From Octopus vulgaris (lineage: Eukaryota), in the NCBI GenBank assembly GCA_951406725.2, contig OX597824.1, positions 44,950,001 to 45,014,000 of the forward strand: a stretch of DNA of 64,000 nucleotides. The letters run 5' to 3'. Position numbers and translations under genes: made by a program. The notes under the pieces were generated by a model, which was not told the origin of the DNA, ran no database searches, and saw nothing but the letters and a program-made list of their open reading frames with translations. Numbering within the stretch: position 1 is the first letter of the stretch; each line of letters begins with the position of its first letter. Below are positions 1 to 64,000 of this stretch, piece by piece.

Positions 1-3000
1 GCCACTATTCAGTTTTTGCTTACTTTCCTTTTGCAAAGATATACCCTTTACAGTTTAAACTGTTGCTACCCATTGTGTGCAATTGCTCATTAACTCTGCT
101 TTATTAAGACTTTCCATTATTTCTGCCCCTCTTACACTCTTTTTCTAGGTAAATGCCTCCAAAGAAAAGACCTTTTGTCGGACAAAGAACACTGGAAGCA
201 GTTCAACAAGCAAGAAGGAGGTCAAGCAGTCAGCCTGACAGAACAACTAACCATCCATTACCGGTGTCACCTGTGTCCCCATTCAACTACTGGTGTACTG
301 TCCGTCGGCTATGCAAAACAGCTTCACAAGTTGCTGCTCGAGCGTCCGAGAGTGAAGACCAGCATGCTGATTGCAAATCTTAAAATGCTGCCACCTGCGC
401 TGCTGAAATGGAAGAACAGCATAGCCTGTGTCTGCTTTGAAATGCCAAAGCAACTGCTGCTGCCCAGGCTAATGCAACAGAAGGTCAACGAGCACTATGC
501 TGGTCCCGTGATGTGGCAGCAAGGGCTCCCACACAAGCTGCCGAACCCGAACAACGACGTGCTCAACAACGGTCTGGCAATACAGCCTCAACAGCGTCTG
601 CCTGAGCTGCTGAAACACAAGAACAGCATTCATGACAGCAGTCACATAATGCTGCTTCAATTGCGTCCATGCAAGCTAATGAATCTGAACAGCAACATGT
701 TCAACGACAGTCCAGCAATGCAGCCTCTGCAGCTGCTGTTTGCAATGCCAGAAAAGGGGTCTTCCTCATGCTCATATCCTAATTTGGTTGTCCACATGGA
801 TTGCATCCAATGCAAGTGACAATTTGATCTCAGCCGACTTCCCTGACCCCGCTATCAACAGATTATTGCCTCGGCAGTGAAGTGTACATGTTCACCCGGG
901 TCATCAAGAATGCTTCTACCTCTGATTGCTGCTTCATGAGGTAAGGGGTCAGCAAGAAATCCCCAAAACAATTCCTCCAGAAAACACAATCCGGGCACGA
1001 TGGGTACCCTCTGTACAGGCGAAGGAAACCAGAGGACAGTGGATTCACAGCACATGTTGGTCCGTATGAAGTAGACAACAGATGGATAGTGCCTTACTGC
1101 CCAATCCTGTCGAAGGCATTCGATGCTCACATAAATGTCGAGCTCTGCAATTCTGTAAAGTCCATCAAATATGTATGCAAGTACATCAACGAAGGCTCTG
1201 ATGCTACTGTGTTCAGCCTGCAACCAGACGGAGTCTGAGATGAAATAACGCAATACCAAGTAGGCAGGTACATAAGTAGTAATGAAGCCTTCTGGCACAT
1301 TTTGGGGTTTCCACAGCATCAAAGCATCCACCAATCCAGCAGCTTGCAGTGCACCTTGAAAGCGGCCAGCATGTGTACTTCACCACTTCCACTGCTGCTC
1401 AACTGATTGAGCAACCAAAAGATACAACACTCACAGCTTTCTTCAAACTCTGCCAGGTAGACCTGTTTGCGCAAGATCTGCTTTATCCTCAAGTCCCATC
1501 ATACTACACATGGAGTAAGTGTAAGTGGCAGTGAAGGAAGTCAGGCTGAACCGTTGATGGTTACTCTGAGATTAAATTTGATTATTGCCTCGGCAGAGTG
1601 TACATGTTCACCCGGGTCATCAAGAATGCTTCTACCTCTGATTGCTGCTTCATGAGGTAAGGGGTCAAAAGTCCTTCAACTAATTAAAGACCATGAATAG
1701 CCATACATGTGGAGAGCCTGCTTACTACGTGGGCTGCTAGAAGACGGTGCACAGTGGGATGCTACATTTGTGGAGGCTGCTGTTTCACAGTCACCGAAAC
1801 GTCTCAGAGCTCTGTTTTCTGTACTCCTGCACATTTGCCAACTTTCCGATTCCCATTCATTGTGGTTAAAGTACAGACATGACCTATCAGAAGACTTCCA
1901 TTACCAGGCCCAACTGCATCATACCTACTTGCCTGCTGAAAATAATTTCATTTACAACTGTGCTTTACTTGACATAGAGAACAAAACTGTTTCTCTGGGA
2001 GGTAATACCTTACCTACATATGGGCTGCCGCAACCATTGCGCCATGGGACACCTTCAATACCAACTGAGTTAATATGAGAAACGTCCTATGACACTGAAG
2101 CCCTTGATCAATACATCCAGCAAGATGAGCCCAAACTTTTTTTTCTTGATGCACCTGGAGGGAAAGGCAAAATGTTCGTTATTCAGCTTCTCCTTGCTAA
2201 AGTAAGGCACTGCAAAGATGTAGCTGTAGCTGTGGCCTCCTCTAGCATTGCAGCAACTTTACTGCCCGGTGACAGGACAGCACACTCAACCTTTAAGCTA
2301 CCATTTGATTTGGCAAGGTCTGAAGTGCCTTCCTGTAACATCACCAAAACATTTGAAAAGGGCTTGCTTCTCCAGAGTTACCAGCTGATAGTTTGGGATG
2401 AATGCACAATGGCCCACAAGCGATCCCTCGAAGCTCTAAATACCACTCTTCAAGACATCAGAGACAGTCCTGCTACAATGGGTGGTATAACTCTTCTCCT
2501 GTCAGGCAATTTCCCATAAACGCTTCCTGTAATACCCAAAGGAACCAAGGAAGATGTAGTCAGCGCCTGCCTAAAGTCCTCCCCCGCTGTGGAAAAATGT
2601 TACAACATTGTCTCTCAAAACAAACATGAGAGTGCAGCTTCGTGATGACCAGATGGCATCAGATTCTTGAATCTGACCATTTTGTCAATCGGCTGTTGTT
2701 CCGCTCGATGAAAACAGAGAACTGTCACTAACCCACCTATGCACCACTGTCAGTAATTCCGCTGAACTAGAGGCACATGTCTTTCCAAATCTACAAAAGA
2801 ACTACCTTGACATGAATTGGATTTCCAGTGGCTGCTCTCAATGCTAAACTGCTGCGTTCGCTTCCCAGAAGGCTGCACGTGTACGGGTCAATTGATTCTG
2901 TACCCAATGACGACTAGGCAGTGAACTATCCAGTGGAGTTTCTTAATTCCCTTGACCCACCTGGCCTGCCTCCTCATACACTGGAAGTTAAAGTCGGAGT

Positions 3001-4310
3001 TCCTGTCATGCTGCTGAGGAATTTAGACCCTCCAAAGCTTTACAATTGGTTATTAAGAAGACTATGCAGTACGTTCTTGAAGTCACCATTTTGTCTGGCT
3101 GTGGCAAAGGAGAGGACGTTTTCATCTCCAGAATCCCCTTCATTCCATCTGGTGCAGATATTCCCTTTGCTTTTCACCGTCTGCAGTTCCCGCTTAGACT
3201 ATGTTTTGCAATGTCAATCAATAAGTCACAGGGGCAGACACTATTTAGATGAATCATGCTTCTCACATGGTCAGCTATATATTGGTTGTTCCCAGGTGGG
3301 AAGCAAGGAAAGTCTCTTCATTTACTCCCCCTAGGGTAGAACGAAAAATATTGTCTACCAAGAGGTATTAAGATGAGACTTCATAACTGTTTACACTTTG
3401 TAAAGGTAATGTGCAGCTTCACAAAGCAGCTGATTTAGACATCATCCTCTCAGAGGTGTGTAATGGGCTTTACATCCACTTTTACTCTAAAACTAACAGC
3501 ACACAGTCAGCCCATTTCACAAAGAGAAACCTATTAAGTTACACCCATCTTAGGGCAGCATTTAGGTTTTTTACAAAAAATAGGAGGGATAATTACTCCA
3601 ACTATGGCTTAAGGGGCGATCGAGGATCTTTAAGGACATAACTTCAACCGATCATTGTTTTCTTATACGCTTCTAATGCATTCAATGTGTAAGCAGAAAG
3701 GAGGCATGCAATGTTACGCCAATTAACTGGTAGAGGCTTATGAAAAGGGCAGAGATACATAGAATGCATTCACTATGACAGTTTTGGGCACTCTGCGACA
3801 TAAATGGTGTGGACAAACATTAAATGTCGATACTACCCATACGTCATGACAACTCATCAATATTCAATCACTCTTCCCATTTTAGTGACGGTCATACTTA
3901 ACAATTGTTTAAACAGCCCAATCCTCAAAAATGCTCACTTGTGAAATACACGTTTTAATTCACTCTCTGTGTCTACATCTGATAAACCCAAATATAACTC
4001 TACACACCATTGCAATGCACACTACAACTTTGCATTATCGGATGGCACTGGGCAGCAGTGATACACAGAAGTATACAATGCGAGTCACTACATGGACGGA
4101 CAAACACTTATTTGTCATAGACTTAGTGATGTTAGATTGCATTGTCAACTCTAACCTTAATCTAAATAAAACTCTATAAAACTTTAGAATGCCCAATTCA
4201 TTTTTGCACTACCAATTGAGGTCTGGACTGCTGTAATGTAGACTGAAACATAACTAGACCCTCTAAATATTTACTACTTTGACCCGTGCAACACCGGGTA
4301 TTATTGCTAG
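1..4310 (+). mobile_element. Helitron, decayed autonomous-type; 5' end probably outside the window
   Basis: RepHel remnants at 153-3376. Canonical 3' end: hairpin acccgtgcaacaccgggt (4282-4299), then CTAG (4307-4310) followed by T. Confidence 0.92.
153..3376 (+). pseudogene. Helitron RepHel (HUH/Y2 Rep plus Pif1-family SF1 helicase), frameshifted with stops
   Basis: Manual translation from 951 gives GYPLYRRR..VDNRWIVPY..AHINVELCNSVKSIKYVCKY (Y2 motif). Also ECFYL.LLLHEVRG (~1625), Walker A FFLDAPGGKGK (~2140-2171), Walker [31 protein letters not shown] and C-terminal KNIVYQEVLR* ending at 3376. Confidence 0.92.
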
Positions 4311-4496
4311 TAAATAAATAAAATGTATGTGATTGGAGAATGAGTATCAAGTATTTAAACTTCACCCATCAGATTTCATACTATTTGTAAGTATAACTCT
4401 GATAGAGCTGAACTTTGAAATGAGTAATTCTAGAAAATCTAAACATCCTCTGAGCAATAGTATATATATATGTGGGGAAGTGTGTGTGTGTGTGTG

Positions 4497-4544
<48 letters not shown>

Positions 4545-5059
4545 GTTCCCCACTCACATCTAAGTTATATATAGTCCAAGAAACTGAAATGAAGTAGAAA
4601 TGAAATATGAATTAGGCAGATTTTATTCACAATAAACAGTTCGACTGTTCAATGGATATTGACACCTGTTTGGATAAATTGCTTGATCTAAAATTACTGT
4701 GATTTACATAAATAATTTTGGACAGCTGTTCTCCTTAAATAAACAGTGCCATATTTTCTAAGTTTTTATGAGGCCATTGACTTGACAGAGAAGTAAGTAA
4801 GAGGATTGTTACTGATACTTGTTGGTTGCACCATTCAGAATCTACAGAGTGGCAGTTCAGATCATGCTTTGATCAACTTAGCCTTTCATATCCTTGTGAT
4901 TATAAAATAAAGTTATCATTTTCCCTATTAAATTTTAACCACTTGCAACATATAACTATTAAATCCTATTAAATCCATAACTACTACATCCCACATGAAA
5001 AGCAAATTCAACACCAATGGGATTAACACTTAAAAAAGTAACAACATGAAAATATTGAT

Positions 5060-5267
5060 TTCAAATTTTGGCACAAGGCCAGCAAGTTTGGGATTGGAGG
5101 CAAGCTGATTACAATGATCTCAGTGATCAACTGGTACTTATTTTATTGACCCTGAAAGGATGAAAGGCAAAGCCAACCCCAGCATTTGAACTCCAAACAT
5201 AAAGATGAACATGATGTCTCTAAACATTTTGCCCAGCATGCTAATGATTCTGCCAGCTAGCCGCCTT
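5060..5267 (-). mobile_element. tRNA-derived SINE family A (Nin/Deu-like central domain) with probable 16-bp target-site duplication (TSD)
   Basis: Minus strand reads aggcgg..ctggcagaatc (A box), gagttcaaat (B box) and gcctttcatcctttcagggtcaataaaataagtaccag. Flanked by acatgaaaatattgat at 5044-5059 and 5274-5289. Confidence 0.85.
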
Positions 5268-5424
5268 ACATTGACATGAAAATATTGATATAAAGACATG
5301 ATGTTTACATCTGCCTATTACGTGCAGTGCTGGCTAAAATCTATAGATATGTTCTAAGGTACAGTATTACTAAATGTGATATAGTATTAAGTCAGACGCT
5401 TTATGCTGATTTATCACTCTAATA

Positions 5425-5805
5425 ATTGTTTCTAAATTAGACAAAGTCGGAAGTTTGTGGTGAGTGGAAAAAAATTGATTATGCTGACCCCAGTATTTAA
5501 TTGATTGGTACTTTTTTTTATTGACAATAGACAGATGAAATGCAAATGTTTAATATTTGAGTTTAGTATGTAAAAAGTCAGAACAGACATTGCAAGGCAT
5601 TTTGTCTAGTGCTCTAATGACACTGCTAATCCACTGCCCAGCCAATCACTCTAATATTGAATTAATTGTTTCTCATTTAGGTACAAGACCAGTAATTTAG
5701 AAGATTAAATCAACCTCAGTACTTGAACAGGTACTTTATTCTATCAACTTTGAAAGAAAGGGTGAGAGACAAAGCTGGCTTCAATGAGATTTGAATTCAG
5801 ATTGT
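5425..5805 (-). mobile_element. Two decayed family A SINE copies
   Basis: Degenerate matches to the 5060-5267 copy (gaccccagta..ggtact..gatgaaa..caaa; atttgaattcag). Confidence 0.6.
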
Positions 5806-7226
5806 AATAACAGTGACTGTCACATGATCACAAGGCTACGTAGAAGAGAAGTATAGAGGACTGAATTGACAACATACTGCTCTTACAACTCCTACTTCCA
5901 TACTCCTACCTACAGAATAGAAACATTCTTTAAGGCAAGGTGCTTCATACCATCCCAATATCTCACACTTGATAGCTAAGGACATATGCATATGATTAAA
6001 ATGGGGTTCTTGAAATGCTCATTGACTGACTATGCATTTAAATTCTAAATAAGAACTAATATAGAACAGACAAGACCTACTTTGTTCCCCTTGCATACGA
6101 CAACTTCTCTGGTGTCAGTAGCACAATAAAATACACATGGTACACTTTGTAAAGTTGTTGGCAACAGGAGCAGCACTCAACTGTAGAAAGAATGTCAAAC
6201 ATCACAAGTTAACTATTTAGGAGGTCAGTAACTCTGAATAACAACTGATACAGGCCACATAGGTACTCATATATATCTTTAATCCCTTTCTGATAGGATA
6301 ATCTCCCTGGTGCCAGTGGTACAATAGAAATATTCAGTACACACTGTAAAAGGGTTGGCCCAGTTCTCCAGGCCAACCACTGTGAAGTGGCTGGCTCTAA
6401 GAATGGGCCAAAATATGCTTGCATCAACTAAGCAATTAATTATTATCCCTATACTCTATATTTATTTTTGCTGTTAAACCCTTGCCCTTAAATGTTTCAA
6501 ATTGTATATGTATGCTATCTCTCTTCCACCTTCTCTCTCTGTCTATCTACGTTTTTCCCTGTGTAGTATTTTTTCTCTTTCTTTTTCTCTCTTTCTAGCA
6601 ATCACTTGCTCTCTGAAAATTTATTTTACAAGGAGATCTGCCATACTTAAATTTTGGTGGTCCTTTATGTATTACCTTTGTTCTTTATGTATTACCTTTG
6701 CCTGTCTGTCCGTCTGTCTCTTTCTGTATCACCCTGCATCCCCTCCTTCTCTCTCCCCCTTTCTCTCTGTAACATTCTACGTTTCTCTTACCTTCCTTGC
6801 TCCCTATATCACTTCACATCTCTCACCCATCTTTCTCTCTTTACAGCTTCCTCTATGAAAATTCGTTTCAGAAGAAAGGTATGTTATGTTAAAATTTGAT
6901 GACTCATGTGTATTGCATATTTCTCCAATTCTTAGAGATATTTATATATGCCTGTATCAGCAAAGTGTTTAATTGTTGTGACATGTTATCTTTATTTTTA
7001 CAATTAAGCCCTCACTCATTAAATGCTGGAAATTGTATATAAATGCCCTCACTTTTTACCATCCTCTCTCTTTATGCCCATCTTCTTTCCTGTCTCTTCT
7101 TTTCTCTCTTCTGTTTCCTTATCTCTCATTCTGTCCTCCTCCCTCTGTCTTCATCTCATTCTTTTTGTCCCCTCTCTCTTTCTGTGCCCCTTTCACTTTT
7201 CTCTTTCTGCACTACTCCATGTATAT

Positions 7227-7628
7227 CTATTTCTTTATTGCCCACTGAGGGCTAAACATAGAAGGAACAAATAAGGACAGACAAAGGGATTAAGTCGATT
7301 ACATCGACTCCAGTGCATAACTGGTACTTATTTAATCGACCCTAAAAGGATGAAAAGCAAAATCGACCTTGGCAGACTTTGAACTCAGAATGTTACAGCA
7401 GACGAAATACCTATTTCTTTACTATCCACAAGAGGCTAAACACAGAGGGGACAAACAAGGACAGACAAAGGGATTAAGTCGATTACATCGACCCCAATGC
7501 GCAACTGGTATTTAAAGGATGAAAGGCAAAGTCGACCTTGGCGGAATTTGAACTCAGAACCTAACGGCAGACGAAATACCGCTAAGCATTTTGCTTGGCA
7601 TGCTAACAATTCTGTCAGCTTGCCACCC
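7227..7628 (-). mobile_element. Tandem dimer of family A SINE with a variant 3' tail
   Basis: Unit ctatttcttta..ggctaaaca..aaggacagacaaagggattaagtcgattacatcgac..tttgaactcagaa..gcagacgaaatacc occurs at 7227-7410 and from 7411. Only the second copy continues into the tRNA head. Confidence 0.85.
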
Positions 7629-8397
7629 TTTACCCCCTGTATATCTCTGTCTCTTTCTGAGCAACTTTCTCAGTGAAAATGTATTTTGCAAGGGGATATG
7701 CCCTGTTCAAATTTGGTATATTGTTTCATTCTTTGGGATGCTTGTACCAACTAAGAGATTTAATAATCATCCCCATATTACCTTTATTTTTGCCATTATA
7801 CCCTTGCTTTTAAATACTGAAAATCTTGTGTTGTGGGTTATTGTGTTGTGAGATGATGACTAGTCGAGATGCTGAATGAAAATATATTTCTTGGACTCTG
7901 TGAAGAAATAACTGATAACATCCATGCGCAATTAACAGGTTTTATTATTGCAAATAGGGTTTTAACTGTGTTGGTCTTTTGAAAATACTGTCAGTAATAA
8001 TAACATAGTGGGAGAGACATACTTCTTGGAGTTTACAAGCTTACTGATACAGCAATTGTGGTTGGCCCATCACATCTAGAAAATAATGGCACTAAATTCG
8101 TGGAAACAAAATTTCCTGTCTAGTGTTGGCTATCTGTCTTGATTGGCTGGATGTGTCGAGAATAGAAACATAATGCACAGCTGCCTCAACATTTTGCAAT
8201 TACTGCCCAAAACTGCATTTTTATAGGGCTCAAGGAGAAGATTCTGGAAGATTGAATCATTTTATGGCTTGACATTGATTAATTGCTTAATAGATTGATC
8301 ATGTGAAACTACTGTGGTTTGATTGTGATGTCTGACCAGCTACCTAGTGGTTTGGTTTTGAATCACTGCTACACATGTATATATGCTCTCTCCCTCA

Positions 8398-8428
<31 letters not shown>

Positions 8429-8524
8429 TCTCTCTATCTATCTATCTATCTATCGATCGATCGATCTATATCTCCTATAGTAAGAACTAGTTGGACCTAA
8501 TCCCCAGTGACACAAGATAATCTT

Positions 8525-8880
8525 AAAAATGGAAGTTTGGGAGCTGAGAGATGTCTCTGTCAGGCATAGGTTCAGAGAAGCTCTAGATGGCACTTATGCT
8601 GAGGAAGAGATAGAAACCTATAACATAGAGGACAACTGAAATTTTTTTTATGAGAGCAACAGCAGACCAAATCTGGTTGGAGCAAGATTCTAGTCAGACA
8701 GAAGGAGATATGGTGGTGGAATGAAACAGTCAATCAAGTTATAAAATTTAAGAGATAGACTGGAAAGATTGGATGAAATTGGGGAACATGGAACAATATT
8801 GTGTTGTTAGAAAAGAAGCTAGATATCAGATGTACATAACTCAGAATGAAGTTGTAAGTCAGATGTTTTCCAATATTCTG
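8525..8880 (+). mobile_element. Decayed RTE-like LINE fragment (endonuclease-to-RT linker)
   Basis: Translates in part to EIWWWNETVNQVIKFK, resembling the WWNxxV..AI..K motif of RTE ORFs. Contains stops. Confidence 0.5.
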
Positions 8881-9649
8881 TGATATTCTGTAGGATATCA
8901 TTTTGTGATTTTGTTGTTGCTTAGATCATGCTTCCACTCAAGCAGATCAACCTTGATTGAATGGAAGTATAATCAAAGGGATTCCCACCATGACCATTGC
9001 CCATTAAGTTCTTATTTTTTTAAAGATAGTACAGTGTCTACTATTTTGTTTTTTAAGATGGTATGGTGAAATTTGAAGGTGATTCGGTTGCTATTTTCAA
9101 CACACACACACACACAAATATGTATGGTATGTATTTTGTAGGCAAGTTTCTCGAATTTTTATTTGCCCTACTAACAAAGAAGCAGAAAGTAAGAAACAAG
9201 CTACAAAGATAAAAATATGAAAAACAAATAATAAATACATGCAAAGAAAAAATAACAATAATGAAAATCATAATACTTGCACTGTATATTCCCCACCGCC
9301 CCACACACATGTTAGAAGGATTTGTTTGTTCCATATTTTGTATAGTATTTCAATAGCTGACCTGGGTTATATACACTGACATAGTTTTGTGGGATTTTCA
9401 TTTGATCTTAGCAAAAGCATTAAGAATTTATTTGTCAAGAAAGAGAAAAAGAAGAGGAAGGCTTAAATACATAGAGAGACAGAGAATAAGTGCCAGGCAG
9501 TTTAATCATAATTATAAAACATGGTAAATGAAATTATATAAAAAAAAAAAGAAGCAGTTTAGAGCTAGGTTGAAGGAGGCCATATTTCAAAATGTTCTTG
9601 ACAATTTAAATCTATGAGCTTATTTTTAATGTCAATAAGGACTGCATTG

Positions 9650-10877
9650 TAGATTTCTTCTGTGTACCCTATTTCTGTACAAGATTATAGCTAAAATTTA
9701 TGCATGACGCCTTTTTAGCAAAGTCATCAAAATAGTCGAGCTTAAACTGAAGTAGATTGGATGGTTAACAACATACCAAAACGTATCTTAGCTGTTTGAA
9801 ATACTGGAGCTTCTTGCAATGTTACAGCTCACAGAGTATGATTCTACAGCAATCCTAGTCTAAACCTACTTCTTTGCAGATGCTGCAAACTTTACTATTG
9901 ACTGTTCAAAAATCTTGAAATAAACTTGGACTTCATACTTCTTGGAGAAATTGCTCAAGAAAAGAAAATAAATAAAGGCATTCATATTGGTTGGAGTGTA
10001 GCATATACTCTTCAGATGGTATTGTCAAATCTTGACAGATAGACCCTCAATAAAAGCACTTTACATTTTTCATCTTCATTGCCCATTATCTTATATATAG
10101 TAGGAAAGAACCTGATAGTACAGCAATATTTTTTTAATGAGATCACAGTATGTTGACACAGCTTGAAAAAGGATTTAAGCATTATGTTCTTTGAAAGTTG
10201 TACTTGCTAAGTAGTAGTTGATAAAGTGAAGAAAACTTGTTGCCATTTTTGAAGTAGACAGCAAGCTGTTGACTGCAAAATCGATGCAACTCAACTTCTT
10301 ATTGGGAAAAGCAAAAATGCACCAAAGTCTCATTGCTGGTGATGTGTAATGGAATTAGATAACTTTGATACAGATGTTTTTCAGCAAAACAGTAACTACT
10401 GAAGCACAAGGGCCCTTGCTGACATATTTTCAGACATCTTTGATGAACTTTATTGAATGGCAGAGCTTAACATTGATGTGTGCAAAGTGTTCATCAGGTG
10501 TGAGTGATGGGAAACTATCTACCAATAGTCAATTTATTGATGTTCAACTATAGTTTGGAAGTCTCCACTGTTTAGTTGTTATTTTCTATAAAATGAATGG
10601 TCGTCTTCAACTGTTTGGGTTTTTGTGACAAATAGTCTTGGAAACAGCTTACTGCTTGTCGTCTTTCAAGGAAAGTGAATTCCTGTTACGAGCACCATAG
10701 GGTCCATAAACCACCTAGATTTTAACAATATATGAATACTCTCTGTTTCTGTCAGGATCTAGAAGTTTTGTTGATGTTGTGGTATCAATTAAACAGAAAT
10801 GAATTTTATTTAACTAGATCAATCTGTATATATTTGATATTTGCACATATGTATATGTGTTTTCTTGTTTGTTTGTT

Positions 10878-10916
<39 letters not shown>

Positions 10917-12060
10917 GCATATGTGTGTGTGTGTGTGTGCAAGTACATGCATGCATGTGTCTGGCAATCTCCTATTCTAATCTTCTATGTTATGTATATG
11001 GCATATAACAGGTTCAGATATTTGGCACTTTGTAATAAAATCCATCATCTTACTTAATTTTAAGTGGAATTTTTATCGAATTTTAAGTAGTTAAATGAAG
11101 CCTGCAAATGTATATTTAACATGGAAGGTCTCCTACCAGAACTTCTTTCCATTTGGAGAAGGTGAAAGTAATGAAGAGGTCTTAGTGAACATATATCATC
11201 ACAAACCATGTTCATTTTTGTAAGTACTAGAACTGCTAGTCAAACTTGAAGGGAAAATGTATGATTCACAATGCTCTCCTCTTGATACATCATCATTAAT
11301 TGCATTTGTAAATGCATATAAAACTCTGTCATCAGTTCTTTTTGATAAGTTCTAATGTAACACAAAGGAAGTCATTTGGGTGCAAGCAAAATGTGCAGAT
11401 CCATCTATAGCAGCAATGAGAAGCTGTCATTCAGGATCTGCTTTAGTGTCTTTGGTAGATTAGCGAGGACAGGTAGATTAACTTTTTGATTGTATCAGCA
11501 TTTCTTGACTCTGCACTTGTCCCAAACTTTAGACATGGTGTCAAATGGAATTATTTTTTCAGAACTATAGTCAAACCCAAGATCATTTTTGAAAGTAACC
11601 TTTTCCACAGTTCATGAGTGTATGTCTTGTGATCTGGACTCTAATTGTCTTGTTTTTTTTTTATAGCTTTCTGCCAGCCTAGCACTATTGTGGAGTTTCA
11701 TAGCATTCAATGCTTTTGAAGTAGAATTGTCTTCCAGCTAAGCCATTCATCCACCAGATGCCTCCAGTTGTCAATGTGCAACTTGTTTGGTAGCTTTCTG
11801 TTTAAGGAAAGTCTGTTGTTCATCAAGCATCCTCAATTGCCTATTTGCAATCTGTCTAGTAAGATTCTGTTCGAGGTGAACCTCACATTCTCTGTTAGTC
11901 TCAAGTCTTCTGTGAGCTACATTCTGGACAATATTGGCTTCCATTCTTCATTGTCACTATTCATCTGTTTCTGTTGCCCTCAAAACATGATTGCATTTAA
12001 CAGCAGAGAACATTTTGGAGGAATTATAGGTGGAAGCATCATTGAAAAATAAAGCAATTG
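9650..12060 (-). mobile_element. Probable highly decayed Copia-like LTR retrotransposon relic (gag to integrase)
   Basis: Minus-strand fragments in Copia order: THELWKRL (gag-like, ~11610), HFAHINVKL (GAG-pre-integrase-like, ~10480), F.TFINYY (cf. FIDDYS, ~10220), then DNG and YTP (~10090-9990). Many frameshifts. Confidence 0.4.
11020..11225 (-). repeat. Dispersed repeat, paralog of 13605-13830; possible hAT transposase fragment
   Basis: Shares tttggcact..aatccat..aattttaagtggaatttt..gaaagtaa.gaagag with the 13605 copy. Confidence 0.45.
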
Positions 12061-12544
12061 TAAATTCAAGGGAATTTTTTTAAATGTAAATTTTGAATTG
12101 AAATAAATTGCAATGTAGAATGAAAGATGCAAATTATTTGCACATGTGAGCACAAAGTGTCTAATTTGTGTGATAGCTGATATGAAAATGCATGCAAAGA
12201 GGCTAATTTAGAAATGGAAAAACTGCTAAAGGAGAAAGAATGTAAAGAAACAGATGTAATAAATAATTGGTACCACATGTTTCAAGAAGGATCAAAAATA
12301 TCTTTAAAATCAGCCAACATATTTTAACAAGTAGTGTATGCATGTAGTAAGGATGTATATAAAAAAAAGAGCACTTCTCTCTATTTTAAAAGCTAGCTCC
12401 CACACATATTCCTTGCCTGCTCACACATATGCATATAAGAGATGGGAAACATTTCTTTTTCTTCCTTCTCGTGAGTATACTATATTTTTTTTTAGACAGC
12501 TGATTACTTCCAGAGAGACAGACAGATAGAGAAAGAGAAAGAAA

Positions 12545-13050
12545 AGAATCAGCCCCAAGCAGGACCTGTACTGTATTTATTGACCCAGAAAGGATGAAAA
12601 GAAATGTTGAATTCAGGAGTATCTGAACTAAGAGAGAGTAGAGAACTGAAACAATTATCACAAGGCAATTTATTTGGTGCTCTAACTGCTCAGTTAATTT
12701 GCCACCTTATAAACCCTTTTTATTTTACCTTTTATTGATTTCACTCATTGGACTGTGGCTTTGCTAGAGTATGCCTTGAAGGGTTTAGTCAAAAAACTGA
12801 CTTCAGTAGAAATTTTTAAAGTCTGGTACTTATTCTATTAATTTATTTTGACAAACCTTTAAGTCACAGGAATCTAATCAAGCCAATACCAGTTGTCAAG
12901 TGATAGTGGAGGGACAAATGTAAACACAATGACACATACACAGAGCAGATTCTATCTACAATATTCACTCACATGGCATTGGTTAGCTTAAGGCTACAAG
13001 ACACTTGTTCAGTGTGTCATGCAGTGGGACTGAATCATATGGTTGCAAAG
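12545..13050 (-). mobile_element. Decayed family A SINE (12545-12710) followed by family B SINE with tail (12715-13050)
   Basis: gacccagaaaggatgaaa matches family A. gcagtgggactgaatc..ggttgcaaagcaagcttc is the reverse complement of the family B head, and the tail matches 54625-54810. Confidence 0.65.
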
Positions 13051-13187
13051 CAAGCTTCCTAAGTACATACCCATGCATGATAAATACAAAACATGCTTGC
13101 ATACATACATACATACATACATACATACATACATACATACATACACACACACACATACATACATACATACATACATACATACATACA

Positions 13188-13219
<32 letters not shown>

Positions 13220-13604
13220 CACACATCATCATTGTCATCAGCATCATCAGTATCATCATTAAGCATTTGCCTTCCATGCTGGCTTGCATTGGATGGTTTG
13301 ACAGAAGCCAGCCAGGTAGAAGGCTACTATATATATAAACAATTTTGAGAACTGAAAATTTTAATGAAAAATGTTTCATGACTGTAAATTTGTAACCTTG
13401 AACTCTTCTCCTTTGGAGTTATTATGAGAAATATATGTTGATTGAGTGGAGATTTTTGTGTCAATTCTTTTATGAAAGCTATGACTGATAAATGGTGAAT
13501 AATCAGAGTTGTTAGAACATTGTATAGGATGCTTTACGGTTGTGTGTGTAGCAATCTCCGTTTTAATCAGTCTGTGGTATGTAAATGAGACATGACAAGT
13601 TCAT

Positions 13605-13830
13605 ATGTTTGGCACTATATGATCAAATCCATTATTTTCCTCAATTTTAAGTGGAATTTTAATCAAATTTTGAGCTGCGAAATCATGCCTGTGAATACAT
13701 TCACAAGCACGATTTTGTGGAAGGCTCTTTATATGAATTTCTTTTCACTTAGAGTTGCAGGAGAAAGTAACGAAGAGAACTGAGTGCCAAAATGGTAGAT
13801 GTATGTCAACACAACTTATGTTCATTTATG
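13605..13830 (-). mobile_element. Possible hAT (Charlie/Buster-like) transposase fragment
   Basis: Minus strand encodes CECIHRHDFAAQNL, similar to the hAT HCIIHRxALAAK motif. A paralog lies at 11020-11225. Confidence 0.35.
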
Positions 13831-15333
13831 CAGCTCTCTGTACTTTTTTTTATTGATTTCTATCATATTTTCAGGGACAATAAAAGTCAAGGTTGTGTAT
13901 TAGAACTGTCACAATGCTAGATGAGAAATCTTGATGTATCCATTCCACTTCTTTGTGGTATGATATTCAAATTTTTTCTCCTGACACTGGCCTCCTCACT
14001 GGCCTTTGTACCTGGCTAGTAGTAATAGGCTTCCAATATCAGATGGAGTGACATGCTGACTGGTACAACATTGGGCCCGGCACTGAACACTGAAGTGGGT
14101 AAACTCTAGATAAGTAAAATCCAAATAAATAAATAAATAAAAGATTTAAACATTTTAAAAATTAAATTACTATGATCATCAAGAAAATATCTATATTTGG
14201 TGATTTGCGTTTAAGTATAGCTTTCATGAACTCTTTATTATATAATAAGGTTTCCTTGATTATGTTGTCTGTTATGGTTAAGTTAATTCTCGAAAATCTT
14301 TTCAACTTTCAGTTTAGAGTGAAGGTGATATATTTTGATCTTTTGGAAAGTTAGAAATATACCACCATTCTAGAATTTTTGTCTTTCTTTTTACTACTCA
14401 AATTGCTAATTTGCAGTATCATTGCCATTATCTTTTTGAGAAGATATTAGGCTTAAAATCATGTCTGCCTTATCTTCAATGTCTGAAAGGTTTGAATTTC
14501 TTTTTATAATCACTGTTGTTGCTACTGTTGTTTTTGCTGCTAATTGCAGTTGTTTCTGCAACTATTGTAGTTGTTGTTTATGTTGCTGTAACTATTGGTA
14601 CTATTGTCCTTCTTTTTATTATTGTTAATATTTTTGTTATTGTGGTTGTTATTGCTTTTTTTTTGTTTAGTTTTGATTTGCAGAATCTACAGTTGTAGCT
14701 GTAACCAATGCAGCTGCTTGCATTACAATCATTGTTAAATAAATCTGATGTGTCTGCTTTATGTTTGTCAACTTTATGTTTGGTCTCTCCTGCCTTCATT
14801 ACCAACTTTATATCATTGTCAGAACGTATTTTGCCAAAGCAAACCTATCAAGCAGTCAGTGCTAAATTAATCTAATAGTAAGGTAGCAAATGTCATGAGC
14901 CACACATTGCATTATATACAACAGTACTACAATGCATTGAACTTTTATGAACAACTGGATGTTTAAGATTAATCCAATATTTGGAATACTTCTGAGATCC
15001 AATACTCTTCAAATTAAACCAACTGCAATAATCATATTGAAATGGCATTCGTAAAGAGGTAAACAAACCTCACGATTATAATATTTTAATTGATAGTCTT
15101 ACCACTCTTTTGAGCTTAACTATTATGAGTAATTGAGCTTAACTATTGTTTTTCATAAATATGAGCAGTTGAAGATACTGCAATGCCAACCATCCCCATT
15201 AAGGCAAACTGGGATTTTGAAACAGGCATGAAACATTTCATTTTGTACAGCTACTTTAACCTTATGCCATTACACAAGCTATTGTGCAAATATATTATTT
15301 TCAATGGACACCTGAGCACTGTATACAATAATT

Positions 15334-15374
<41 letters not shown>

Positions 15375-15547
15375 AATTTACAAGGGTAACATGGAAAGAA
15401 TATTTAAGTTATGCGCCTTGATTACATAAGTATCAATACTTTTTAACAATAAATTCATGAGTCTTGTTTTCAGATTTAGTCTAATAGTTTACCAATAACA
15501 ACAACAACAACAACAATGATAATAATAGCAACAACAACAACAACAAT

Positions 15548-15759
15548 GCTTTCTAATATAGGCATAAGGCCTGAAATTTTGGGAAAGGGAGTTAGTTGAT
15601 TACATCAACTCCAGTGCTCGATTGGTGCTTATTTCAATGACCCTGAAAGGATAATAGGCAAAGTTGACCTCAGTGGAATTTGGACTCAGAATGTAAAGAT
15701 GGACGAAATACTGCCAAGTATTTCACTTGGTATGCTAATGGTTCTGATAGCTCACTGCC

Positions 15760-15837
<78 letters not shown>

Positions 15838-16778
15838 GTGGTGGTAGTGGTGGTGGTAACAACAACAACAATAATAATCCTTTCTATTATAGGTAAGACT
15901 TGAAATTTAAGGAGAGAAGACCAGTCAGTTATATTGATCCCAGTTTTTGACTGGTGCTTATTTTATCAACCTTAAAAGGATAAGAGACAAAGTCGACCTT
16001 GAATGAATTCGAACTCAGAACATAAAGACTGATGAAATGCCACTAAGCATTTTGCCAGGAGTATTAATGTTTCTGTCAGCTCACTGCCTTAATAATGATA
16101 ATGATAATAATAATGGTTTCTAATTTTGGCACAAGGCCAGAAATTTTGAAGAAAGATGATTAGCCAATACCATCAACACCAATAATTGACAGGTACTTTA
16201 TTTATCAACCCTTGAATGATGAAAGGTAAAGTTGATCTCAATGGTATTTGAACTCAGAACATTATGAGTTGGAAGAAAGGTATTTTTTTCAATGTTCCAA
16301 TGATTCTGCGAGCTTAATGCTTTCATAATAATGGTTTCAAATTTTGGTGCAGGGCCAGCAGGTTTTGAGGGGAGGGGTAAGTCAATTTCATCAACCCCAG
16401 TACTTGACTGGTACTTATTTTATTGACCCTGAAAGAATGAACGGCAAAGTTGACCTTGGCAGAATTTGAACTCAGAACATAAAGATGAATAAAATGCTTA
16501 GCTCCATTTTGTCTGGTGTGCTAATGATTGTGCCAGCTTGCCACATTAATCTCTTCATAATAATGGTTTCAAATTTTGGCACAAGGCCAGCAAGATTGGG
16601 GGTGGGGTTAAGTCGATTACAGCGTCCCAAGTGCTCAACTGGTACTTATTTTATAAATCCCAAAAGGGATGAAAGACAAAGTCAACCTCAACAGCATTTG
16701 AACCCAGAACATACAGATGAACAAAATGCCACTAAGCATTTTGCTCAACATGCTAATGATTCTGCCAGCTCACCACCT
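15548..16778 (-). mobile_element. Array of five co-oriented family A SINEs separated by (AAT/GAT/AAC)n
   Basis: Copies at about 15548-15760, 15879-16089, 16114-16325, 16333-16546 and 16564-16778. Each carries variants of tggtacttattt..gaaaggatgaaaggcaaagt.gacct..tttgaactcagaa..ccagctcac. Confidence 0.9.
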
Positions 16779-17109
16779 TTAATATCGTCATAATAATAAA
16801 ATCATTAATTTTTACATGTGTTATGAAGAAAAAAGCTTTGAAGGAGCATTGTTGCTTCATTTGACCCTCATAGTTAAGCCTATTTCAGCAAGTCTGAAGA
16901 AACAAAATAACAGTTTTCATCCTTCATCCTGGATGATCATTTCATGATTTCACTGTAAGGGTAAAGCAGAAACAAATGTTATATTACAGTTCTACATGTT
17001 TCAAAGATTGTAGAAAATTATTAGACAAATAAACATAAAATAAAATGTGTTGTATGAATCATAAGTATGGGTGTGGATTTGAAGATGTATGGGTATGTGT
17101 TTGTATGCG

Positions 17110-17306
17110 TCATCATAATCATCATCATTTTCACCACCACCACTACCACCATCATCACCAGCAGCAGCAGCACCATCACCACCACCATCATATTCATCAT
17201 AACCACCACTGCCACTGCAATCATCATCATTCTCATCGTCACCACCACCACCATTATCATCATCATCACCATTACCATTATCATCACCTCCATCACCACC
17301 ACCACC

Positions 17307-17372
<66 letters not shown>
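17110..17372. repeat. (CAT/CAC/CAG)n trinucleotide low-complexity tract
   Basis: Direct reading; the source of the poly-H, poly-D and poly-M ORFs. Confidence 0.95.
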
Positions 17373-17374
<2 letters not shown>

Positions 17375-17384
17375 GGACAGGGAA

Positions 17385-18824
17385 AGTAAATGGGAAAAGG
17401 ATTGGTGTGAAATGAAACCAAGACATGAACCTATACTCAATTTGTGATGGTGTACTGATGCACAGAAAGTAGTAATACTTGAAACATTGCAAAAGAAAAT
17501 GTTGAGGGAATTTCATGTTGGACATCCTGATATTTCAAGGATGAAAGCTTTAATGCATAGCTATGTGTACTAGCCAAAAATAGATAGAGAAATCGAAAAT
17601 TTAGTAAAAGGCTGCAGAGGATGTACTGATGATAAAAAGTGAACTTTGGCCAAAAGTAGATGTTCTGTGGTCGAGACTACATATCAATTTTGCTGGTCCC
17701 TTAAATGGCTCATACTACTTAGTGGTAGCAGATAGTTTCTCTAATTGGTTAGAAATTTGTAAGTGTGAAAAGCCAAACTCTTCAACTGCAACAAACTTTC
17801 TACATAAGTTGTTTGTGAGATTTGGCATTCCAGTCACAATAGTGTCCGACAATGAACACAATTCGTGTCTTTTGAGTTTAAAAAGTTTTGTAAAATGTTT
17901 GCTGTAGAACACGCAACTACAGCGCCATACCATACCAGATCTAATGGACAAGCAGAATGCTTTGCCAATATGTTCAAAAGAGTCCTAAGAAAATCAAATA
18001 AGAAAGTCATGGATGAGGGATCTCTACAACAATGCTTAAGAGTATACTGTGTGACACCAAAACCAAATATTCCAGCAGGTGTGTCACCAGTGGAGCTGAT
18101 GCCTCTGAGGAAAATAAAATCAGTCTTCAACAAATTGCTACCTGGTAAGAAAAGAAAAATTGCAATGAATAATGTGGCAGGATATTTCAAACTTGGTGAA
18201 AATGTATTTGTCAGGGCATGCAAGAATGGAAAACGAATTTGGGAAGATGGTGTGGTTGCCAAATGCATAGGAAAAATGCTATACTTGGTAAAAGGAAGAA
18301 AAGGCATATACAAGGGATACGTGAACCAACTGAAAAAAGATTCATTGAGAGTGAACCCAAGAGAATGGAAGAACTAGTGGAATGGTTATTTGGTATTTTT
18401 CAAGTACCAATGCCACTACAAATAATTGAACCCATATGCACAAGTGAAAGAAAAAGAAAATGTATAGAGTTCCTGGAAGTGGATGTCAAATGAAAAAATA
18501 TTAAATGGGTAACTGTATGAAAAACAAAAAACTCTAAAAAGGGAGATGGAGTGATGTAAAAATCATTGCTAATAAAACAAAATTACATTACCTATGAAAA
18601 AAAGAACTTAAAAGGGGAGATATTACAGGGATAATAATAATAATGGAACACCCCTCTCACGTGACGAGTGGTATGTGTTAGTCATTATAAGGACTGTGAC
18701 ATAGGAAGTTGAGGGGGTGTCAGTCAAGTAGTTGGTCATAGATAGTCGTGTCTTATTTGTCTAACTAAAACTATACTGCTATACCGGAATGGACATTATA
18801 ACAGTTCAACTTCGGATTACAACA
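17385..18824 (+). mobile_element. Gypsy/Ty3 LTR retrotransposon, 3' part: integrase, polypurine tract (PPT) and 3' LTR
   Basis: Zn-binding EFHVGHPDISRMK..CRGC; rve core WSRLHINFAGP, FGIPVTIVSDN, TAPYHTRSNGQAE; frameshifted. PPT aaaggggaga at 18611-18620. Confidence 0.9.
18621..18824 (+). repeat. Putative 3' LTR of the Gypsy element
   Basis: Starts tatta (cf. TGTTA) directly after the PPT and ends ..tacaaca. No second LTR is in the window to confirm it. Confidence 0.55.
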
Positions 18825-19032
18825 GTTTCCATGGCTGAATATGTTTCATTGGAAGCCTCAATGACTGATACTACTTGTAAAACAAGAAGTTTTTATAGCC
18901 ATCACGCAATATCAAAACAAGGAGACAGACACTCCACCCCCACATATACATACATACATACATACATATATACATACATATATATATGATAGATGTATAT
19001 ACACACACACACTTGTATACCTACATACACAT

Positions 19033-19185
19033 GATGGGTTTCCACCAACCAAATCTGCTCACCAGCCAAGGGCTATAGGGTTATAGGAGAAGACACTTGG
19101 CAAAGGGATCATGCAGTAGGGTTGAAAGCAAAACCATGTAGTTGGGAAGTAAACTTCTTAATAACACAACTATTTCTGTGCTATG
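19033..19185 (-). mobile_element. Family B SINE (tRNA head plus CORE-like segment), decayed
   Basis: gaagacacttggcaaaggga..gcagtagggttgaa..aaccatgtagttgggaagtaaacttctta matches the reverse complement of the 54410 copy. Confidence 0.7.
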
Positions 19186-19429
19186 GTATGCCTACGTCTA
19201 TGTATGTGCACATAAAATTGTAATAGGATAACAGTAAAATAAAACTTAAAGGAATGGAAAAAGCAAAAAAGAAAAAGAAAAAAAATTATTGTTTATAAAT
19301 TCATTGATCAAATAAGAACACAAGAATGACATTCAAATTGGTAACAATAAAAGAAATAAGGAAAAGATGGTAAATGAAAGTAAAGAACTTGTTTTTCTGG
19401 GCGAGAGATTGTTTTCAATAACTAGATGA

Positions 19430-19850
19430 TGGAGCAGAGCAACAAAGATATCATCATCACTATCATGATAGTGACTTCTGCTATGACCAGTGCCACCCCA
19501 CCCCCAACAACAACAACAACAACGGCCACCACTATCTGTGTATCGGTGGTGGTTTTGGTGGATATAACGATGATGGCTTCACCCCCATCTGTATCTTCAC
19601 TATCATCATCATTACCACCAACACCATATTTACCACTTCTACCGCTATCTATACCTTCTCCACAACCATTACCACCACCACCACCACCACCACCACCACC
19701 ACCGCCACCACCATCATCATTAACATCATCAACAACAACAATAACAACAGCAGCAACAACAACCATAACAACAGAAGCAGTGGCAATCACAATCATAAGA
19801 ACTACAACAGCAGCAGCAATCACAACACAAATAACCACAAGGTAATGGAA
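19430..19850. repeat. (CCA/CAA/CAT)n low-complexity tract
   Basis: Direct reading. Confidence 0.85.
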
Positions 19851-20649
19851 ACTAAACAAAACTCTCTGCCAGCTGAAATTTCATTCAAAATGAAATGAGT
19901 TAATTTCTTTGTTTGCTACTTATTGCTTCTGGGACAGTTGATATTCAATCGATGCAATCCAGAAATATTGAATTTCAGAGATATTGAATTCAGTAAATGG
20001 ATATTGCAAAATCGTGCAGGCTGTTCTGATTGTACTTATGGGAATTTAAGATGATAATTTACTCTTGTTTTCCCCAACTCCTAACCTTAGCCCAGAAATT
20101 CAGAAAATCCTGCACAGGGTCAATAATTTGAGGAATTGAGAATAATAACTGAGAATCAGTTAAAGATATATCTAGATCGATAGCTAGCAATCTAGATAGA
20201 TAGAGAGGCAGTCAGACAGATAGATATGTATATGTATGTGTGAGTGTGTACTGAGAGAGAGGGGGAGAGAGATAGGCAGACAGATAGACAGACAGACAAA
20301 AAAAAAAAGGAGTAACTGCATGAATTTTGGGATTTACAAATGGAAAATAAATTGCAATTTCGGCCACTTTATTACCATCATAATATTATTCTCATTATCA
20401 TTGAAATCATCAATGCAAATATGACCAGGTCATATCTGCAATACACCATTTTTCCATGGTTCTTGATTCCATTTATTTTGCAAGACTCAATGTTCTCAAT
20501 TATGATTTATACTATAAAAAATACTCCATTGCCAGCAGTAATTAATGCCACCTTCTTAAAGCAGTAGCTTCTAGAAAGCCATCTGAGTGGATTATAGATG
20601 CCGTTTTATGGGCTGCAGTACCTATAGTACTTGTAACTCATGATACATG

Positions 20650-20788
20650 TAGCTGTGTGGTAAGAAGTTTGCTTCCTAACCACATGGCTCTGGGTTTAAT
20701 CCCATTGCATAGTACTTATGGCAAGTTTTGTCTACTATAGTCCTGGGTGGACAAAACCTTGGGAATGGATTTGGTAAACATGTTGTAT

Positions 20789-20824
<36 letters not shown>

Positions 20825-21000
20825 TTGTGCTTGTTCCTCACCACCTACTAATAGGTGGGGGCACAGCTAGTGCCGGTTTGTCTTCACTCCTGTAACTTAA
20901 TGATTTGGCAAAGTTGATTTGTTTGACTAAACCTTTCCAAACAGTATCTTTTACTTGTTTCAATCATTTGAACTGCAACCAAGTAAAAGATAAAAGAAAT
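20650..21000 (+). mobile_element. Family B SINE with internal (TG)n and decayed tail
   Basis: agctgtgtggtaagaagtttgcttcctaaccacatgg..ggcaagt..ctactatag..ggatttggta. Confidence 0.75.
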
Positions 21001-21275
21001 ACACATATTTTATATCACAACTAGGGAATAATAGCATCATTGTTTACAGATTTCTAACCTTCCAATCACTAGTTCACTGCATTTTAAGTGGTAAGAGTAT
21101 CGAGGTGGTGTTTGTAACTCAGTGAACTGCATTCAAAAAGCACTGTTTTGACACTGATGTACACCAGCAAAAGATACATATATACTTGCATGCATACAGA
21201 CATGCATACATATATGCAAACACATACAGGGATTCTCCATTTGAGTTTCATCAGCTGAACACTTGCTCACAATCC

Positions 21276-21890
21276 ATCATCATCATCATCGTTTAACATC
21301 CGCTTTCCATGCTAGCATGGGTTGGACGATTTGACTGAGGTCTGGCGAACCAGATGGCTGCACCAGGCTCCAGTCTGATCTGACAAAGTTTCCACAGCTG
21401 GATGCCCTTTCTAACGCCAGCCACTCTGAGAGTGTAGTGGGTGCTTTTATGTGCCACCAGCATGAGGGCCAGTCAGGTGGTACTGGCAACGGCCACGTTC
21501 AAATGGTGCTTTTTATATGCCACCTGCACAGGAGCCAGTCCGGCGGCACTGGCAATGACCTTGCTTGAATGTTTTTTCCCATACCACCAGCACAAGTGCC
21601 AGTAAGGCGACGCAGGCAATGATCATGCTCGAATGGTGCTTCTTATGTGCCATCGGCTCAGAAGCCAGTTTTTTGCTCTGGCAACGATCATGCTCGGATG
21701 GACTCTTAGCGCTCTACTAGCATGGATGCCAGTCATCGAATTTGATTTCGATTTTGATTTTGATTTCACTTGCCTCAACAGGTCTTTGTAAGCAGAGTTT
21801 AGTGTCCAATGAAGGAAAAGTATGCATAAGTGGGTGGTTACACCCCTAGCATAGGCCAAAGGTTATGGTCTCACTTGGCTTGCGGAGTCT
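21276..21890 (-). mobile_element. RTE LINE 3' UTR with (GAT)n tail
   Basis: (cat)n cgtttaacatccgctttccatgctagcatgggttggacg..ctggatgccc..ccactctgagagtgtagtgggtgctttta. The same sequence abuts RTE ORF ends at 24105-24945 and 57978-59405. Confidence 0.8.
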
Positions 21891-21961
21891 TACACACATG
21901 TACACACAACCAGTAATGAAACACACACACTTGTGTACAAGATGTTAATCGTGTGTGTATA

Positions 21962-22335
21962 TCTTCTCTCTATATATAAACGGCAGTTTGTCTGTGTGTG
22001 TTTCTGTGTGTCTGTTAGGTTGTACCCTCACCGTGACCACGGCTTTCAACCGATTCTGATGAAACTTGACACACACATAGCCCAATGTCATAATTCAAAA
22101 CTAACGCAGCGAAAATTTTGAAATGTTCCCCCAGTTCTGAAAAATATCGATAAATTCGACATGGGGTCGAGAATCAGAAACACAAAACCACAGACTGTCT
22201 AGGGGACGCAACTTGACCTTTTTAATTAAAAAAAATTTACCATCATTTTTTTTCCAGTTTTTGGCTATAACTCTCTAAAAATGCTTTATAGTTATTTCCC
22301 TTACAAACCCGAGCAACGCCGGGCGATACTGCTAG
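21962..22335 (+). mobile_element. Non-autonomous Helitron (~374 bp)
   Basis: 5' A|TC..tatatataaa; 3' hairpin cccgagcaacgccggg, then CTAG|T; no TSD. The 3' end is nearly identical to 39610-39698. Confidence 0.88.
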
Positions 22336-22600
22336 TTATATATATATATGAGTTTGGAGGGATGAAACATCTGGGCTGATATTAGGGTGGGTCTAAGTTA
22401 TTTTCTAGGTTACAGCTAACTGCATTGATTTGTATTTATAAGAGAAAAATGTTGGTCTGCTCTTTTAGTCATTGGGGTGGTGTTACTTGAAGAGTAGAAT
22501 GTTGCAAAGCACATTGTAACTAGCAGTGTGTAACAAAATCTCATAGTCTGGTTGGCCATGGTTATGTCATGTAATATATTTACACACACAAACACACACT

Positions 22601-22672
<72 letters not shown>

Positions 22673-22829
22673 TACACACACACACACATGCCACACATAA
22701 GATAGTTGTTTTGGTAGAATTTTATGTATGAAATGCAGTCATAAAAGATTACACTATAATATACAATCCACCTTCATTAGGTAAAATTTTAAACAGGTAA
22801 GATTTTTAGCAATGACCCAGACATAGCTA

Positions 22830-22945
22830 GCCTTCTTCCAGCTTCTGTCAACCAAAAACCACTTTTAAGGCTTGGGTTAGCTTGGAGCTATACCAGAAAA
22901 TCCTTGCCAGAAGTACCATACAGTGAAATTGAACCTGAAATCAAG
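22830..22945 (-). mobile_element. Decayed family B SINE fragment
   Basis: cttcttccagcttctgtcaacca..aaggcttggg..gctata..cagtgaaattgaacc resembles the 59715 copy. Confidence 0.5.
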
Positions 22946-23759
22946 TGTGTGTGTGTATGTAAACAAAACCTGGTAAAACTTTACCACACACCTGATAATA
23001 TACAGATTATATATATATAATATATAAATAAATTCTAGAAAGTGGGGAACGAATTCTCAGTGAAATCAATCATGTGGAACTTGAATAAAACACATTATTT
23101 ATTGGTTTCTGCACATTGTATAATAACAAGGAAAGTAAAGCAATCCTCTCCATAAACATGAAATAATTATGAGTACCATTAATAATTCTGACTATAATAA
23201 TCAAACAATGCGTATATAAATCCTTGGTATGTATGTGCGTGTGTGCGTGCATATATATATACACACACACACACACATATATATCAAGTATAATCCATTA
23301 AAAAAAATATTGCTTATTACATTATGTCCAATTATGTCTTGATGTTGTCAAACAACTTCATAGCTGTCATATTGATTTTTTATCATTTACAGTTATTCTG
23401 TTTGCTTCTTACACCATCACCTCTGCCACCACAACCAACACCATCACCACCACAACCACCAGACCACTACTACAACCACCACCACCACCACCACCACCAC
23501 CACCACCACCACTACAACCACCACACCATCACAACCACCACACCATCACAACCACCACACCATCACAACCACCACACACACACCACCACCAAATTAGTGA
23601 AACATGTTATAAAATAATATACTATTCTATACAAGAAAAAAAAAAAATAAAGGTGACACCACAAAGTCTTTCATGAAACTATTTTTATGATTAATGATTT
23701 GCAGAGAAAATATTCTTTTGTTCTTTCACTAGTTTCAGTCATTGAACTGTCATGATGCT

Positions 23760-24990
23760 TCCTGTTACACTCAATATCTCTACTACCCATGCAAATCAAA
23801 TCAAAATCACAATGCAGTTCTCATGACTTCCAGAAACATACTTTTATATTCAAAATTGCTGAAGCATGGAATAAAATAATGTGTTGCTTGTTAGCTGTCA
23901 GAACTCTGCATCCTTCAAAGATTTCATGCTTCTCAAAATTTGCCACCATTACTGAAATACCTTTGCTTTCTTGCCTCTCTATGGCTCTTTTACTATTCAT
24001 TTTTCTGTCTTCTTGCGTTATATCCTGTGTATTATGCATGCACTTTTGGGTAGCATTGTTGTCTTTTTTTACTTGACTTCTTGTTACTTTCTGTACCATT
24101 ATTATCGTCATCATTTAACATCTGTTTTCCTTGTTGGCATGGGTTGGATGGTTTGACTGAGGACTGGCAAGCTAGTAGGCTGCAGCAGGCTCCAATCTGA
24201 TCTGGCAAGGTTTCTACAGTTGGATGCCCTTCCTAATGCCAACCACTCCTATAGTGTAGTGAATACTTTTTACATGTCACTGGCACAGGAGCCAATCAGG
24301 CAGCACTGGCATTGACCATGCTTGGATGGCGCTTTTTACATACCACTGGCACGGGAGCCAGTTGGTGGGGCACTGGCATTGACCATGTTCAGATGGTGCT
24401 TTTTATGTGCCACCAGCATGGGGAGCCCGTCCAGTGGCACTGGCATCGATCCACGCTTGAATGGTGCTTATTATGTACCACCATCATGGGTGCCAGTCAG
24501 GTGGCACTGGCACCAACCACAACTACAATTTCTGTTTTGATTTTACTTGACTCAATAGGTCTCCTCAAGTGCAAAGTATCACCCAATGATTCAAGGTACT
24601 TTTAAATGGGCTGGTTATGCAACACTGGTATCGGCCACGGCTGTGATCGCACTTTACTTGCTGGGTCTTCTCAATCACAGTATATCTCCAAAGGTCCCAG
24701 TCTTTTGTCATTGCTTCTGTGAGGCCCAACATTCACAAGTTGTGCTTCACCACCTCATCCCATGTCTTTCTGGGTCTCCCTCTTCCACAGTTTCCTTCCA
24801 CTGTTAGAGTGTGACACTTCTTCACACAGCTCTCCTCATCCATACACAGCATATGATCATACTAGTGCAGTCGTCTCTCTTGCACATCACATCTGATGCT
24901 TCTTATGGCCAACATTTCTCTCAGGGTGCTTACATACTGTCATTGTGAAAAGCTGTAGTGTACCTGAGCATTGTATACAATAAGCTTATA

Positions 24991-25035
<45 letters not shown>
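23760..25035 (+). mobile_element. CR1/Jockey-like LINE 3' end, interrupted by an RTE insertion
   Basis: FQKHTFIFKIAEAWNK (cf. FF..R...WN.LP) at ~23830-23875. Tail cctgagca.tgtatacaataa plus (ATT)n at 24963-25035; the same tail occurs at 15311-15370. Confidence 0.45.
24105..24945 (-). mobile_element. 5'-truncated RTE LINE (ORF C-terminus plus 3' UTR)
   Basis: Minus strand encodes CDVQERRLH.YDH..CVKKCHTLTVEG..GRGRPRKTWDEVVKHN. The 3' UTR matches the 21276 copy. Confidence 0.85.
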
Positions 25036-25037
<2 letters not shown>

Positions 25038-25044
25038 CAATTTA

Positions 25045-25270
25045 GGGAAGCAAACTGGTAAAATTGTTAGGATGCTGGGCAAAATGCTTAGCAGCATTTT
25101 GGTTATCTTTATGTTCTGAGTTCAAATTCCACTGAGGTCAACTTTGCCTTTTCATCCTTTCAGGGTCGATAAAATAAGTGCCAGTTGTGCACTGGGGTCA
25201 ATGTAATTGACTTATCCCCTCACCCGAAATTGTTGGCCTAGTGCCAAAATTTGAGACCATTATTATTATC
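25045..25270 (+). mobile_element. Family A SINE with (ATT)n tail
   Basis: gagttcaaattcc B box; gccttttcatcctttcagggtcgataaaataagtgccag; ends gtgccaaaatttgagaccattattattat. Confidence 0.88.
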
Positions 25271-26469
25271 AATCTCAAAAATTATTTTATTGTATGTTTA
25301 GACGGATGTAGGTAAAAGTGGGTCTGGCCAGGATGTGAACTCAGAAAGTTAAGGTGATGTAAACAAATATCACAAGGTATTTTACCTGATGCTCTCCTAT
25401 TTTTGCCATCTACCTGCTATCTATATTCTGCCAAGTAGAAAATCTATCAGAGCACTCTTAAAAAATATAATTTCGTTTGACTATGCTTTCAGGTGTTCCT
25501 TTATAAGAAGGATGTTGAAATAGATTTAAGCTGTATTGCAGACCCAACCAATTTATTCATGCTTAATAAAATGGACACTAAATGTAGATAAGGACAACAA
25601 CAGCAAAGAAGAGGAAAGGGACAAGAATGATAACAATGAAAATGATGACAATGATGATGATGATAGTGATGATGGTGATGATGGAGAGGAAAAGATGATG
25701 ATAACCAACAGATATGAAAATAGTTGGCCTGAAATTCCACCCTATCAAAAGAATTCCAATCCAGTCACACATCAAAAACAAGTTATCATTAAAACTATTA
25801 ATTTTCCATCATTCAACATTAATATGATTGTTGTTATTGTTGTTGTCCAAGTTGCATTTCAATAGTTGAAATTTCTGAATTTCTTTGCTCTCCTTTTCAA
25901 ATTATTATCAATAACAAAATTAAAACAGTAAATTATTGATTTTGTAATAATTTCAGTTTAGTTTTTTTTACTACTTTTCCTTTTCATCTTATCTTTTTAT
26001 AATATGTTATACATGTATGTATGTAATTGTCAGTTTAGTAAATAAATAAATAAGTTACATAATATAATGTCTAAAAGTTGATGAACCACCTATTGATCCC
26101 CTCCATTTTCTTAAAATAAAATAAACAAAGTGAAGAGTTAAGAGGAAACAAAAGGGCCTCAAGATGAGGCAAGAAGACTCAGTATATTAGAATCATACCA
26201 TTTTGCAGTGTGAAGCTTGAAGTTGATATGCAAAAGAGTGAACTAGCAAATGAGCTAGAGAAATAAATTATGGGTTTTCCCTTTATATAGGGGTTCCAGG
26301 GTGTATAAATTGTAGTAGGATAAAACTAGTGCTAAAGTAAAACAGGTATTGCCAATATGTCTAGAAAACGAATAGTACTTATGATTTTGTAAATAGAACT
26401 AATTAATATTTATCCAAAAACAAAACAGGTAGAGTTTTTATAATAGTGTACTTACTGATATATTCTAGA

Positions 26470-26785
26470 GACCAAGCACCTGTAGTCCGGACTTGGCACC
26501 CAATGACTACCACCTGTTCCCTAAGTTGAAAGAACATTTGGTCAGAACTCACTTCAGCAATGATGACAAGGTGAAAAATGAAGTTCAACGTTTTCTCAAT
26601 GACATGGTGGTGAGCTGGTATGACATGGGCATACAAAAACTGCCCCAGTGCCTACAAAAATGCATCAATCGAAAAGGAGATTATGTAGAAAAATAGATAA
26701 ACTTTAAAATGATGTAAACATTATTGACAATAGTTTCTGTGATTTCAAAATATTTTTAGAGACCTTGCTTTTGGGATTGCCCTCA
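26470..26785 (+). mobile_element. Mariner 3' fragment (transposase C-terminus plus right terminal inverted repeat, TIR)
   Basis: SPDLAPNDYHLFPKLKEHL..GIQKLPQCLQKCINRKGDYVEK*; ends ..ttttgggattgccctca|TA. Confidence 0.85.
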
Positions 26786-27205
26786 TATCATGCTGTGGGA
26801 CTATATTTACCCCATATGATTTCTGACATTAACAACATGGCTGAGATGGGTGATTAGGTGTAATGTATACACAAGAAATGCATGTATTTATTGGTATCTG
26901 TACACAAAAATTTATTGATATGTATATGTATTTTTCATTTATATATTGTCAGTTTATTTTTACTGAGGAGTGCAAAGTAATCTTTATTACAGAGCATGAA
27001 ATCTTAAGATATAGGATTATCCGGAATTTGTAAATCTCCTTGCTTATTACTTTGTATTCAGCCTTTGGTTATAAATAGAGAGCAACTTTAGAATGGATTG
27101 TAGATATTTGACATCTACTTCTAGTGTATAGGCACCAACATTCCAGTACCCTTGATTATAATTATATTTTTATAATTATGTACTTAAAAATATATGTATA
27201 TCTCG

Positions 27206-28640
27206 GCAGGTAGTTCTTTTTTCAATTTCAGTCTCAGTGCACTGGTCTCTTCACCTTTCATGGCTTGTAGGAGTTGGAAGTACTTTAGGTCCAAACCTTT
27301 TAGTATATATATGTTTTATGGAAAAGGATCTAATTTTTGATTGGTTATATATATATATATAGGAGAATTTGTTTTGGGGTTTAAAAATGCACCTGAATCT
27401 AAAAAACGTGTAGTCATTTTTAAATAGATTTATTTACATGCTAAACTAGTTTTGAACATTTTTTGCTTATCAATGGGTACAAATATAGATATAAAAAAAG
27501 GGTTTAGGAGGGTTTACAAAAGAATTTACAAAGAGAGTTTACAAAAAAAAATTGGGGTTTAGGAAAGTGAGAAGGTAAAAATTGAACAAACATTTAAAAA
27601 TCATCAAATGTTCAAATGTTCACTGAAATTTCAATGAGTTTCACAAGGATAGATAATAATCTCAATGTAAATGTTCAGCAAGAATCATAACAAATGTACA
27701 TTATTGAAAGTTCAGTCATACCGACTTTTTATAAAACAAGTGGAGAAGGGAGAGAAAAAAAAGTGGAGAGAAAGGAAAACAAAGTTCTTTTTCTTTTTAC
27801 AATTTCTGTCATGATGCAGGTAGCTCTTTTTCCAATTTCAATCTCAGTGCACTGGTTTTTTCACCTTTCATGGCTTGTAGGAGTTGAAAGTATTTTGGGT
27901 CCAAACCTTTTAGTATATATATGTTTTTACAGAAAAAGAATCTAATTTTTGATGATATCCTTTTTCTTGTAGATGTTTCGGTTAAAATATTTTTTTTTTG
28001 GTAAAGTTTAGTGTTTTGGTTGGCTTCCTGGTGATGAACATGATCAAGGAACAAGTTCTGATTGGGTGTAGGTTTTGTAATGTCACTTTATTATGATCAG
28101 AAATATTTTCCATTCTGGACAAAATATTTTTGTTGTGGTAAAACTCAGCATTCTGCTTGGTTGACTTCCTGGTTGAGACTTGGTAATTTGTTTTTGGCTG
28201 ATGGTCATCTAGCATTCTAGTTGGTTGGTTTCCTTAAGAAATCATTTGTTTTTTCTGATAGTCTGGTTCTGAACAGAGAAAAAATTTCATTGGTTTTGTT
28301 TGAGATGTTAGGAACTGGTGTTTGAGAAGATATATGGTGTTATTGTATAGTAATTTGGAGTTGGGGTTTTGAATCCCTGGGGAGCTGTTACTTAAAATTT
28401 TCAAATTATATTTGTTGTCTCAGAATGTTTTCCATGGAAAAATTGTGTTTTCTTTTTCTGGTATGTTATAATAGGATATTTAGTTACAGTTTCTTTTTTT
28501 AATGACCATGCTTTCCTTATTCAATTGGAATTAGGTTGAAGTGTTTCTGGTGCATTGATAGAGAGGGAAAATTTTGGTATTTAAGATTTATGTCTGCAGG
28601 GCATTGATCTAAGTTTTTGCTTACGAGAATTTTTCATATA
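27206..28640 (-). mobile_element. Unclassified retroelement relic with partial tandem duplication, possibly Penelope-like
   Basis: ~136-bp direct repeat at 27206-27341 and 27816-27953. Decayed hammerhead-like string on the minus strand at 27441-27477 (ttgataa gc..gttc aaaa ctag tt). Confidence 0.4.
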
Positions 28641-28689
28641 TATATATGTATCTTGATCTTTCAAAACACACTTCAGTATGTTCCAGTTG

Positions 28690-29700
28690 AATACAGGCAA
28701 CCTGCTTTGATCCTACCAACTACTGACTTATAGTTCTCTTTTTGAACATTTCAAAAGCAATGGAAATAGTATTAGCCACCTTCTCCAAGACCTTGAACCT
28801 TTATCCTTCTTTAATAACCACCAGTATGGGTTCCATAAAGCCAAATCTAGAGAACTACTCCTAAATGGTACTTATCACTGCATCCTCTGATGAAATTTGA
28901 GAAACTTAGTGAAAGCAGTGTTGGTGCTCTGATGTCAGCAACGCATTTCACTATATCAGACATTCAAACATCCTAACAATATTTGCCTGCCTATGAGCTC
29001 CAGCCATCTCCCATCTCTTGGATTATAGGTTTCCTGCCAGATCAAACCTTTGCAGCATATGTAGAATGTGCCCTCTGTGACCCAAACGCTATCAACTATG
29101 GTGAGATCAAAAGTTTACCCTTATATATCAAGGACTTTTTTGCAAGGACTTTTTATCAAGGACCAGTTACATTAAGAAATGAAAACTATACTTACAGCCA
29201 TCCTTTTAAATAATTCAATAATATAAGAAAAGAAAAGAATATCTGTCTATATACCAAGGACTTTCTTGCCATCTCATCCACCAGCACCCCCTCCCATGTA
29301 GATGATACCAACTTTTATTCTTCCCTAGCTTTCTACACGCATGCATCATCCAAATGTAATGTATGCACCCCTTGCAAATCTGCATGTCTCTATCTACAGC
29401 AAGCTCAAAACTCTTCAATAATAGTACAAAGACAGTCACTACTATACATATCAAGTAAACATCATAATACGATCCCTTAAAAATGAACAGTATAGGCTAG
29501 GAACTTCAATGACACTATAAATGCTGAGGATCTCTTCTTGCAAATGGACATCCTCAACAGTGCAATTACTGAATCACAAAGATTGGCCTTCTTCTTCAGA
29601 GTCATAAAATACTTCAACCTCACAACAGCCCCTAACCCATTACAAGCTCTCAAGTGAGACCAACAATAGAATATTACTCTCATATTTAGGAAGTGGCTTC
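28690..29700 (+). mobile_element. Decayed CR1/Jockey-like LINE reverse transcriptase relic
   Basis: HQYGFHKAKS (~28820), DVSNAF (~28930) and QVRPTIEYYSHI (~29650) match non-LTR RT motifs. Many stops. Confidence 0.6.
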
Positions 29701-30324
29701 AGAATATAAATGGATGAAACTAAATATCACAAAGTATTTCATCTACTGACTACAATTCAGCCAGTTTGTTTGATGGGTATGCAGCACAATACACACCTTA
29801 AACTTATGCCTTTCCAAACCATAAAGTTTTGATTATATTATCTTAGGTAGAGACAATATAAAGTACTTAGTGAACAGAACCTCCATTTTCTTTGTAGACT
29901 GCTTTTCAATACTGTAAACCAGCATAATACTTATTAATTTCATAGTGCCCCACTATTTTCAATAGTAAATTATACAACCTAACAATATGAATCAAAGAAG
30001 CTACATCTTCATGGTCATTCAACCTGTTAGATATATCTTTAAATCACACTCTATAAACTTAAAAATGGAAGAACACAACATAATGTAGTTCCAGATACCT
30101 TGTCTGAGGGGAAAAAAGCAAAAAGAGATGACTTGGTTATCATAGGTTTTTGCTCATCTCAGCTCAGTGCTTAACATCTCAGCTAGGGCTTAACAACTGC
30201 AGAAGAGTATTCATTTTTATCATTGGTATAACACTGTACCAATGATAGGTTATAAACTGTCAACCACTTAGCTAATTCCCTACTGGCTTTAACATTTACA
30301 GCTTTCAACACTTGCTTAACATAC

Positions 30325-30380
30325 CCTGAATATACATCTCTATAGTTGTCTGAGGTTAATTTATTATATGGTTGTGGCAT
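30325..30380 (-). other. Candidate 56-bp host coding exon (MPQPYNKLTSDNYRDVYSG)
   Basis: Minus strand reads ttatttacag|ATG...TCAGG|gtatgt. Only one frame is open. The protein is not recognised. Confidence 0.2.
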
Positions 30381-32084
30381 CTGTAAATAACATCTGAATG
30401 AAAGAACAATGGCTTACTGAATATTTAACATGGATGCAGGAAGAAATATTGCTTTAACAAGGAGTAGCTTCTGGCAGTTTTTACCAGTTACATTAAGAAA
30501 TGAAAACTATACTTATAGCCATCCTTTTAAATAATTCAATAATATAAGAAGAAAAGAAAAGAATATCTGTCTTTCTTTCATGCATACATATTCACACCTA
30601 AAAATACATAGTGAAGTCTGAAAACATGTGCATTTATGTATGTATGTATGTATGTTCGTGTGTATGTATGTATGCATGCATGCATGTATGTATATGTGTG
30701 TATGTATGTACATGTACATGTATGTGTGTGTATGTATGTACATGTACATGTATGTGTGATACGTACATATTGTGTGATATGTACATGATTTTTTACATAT
30801 GTAAGAATTCAAATTTTGTTTTTTTATTGCTTTGGAATAAAGTCATGAGGATTATTCAATAATATTGTGGAATTCATACCTTTCTCTTGGCCATTAACAA
30901 CAGCAACAACATACATTATGCAATTCGGACAATTAAAACTGGTTGGCAGACTTGTCCTGCTAAGAATACATGTCACTAAAGTGTTTTCTACAAGAGGTGT
31001 GTATTGTACTCATACACACACACTAACATTTGCACCAGAATACTAACAAATATTCATTGAGCCAAAATATGCAAATGAGCATTAAAAACATCCTTAGGTC
31101 TGAAGATCTATGCAATTATAGTACACATATTCCACACTCTTTAAGAATGACGATGTCTAGAGATAAGTAGGCACTCAAGTATGTATTTACATATGTATGT
31201 GTGAATGTGAGAGCATATATGAGTATGTGCATATGTATATGTGTCCATGTGTGTAAATGCATATGTGATGTTTGTGTGTGTGTGTATACACACACACACA
31301 CTTTCATACATACCACATACATTCATACACACACATACACATATACATATATATATACAACATACACTGCATCAACCTTCCCGAGTACTAACCATCATTC
31401 TCTCTTTCTTTCCTTTTTGCCCCTTCATTAACACTTACCACTCTCATTTTACACTCTTCTACTTTAAGAGCAACAACTGCAGTGCCAAGAATCTTAATCC
31501 CCCATTTCTTGTGTCTGAGCCAATAAAATCATTGTAGTTAAGTGGTCTTTGCCCTCTATTATAACTTCTGGTACAGGTTCTTTTACTGTGACAGAGAAAG
31601 AAACCAAAAGTATGTAGAGGTGGCTATAGTGATTGGGAGACAGAACTGGGGAAGCCATTGATGGCAGATATGAGGGAGTGTTGAGAACAATAGCAGATGC
31701 AAGATGGTGTTTAAAATAAAGTATGGCAGTCCTGAAGTGTAACTCAGAGGGGAGGGAGAGATAACTGGAGGCACAGAAATGGAGGTGATCACTTGAAAAA
31801 AAAAAATGAGAAGGGATGATAATGAGAATGAGGGATGGATGATGAAAGGAAGTTGTTCCAAAGTGAGGTGGTGGTAACCAGTAGGACAAAAGTAGATGAA
31901 ATATGTGTCAATTCTTTTCACATATAACTGCAGCAACTCTATAGTACAGTAGTTAGAAGAGTGATGGAGGGATCGATATTAGGAAAATGAGAGGTGGGTA
32001 AGGCTCGACAGGGACAGATTAGGTGCAGGGGTAGGGCCCAGTGAATATACAGACATAAACATAATGCTTTTAAGACCTCACTTT

Positions 32085-32345
32085 CACCATAATGAATAGG
32101 CTTCTTGAGCACAACAAATAGCCAGTCATATTGACCCTTTATTATCTCAACAGTGAGGTTCAACATCTTGAGATCAGCCTGCACTAGTCCATCCCATGTC
32201 TTCCTGGGTGTCTCTCTTCCATAAGTTTCATCCACATTCAGCAAACAGTACTTCTTTATAGAGCTGTCGTCATTCATATGCATCACATGACCATACCAGT
32301 GAAGTCTATCCTTCTGCACATATTTACACTTTGTTGCACAACTGT
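32085..32345 (-). mobile_element. RTE LINE ORF C-terminal fragment
   Basis: DRLHWYGHVMHM..GRETPRKTWDGLVQADLKML in ORF 31939-32376. Confidence 0.8.
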
Positions 32346-32391
32346 CCATATTGGGTTTATTCCTTTCTTTATGCATGCATACATATATGTG

Positions 32392-32597
32392 CAGGTATGG
32401 CTGTGAAGTTAAGAAGCTTGCTTCCTAACAATGTTATTTTGAGTTTTGTCCCACTGTACAGCAGCTTGGGCAAGTACCCATGGTGACCAAAGATTTAAGT
32501 GCGAATTTAGAAGATGGAAACAAAGAAGTCCCAGATCCTGGTGTTGTCAGTTCCTGTCAAGCCATCCAACCCATGTTAAATGGATGTTAAATGTTGA

Positions 32598-32600
<3 letters not shown>
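32392..32600 (+). mobile_element. Family B SINE remnant followed by an RTE-tail fragment
   Basis: ggctgtgaagttaagaagcttgcttcc..cttgggcaagt, then gtcaagccatccaacccatg..gttaaatgttgatga. Confidence 0.6.
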
Positions 32601-32639
<39 letters not shown>

Positions 32640-32904
32640 TAACATGGAAGGCGGATGTTAAATGATGATGATGATAATGATGATATACATATACATATAT
32701 AGATATATATATATATCTAAGTTTATTTCATCATTGTATTTACTGTGGTGATGTTTTAACCATATTGCACGAGGAGTTATAAGGCGGGAAATTTTAACTG
32801 GTCGTGTTGCATACGTGCATATATATGTATGTATACGTTCGTACATGTAAGTATTCATATGTTATATGTATATATATGTGTATTTATGTTACTGTCTGTG
32901 TATA

Positions 32905-32960
32905 TTCCACTGAAGAGGCAAAGTATTTCTTATGCCAAGTCAGAAACCCGGGATCTGGAA
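32905..32960 (+). ncRNA. Type I hammerhead ribozyme-like motif (imperfect)
   Basis: ttcca CTGAAGA ggca..tgcc aagtca GAAA cccggg a TC tggaa. Stem I is ttcca/tggaa, stem III is palindromic, with extra nucleotides relative to the consensus. Confidence 0.55.
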
Positions 32961-33250
32961 TTATACAGTAATTTTTGCTAGTTTATTTTGTCTTTTTGTC
33001 TTCTCTCCTGGTGCTGTATGAACATTTAATGTGGTTTTAGAGTCAGGTTCTGGCTGCTATTTTCAGCATGGTGGTATCTCTTAGATACCCTAAATAATAA
33101 TTTTAATATATATCTATATATATAAAAAGAAAAACATATACAGACAGCACTACATTCACACAAAAACATATGTACATGGTAGTGTTTCCTCCCGTTCTCT
33201 CTCTTTCTCTCCCCAAATCATTTACTCTCTCTATCATGCCACCAGATATC

Positions 33251-33309
<59 letters not shown>

Positions 33310-33330
33310 ACATACACAAACACACACATA

Positions 33331-33373
<43 letters not shown>

Positions 33374-33557
33374 ATATATAAATAGAAAATCAAAGAATAG
33401 GGAAATAAAGAAAGCTTCTAACAATGCAGACATTTTTACAAAAAGACCTTTATATTTTGAGCTCAAAAAATTTCTGCATTGTTAGAAGCTTATTTCATTT
33501 CCCTTTTCTTTCATTTTCTACTTCTGTACTACAATGCTTCAAGCAAACTACAAAGCT

Positions 33558-33595
<38 letters not shown>

Positions 33596-33639
33596 ATCAT
33601 CTGACACAAGATCTCCTCCTCCAATGCCCCTTCCCCTCT

Positions 33640-34155
33640 CAAAATTCCTTGTCTTGCAAGTTACATGGTGATCCTGCTGGTGCTACTGCCCACGTAAAAA
33701 TCCACACTGTAACAGGGTTGACATTTGGAAGGACATCCAGCTGTAAAAACCATGCCAAAACTGACCTTGCCTGTGCTGGTACCATGTAAAAAGCATTCAG
33801 TCCACTCTGCAGAGTGGTTGATGTTAGGAAGGGCACCTAACTGTAAAAACCCTGCCAAAACTGACCTTGCCTGTACTGGTGCCATGTAAAGAACACTCAG
33901 TCCACTCTATGGAATATTTGGTGTTAGGAAGGGCACCCTGCTGTAAAAACTATGGCAAAACTGACCTCACCTGTGCTGGTGCCACATGAAAAGCACTCAG
34001 TCCACTCTGCAGAGTGGTTGGTGTTAGGGAGGTAAAAACCCTGCCAAAACAGACACAGTAGCCTGAAGTAGTCTTCTAGCTGGCTGGCTACTGTCAAACC
34101 GTCCAACCCATGCCTGCATGGAAGGCAGACATTAAATGATGATGATGATGATGAT
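33640..34155 (+). mobile_element. RTE-type 3' tail with ~100-bp internal tandem amplification
   Basis: Units at 33674-33770, 33771-33870, 33871-33970 and a partial at 33971-34050. Ends ccgtccaacccatgcc..taaa(tga)n. Confidence 0.8.
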
Positions 34156-34679
34156 ATATTGTTTAATAATAGCTTGACCCAGCTCCATGCAACTCAATAT
34201 TTTGTAGGCTCATAGAACTAACCTAATTCATCAGGCACCTGGAGATTAAATAACAGGAAGAAGCTAATTCAAGATGGCTTTAGCTGTTAGGCTGCTATTG
34301 GTCTATTCAGGCCACATGGTGTTATTGGTCTGAAAGTGATGTCAAATCTTATCTTTGCTCTTAGGCCCACGTGATTGGACAGGATGATGGTGGGTAACTG
34401 TCACCGCTATATCTGAAGATTGTGGTATGGTTTATTTAGCAACATCAGTTTGTTGCATTTGTTGCTGCATATGACAGAGTTGGGTGTTGTGGTAGGTTAG
34501 TGGAGAACTAAGACCATTGTGGAGACAGCTTTTCTATGATTTGTTAGTGCTAGGTTAGATCGTCAGCTTCTTATAGAAGTAACAGGGGAGTCAAATAACA
34601 TGCCCTTGAGTATGGGGCAGGCAAGCGTAAGTAATTAATACATGTAACTCTTACTAACTCTTCTTTCACTTGTCCACTC

Positions 34680-34741
<62 letters not shown>

Positions 34742-34835
34742 ATTTCATTGGTAAAGCATAAATCTGAAAAAGAAGCACACTAAGTTATAGAGCAATACAC
34801 AATATAAATATAAAGTTAGATGAGGCCAGTTTATA

Positions 34836-34894
34836 GGATTACCCTGGGTTTCATGTCCATAAAGCATTTAGCTTTACAGCGTATCATCGGATCC
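34836..34894 (-). ncRNA. Type I hammerhead motif with mutated core
   Basis: Minus strand: ggat CCGATGA ..ttatggacat GAAA cccagg GTA atcc. The core has C in place of U4. Confidence 0.55.
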
Positions 34895-35498
34895 AAAAAT
34901 CTGTTGGCCTCTCTAGTGAGTAGTCTCTCTAGAATCTAGAGGAGGAAAGGGGATTGTCTCACTTTGGCTATCAATCGCCAGTGACCCTGTTATCCTGTGG
35001 GTTCCAATAGAGCAGCAGGAATTTCCTTAAATGCAAGCACAGTCCAAAGACCTCTGTTCTGGAGTTAAGAATGTTCCCTAGGTCGAGGGAGTCCTTTAGA
35101 ATCCTCACCCATTCTACTACATATAGTTTACAGTGCTGGTCCTGTTTATGTAGGGGCCTGGATTTTCTAGGATTCTTCATGATATTGTGTATGGAATCCC
35201 ATTGTCTTTCAGTTGCCATACATGGCTGGCTAATGACATAACATATTACTTTTCCAGTATCCTGAAGGAAGATATTGGTTGGAGAGGCATTGTTTGAACA
35301 TGTTCTTGGTGCTGTTTCTGTTGGTGTTGCCATTGCTGCTACCACTGTTGTTAGTACTGCTATTTTTGGTACTGGTACTGTTGGTGCTGTCTCTGCCAGT
35401 GTTGGTAATGGTGCTGTTGTTGTTGTTGTTATGGTCATCAGTCATTGATGGAGATACTGTCACCACTTGCTAGAGAGGCCTTAAGCCAATGAGTTTTG

Positions 35499-35557
35499 AG
35501 ATCTGATGATACACCATAATGTTACATGCTTTATGGATGTGAAACCCAGGGTAATCC
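35499..35557 (+). ncRNA. Type I hammerhead ribozyme motif
   Basis: gat CTGATGA t acaccataa..ttatggatgt GAAA cccagg GTA atc. Stem I gat/atc; stem II acaccataa/ttatgg(a)tgt; predicted cleavage after 35553. Confidence 0.7.
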
Positions 35558-35579
35558 TATAAACTGGCCTTAGCTAACT

Positions 35580-35697
<118 letters not shown>

Positions 35698-36446
35698 ATA
35701 CACATATATACACAAATATCACATAATATATAACAAAAATACATATATATATATGTAATAGAAATGCAATCACTTAATCACTACGTATAAAATTTAATAC
35801 CACTAACGAGCATACTGTCTTTAAGACAGCATATTAATGCAAGAATACATGCATACATACATACATACATGCATACATACAAACATACCTACATACATAC
35901 ATACATACATTATTATTATTATTATGGCTGCCCCCTCGTTATCGAGTATGGCCATTGCACGAAGCTTAACTGTTACTGGTGCTGTGATCGAATGTGACTT
36001 TTTAGCCCAGCTAAAGATCTACAATGTCTGGTACAAAATTGGCAACTAAAACCTTTACTGGTAATAGCCGGCTGTAGTTGTAACTGGGCTTTATGTACCT
36101 TTGCATGTCGTTTAAGTCCTCCTACCGAATTACACTCTCTTCCACAAGCTCGACAGATATGATTAGTATGGTGTGTTACACCATCACCAATGATACCTTA
36201 CAGTATGAGTTTAATTCATTTCATGACTGAACTTGTCTTATAATTTACTCATTTTACAAATTAATTTTCCCCATTGAAATTAACTGAAAAAAAAACTAAT
36301 CTGTTCCAGCCCCCAAAAACCACTCAAAAATAATTTTAAAACAGAATAAGATGGAATGAGAGCCCCTTATTCTTTTACTCCCTTCCTCTATGTTGTCATC
36401 TTATTGATATATACCATTGTCATTGTTCATATTTTTTCCCCAATTT

Positions 36447-36502
36447 GTCTCTGATGATGGAATATCCCATACTCGGGGATATCCCAGAAACAGCTGTAAG
36501 AT
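36447..36502 (+). ncRNA. Minimal type I hammerhead ribozyme motif (same family as 38335 and 38438)
   Basis: gtct CTGATGA tggaatatccc-atactcg-gggatatccca GAAA cagctg TA agat. 11-bp stem II with one mismatch and palindromic stem III CAGCTG. Lies within a copy (36425-36570) of the 38.4-kb arm. Confidence 0.75.
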
Positions 36503-36574
36503 TTTGAATTTCTTCCTATAATAATATTGTATATGACTTGAGATGTTTGCCTTGCCTTAATGTTTGACGTCATG

Positions 36575-36617
<43 letters not shown>

Positions 36618-37940
36618 TATGTATGTATGTATGCATATATAATCTAGGGATATCAAGTTCAAAAGAAGCTATGTCCAGTCCCTTAGAATAAAGAAATAAA
36701 GATAAGTTTGAGAGGGAATAAAAATTTACTATGTGTGTGTGTGTATGTGTGTGTGTGTGTCTCTGTGTGTATGTCTGTGTTGTATACAAATGCACACACA
36801 CTTAAAAACTGGACTTTCTATTTGACCCCACTCTTACCAGTGCTACTGCTTTATCTACTTGACACTACTCTTAATCACAGACAACTGCCCTCACCAGTTT
36901 TAGACAAGAGGTTCCATATAAGAACAGGTATGTTTTATTCCCAAACTTGGTTTATTTTTCATTTTTCTCTTTGTTTTGTATATTTTGTTTCTTTCTTGTT
37001 CTCAGTTCTTTTCCCTCTCTCTCCCTCTCTATCTCCTTATTTCTTTCCTTTTCTCTATTTTACTGTTACCTTTTAAACCCTTATATTCTATTTTTCTCAG
37101 TTATTCTCTTTTGTGTATTTCTTACTCTCTACTTCTCTCTTTCTATTTCTTTCAACTCTTCTAGCTTTTCCTTTCTTTCTCTTCCTCTCATCTCTCTTGT
37201 TTTGCATTTTCATTCCCTTTCACCCTTACTCCACCAGCTGCCAGGCTTTTACTTTCTTTACCTCCTCTTCTTCCTTCTTTTTATCTTATTCTCACTCTCC
37301 CTTTCTCTTTTAATTTTCTTTTTCTTTCTAATCTTTGACATTTTTATGTTAATATTACAATGAGTGGCTTTCTTTCCTTGTTTCACTACTTTCACCTGCA
37401 TTGCTACCTTTAACACTTGTCACATAACCTGTACATACACAAACAAAAACTATTTTATTATAGACAAAGCCATTCTCTCCCTCCCTCCAAACACACAGAG
37501 AACAAGGTAACCACTTACATACAGCCTGCACACAGTTATATTAACAAGCACACAGTTATATTAACAAGCACACAGATTAACACAAAATATACTTATTTTA
37601 ATCCATATCTACATATACATGCAATGTTATATGCATGCATACGCACATGATTACACATAGACACACACATTCTTTATATATTCTCATTTCACTTTAGCTA
37701 GAGTAGTTTGGTAACTGTCTGCTACAAACTCACACATAAACATATACATAAGTGCCTGCCATTACGCACACATATTCATATAAATGACCTTTTTCAACTA
37801 CATGATATCTTAAGGTTAATATATGGCTTTTAGGAGAAAATTGTTGTTCATCCTGCCCCATTGACAACAACCAAAGGAAAAAAAAAGAATCAATGTGCAT
37901 ATTCATGTACGCATGTAAATACTTGAATAAACACAAGTTA

Positions 37941-37973
<33 letters not shown>

Positions 37974-38334
37974 CAGCTGAAATTGCAAGGATGATCCGGT
38001 TCGTGACTGAGGATAGAAAGCTTAGAATGACCCATCCTTGTTTTTTTGTATCGTCTATGTGGATGTTTTGTTGTCCCTTTTTGTATCACCTAGTTAGTTG
38101 TCCAGATGTTTTGCGTTCTTGTCCCATTTTGTATTACACACACACACACACACATACAACATATATACAAACAGATATATGTGCTCACATTTACATGCAC
38201 TAATGCAAGAATATATATCCACACAAACATACATACATACATACATACATATAATTGTTAAAGAGGAAAACAAACATTAAGGCAAGGCAAACATCTCAAG
38301 TCATATACAATATTATTATTGGAAAAAATTCAAA

Positions 38335-38390
38335 GTCTTACAGCTGTTTCTGGGATATACCCATATATGGAATATTCCATCATCAGAGAC
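38335..38390 (-). ncRNA. Minimal type I hammerhead ribozyme motif
   Basis: Minus strand: gtct CTGATGA tggaatattcc..gggtatatccca GAAA cagctg TA agac. Stem I is gtct/agac. Confidence 0.75.
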
Positions 38391-38437
38391 AAATAGGGAA
38401 AATAGGGAAAATGAGAATGGTATATTTTTCCCTTTTT

Positions 38438-38493
38438 GTCTCTGATGACAGAATATCCCATGCTTGGGGATATCCCAGAAACAGGTGTAAGAC
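38438..38493 (+). ncRNA. Minimal type I hammerhead ribozyme motif
   Basis: gtct CTGATGA cagaatatccc..gggatatccca GAAA caggtg TA agac. The base of stem II and the stem III loop are mutated. Confidence 0.65.
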
Positions 38494-38671
38494 TTTGAAT
38501 TTTTACCAATAATAATATTGTATATGACTTAAGATGTTTGCCTTGCCTTAATGTTTGTTGTCCTCTTTAACAATTATATATCTGCTGCATCAGAAAGGTA
38601 CCATGCCTGTATCCTGAAAATAGATGTCAAATATGTCCAACCACTGCAGATATTCACTCTACATATATGTT

Positions 38672-38699
<28 letters not shown>

Positions 38700-38707
<8 letters not shown>

Positions 38708-39698
38708 AAACTGTAGTTGTGTGAGTGTCTGTCCCCTTCTATTTAGATTCCTAACTACTCCCACATTTTGCAGTGCAGTTTAACCAAATTCGGGTATCTT
38801 ATAGTCGTGATTCATATCGAGCCCGTCTGGCTACTAGCGTGCGTCTACGATGAGTCTACGATTTTAAAAATAATTTAACATCATTTTTTATTCCATTTTA
38901 ATGCATATTTTTTCATGTGTCGTTGGCGTCCACGCTCACACCTGCACCTGTTTGCTTCTCCCCCTTCTTCCCTCCCTCGTGAAGCTGTGGGGAAGGGTAT
39001 GTAAGGAAATCAACGTCGTAATGCGTTGTTAAGGAGACCAGCGTTCTTTTAGAACAACGACTTCATGGCTTGAAGTCGCCAAAACAGAAATCGCTAAAAA
39101 AGCTGAAACAGATCCACAAAAATGGCAAAAATCTCCACACAGGGCAGGTTTCCTGTGCAAACAATTTGCACAACCGAATGTTTTAGTTGTTGCACAAATC
39201 TTTATATATAAAAGTAAGGTTGTGTGTCTGTCTCCTACGATTTAGATTCCTAACTACTCCCACATTTTGCGATGCAGTTTAACCAAAACCGGGTATCTTA
39301 TAGTCGTGATTCATATCGAGCCCTTCTGGGTATTAGCGCGCGTCTACGATGAGTCTACGATTTAAAAAAAAATTACCATCATTTTTTATTCCATTTTAAT
39401 GCATTTTTCGCTATTATTATAAGGAAGTAACTCTCTAAAAATGTCTACGATGAGTCAACGATTAAAAAAAAAAATTACCATCATTTTTTATTCCATTTTA
39501 ATGCATTTTTCGCTATTATATAAGGGAAGTAACTCTCTAAAAATGTCTACGATGAGTCAACGATTTAAAAAAAAATTACCATAACTTTTTATTCCATTTT
39601 TAATGCATTTTTTGCTATTTTTTTTGCTATAACTCACTAAAAATGCTTATATAGTTATTTCCCTTACAAACCCGAGCAACGCCGGGCGATACTGCTAG
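38700..39698 (+). mobile_element. Composite non-autonomous Helitron: a 5' head with unrelated segment (38700-39198) plus a complete copy (39199-39698)
   Basis: 38700-38910 duplicates 39199-39405 (atttagattcctaactactcccacattttgc..atagtcgtgattcatatcgagccc). A|TC start at 39199, three ~100-bp internal tandem units, and 3' hairpin cccgagcaacgccggg plus CTAG|T at 39695-39699. Confidence 0.88.
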
Positions 39699-39819
39699 TA
39701 TATATATAAAAGACAAAAAAGAGTGAAAAAACTGCAGAAGGCTAGTGTTATATGGTTAAAGAATGTATTTAAATCGTTATGTTAGAAAAATGTTATGAAA
39801 TTTTGTGTATAGTAACATA

Positions 39820-40245
39820 GTTTTTGGAGAAATAACCGGTTTTGTATTTTCTTTCCAAATTTCTCAAATTTCTTTACCTATATCGTGTCATGTCTTCGCT
39901 ATGTTGTGAAATATGGAGTTCCAGGCAGGGGAAGGTAATCAGGGATTTTTCCAGGGAGATAATCAAGCTTGTTGGGAATGACTAGGCTTGATTAATTTAA
40001 CATGATTTGGTTTAGAAGGAATTGAATGTTACAAGTGGATAGGTTTTGCTTTATTTTTTTTTTAATGAGGTGAGTTTCCTTATTTAAAAATGTTAGAAAT
40101 GGTTAAGTTTTGGCTTATATTTTTCAATGAAGAAGGTTTCCTTATTTAATCTAACTTGTGTTGGTGTTCCAATGGCACATTGATAGAATGAAAAGATTAT
40201 AAATTGTGGTAGCAATTGCTTTGGACATTTCTCAATATGTTCACT
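39820..40245 (-). mobile_element. Penelope-like element 3' fragment (GIY-YIG C-terminus)
   Basis: SEHIEKC..FIIFSFYQC..RLNKETFFIEKYKPKLN, matching the R..E..FI..F.P.LN end of PLE GIY-YIG domains and resembling 50980-51050. Confidence 0.65.
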
Positions 40246-40331
40246 AATATATATACATACACACACATACAGATATATGTACTCACATTTACATACACTA
40301 ATGTAACTATATATATCTACACATACATATA

Positions 40332-41604
40332 TCAGGTCAATAAGAATGAAGCATCCAATTTTCTTATGCATTATTTTTTTGCAGTCATTAACATTAATGT
40401 TTTATCTGACAATTCTTTGTTTTACAACATGGAAGAGTTACATCGTCACTTTTTGAAATGCAATTCATGGTGTCTGATTATATAGTAAGTTTTCTCTTGT
40501 AAACCAATTTTTGTGAACCCATGAAGAGATCAAAAATTTGTGTTGTTTATGAATGAGTTCTGTCATGGAACCAATGCATCTCAGACAGCTCGAAACATCA
40601 ATGAGGTGTTTGATGAAGATGTGGTGAATGAGTGCACTGTATGTCAATAATTTCTGAAGTTCCGGTCTGGTAACTTTATTCTTGACAATCAGTCCAATGG
40701 TAGACCTGAGACCAAGGTGGATAATGATGAACTGGAAACTGTAGTGGAAGCGGATACATCTCAAACACATGAGTTAGCAGCAAGGTTCAATGTTTCAATT
40801 CCAACTGTATTGGACCATCTGAAACAAATCAGCAAGGTAAAGAAGCTGGACAAGTACCACACAAACTGGACAAGCATCAAATGATACATCATCTTGAAAC
40901 TTGCTGTTCTTTGCTGTCACAACATAAAAACGAACCATTTTTGCATCGTACTGTTACATGTCACTAAAAATGGATTCTTTTCAACAATAGCAAGCATTCT
41001 GCATGGTGGTTGGGTAGAGATGAAGTGCCAAAACACAATCCAAAAAAGAAAATTCGCCAAAAAAGCTAATGGTGTCTGTTTGGTTGTCCAGCACTGGTGT
41101 CATCCACTACAGCTTCATGAGACCTGGTAAGTCAATTACAGCAGATGTATACATCAACCAGCTGGATGAAATGATGAGTGAACTGGCAGTTAAACAACTG
41201 AAATTGGTCAATAGAGACAGGCCAATTCTCTTGCAAAACAATGCTCAACCACGTTGCACAAAGAACGCTATTCAAGTTACAGGAACTGAACTTGGAAGTA
41301 CTCTATCCTCCACCATATTCACCAGACCTTGAGCCAACTGACTATCATGTTTTCCAGGCATTAGACAACTTTTTACAAGGAAAAAACTTCAAATCTGAAG
41401 AAGATGCAAAAATAGCCTTTCATGATTTCATCACCTCTTACTCTCCAGAATTCTTCACTGCTAGCATAAATAAGCTACCGATAAGATAGCAAAACTGTGT
41501 TGATAATTTAGGTGTATACTTTGATTGACTGCATTGCTTTTTGTTGAGATAAAGTAAAATAAACTTTCAGTTCAAAATCGGACATTTCATTCTTAATGAC
41601 CTGA
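40332..41604 (+). mobile_element. Full-length mariner (DD34D) transposon with pseudogenised transposase
   Basis: TA|tcaggtcaataagaatgaagcatccaatttt ... aaaatcggacatttcattcttaatgacctga|TA (~30-bp TIRs, TA TSD, 1273 bp). Motifs VTCH*KWI, LQNNAQP and YSPDLEPTDYHVF. Confidence 0.95.
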
Positions 41605-42334
41605 TACATGATCACCTTCAGCAGCCATATACTTAAAATTAAAACAAAAAGAAAATAATTATACCAAAATAAAAATAATGCAATAAATACAACTAAAAAT
41701 ATTAATTTATAGTCACAATGTCTGTTTGCTTGGTTGTTCTGACAGTTAAGACATATTTTCAAGATTAAGTGACTAAACGCGAGGGTCAGTAAAACCATTT
41801 ATTTACTGTTAGACATGTAAATGTTTGCTTGAGTGGTGTCTTCATTTTCTATAAGTTATGGAAACTTTGAAATGAGAGAATGAATTGTATTCTAAAAATC
41901 AGTAAAATTAATCTGATAAGTCTCTGTATCGTGTATATCCTGTTGTTTTAAAACATTGTTTGAATTTCTTTGCTTCTCTGTGAAGTGTTTCTTGACCCAG
42001 ATACAACATTTACATACTAAAGCACGCTTCTGGATTTGTAGCTTTCTTATCATTCAAGTGGTCAAATTAGTTTAAAGAGACAAATCTCAAGACCAAAGTT
42101 AATAATATAAGAGTCACAAAACAAGGGACTTATAAATCTATGTATATATATATATTCATTTAGCTTTTATTCTAATAGTAAGCATAGTTAGTCAGTATCT
42201 CTAACTCAAGAGACTTTGATGGCAAGTAATGTAAGCCTCAAGTAAGCTATAATTACAAGCTATTGTTGATTCTTGGTTGAATCTATTTGATTTCACTTAT
42301 ATTGTACAAGTCATCAGATTTGTTGTGAAAGTAT

Positions 42335-42700
42335 GTAGCCTAGCAGGATGTTTGGTTCATGAGCATTATCTTGTGGATTCAATTCTTAGACCAGGTAGCA
42401 CATTGTATCTTTCAGCAGGGCACTTTATTTCATATTGCTCTAGTCAATTCATCTGAAAATGAATACTAGCAGAGTGCTGCTGCAGCCCTCTCCACCTCCA
42501 GCTGTTGTATCCTGGATGTGTCATCAAGTCAAAGAATGGAGAATTGAGAGGGTGTCTATGTCAGCTCACAACTACACATGTTCTCCCATGTTTAACTTAG
42601 TAGGGCGTGAATTGAAAGTATTTTGAACTCAGTCATGAGTTTAACACCTCCATGGATTTGCTATGTCTGTAGCTTCACAATACCTCTATGAGTACAGTAT
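42335..42700 (+). mobile_element. Decayed tRNA-derived SINE of a third family
   Basis: gtagcctagc (A-box-like), ggattcaattc (B-box-like), then cagcagggcactttatttcatattgctctagtcaattcatctgaaaatgaatac. Confidence 0.45.
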
Positions 42701-43179
42701 GAAGAAGGAAGAACTCCACTAGGTCATTTCTACTTACATGACTACAGTCTTCTGTAGTACATCAACAACCCAATGCAATTTACTATAAAACATTTCTACA
42801 GTCAATTTGATAGTGATAGAAGCATTTTAGAATTGGTAGAATAAAAGTTTAGGTCTTGCGAGGATCAATTTAGTTTTTCATTGGGGAAAAGGAGTGTTTA
42901 AAACATGGAGAATCATGCTAGCTAGATATTTGATGTGGATATTTCTATTGCTGAATATACCCTTCTTCCTAGTAGCCTTATACCCAATAATTGGAGGATT
43001 TGTGTTTATAAAATTTTGGTTCGCAACTATGTGGGATTTATGGCTGTTAAATACTTGGGTCATGATTAACCATCTGGATAATGTTCATCCTTCCAGTTAA
43101 AACTTGGCAATAAAGAGCAAATGACCAGGTAAATGATAAATTGGTGGCCAGATCCTAGATTAAAAGTTCTCATTTTTTA

Positions 43180-46020
43180 ACAGAACATTAAAAGGCAGCA
43201 ACAGAAGGAAGCTACAAGAAATGGCTAGGAAAGTAGATTCTGTTATCAGTAGGATACATACTAAAGATATAGAAGACACTAATTTATTGATCTATGCAGC
43301 GGGGTAGTAGTCACCAGAAGATTAGATATCTCACAGGAAAAGATTAAAAAAGAGCATATGTGGAAAAGGAGACTACAAAATAAAGTGAAGACTTTAAGAC
43401 AAGATCTAAGTAGAATAGAAGCCTGGAAAACAAACAAATTAGGAAACACAAGATGCAAATCCTACCTTGCAGAAATATACTTAGTCAAAGAGAAAGGATT
43501 TGAGACAATAATAGAAGAGTTGAAACAGCGTACCATAGTAGTAGCAGGCAAGCTCTCCAGATATCAGAAAAGAATAGATCAGTATCAACAGAATAGATTA
43601 TTTGAGACAGACCAGAAGAGATTTTATAACCGAATAAATAGTACTGAATGAAGAATTGAAGATGAGAAACCTAATTCAGAGGAAGCTAGAAAGTTCTGGA
43701 GTAATATCTGGGATAAACCAGTCAATCATAATGGAAATGCAGTATGGTTAAAGAAAGGGAGGGAAGAAGTAGTGAGTGAGAAGCCAGATCTAAGATTAAC
43801 TAATGCATTAATGAGTAAAGTATTAGGAAAAATGCTGAATTGGAAGGGCCCAGGATCAAATTTAGTCCAAGGGTACTGGCTAAAGAAATTCAGTAGTTAA
43901 CATTTGAGAAGTTAACAACTTCAGAATTGCCTTAATGGAAGAATAATACCAGACTGGATGACTAGAGGGAGGACAATACTCATTATGAAGGATAAGAGCA
44001 AGGGTAATACAGCTATTAACGATAACCCAATAACTTGTTTACCATTAGTGTGGAAGCTGTTAACAGGAATGCTTTTAGAAAACATTTATGAGCACCTTAA
44101 CAACCAGAATTTATACCAGAAGAACAGAAAGGTTGCAGGAAGAAAGCTAGAGAAATGCATTATCTATTATATGTAGACAAAGCAGTTCTAAAAGAAGTAA
44201 AAGTTATAACAGATTGTAGGAAAGCCTATGACATGATCCAACACTCATGGATAAGTGAATGTTTGAGTATATTCAGTATAGTAGACAACATAAGAGAATT
44301 AATTAGCTTTAGCATGAAGAAATGGCAAGTTGATCTCTACTCAGGTGACACACTCTTAGGGAAAGTTAATATCAAGAGAGGAATTTTCCATGGGGACTCA
44401 TTGCCTCTTTAATATTTGACTTATGTTTGATACCCCTCAGTTTAGTATTAAAGAAGGCAAAGGCAGAGTATCAGTTCAGAAATAGTAATGGAAAAACTTT
44501 GCTCTACATGGATGAGCTGAAATTTTTTAGTAAGAATGAAAATGAGATAGATTCCTTAATACAGACTGTAAAACTCTTCAGCAAAGATATAGGTGTGGAA
44601 TTTGACATAGGCATGGAATTTGCAATATTAGTCATGAGAAAGGGACAGACAGTCAACAGCAAAGGCATCCAACTACCACATGTCCAAACATTAAAATCAT
44701 TGAAAGGAGGAGAGAGTTATAAGTATCTAGAAGTATTGGAATCTGACAGTGTACTAACTACAGAAATGAAAACAAAAATTGAGGAGTACATCAGAAGGGT
44801 GAGGAAGTTAATGAAGTCAAAGCTAAATGATCTGAATCTAGTGAAGGCTGTAAATACTTGGGCAGTATCATTACTTAGATACTCAGCAGCTTTTGTAGAT
44901 TGGACAAAAACTGAATTAGCAAAGCTAGACAGAACAACTAGGAAGGAATTCAATATGAATGGAGGTTTCCACTCAAGGGAAGGAGTAGCAAGATTTCCTA
45001 GAAAGGAAGGTGGAAGAGGGTTAATATCAGTTAGCTAGAGTAGATATAGACTCCTATGTAGGTAATAGCGCAGAAAATTTATTAAGAGCTGCTAGAGTCA
45101 CAGCAAGACATAGGGAAACCAAAATACCAAATGAACTTAAAAACCCCAGAAATTATCTGACTGACATGAGAAGGTGTTACATGGTAGACTCCCAAAGATA
45201 GTTTCAGCAAATAGTAGTAGTGAGACATAGTTGTGGCTGCAGAAAGGAAAGCTGAAGTGGGAGACAGAAAGTTTGTTAGTAAATGCATAAGATCAAGCAC
45301 TAAGGACTAATTGGATGAAAGTCAAGATAGACAAAAACCAAGTAGATTCCCAATGTTGATTATGCAAGTCAAAAGAGGAAGGTGTTACTCATACAGTCAG
45401 TAAATGTAGCATGCTGGCACAGAAAGAATACGAGAAAGGACATGACAATCTAGGGAGAGCAATCCATTTGGAGCTATGTAGAAAGGTAGGATTTAAATAT
45501 ACTGATAAATGGTATGAACATGAATCTAGTAAAGTACTAGAAAGTAAGAAATACAAGATATTGTAGGACTTCAACATTCAGACTGACAAAGTAATAGAAG
45601 TTAGAAGGCCTAATTTGGTAGTATTAGATAAAGAGAATAGAAAGCGCCAGATAAGTGATTTTACAGTCCCAAATGATGAAAAAATTCACGTGAGAAGTAT
45701 AGAAAAAATAGCAAAGTACCAGGCCCTAGCTATTGAATTATAGGGACTATGGAAAGTGCGGATAAAATGTATCCCAGTAGTTATAGGTGCATTGGGAACT
45801 ATCCCTAAAGATTTGAACAGATGGATAGAGGAAATAGGCATAAAAGCCAGTTTAGTACTGCTGCAGAAAATAGTGTTGTTAGGGACGGCTAGGATACTTA
45901 GGAGGGTTCTTGGCATCCTAAGGATACTTAGGAGGGTTACTTGCTGTGACCCGATAGAAGGATTCTTGGCATCTAAGGCTACTTGTTGTAGCCTGATGTT
46001 AGGATTCTTTTATTTTCCGA

Positions 46021-46078
<58 letters not shown>
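43180..46078 (+). mobile_element. R4/Dong-clade non-LTR retrotransposon (RT, CCHC, restriction-like endonuclease), 5'-truncated and decayed, with (AAT)n tail
   Basis: PITCLPLVWKLLT, DCRKAYDMIQHSWI, KRGIFHGDSL, LYMDELK, YKYLEVLE, GGRGL, C.LC..H...C, HDNLG, RRPNLVV..DFTVP..EKIAKY and IPVVIGALGTIPKDL. Followed by (AAT)n at 46025-46078. Confidence 0.9.
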
Positions 46079-46081
<3 letters not shown>

Positions 46082-46082
46082 C

Positions 46083-46260
46083 AGTTTCAAATTTTGGCAC
46101 AAGGCCAACAATTTTAGGGAAGGAGGTTAAGTTGATTACATCAACACCAATATTTGACTGGTATTTTGTTTTAGTAACACCGGAAGAATAAAAGGTAAAG
46201 TTGACCTCAGCAGGATTTAAACACAGAACATAAAGAGCCAGAAGAAATACCACAACACAT
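46083..46260 (-). mobile_element. Family A SINE adjoining the (AAT)n tract
   Basis: gtttcaaattttggcacaaggcc..gttgattacatcaac..aaggtaaagttgacctcagcaggattt. Confidence 0.8.
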
Positions 46261-46953
46261 ATTAACAACTACAACAACCAGCACCAGGACAACATTAATA
46301 GTAATTTCTATGATTCACACAATGCCTTGCTTATGAGGCAAGTAAGAGCATAGTCAATTCAATTAATGGTATATGTTAACTCATATACCAGTATTATTTC
46401 ATTTCACTGAGAGAGTGAAATCAATGCTGACACAATTTGAATTTAAAACAATAAAGCTTTAAAATACTGTGAATCATCAAGTCCAAGTGTTGTCTGGGTC
46501 AACATCTACTATACTTATAATGTCAACAAATAAAAGATGAATTAACTAAACACATTTATTTTACACATTAGCAAGTTGAACTATGGATTAAAAACAAAAT
46601 AATTCTATACAGAAATAGTTCATGATAAATAAATAAATAAATTAAGGTTTTGAACTTTCAAAATGAAAGAGGGTAAAAATATGAATAGAATAATATCCAT
46701 ATTTATAGTTTATACAATATATATCTGTATGTATGTGTGTATGTATTATATATTATATATCTGTGTGTATGTATATATATATATACACTTTATTGATAAA
46801 GCTGCAGACATCACAACAGTTGTTACTCAGAGTTTTACATTTCTGTTCATCATTACGCTACCTCCGGTATTTGAGTACTATTTTTTACACCTTATTTCAC
46901 ATTTATGTGCTTACTCTGGTATATATATATGTATATATGTATATATGTATGTA

Positions 46954-47036
<83 letters not shown>

Positions 47037-47049
47037 GTATATATATATA

Positions 47050-47090
<41 letters not shown>

Positions 47091-47094
<4 letters not shown>

Positions 47095-47379
47095 AAAATG
47101 GAGATATATCAATTAATAAGTATATTTATTAACTGCAAAAATAGACATAATCTCTAACAGCTGTTTTGATTCATACTTTGCTGTAATGTTCCATATACTT
47201 AACACCTAATAATATATTGGTAAATCTTTTTTCTGTCACTGACGAGATTCTGCTTTATAAAATGATTTAATTATTACAATTATAATCTTTAAAGTATGAA
47301 TCGAAACTGATTTTAGAGATCATGTTTATTTTTGCAGTTAATAAATATACTTATCAATTGATGTATCTCCATTTTCTTA
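47091..47379. repeat. Fold-back element (~90-bp inverted arms) with a hammerhead motif at 47236-47319
   Basis: 47091-47180 is the reverse complement of 47290-47379. Plus strand has CTGACGA gattc..long AT loop..gaatc GAAA ctgatt tt agaga; the left arm retains palindromic cagctg. Confidence 0.75.
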
Positions 47380-47535
47380 TTTTTCTTGAATAAATATAAA
47401 CCTTGGTTTATCTAACTATCTATTATTCATGAGTATTATAATTAATGTTCACAACAAATATTAAGTAATGAACCAGTAAGTCATTGGATATTACTATCTC
47501 TTAATGAGGCTTATTCAACCTCTAATTGAACTTTA

Positions 47536-47574
<39 letters not shown>

Positions 47575-47578
<4 letters not shown>

Positions 47579-47835
47579 TTCCTAATGCCAACCACTCTGA
47601 GAGTGTAAAGCACCCATTACACTCTTGGATTTGTGGGCATTAGGAAGGGCATCCAATCATAGAAAACCAAGCCAAATCAGACTGGAGTTTGGTGTGGCAT
47701 TCCAGCTTACTAGACCTGGTCAAACCGTCTAACCCATGCCAGCGTTGACACAACGGACGTTAAATGATGATGATATGTATTAAGGCGGTGAGCTGGCAGA
47801 AACGTTAGCATGCTGCAAAATGCTTAGCGGTATTT
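47575..47835 (+). mobile_element. RTE 3' tail followed by a family A SINE head fragment
   Basis: ttaggaagggcatcca..aacccatgcc..acggacgttaaatgatgat, then aggcggtgagctggcagaaacgttagcatg. Confidence 0.75.
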
Positions 47836-47839
47836 CTAT

Positions 47840-49300
47840 ATGCATTACATGCCTGTACAAGCATGATTTTTTTTATGCATGCTACATTTGATTTCTTTTA
47901 TATCACTTACAGATTATATTTGTAATGTGTGAGTTAGTTGGTTGATGTCTTTTTCTGAAAACCCTAGCATATACAGATTGTCACTTAGGCATTTACTTAC
48001 AAAACTGAATGCACCAATTATTTATTATTGGTATAAATGTGAATTTGTAATCTGGATATTGATGCTGGAAGTTTCAAAGCAATTTTTCATAGTTTTCTTT
48101 TTTGATTTTCAAAGAGATATTCACATCTATGATGGTACATACTTTTTCTTGTCTGTTTTAAACAACAATATCCAGCATATTATGTTTGCACTTGACAAAT
48201 GTTTTAATGGGAATGTTCCACTAATATTCTTTGTTTTGATGTTTGTGTATGTATTCAATAACAGGGGGATTCATTATATTTATTTCAGGACAGTCATTTT
48301 CTCAAATGGCATTATATATTGTTTTTGTGACAACATCGCATTGCATAGGGAGGCAGTACCTTGATGACATTTTTGGGCAGCTGCTAATCACATGTGATGT
48401 CTACTGTAGAAATATGACAAAATCTATATTTTTAGTTGTATCTTGGAGCTCCAAGGGTTTCACTGTAGCAATCTCCTGTTCTTGGATTGTAAATGCATAG
48501 CCTTTGAAGGGTGATATGATGTAGCAATCACAAGTCCAAGAGAAGCTGTACTTCATTTCAATATCACTGTCTTCTTCAAGTTTCCAAGAAACATACCTAT
48601 GCATAGTCTTTTTTTGGTATCGTATACAGAATATTTCATATCCAGGTTATCTTTGAAGTATGTTAATCCAGCTGTTTTGGGGTTGTATGAGAGGTCATCA
48701 GGAAGAGAGTGCTTCCTGAGGAGCTCATTGCCAACACACAGGATGTTGTTCTCTTCACTTTTCAGCACTAAGTTAATGTATTAATTTTTGCTGCATGTTG
48801 TTTAGCAAGTGCTGTCTGAGAGAGACTATGACATTTGAAAGCTGTTTGCACTGATCTTAAGCTTCTACCTCCTTCATCTCTTCTTAAATAAAGCCTATCA
48901 ATACCACTATTTCTCTGAAAATTTCCAGTTGATATCAGTATCTAGTGGGTTTTAATGCCTCTGGAATGGATTTCCTCTACAGATCAGTCAGGTATCTCAA
49001 ATGTTGGAATCAGCAATAATACTGGAAATGCATTATGGGACTTTGTTGTAAGTGGAGAGTTCTGACTCATATTCATGGGCCACTCTATCTTTATTCACAG
49101 TACCTTCATATATGTTTTCATCAATGCCTAGGTACTCATAGCTTTCTGTATGTGAGACAGGAGAGATAGTGAGACAGGTTTAGGATTTGGGGACTGATTT
49201 TCCCCATTCAGCAATCAGATATGAACATTTCTTTTGCCCATATTCCATTCCTATGTCAGCTGAAAACGTTTTTATCAATTCCAACTGCTTTTATAATGTT
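47840..49300 (-). mobile_element. Second R4/Dong-like LINE fragment, decayed
   Basis: Minus strand: FSADIGMEYGQKKCS, ESYEYLGIDE, DRLYLRRDEGGRSL, GYAFTIQEQEIAT, HVISSCPK..RCDVV. Confidence 0.8.
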
Positions 49301-49599
49301 TCTCTTAAATTACTGCACTCTTTAGAGACAGAGGTTACATAATCAGGCAGTTACTTGACACTCTGTTGAACCCCTAGTGCAAAACTGATTGATAAGATTG
49401 GCTGTAATGGATATATAGTAGAAGATACTTACCCAAGGTGGACTAAATCTGAAACCACAGAACTTCTTAAGCACACAGCCATGCTGGCACCTGATGTATG
49501 TATGCATGTACGTACGTATGTATGTATGTATGTATGTATGTATGTATGTATGTATGTATGTATGTATGTATGTATGTATGTATGTATGTATGTATGTAT

Positions 49600-51100
49600 G
49601 TGTAGGTTACGAAAGGAAACACAAATATGAGGTAAAAAAATAAACAGGATGTATTAGGTTGATGCTCAGGAAAATTGAAATAAGTCCTTAATGTTTCCAC
49701 CTATATTCTTGAATGGAAAAGATGGATAAGGAGAGAGAAAAATAAAGAGAAAAGAACAAGCATATTTCAGTTAAACAGTCACTGCATGCTGAAATGACCG
49801 AAGATGGCTCAATAATAAAAATAACTACTGCTGGAGAGCAAAGATGGCTTCTTTTTCTTTTTTTCTTTTTTGCCCCAGTGGTGATTTGCAGTTTTTACCA
49901 CAACTATTTATATAAACAACACCTACCAGTTAAACACAATGCAGACTCATGACAGTTGGCTTTGTGAATACACACGTCTCTTCAGACAATCAACAGAAAG
50001 ATAACATTGATTACATGACTGTCAGACATGTGTATTTAGGTGGCAATGACTTATCATCAGCTTGCTTTGTTTCATGTACCCTTCAGTGGCTAACATACCC
50101 TGTCTTGAAAAGACAAACAGATGGACATTTGAAGAAAGATTGATATTGTTAAGACAAAATCAAAATCAAAATTCCTCCTGCATATTCCACCCACTGTCCC
50201 AGAAGGTACTATACTTACAAGCTTTGATGTCACTAGTCTTTATACCAATATACCTCACACTTTGGACCTGGAAGCAGTCAAAAACTGGGTAGAGAAACAT
50301 AGAGGATGGATAAATGAACACTTCAAAACTGACTTCATCACCAAGGCCACACGCCTGGTACTAGAAGAAAACACCTTTAGATTCAATAATAAAACATATT
50401 GACTGATAAAGGGCACAGCTATGGGGCTACTGTTCCCACCCTCATATGCAATCAAGTCATGGGATACTTGGAAGAAAGGCTTTATGAGGAAGTTGAGAGA
50501 GCTTTTAATCAGGATTGCTAGAAATATATCATTAAAATGTGGAAACACTTCCTCAATGACTGCTTCATCTTTTGGGACAAATCAAATGGGGACTTACAAA
50601 TATTTAATAATATACTCAACACACTTCATCCATCCATCAAATTCATGACAGAATCCAGTTGCAATGAATTACCATTCCTGGATATTGACATGCAAATACA
50701 TGACTCCACAGTCGCTGTAAAAGAATGTGGAGATAGCAGATGTAGAACATGCAACAAAAACAACTTAAAATACCTAGAAAGTGGTTCCCACATAAGATTC
50801 AAGAGTAGATTCTTGTTCAAAGTAAATGCAGATATGAACTGCAAGACACAGAATCTCATATACTGCATTACTTGCCCCAACTGCAAGGAAAATTACATTG
50901 GCAAAACAACAATTCCCTCTGCCAACATGCAAGAACCCACAGACAACACATCCAACAAGAGGAATTGCTCAAGATTCCACTGAGTAAGCATCTAGAAATA
51001 TGTGGTGAAGGACAGCTCAAAATCTTTCACTTTTACAAATGTTCAAGAGATGACCTAAAATTCCAAAAAGCAATGTCAAAAAATTCTCTCCAAAATTAGA
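49600..51100 (+). mobile_element. Penelope-like retroelement (RT plus GIY-YIG), internally deleted and decayed
   Basis: SFDVTSLYTNIPH, KGTAMG, IKFMTE..NELPFLDI, then C..C and CKTQNLIYCITCPNCKENYIGKT. Possible decayed inverted hammerhead at ~49685-49720. Confidence 0.9.
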
Positions 51101-52769
51101 TGTTTGAAAGAGAAGCAGAAAAACTACATTTTTATTATTACCTTTTAAGTAGTAATGATGATAGATGAAGAGAAAACATTTATATTACACTATTACTGTT
51201 GTTTCTGAATGTGGCTCCAATGTTTATAACATGATACTCATCTCTATAAATGATCAGATATATATGAGGCATTTAGTAACAGAGTGTCGTAAGCACCATC
51301 CCAGCCATTTTCGAAGTTGGTATATCATTTTCTTTGTCTCAACATTTAGAATCAAAAAAAGCTGAGAGGAAGAACTTGCAATAAGGTTGAAAATCTGGCT
51401 GAAAAAAATTGTACCTCGATGCTATTGACACAACACTCGCTCACCCAAACTCGGACCAGAGAGTTTAGTAACACACCATCATAAGCAAACATGCTCATCA
51501 ATAACTTTGGTGTAGTCACTGTATAATTTTTTGAGGTGTTATGGTTCATTTTCTAATATTCCTCATTACCATTGTAACAATAATGGGCAATAATCTTACT
51601 ATTTTGTCTTACTTACCTCTTAAAGATACTTACCTTGGAATATTAAAACACAAACAATACCTTTGGGGGTGGTTTCTGTATGTTTTTTTCTAGGTATCAT
51701 GGCTAAAATATGCAATGCGATACACCGTTTTATAGTACTGGTATATTCTGCAGAATGAGAAAAACGCAGTCATTGTTTCATCTGTCAGATACATAAATAA
51801 ATAAATAATTTTACATAGGTGGGATGATTAGAGGAGGTCTTCACGGTCATTTTAAGACCAAAATCAACTTCCTAACTTCATTCCTTGCCAAGATATTGCA
51901 TTCTGAAAGCCACAAAACTTTGTGTATTTCTTGGTTTTTAAGTTGTGGCACTTACGATGGTCTGTTACTAAACATAACATTGAGATTTTGACAACTGTTG
52001 TTCTTATAGAACTTACCTATACCTGAGAAAGAATACTAGAACCATTTTACTGCTGATTAGGAAAGATATCTAATGTCGCTCCTTGGCAAAGTAATTTATG
52101 AAAAAGATCTCTTTTGAACTCTCTTATCCAAGCAAGCAAGAAAAAGTAAAATAAATCCTACAAAAGGATGAAAGGTACTCAAAAAAATATATTTAAGCAG
52201 GCCCTGTTTTATTATATAATTTATATCCTACAGAGTGCCTTCCAGCTAAATATACAATATACATGCACAACTCATTTATGATGTTTAATTAAATGTACAT
52301 AGAGAATAGATTAAATTAAAAACAGTACCAAATAATTTTTTAATATTCTGACTTTATTTTCCTAATTTATGAATATTGTACTAATGTTTAATGTTTGTTC
52401 ATGCAAAACATGGAATTACACAGAATATGGGACTTGACTATACAAGGGCAAAGGAATATATATTTTCATAAGACTTTGAACTTTGAACTCTTTTTTTAAT
52501 TTTCAGTGATAATTGCACCCTCTCCCCTTTTCTTATTTTTTTCCATCCTACTTCCTAACATTGACATCTTTGAAAGGTCACCAGCCCTTGTGAGAAAATG
52601 TGTTTATTTACAAAAATGTTGATAGGTATACAATGGAAAGAAAAAAGAAAGAAAGGAAAAATAGAAAAGAAAAAGACTTTTTAATGAAATTTCAATGAAT
52701 TAACCACATAAAATTGTGTCACATAACTGGTACTCATGCAGGTGGAGCATAAAAAGCAACTTCCGAGTG

Positions 52770-53312
52770 TTGAGCCTCACAGAGGCCAAGTGGATGAGCT
52801 CCTGTCAAATGTTGGGCCTCACAGAGGAAATGACTGAGACCTTTAGCATTATGTTGTGCCTGAGAAGAAGACCCATCAAGCCAAGTAAACTCGTAGTCAT
52901 CGCAGATACCGGTGTCATGCAAAAGGCACCCATGCCAGTGGCATGTAAAAGCACCTTTCGAGCATTGGGCCTCATGGAGGCAAGGACCGAGAACATTTGG
53001 CATTATGCTGTGTTTCGAGCATTGGGCCTCAGAAAGGTAATGACTGAATCCATTTGGCATTATGTTGTATTTGAGAAGAAGACCTATCAAGCCAAGTAAA
53101 ACCCCAGTCATGGCAGATACTAGTGTCATGCAAATGGTACCTGTGCTGGTGGCACATAAAAGCACCCTTTACACTCTCAGAGTGGTTGGCATTAGGAAGG
53201 TCATCCAGCTGTAGAAATCATGCCAAAACAGACTAGAGTCTGGTGCAGCCATCCAGCTTGCCAGACCTGGTCAAACCGTCCAACCCATGCCAGCATGGAC
53301 AATGGATGTTAA

Positions 53313-53368
<56 letters not shown>
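52770..53368 (+). mobile_element. RTE 3' end with reiterated ORF-terminal segments and (GAT)n tail
   Basis: ttg.gcctca..gagg unit at ~52771, 52812, 52965 and 53022; gagaagaagacc.atcaagccaagtaaa twice; canonical tail to 53368. Confidence 0.8.
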
Positions 53369-54044
53369 ATATATATATATATAGGATGAGAATATATCAA
53401 GGTGAGAATAGACATGAACTGGATTAGAGCTCAAATCAGATCAAATCTCTAGAATCCAATGTCCTAATCATGGGAGGTATGATCCTGCTGAATAAGAGTT
53501 GGCTATAGGACAAAATATTTAGATAAAATAAAGGTGGATAAGTAGTTGTTTATGACATCAAAGCATTTACAAATAAAATTAAATTGGCAAAAATTTGCAC
53601 AACTGTTACACATGTAACCTCTGGGTATCTATCAATTTGTCAAGGACTACCATGGACTATCTTCCTTCTTTCTGCTTAATTATATTCATATTTGTGTAAC
53701 TTATTTATAAGAGCTCTGTTGCCATAAAGAACTGCTTGTCCATTTTTTAATTTACTGTCATCACCATCTTCATCATTTAACATCCAATTTTTTCATGTTT
53801 GCATGGGTCAGATGGAATTTGTTGAGCACATTTTCTACAGCTGGATGCTCTTCCTGTTGCCAACTCTTACCTGTTTCCAAGCAAGATAATACCCCACCAT
53901 GACCAGATGCGTTTATTATAGAGGACTGGAAATGAACAAATTCACTTGTATGACAATGATGCTTATTCAAAACTGTCATATGATGTCAAGGCAAGGGTAC
54001 ACACACACACACACAAACATGTACATGCATATTTATATAAATAC

Positions 54045-54812
54045 AATGGGTTTCTCTCAGTTTGTATCTACCAAATCTACTCATAAGGCTTTGGTCAATG
54101 TGGGGCTATAGTAGAATCACTTGCCAAAGTGCTTCATTGCAAGACTGAACCCAAAGCAACATGGTTGGGAAGCAAGGTTCTTGAGTAGACAACCGTGGCT
54201 GTGCGTGTATCATAATCATCATCATTATTATTCAACTAGCAGGATCCATGAATATTTCATGGAATTAATGGTAAACCTATTGGGTTATTCCTGAAAACTT
54301 CATCCCAAAAACCTGAGAGCATAGCTTGTGTTGTGTCTGTATGGAAAGACAGTCACTCATCTACTACTCATTGAAAAGTGAAAGAAATTGGAATATGATG
54401 ATTACTTAATGCAGGTGTGGCTGTGTGGTAAGAAGCTTGCTTCCCAACCACATGGTTCTGGGTTCAGCCCCTCTGTGTGGCATCTTGGGCAAGTGTCATC
54501 TACAATAGCCTTGGGCCAACCAAAGCCTTGTGAACAGATTTGGTTGATGGACACTGAAAGAAGCCTGTTGTATACATATATGTATACAATTATGCGTGTG
54601 TGTCATTGTGTCTGTGTATGTTCCTACTACTATCGCTTAACAACCGATGTTGGTATGTTTACATCCCCATAACCTAAAGGCTTGGCAGAAGTGACTGATA
54701 GAATAAGTACCAGGCTTACAAAGAATTAATCCAGGGTCGATTTCTTCGACTAAAAGGTGGTGCTCCAGCATGGCCCCAGTCAAATGTTTGAAACAAGTAA
54801 AAGAATAGAAGA
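54045..54812. mobile_element. Two family B SINEs: minus strand (54045-54200) and a near-complete plus-strand copy (54410-54812)
   Basis: tggctgtgtggtaagaagcttgcttcccaaccacatggttctgggttcagcccc (A and B boxes), CORE-like cttgggcaagtgtc, and tail gatagaataagtaccagg..gctccagcatggcc..aagtaaaagaatag. Confidence 0.85.
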
Positions 54813-55243
54813 ATAAAAGAATATACACTTTATATACATACTTTATGCACCATTTTAAAGACTAAATACACAGCACTCAAAATAGATATTCATTCTTATT
54901 CTTCCATTTTTCTCATAAACAAAAAAAATTATCTCATACATATGATACAACTTTTAGTTGTATATATGCATATATGTTGCGTAAATAAGCATGAATATTT
55001 CATGGAATTGCGCTTATGAGCATGTGCTAAGCTATAGGTGATATAAAAAAACTTAGTTCAATTAAAAAGAAATACACTTTTCACTATGCAATCACCAACG
55101 CCACCTCCGCTACCACCATCATATCTCTCTACCATCCTCACCCCCCCTCTCTCTACCTTTCTTTCAGAATATCATCCTTCTGCTAAAATGATATCTCTAA
55201 CTCTCTCTACCTTCAACTAACTGTTTTAACCATGTAATAAATG

Positions 55244-55590
55244 TTACATTCCCTCTAACTCATGTCATGGATGCTTCTCTCTCCCTCTTTTCTTTCTCCT
55301 TCTTTCCGTCTCACTCTTTGCCTTATCTTCTTTTTCTCTCTCCTTTTTCTTTCTCCTCTCTTTCCCTCTACTAATCACGTGAAAGTATTACAATTACATT
55401 CCCTCTACCTCACGTCATGGATGCTTCTCACTTTCTCTTTTTCTTTCTCCTTCTTTCCGTCTCACTCTTTGCCTTATCTTCTTTTTCTCTCTCCTTTTTC
55501 TTTCTCCTCTCTTTCCCTCTACTAATCACGTGAAAGTATTACAATTACATTCCCTCTACCTCACGTCATGGATGCTTCTCTCTCCCTCTT
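55244..55590. repeat. Pyrimidine-rich tandem repeat, ~151-bp unit, about 2.3 copies
   Basis: ttacattccctcta.ctca.gtcatggatgcttctc starts at ~55244, 55394 and 55544. Confidence 0.85.
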
Positions 55591-55677
55591 TTTGTTTAAT
55601 CATGCGAAAGAGTTACTGATGGGTTAAGTAACGCACTAACAAGCAGAATTATTATAAGATAAGCTATTCTTTATATA

Positions 55678-55834
55678 TGTGGCTGTGGGGTAAGAAATTT
55701 GCTTCCCGACCACATGGTTCTAGGTTCAGTCTCACTGCATGGCACCTTGGGCAATTGTCTTCTACTATAGCCTCAGGCTGACCAAAGCATAGTGAGTGTA
55801 TTTGGGAGACAGAAACTGAAAGAAGCCCATTGTA
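55678..55834 (+). mobile_element. Family B SINE interrupted by a Helitron
   Basis: tgtggctgtggggtaagaaatttgcttccc..ggttcagtctc..ccttgggcaa..gaaactgaaagaagcccattgta; the expected (TA/TG)n continues at 57000. Confidence 0.85.
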
Positions 55835-56999
55835 TCTACTACATATGTGGAAAATCAGTGTGTTTGTTTGTGGCATTGTTAGCTAACTCCTCCTACATTG
55901 TTTTATTGATTTTGATGAAACTTGACACGTGAGTAGAACTCATGTCTAGAAACCTTGTGACATACTTAGATTGTTGAAAAAATTGATAATACGGTTCCTG
56001 GAAGGGACCTTTATATCAACCTCATATTGCTAATTTTTTTTAAAACACCCAAGGAAATAACCCTTAGCACTTGTACAATATTTTTTTTAAACACTCAAGG
56101 GAAATAACCCATTTCATTGTTTATGTTCAATTACTTTGAATATTGATTTTTTTGTGTGTCCTATTTTAAATTTTTGCAGACAATATTACTTTTATACTCT
56201 ATTTGACGTGTGAGTAGAACTCGTGTCTGGAATCCTCGTAACATAGATTGTTGAAAAGAAAACGATAATAAGGCCCTTCCAATGGATCCTTCCAGTTACT
56301 ACATATTACTAATATTTTATTTAAACAACCCAAGGAAAATAACCCATACCACCTGCAGATTTTAGCAAAGCGATCAATATTTGATTCTCACGATCAGCCG
56401 ACCTAAATCTGCATTTCACTACTCACAGTTTTGAACTTCTAAACATTATTATTGCACTTCTTTAATTTGAATCTTAAACATTAAAGACATCATTCATTCA
56501 TTTCTATATATACATACTTTTTTGAATGCCCAATAATTCTGCATTTTTGCAGTTACACTTTTTCCATGACAGTAGATAAATTTTTTATTCCACAACATAT
56601 CTGAAGTGGCTTCATGCAGGCATAGGGTGGATTTGATCCTTGATTACTAAATTTTACTTAACACTTCAACAGCGCTTTTCTCACGGTAAAACAATAGTTT
56701 TTCTGTGAATGACAGCAGTTATACATTTCCCAGATGCCTTCGCTAAGCAGAATAATGTCTTTGCCTCTCGCCAACCTCTCTCACCAATCTCCGACAATCT
56801 TTGTCGCCAACCTCCACAAACTTCTCTCGCCAACCTCCAACAATCACTTTCTCCTCCAGCTGAAAGTTTTTTGTACTTTTTTGCGATGGAAAATACATCT
56901 TTTGTGGCAGTTATAACAAAATTACTTTCTTATATCAGAGTATTAAGGCATTTCAATAGAACATCTTTACCCCCAGGAACTACTGGGTACACCAGCTGG
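55835..56999 (+). mobile_element. Non-autonomous Helitron (~1165 bp)
   Basis: A|TCtactacata start; 3' hairpin cccag-gaacta-ctggg, then CTGG|T. Internal ~150-bp duplication (~55920 vs ~56200). Shares tgatgaaacttgacac with the 21962 element. Confidence 0.75.
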
Positions 57000-57068
57000 T
57001 ATGTATATATATATATATGTTTGTGTGTGTGTGTAAGTTATGCATCAATTGATTTAATATATGCGTGT

Positions 57069-57140
<72 letters not shown>

Positions 57141-57294
57141 TAAGAAGAACTGTAATCAATGCTAGAGAAAATATATAAGTTGACTATGACAGGATTTGAA
57201 CTCAGAACAGGAAATGTCGGAACAAATGTCAGAAAGGAATTTTTCTAATGCTTAACTGTTCTGCCTTTCCTCCACCCAAATATGCACTCATGCA

Positions 57295-57378
<84 letters not shown>

Positions 57379-57379
<1 letters not shown>

Positions 57380-57588
57380 GGGTGGCACGTAAAAGCGCGG
57401 GTGGCACGTAAAAAGCACCCACTACTCACGGAGTGGTTGGCGTTAGGAAGGGCATCCAGCCGTAGAAACACTGCCAGATTTGACTGGGCCTGATGAAGCC
57501 TTCTGGCTTCACAGACCCCAGTAGAACCGTCCAACCCATGCTAGCATGGAAAACGGACGCTAAACGATGATGATGATGATGATGATGA
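57379..57588 (+). mobile_element. Young (CpG-intact) RTE 3' tail in a (TA)n tract
   Basis: gggtggcacgtaaaa is duplicated at the 5' end; gagtggttggcgttaggaagggcatccagccgtagaaac..aacggacgctaaacgatgatgat. Confidence 0.85.
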
Positions 57589-57612
57589 TATATATATATA
57601 TATATATATATA

Positions 57613-57654
57613 GTTAATTAACTGTTCTGCCTTTCCTCCACCCAAACATGCACT

Positions 57655-57696
<42 letters not shown>

Positions 57697-57740
57697 TGAG
57701 TGCATATTTGGGTGGAGGAAAGGCAGAACAGTTAATTAAC
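57613..57740. repeat. 48-bp inverted repeat around a (TA)n spacer
   Basis: 57613-57660 vs the reverse complement of 57693-57740 (2 mismatches). A third, direct copy lies at 57252-57294. Confidence 0.9.
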
Positions 57741-57847
57741 TATATATATATATATATATTTAATTAATAAAACATATATCAGAAAAGAAGCACAGTCTAA
57801 AGAATAGAATAGTAATTGTTACAACAAAGAATTTGATATCTTGGCCA

Positions 57848-57910
57848 TAGAGTTACCCAAGATTTCATATACACAAAGCCAAAGCCTTGTGGACAGCTTG
57901 TCAGACTCTA
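57848..57910 (-). ncRNA. Type I hammerhead-like motif (related to the 34.8/35.5 kb motifs), core mutated
   Basis: Minus strand: tagagt CTGACAA gctgtccacaagg..ctttgtgtatat GAAA tcttgg GTA actcta. 6-bp stem I tagagt/actcta; G8 to A is consistent with CpG decay. Confidence 0.6.
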
Positions 57911-57977
57911 TATAAAGACAAAAATATAAAATTTCTATGTCGCAGACGTGAGGCAATGCTCAGAAATCGTGTGTTGA

Positions 57978-59405
57978 AGCCAGTCAGTGGACACTGGTAT
58001 CAACCACGTTTAAATGATGCATTTTATGTGCCACCGGAATAGGAGCCAGTCAGGGAGCACTGGCCACTGCTACAATTCTGGTTTTACTTGACTCAACAGG
58101 TCTTCTCAAGCATATCATATTGTCCAATGCATCAAGGGTACTCTTGAATGGGCTGGGCATGCAACACTGGCATCGGCCATGGCTTCTCAATCACAGAATA
58201 TCTCCAGAGGTCTCGGTCTCCTGTCATTGCCTCTGTGAGGCCCAACGTTTGAAGGTCATGCTTCACTAGCTTATCCCATGTCTTCCTGGGTCTACCTCTT
58301 CCACAGGTTCCTTCCATAGTTAGGGTGTGGCACTTCCTCACACAGCTGTCCTCATCCATATGGAACACATGACTATACCAGCACAGTCGTCTCTCTTGCA
58401 CACCACATTTGATGCTTCTTATGTCCAACTTTTCTCTCAGGTGCCTACACTCTGTTGTGTATGCACACTGACATTAGACATCTAGCAGATCATACTAGCT
58501 TCATTTCTTTCAAGCCTATGCATGTCCTCAGCAGTCACAGCCCATGTTCCACTGCTGCGTAGATGGCAGTCCACACACATGCATCATACAGTCTACCTTT
58601 CATCCTGTGCGAGAGGCCCTTAGTTGCCAGCAGAGGTACGAGCTCCCTGAACTTTGTCCAGGCTATTCTTGTTTTAGTTGCTACACTCTCAGAGCAACCA
58701 CCCCTACTACTTGGTCGCCTAGGTAGTGGTAGCTATCAACTACTTCTAGTTTTTCTCCCTGGCATGTGATGGAATCTGTTTTCTGTACATCTTCAGTGTT
58801 TATTGCCCCTGTGCATCTGCCACACAATAAAACTATCTTCCCAGTTAACCTTCCTTTGATGTTGCTGCACCTTTTATGTGTCCATAGCTTTCACCGGGAG
58901 TTTCTACCCATGCCTTTTCCACAGATTAAATAGGACCATCTGCTTGAAGGGTTTTATGATTTGTCAGCCTTCCTACTTACTAAGATTTTGATTTTTACTA
59001 GGTAAACCCTAAGGCCATTTGATCCTAGACCTTGCTTCCACACCCTAAAGTTTGTCTCTAGTTCTGGTAGTGACTCAGCTTTAAGAACAAGATCATCAAC
59101 ATAGAGGAGCTCCCAGGAGCAGCCTGTCTTCAATTCCTCTGTTATTGCCTGGAGGACTATGATGAATAAGAGGGAGCTGAGAACTGATCCTTGGTAAACC
59201 CCTACTTCCATCTGGAATTCTTCAATATACTCATTGCCAACCCTCACCTTACTGACAGCTTGTACAGCTCTTACCAACCACTCAACTATCCCCAGTTTCC
59301 GCATTGACCACCAGATAAGGGAACAGGGACCTTGTCAAAAGTTTTCTCCAAGTCAACAAAAGCCAAGTACAGAGGTTTATCTTTGGCTAGATATTTCTAG
59401 CCAAA
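57978..59405 (-). mobile_element. RTE LINE RT region to 3' UTR, decayed
   Basis: FVDLEKTFDKVP, GVYQGSVLSSLLF, LLYVDDLVL, YLGDQV, ERRLCWYSHV, GRGRPRKTW. Confidence 0.92.
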
Positions 59406-59425
59406 GAATATATATTTGTGTGTAC

Positions 59426-59670
59426 TGCTGGCACGTAAAAAACACCATTTGAGTGTGGTTGTTGCCAGTGCCACCTGGCTGGCTCCTGTGCCGGTGGCAC
59501 GTAAAAGCCCCCTCTACACTCTCAGAGTAGTTGGTTTTAGGAAGGGCATCCAGCTGTAGAAACTTTGCCAGATCAGATTGGAGCCTGGTGCAGCCTACTG
59601 GTTTGCCAGCCCTCAGTCAAACCGTCCAACCCATGCCAGCATGGAAAGCGGACGTTAAACGACGACATGA

Positions 59671-59673
<3 letters not shown>
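59426..59673 (+). mobile_element. RTE 3' tail (sense orientation)
   Basis: ggtggcacgtaaaagc..aggaagggcatccagctgtagaaac..catggaaagcggacgttaaacgacgacatgatgat. Confidence 0.85.
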
Positions 59674-59714
<41 letters not shown>

Positions 59715-59716
<2 letters not shown>

Positions 59717-59865
59717 CGGGCTTCTTTCAGTTTCCGTCTACCAAATCATCGCACAAAGCTTTAGTCAGCCTCAAGCTATTGTAGAAGACACTTGCTGAAG
59801 GTGCCACGCAGTGGGACTGAACCCAGAACCATGTGGTTGGTAAGCAAGCTACTTATCACACAGCT
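59715..59865 (-). mobile_element. Family B SINE
   Basis: gacgggcttctttcagtttccgtctaccaaatc..gaagacacttg..gtgccacgcagtgggactgaaccc..gcaagctacttatcacacagc. Confidence 0.85.
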
Positions 59866-59899
59866 AGTTTATTTATTTATTTATTTATTTAATAAAAAA

Positions 59900-60322
59900 A
59901 ATTTCGTTTGTTTGGGCACGCGTGCACAAACACACAACATAAAAAAAAAACGCAGCTCTGATAATGGACAGTCAACGACTATTGAGAAGGTTGCAAGACG
60001 CAACAAAAATTTCAGAAAAATAAAAAATAAATAAATGAATAAATAAATAAGGGGAAATCGAACCGGTGAGTGTGTTAAGTAATAAGGGACTAAAATAAAA
60101 AATATATGTATATATATTTGTATATATGCATATGTATATACATAGATATTTATATAAGTATGCATAAACAGTAATTAAGTACAATATCCTTTAAACATTA
60201 GTCAGCCGCGCAAAAGTTCGAACAGAAAAAAATACTGAGATTTTGAAACATGGACTACATACTTTGATATACACATAAATATGTACAGTCATGATACACG
60301 CACACACACACACACGTGTGTT

Positions 60323-60374
<52 letters not shown>

Positions 60375-62000
60375 CATATGCATACATATATATACATGTA
60401 TACATATAAACACATACATATATATATATATATACATATACACACACACACACACACATATATATATTAGTACCGATTTATTTTTAAATATTTAAACTAC
60501 ATGACAAGGTTTGCTTGTGGTATGTAGACGGCCAAAGTATAAAGGTGAAAGGTGATACTGCATTATGGTAAAGATGAAATGAAAACAAGAAGCAACGGGT
60601 GTCCAGGAAAACCGTCTCGTGTCCCCGTGTTTTGTTAGTGAGCAAGAAGCGAACGTAACTGCACATCTCAAGCAGTCTGCATGCAAATGTATGTGTAGTA
60701 CTCTCTCTCTCTCTCTTCATGAATTACTCATTTAATACGATTCACGCAACATGAACGGTCAACTTGATAAAGTTCTCTGGATTTTAGACGAAAGGAAAGC
60801 AGCTGAAATGCTATTATAGAATCACCGTAATGTTTACAGCAACACTATAGATGACTGTGTGTATCATGATAGCGGTACTAGAAGACTCGTTGTGTAAGTT
60901 TCAGAACGATACTCAAGATCCCAGCTGTCTGTGTATGTGCTGTGTATATTTTGGAGTGCTGCCTGGACGGGATGGGTGTTTACTTCCCACCCACCGCACA
61001 CTTTTTTCTTTTGTTTTTCTCTTTTTTCTTTCTTTTTCTCTAGCTTTACAATTTGTACAACAATCAGCGTATTAATTTAACCGTTTAGTCATGTTGTTCT
61101 TCCTTTCTTTCACCCTTCCTTGTCGATGTGAATGTAATCAAAGAGAGCTTCTGTCTCTCTGACACATGTTCATACATATACGCATACATACAAACACACG
61201 TGCATCAAGCACACCGCTTACTACACCCCTTCAAATATGCGGATGTCGTTCCTGGGTACTTGCATATCAGCCCCCACTAAAAACAAGAGGAAACCGTCAA
61301 CAAACATCACCGTAGCCACCGTCACTACTACTGCCATTCATAACAACAGCAACCCGTGCCATTTATGCCTGACAAGCGATGCTAATAGTAAGTCTTGTAG
61401 AATGTGGGGAGTGAAATTATTTCTAATACCCAAATGTTCTCACAAATCTATCAGAGGATTAATCTTCAAGTATATGCAATCACTATCACCATCGCTCACA
61501 GCAAGAACCAAGCTCTTTTCCCTATGACGGAAATTAATTAAATAGAAAATGAGTCGGTTTGTTGAAGCTAATTTAAAACGCTTCTTCCCTTCTAATAACG
61601 AAACTTAGAAGCTTAGCCTTACGAAGAGAGAAAGAAAGAAAGAAGAAACAATTACTAAAGTCTCTCGACATACCGACTGACTGAGCTATTTACTTACATA
61701 TTTACCTAGTTACTACCTAACCTTGTAGTTTTGCTGTTTAACAGCGAAATATTTTAAATATTCAAGGTGAGTTTAGACATTCTTTGAACTGTCTCGTGGC
61801 ATCTAACCCTGATTGGGATTTCACCCTTTTATTATTTCAGTAAATTGTACAGTATTATTGTGCTTTAAAAATTCAACAGCAAACAATTGAATACAAGCGT
61901 AACTTGAGTATATTTCACCAACGTCTTTTTTTCTTTTCTTTTTGCTATACAACACCTCCCTACCTTTACAAGTACCTGGCCTCAATTTTCACCTGGGAAA
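59900..62000. promoter_or_regulatory. CpG-retaining, largely transposon-free region; possible promoter or 5' exon region
   Basis: Many CG dinucleotides compared with the upstream 55 kb. Splice-donor-like sites: ccg|gtgagt (+, 60066), aag|gtgagt (+, 61767) and gtaagt (-, 61697). Confidence 0.3.
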
Positions 62001-62389
62001 TGTGTGTATGCACCTATATACATACATTATCTTATACATACATGCGCTAAAATTTTTTAGCTTTATTCTATCTACTTTTTGCAAATGTACGATATAGTTA
62101 TATATTTCCGTAATATACACGTGTCTGTGAATCAATATATATGTATATAAATACATTTCACTGTATACACAGATACATATGTGTATATGAATAAATATAT
62201 TTACTAATTGTATATATGTATGTGTGTGTGTAGTATGTTTACTTTCCTCTTATGTGTGACCATAAATATATGTGAATCAGAAGAGCAAAATGCATGTCTT
62301 TTTATAGCCTACTGCCACATGTTTAACCATGTAGTCTTCTACATGTAATCTAGCATTGCGAAGGTCTCTCATGTTTCGTTCATTCCCCT

Positions 62390-62562
62390 ATCTATCTATC
62401 TGTCCATCAGTCTATCTATCTGTCTGCCTATTTATCTATCTATCTATCTGCCTATTTATCTATCTATCTATCTGCCTATTTATCTATCTATCTGCCTATT
62501 TATCTATCTATCTGCCTATTTATCTATCTGTCTATCTATTTGTCTATTTATCTATATTTATG

Positions 62563-62617
<55 letters not shown>

Positions 62618-62660
62618 GTGTCTGTCTGTCTGTCTGTCCGTCCTTCCATCCATCCATCCA
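62390..62660. repeat. (TATC/TGTC/TCCA)n compound microsatellite
   Basis: Direct reading. Many other (TA)n, (CA)n and (TACA)n tracts occur throughout the window. Confidence 0.95.
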
Positions 62661-63369
62661 TCGCATCAGATTTAAAGAGAAAGAAAATAGGATTATTTCG
62701 CGTGAGCCGTTTTTTCAGAGGTGGTTGTTCATGGAACTGAAATGGATATAGTCTTGAAGGAGAAAACTGGTTGTAAATAATAACGAATTTCTCATTTCTT
62801 GATATTCTCTCACAATATATTGCTTTTATATCTTTCTTTTTATCTATCCCACTTTATCTATCTTCAGCTCTCCTACACCCCACCCCCTCTCTTCCTTTTT
62901 TTTTTGAATTCTTCCGTTTTTCCGAACCTGTCTTTCTTTCACTTTTCCATCTCATCATTCCTGTGGTTGCATACTTCACACACACACACAAACACAGAAA
63001 GTCTTCACGAAATTCCACCATAGCTGGTTGCCCTGGCCTTGCTCTGTAACTCACCTTTGTGTCTCTTACCCCCACCACACATTTCTGTTCACGAAATTCC
63101 ATCAGTGTTGCTTGCCCCAGCCTTGTTTCAAAGCTCACCTTTGTACCTCGCGCCCGCGCACACGCATACACACTAATGGTGCTTTATGGTACTTGTTCAA
63201 CCCCACCCCTTTTTTGTACGTATGACCATAGAAAGGCAGGAATAGATTGAGAATCGTAGGGAGAGAATTTAAAATTAATTTTTGATGGGAGTAATGAGGT
63301 GCTGGGACATATTTTGACAACTAGTCTGTATGGAAAAAAAAACAAAGGTTTGAGTGAATCAATAATAAT

Positions 63370-63565
63370 GATTTCTAATTCGAGCACAAGGTTAGCAATT
63401 TTGAGAAGTAGGGGTTCGTCGATACTATCAATCCCAGCACTTGTACTTTGTTTTCTCAACCCTTGAGGGATGGAAGGCAAAGTTGATCTCGGCAGGATTT
63501 GAACTCATAGCGTGAATAGTCGGAAGAGAAGCATTTTTCCAACGCTCTAAGGAGTCTGTTGCCTT
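63370..63565 (-). mobile_element. Family A SINE with CpGs retained
   Basis: tttctaattcgagcacaagg..gggatggaaggcaaagttgatctcggcaggatttgaactca. Confidence 0.8.
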
Positions 63566-64000
63566 CATCAATAATAACGAATTTTTATATTGGTTTCAAG
63601 AGCCCGAGATTTTAGGGACAGCACAAAACGAAATAGAGGCGGAGGTGAACAACGAATTGTTATTATAAGTGTAATGGGGAAGGTACTTAGTAGTGCTGCT
63701 TGGACATGTTGGTGGCTTAATTGTGGTATTTAGTGTATATACGTTCACTTTTAGGCTTGGTATTTATTGTGGGTTTATAGATAATTACGTATTTGTTGTG
63801 TATTGGTATGTGCATGTGATTAGTGTGCATGTAGCTAACAGCCTTTTACAGAGGCATAATGTAAGCATACAGTAATTTAGTAATTGTGCATAGTAATATC
63901 TATAACGGGTTCGTGTACATAAATGCCTTATCTATCTATCTACGTATATGCTGTAAAGTTATATATATAAAGTAATATATATAGTGCATGTACGCTTGTG

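Follow-up and report, generated by a model that had tools for sequence, protein, structure and literature searches.

A hammerhead-bearing palindrome in Octopus vulgaris as the probable stump of a Penelope-like insertion

The 64,000-nucleotide stretch of Octopus vulgaris DNA analysed here (the window) exhibits a palindrome at positions 38249 to about 38595, each arm of which carries a hammerhead ribozyme motif. This palindrome is almost certainly the remnant of a Penelope-like retrotransposon (Penelope-like element, PLE). The best explanation of the locus as a whole, which we consider highly probable, is the stump of a Hydra-clade PLE insertion, in which two 5'-truncated, hammerhead-bearing 3' ends stand head to head, likely primed from both ends of the cut target and now decaying. 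The locus itself is ordinary repeat debris. The part worth pursuing is the rule by which ends are paired in related copies, and the family statistics are relevant to the question of how inverted pseudo-LTRs (pLTRs) and a one-sided tail arise in Penelope elements.

Anatomy of the palindrome and its hammerhead motifs

The palindrome and the related insertions near it comprise the following features (positions are those of the window).

34742-35591: second PLE insertion, of another family; a GIY-YIG C-terminus and pLTR on the minus strand, and, in inverted orientation, a short-ended pLTR whose hammerhead lies at 35503-35545
36365-36580, plus strand: solo 5'-truncated pLTR of the palindrome's family, an independent insertion; its short end runs into (TA)n, and it differs by 7.8% from the majority
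36447-36502, plus strand: hammerhead of this third copy, within the solo pLTR
38249-38423, minus strand: left arm; 5'-truncated pLTR (3' end) of a probable Hydra-clade PLE, reference positions 208-384
38335-38390, minus strand: left minimal type I hammerhead; intact core and a self-complementary helix III octamer, ACAGCTGT; cleavage is predicted between 38339 and 38338
38424-38425, no strand: head-to-head junction at which the two truncated arms meet; microhomology of 0-3 nt and no body inserted between them
38425 to about 38595, plus strand: right arm; pLTR 5'-truncated more strongly than the left, reference positions 230 to about 400
38438-38493, plus strand: right minimal type I hammerhead; core intact, helix III octamer ACAGGTGT no longer self-complementary, basal stem II pairs gone
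38596-38668, plus strand: flank; fragment of an unrelated dispersed repeat, abutting the tail at a shared CAGAA-like word

The inverted arms (38244-38402 and 38426-38584, 159 nt each, 23 nt apart) are 91% complementary, and the fold of the palindrome has a minimum free energy of -213.9 kcal/mol (z = -28) that none of 100 shuffled sequences equalled. The near-perfect fold-back that a preliminary description had placed at 38249-38579 is thus real, its right end lying about 16 nt further, near 38595. The 23-nt "loop" is not a spacer: it is additional pLTR sequence belonging to the left arm, which extends to 38423, so that the palindrome contains no element body. The left arm ends at the short 3' end of its family, adjoining a TA/TACA microsatellite. 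The right arm passes this short end and enters the first 16 nt or so of the family's tail of about 137 nt; each arm thus holds family sequence absent from the other. The remainder of the right-arm tail was likely lost through a later microhomology deletion, and no remnant of the missing part was found elsewhere in the window. Divergence from the column majority is 4.6% for the left arm and 4.5% for the right, and the two arms share no derived non-CpG change. The exact 24-mer of the junction occurs once in the genome; the nearest other junction, at a locus designated L164, is within 2 mismatches of it.

The chance that the palindrome is an assembly fold-back artefact is negligible. No listed short-read contig bridges the junction, which is expected because the sequence is a high-copy repeat. 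Against an artefact, the arms differ by about 9% through private substitutions (the preliminary description had rightly drawn the same argument from the mismatches), each has the family sequence lacking in the other, and the same layout recurs at 30 of 66 loci of the family.

The third copy of the arm, earlier placed at 36425-36570, is present and begins sooner, near 36365. It was considered as part of one larger element and rejected as such, there being no body between the copies and its divergence being 7.8%. As for the flanking repeat at 38596-38668, its other copies (L221-L227) often occur in inverted pairs beside microsatellites with no nearby hammerhead, and it is possibly another PLE end or a MITE. 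The segment at 38684-39711 is a common dispersed repeat with internal duplications of 100 bp and 499 bp; it is also inserted in the UTR of one PLE copy (L129).

Hammerhead cores were identified at 38442-38482 (plus strand), 38346-38386 (minus) and 36451-36491 (plus), besides the one at 35503-35545 from another family. These 4 matches to the core pattern compare with 0.32 expected, and 1 of 100 shuffles attains 4. The left and third copies exhibit all features of a minimal type I hammerhead (CUGANGA, GAAA, NUH site, helices I and II, palindromic helix III), with two new mismatches in stem II of the left one, whereas the right copy fails at helix III (octamer duplex of -1.6 versus -11.1 kcal/mol). 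The preliminary description had positioned both motifs of the palindrome correctly and read the CAGGTG of the right arm as it stands, but its term "complete" does not hold for the right motif, in which the helix III palindrome and the basal pairs of stem II are gone. As modelled, the right hammerhead is likely dead.

The check that had been proposed against Rfam gave no family match: hammerhead families had 0 matches at the gathering threshold across the window, and none was among the 25 matches at E-value ≤ 5 over 36000-39000. Free folding of the single motifs did not yield the hammerhead fold (z = -0.5 to -1.3), as expected because they are of the dimer type. According to the literature, the motif of an active element would function in dimeric form by way of its palindromic helix III, possibly assisted by a protein. 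Each hammerhead of the palindrome is preceded by its own antisense sequence, and inside the hairpin both cores, on either strand, are predicted to be paired with a probability near 1. Folding of the hairpin is thus predicted to bury either ribozyme core.

The hammerheads are passengers, and decaying copies show no detectable selection on the core. Among 45 arms retrieved through UTR or ORF searches, and thus not selected by the hammerhead motif, the 13 core bases diverge from the column majority by 8.4%, versus 10.0% downstream (p = 0.26), and 12 of the 45 arms have an intact core. Among 149 arms, no stem pair shows more than 2 two-sided changes; the copies are neutral descendants, in which little covariation is to be expected. 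The extra base before GAAA was entertained as a new ribozyme variant and discarded, since it is common among the Hydra hammerheads listed in the supplement of PMC8557442, as far as its accessible part goes.

We also considered whether the locus is a co-opted source of double-stranded RNA, with host transcription and ADAR or Dicer acting on the 150-bp hairpin. The hairpin would be very stable if transcribed, and PLE-derived small RNAs have been reported in rotifers (PMC3846280). Such a role is nevertheless improbable. Each arm has accumulated its own changes, none of them shared or compensating, and the ADAR substrate suggested by the preliminary description is not borne out, there being no A-to-G excess in paired arms (2.3%, versus 2.2% in other arms). 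The 6% of one raw RNA run that was aligned contains no read on the central 38360-38524; this is weak evidence, the run bearing another species label and possibly being from a different species. All 204 aligned RNA reads continue into unlike sequence, and aligned reads and contigs derive almost wholly from paralogues. At the scale of the genome, at least hundreds of long inverted repeats of PLE origin are present and are likely a background source of double-stranded RNA if transcribed.

Identity of the parent element

The arms are the pLTR of an element encoding a reverse transcriptase (RT) and a GIY-YIG endonuclease (EN); the preliminary description had rightly assigned the hammerheads to the Penelope pLTR type. 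Searches were made in the 2.8-Gb assembly of 227 contigs, in which the window lies on C11. Walking upstream in genomic copies, we encountered a pyrimidine-rich UTR, a GIY-YIG C-terminus about 1 kb up, an Asn/Thr-rich linker and then RT motifs. First-look candidates numbered 2230 for the arm (40 scored), 323 for the UTR, 202 for the EN and 65 for the RT; these counts indicate a trend only, because query lengths differ.

Three loci (L096, L129 and L132) each combine a 5'-truncated RT-EN body with two pLTRs, one inverted and one direct, and in L129 and L132 the 3' pLTR carries a hammerhead. In L126 a pLTR hammerhead lies 247 nt ahead of an ATG, the frame of which has the RWK and DKT motifs (RRMRWKVFF and FSDKTGNLY); RWK was seen in only this one natural copy. 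A search with the N-terminal stretch gave one homologue among 1878 longer candidates, a full-length sequence of 904 aa (P0001) with the same layout (E-value = 8 × 10-11), which also matches L132 (E-value = 7 × 10-40). The linker CNCRSGTDC (CxCX5C), CGLC and CKH occur in many copies, and CCHH is absent as judged by eye. In Pfam searches the GIY-YIG domain gave a sub-threshold match only (E-value = 0.24), and the RT pieces and P0001 gave nothing above the cut-off.

An RT followed by a C-terminal GIY-YIG domain in one frame is thus linked to the arm, the frames being broken in every copy seen. No intact autonomous PLE of the kind sought by the preliminary description was found; the element was assembled from several broken loci, among which single ones join the arm to RT and EN. 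The copies exhibit further PLE features, namely 5' truncation, an inverted 5' copy and a tail on one end only, the tail being about 137 nt and not 30-40. Flanks beyond the short and long ends are mostly TA/TG repeats.

By their sequence, the RWK, DKT, CxCX5C, CxxC and CxH motifs and the (TA)n flanks fit the definition of the Hydra clade given in the accessible text of PMC8557442. The Nematis clade was considered first and dropped, the motifs being those of Hydra in the supplement of that paper as far as available. The hammerhead of Hydra-1_Obim differs in sequence, so the octopus element described here is another Hydra family. It is a new family of this clade as judged by its motifs, and the locus is an extreme case of the usual inverted truncation, a known kind of feature.

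The RT-EN linker of four copies (L063, L064, L067 and L096) is a long Asn/Thr-rich stretch of trinucleotide repeats, present in P0001 too, which resembles the N-rich inserts described in rotifer Penelopes. Three copies (L128, L104 and L109) have large inverted partners including UTR and endonuclease sequence, some with secondary insertions. Elsewhere in the window, 50522-50983 (plus strand) contains a fragment of a PLE-like frame with a Cys-pair linker before GIY-YIG, which we take to be Neptune-like. Decayed frames at 855-3334, 17834-18377, 43283-46130 and 58954-59334 are presumably pieces of Helitron helicase, LTR integrase and LINE RT.

Paired short and long ends across the genome

An exact core pattern matched 482 times in the genome (control, 0), in at least two families. 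Our sample of the palindrome's family (family 1) derives from the 100 matches listed, on three contigs (C1-C3); it comprises 66 insertions, the last two listed being left out, one (L139) excluded as a poor match and two (L140/141) merged. An inverted 5' partner is present in 30 of the 66, which agrees with the earlier statement that the inverted layout is a PLE trait, and 17 have two hammerhead regions. In this family, 3' ends fall at two fixed positions: the short end lies about 90 nt past the cleavage site and the long end about 137 nt beyond the short one, both abutting a TA/TG microsatellite. Of the inverted pairs that could be classified, 21 of 22 combine a short and a long end (p = 5 × 10-6), the remaining pair being short plus short. 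Ends were unclassifiable in 8 of the 30 family-1 pairs and in 2 of 11 pairs of the second family, BLAST end points are approximate, and the tail of the window's own palindrome amounts to only 16 nt. In 6 family-1 pairs the arms share no sequence. Neither arm contains the other in 16 of 21 pairs, as in the window, and the long arm contains the short one in 5 of 21. Bodies of varied length, from about 3.5 kb down to zero, separate the inverted pLTRs. Paired arms are nearer to each other than to other copies and share subfamily variants (16 pairs, p = 0.002).

A sister family (family 2; L135, L228-L247) shares hammerhead helices I and III with family 1 and differs in stem II and flanks; no ORF was reached within the flanks retrieved. 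It is inverted at 11 of 21 loci, with short plus long ends in 9 of 9 classifiable pairs, 3 non-overlapping pairs and a tail of 139 nt. Over both families, one short end and one long end, about 138 nt longer, are combined in 30 of 31 classifiable pairs, and 9 pairs have no shared sequence. The third family, at 34742-35591 in the window (1283 first-look candidates), follows the same two-end pattern with a tail of about 60 nt.

The short-plus-long rule and the nine non-overlapping pairs favour priming from both cut ends over a fold-back origin. Judging from this end geometry, we lean towards two-ended priming of reverse transcription at the window insertion. The endonuclease would cut both strands of a TA-rich target, and each 3'-OH would prime at a start site of its own, one long and one short. 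Neither cDNA would get far before aborting (at this locus, synthesis would stop within about 40 nt upstream of the hammerhead), and end-joining would fuse the unfinished cDNA ends. An insertion would gain two ribozymes whenever both cDNAs pass the ribozyme.

The alternative origin of the same PLE remnant is a self-priming, fold-back hairpin, in which a staggered EN cut gives the one-sided tail and asymmetric central deletions scatter the junctions. Long palindromes are deletion-prone, which counts for this scenario; a staggered cut also yields one short and one long end, and the 5 pairs whose long arm contains the short one suit it as well. Head-to-head PLE palindromes have been interpreted in print as products of self-priming (PMC3846280, Discussion), and the tail as a result of EN-mediated resolution (PMC8557442). 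However, each of the nine pairs that share no sequence, like each of the 16 of 21 without arm containment, requires an extra deletion under fold-back. The non-overlapping pairs are not more diverged than the overlapping ones (p = 0.52, 6 versus 15), which is not decisive because the deletion could be immediate. A Poseidon PLE has been observed in vitro to cut and extend both strands, with two RT start sites bounding the tail (PMC11167929), which also speaks against fold-back. We consider the fold-back origin possible but rather doubtful.

Priming from both ends may extend beyond this locus. On balance we are inclined to read the inverted pLTRs and one-sided tail of Penelope elements as programmed twin priming at two fixed RNA start sites, every inverted insertion being short plus long; the start sites would lie about 138 nt apart in the two Hydra families and about 60 nt apart in the third. 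If this is true, the thousands of truncated copies in this genome amount to a naturally preserved archive of the reaction, in which double-hammerhead palindromes represent the shortest products. From the short-plus-long rule and the non-overlapping pairs follows a sharp prediction, which applies both to the in vitro PLE system already available and to data from populations. No relevant work on twin priming in PLEs was found in the searchable literature; older subscription papers (Arkhipova 2006, Pyatkov 2004, Evgen'ev and Arkhipova 2005) fall outside it and may already contain the idea.

The same genome-wide data bear on the proposal of the preliminary description that the palindrome is a ribozyme-flanked, non-autonomous, retrozyme-like unit; on such a reading the unit itself would be transcribed, cleave itself and insert anew. 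Genome-wide, 14 loci have back-to-back cores with a spacing of 20-50 nt, the L164 junction is similar to that of the window, and animal retrozymes have been argued to descend from PLE pLTRs (10.64898/2026.07.22.740005). Yet the 14 pairs span several families (4 of the window family) and their junctions differ, as do all 30 sampled junction pairs from each other; L164 itself has different subfamily sites and its tail on the opposite arm. Such a unit needs tandem ribozymes on the same strand, and a second same-strand match exists at 1 of 66 loci, as a 57-nt fragment. The ribozymes of the palindrome lie on opposite strands, hence excision of a monomer is impossible, and their cores are predicted to be fully paired on both strands. 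The palindrome has no body of its own, both arms being 5'-truncated ends of the element that encodes RT and GIY-YIG, and its junction does not recur exactly. A retrozyme-like mobile palindrome is thus largely refuted, and we regard it as very improbable.

Comparison with known systems

In the accessible text and supplement of Craig et al. 2021 (PMC8557442), members of the Hydra clade such as Hydra-1_Obim and Penelope-13_HM share with the octopus element the RWK and DKT motifs, the CxCX5C linker, CxxC, CxH and a GIY-YIG domain at the C-terminus, as well as (TA)n targets and a type I hammerhead near the 3' end. Many of the Hydra hammerheads listed there also have the extra base before GAAA and a helix III of the ACAG/CTGT type, and in Penelope-13_HM a second hammerhead is carried by a 5'-truncated copy in inverted orientation (File S2). 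In contrast to the usual length of less than 3 kb in this clade, the octopus element is longer, with its long Asn/Thr-rich linker and a 3' UTR of about 0.8 kb, and its tail of about 137 nt exceeds the 30-40 bp described.

The motifs resemble the minimal PLE hammerheads of Cervera and de la Pena 2014 (PMC4209133), as described in its accessible part, in their U-rich 5' flank, short helix I, long helix II and palindromic helix III for action as a dimer. That study reported dual motifs on opposite strands about 100-700 bp apart, many single motifs from truncated PLEs, and low activity. Unlike those hammerheads, the window motifs have C.A instead of G-C beside GAAA; just some 55 nt separate the two cores, and the palindrome is missing from the right copy. 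Inverted pLTRs and opposite-strand hammerhead pairs are therefore already published.

The two start sites bounding the tail, the AT-rich targets and the cutting and extension of both strands in the Poseidon element PAc in vitro (Frangieh et al. 2024, PMC11167929) are like what we propose for the octopus families; the PAc hammerhead is protein-assisted and dispensable for insertion, and inverted repeats are not discussed in the accessible text of that study. PAc belongs to another clade, and unlike there, both ends lie here within the 5' UTR and fall at TA words similar to the target, the long end being 43 nt ahead of the ATG.

Non-LTR retrozymes have in common with the palindrome a type I hammerhead, pLTR ancestry and a non-coding nature. 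They are same-strand tandem repeats, whereas the window holds an opposite-strand pair with a one-off junction, and double-ribozyme palindromes of this kind should not be termed retrozymes. In LINE-1 twin priming, both target strands prime on the element RNA, giving an inverted 5' segment. In contrast to LINE-1, the internal site is fixed here, and the two cDNAs often overlap, duplicating the pLTR.
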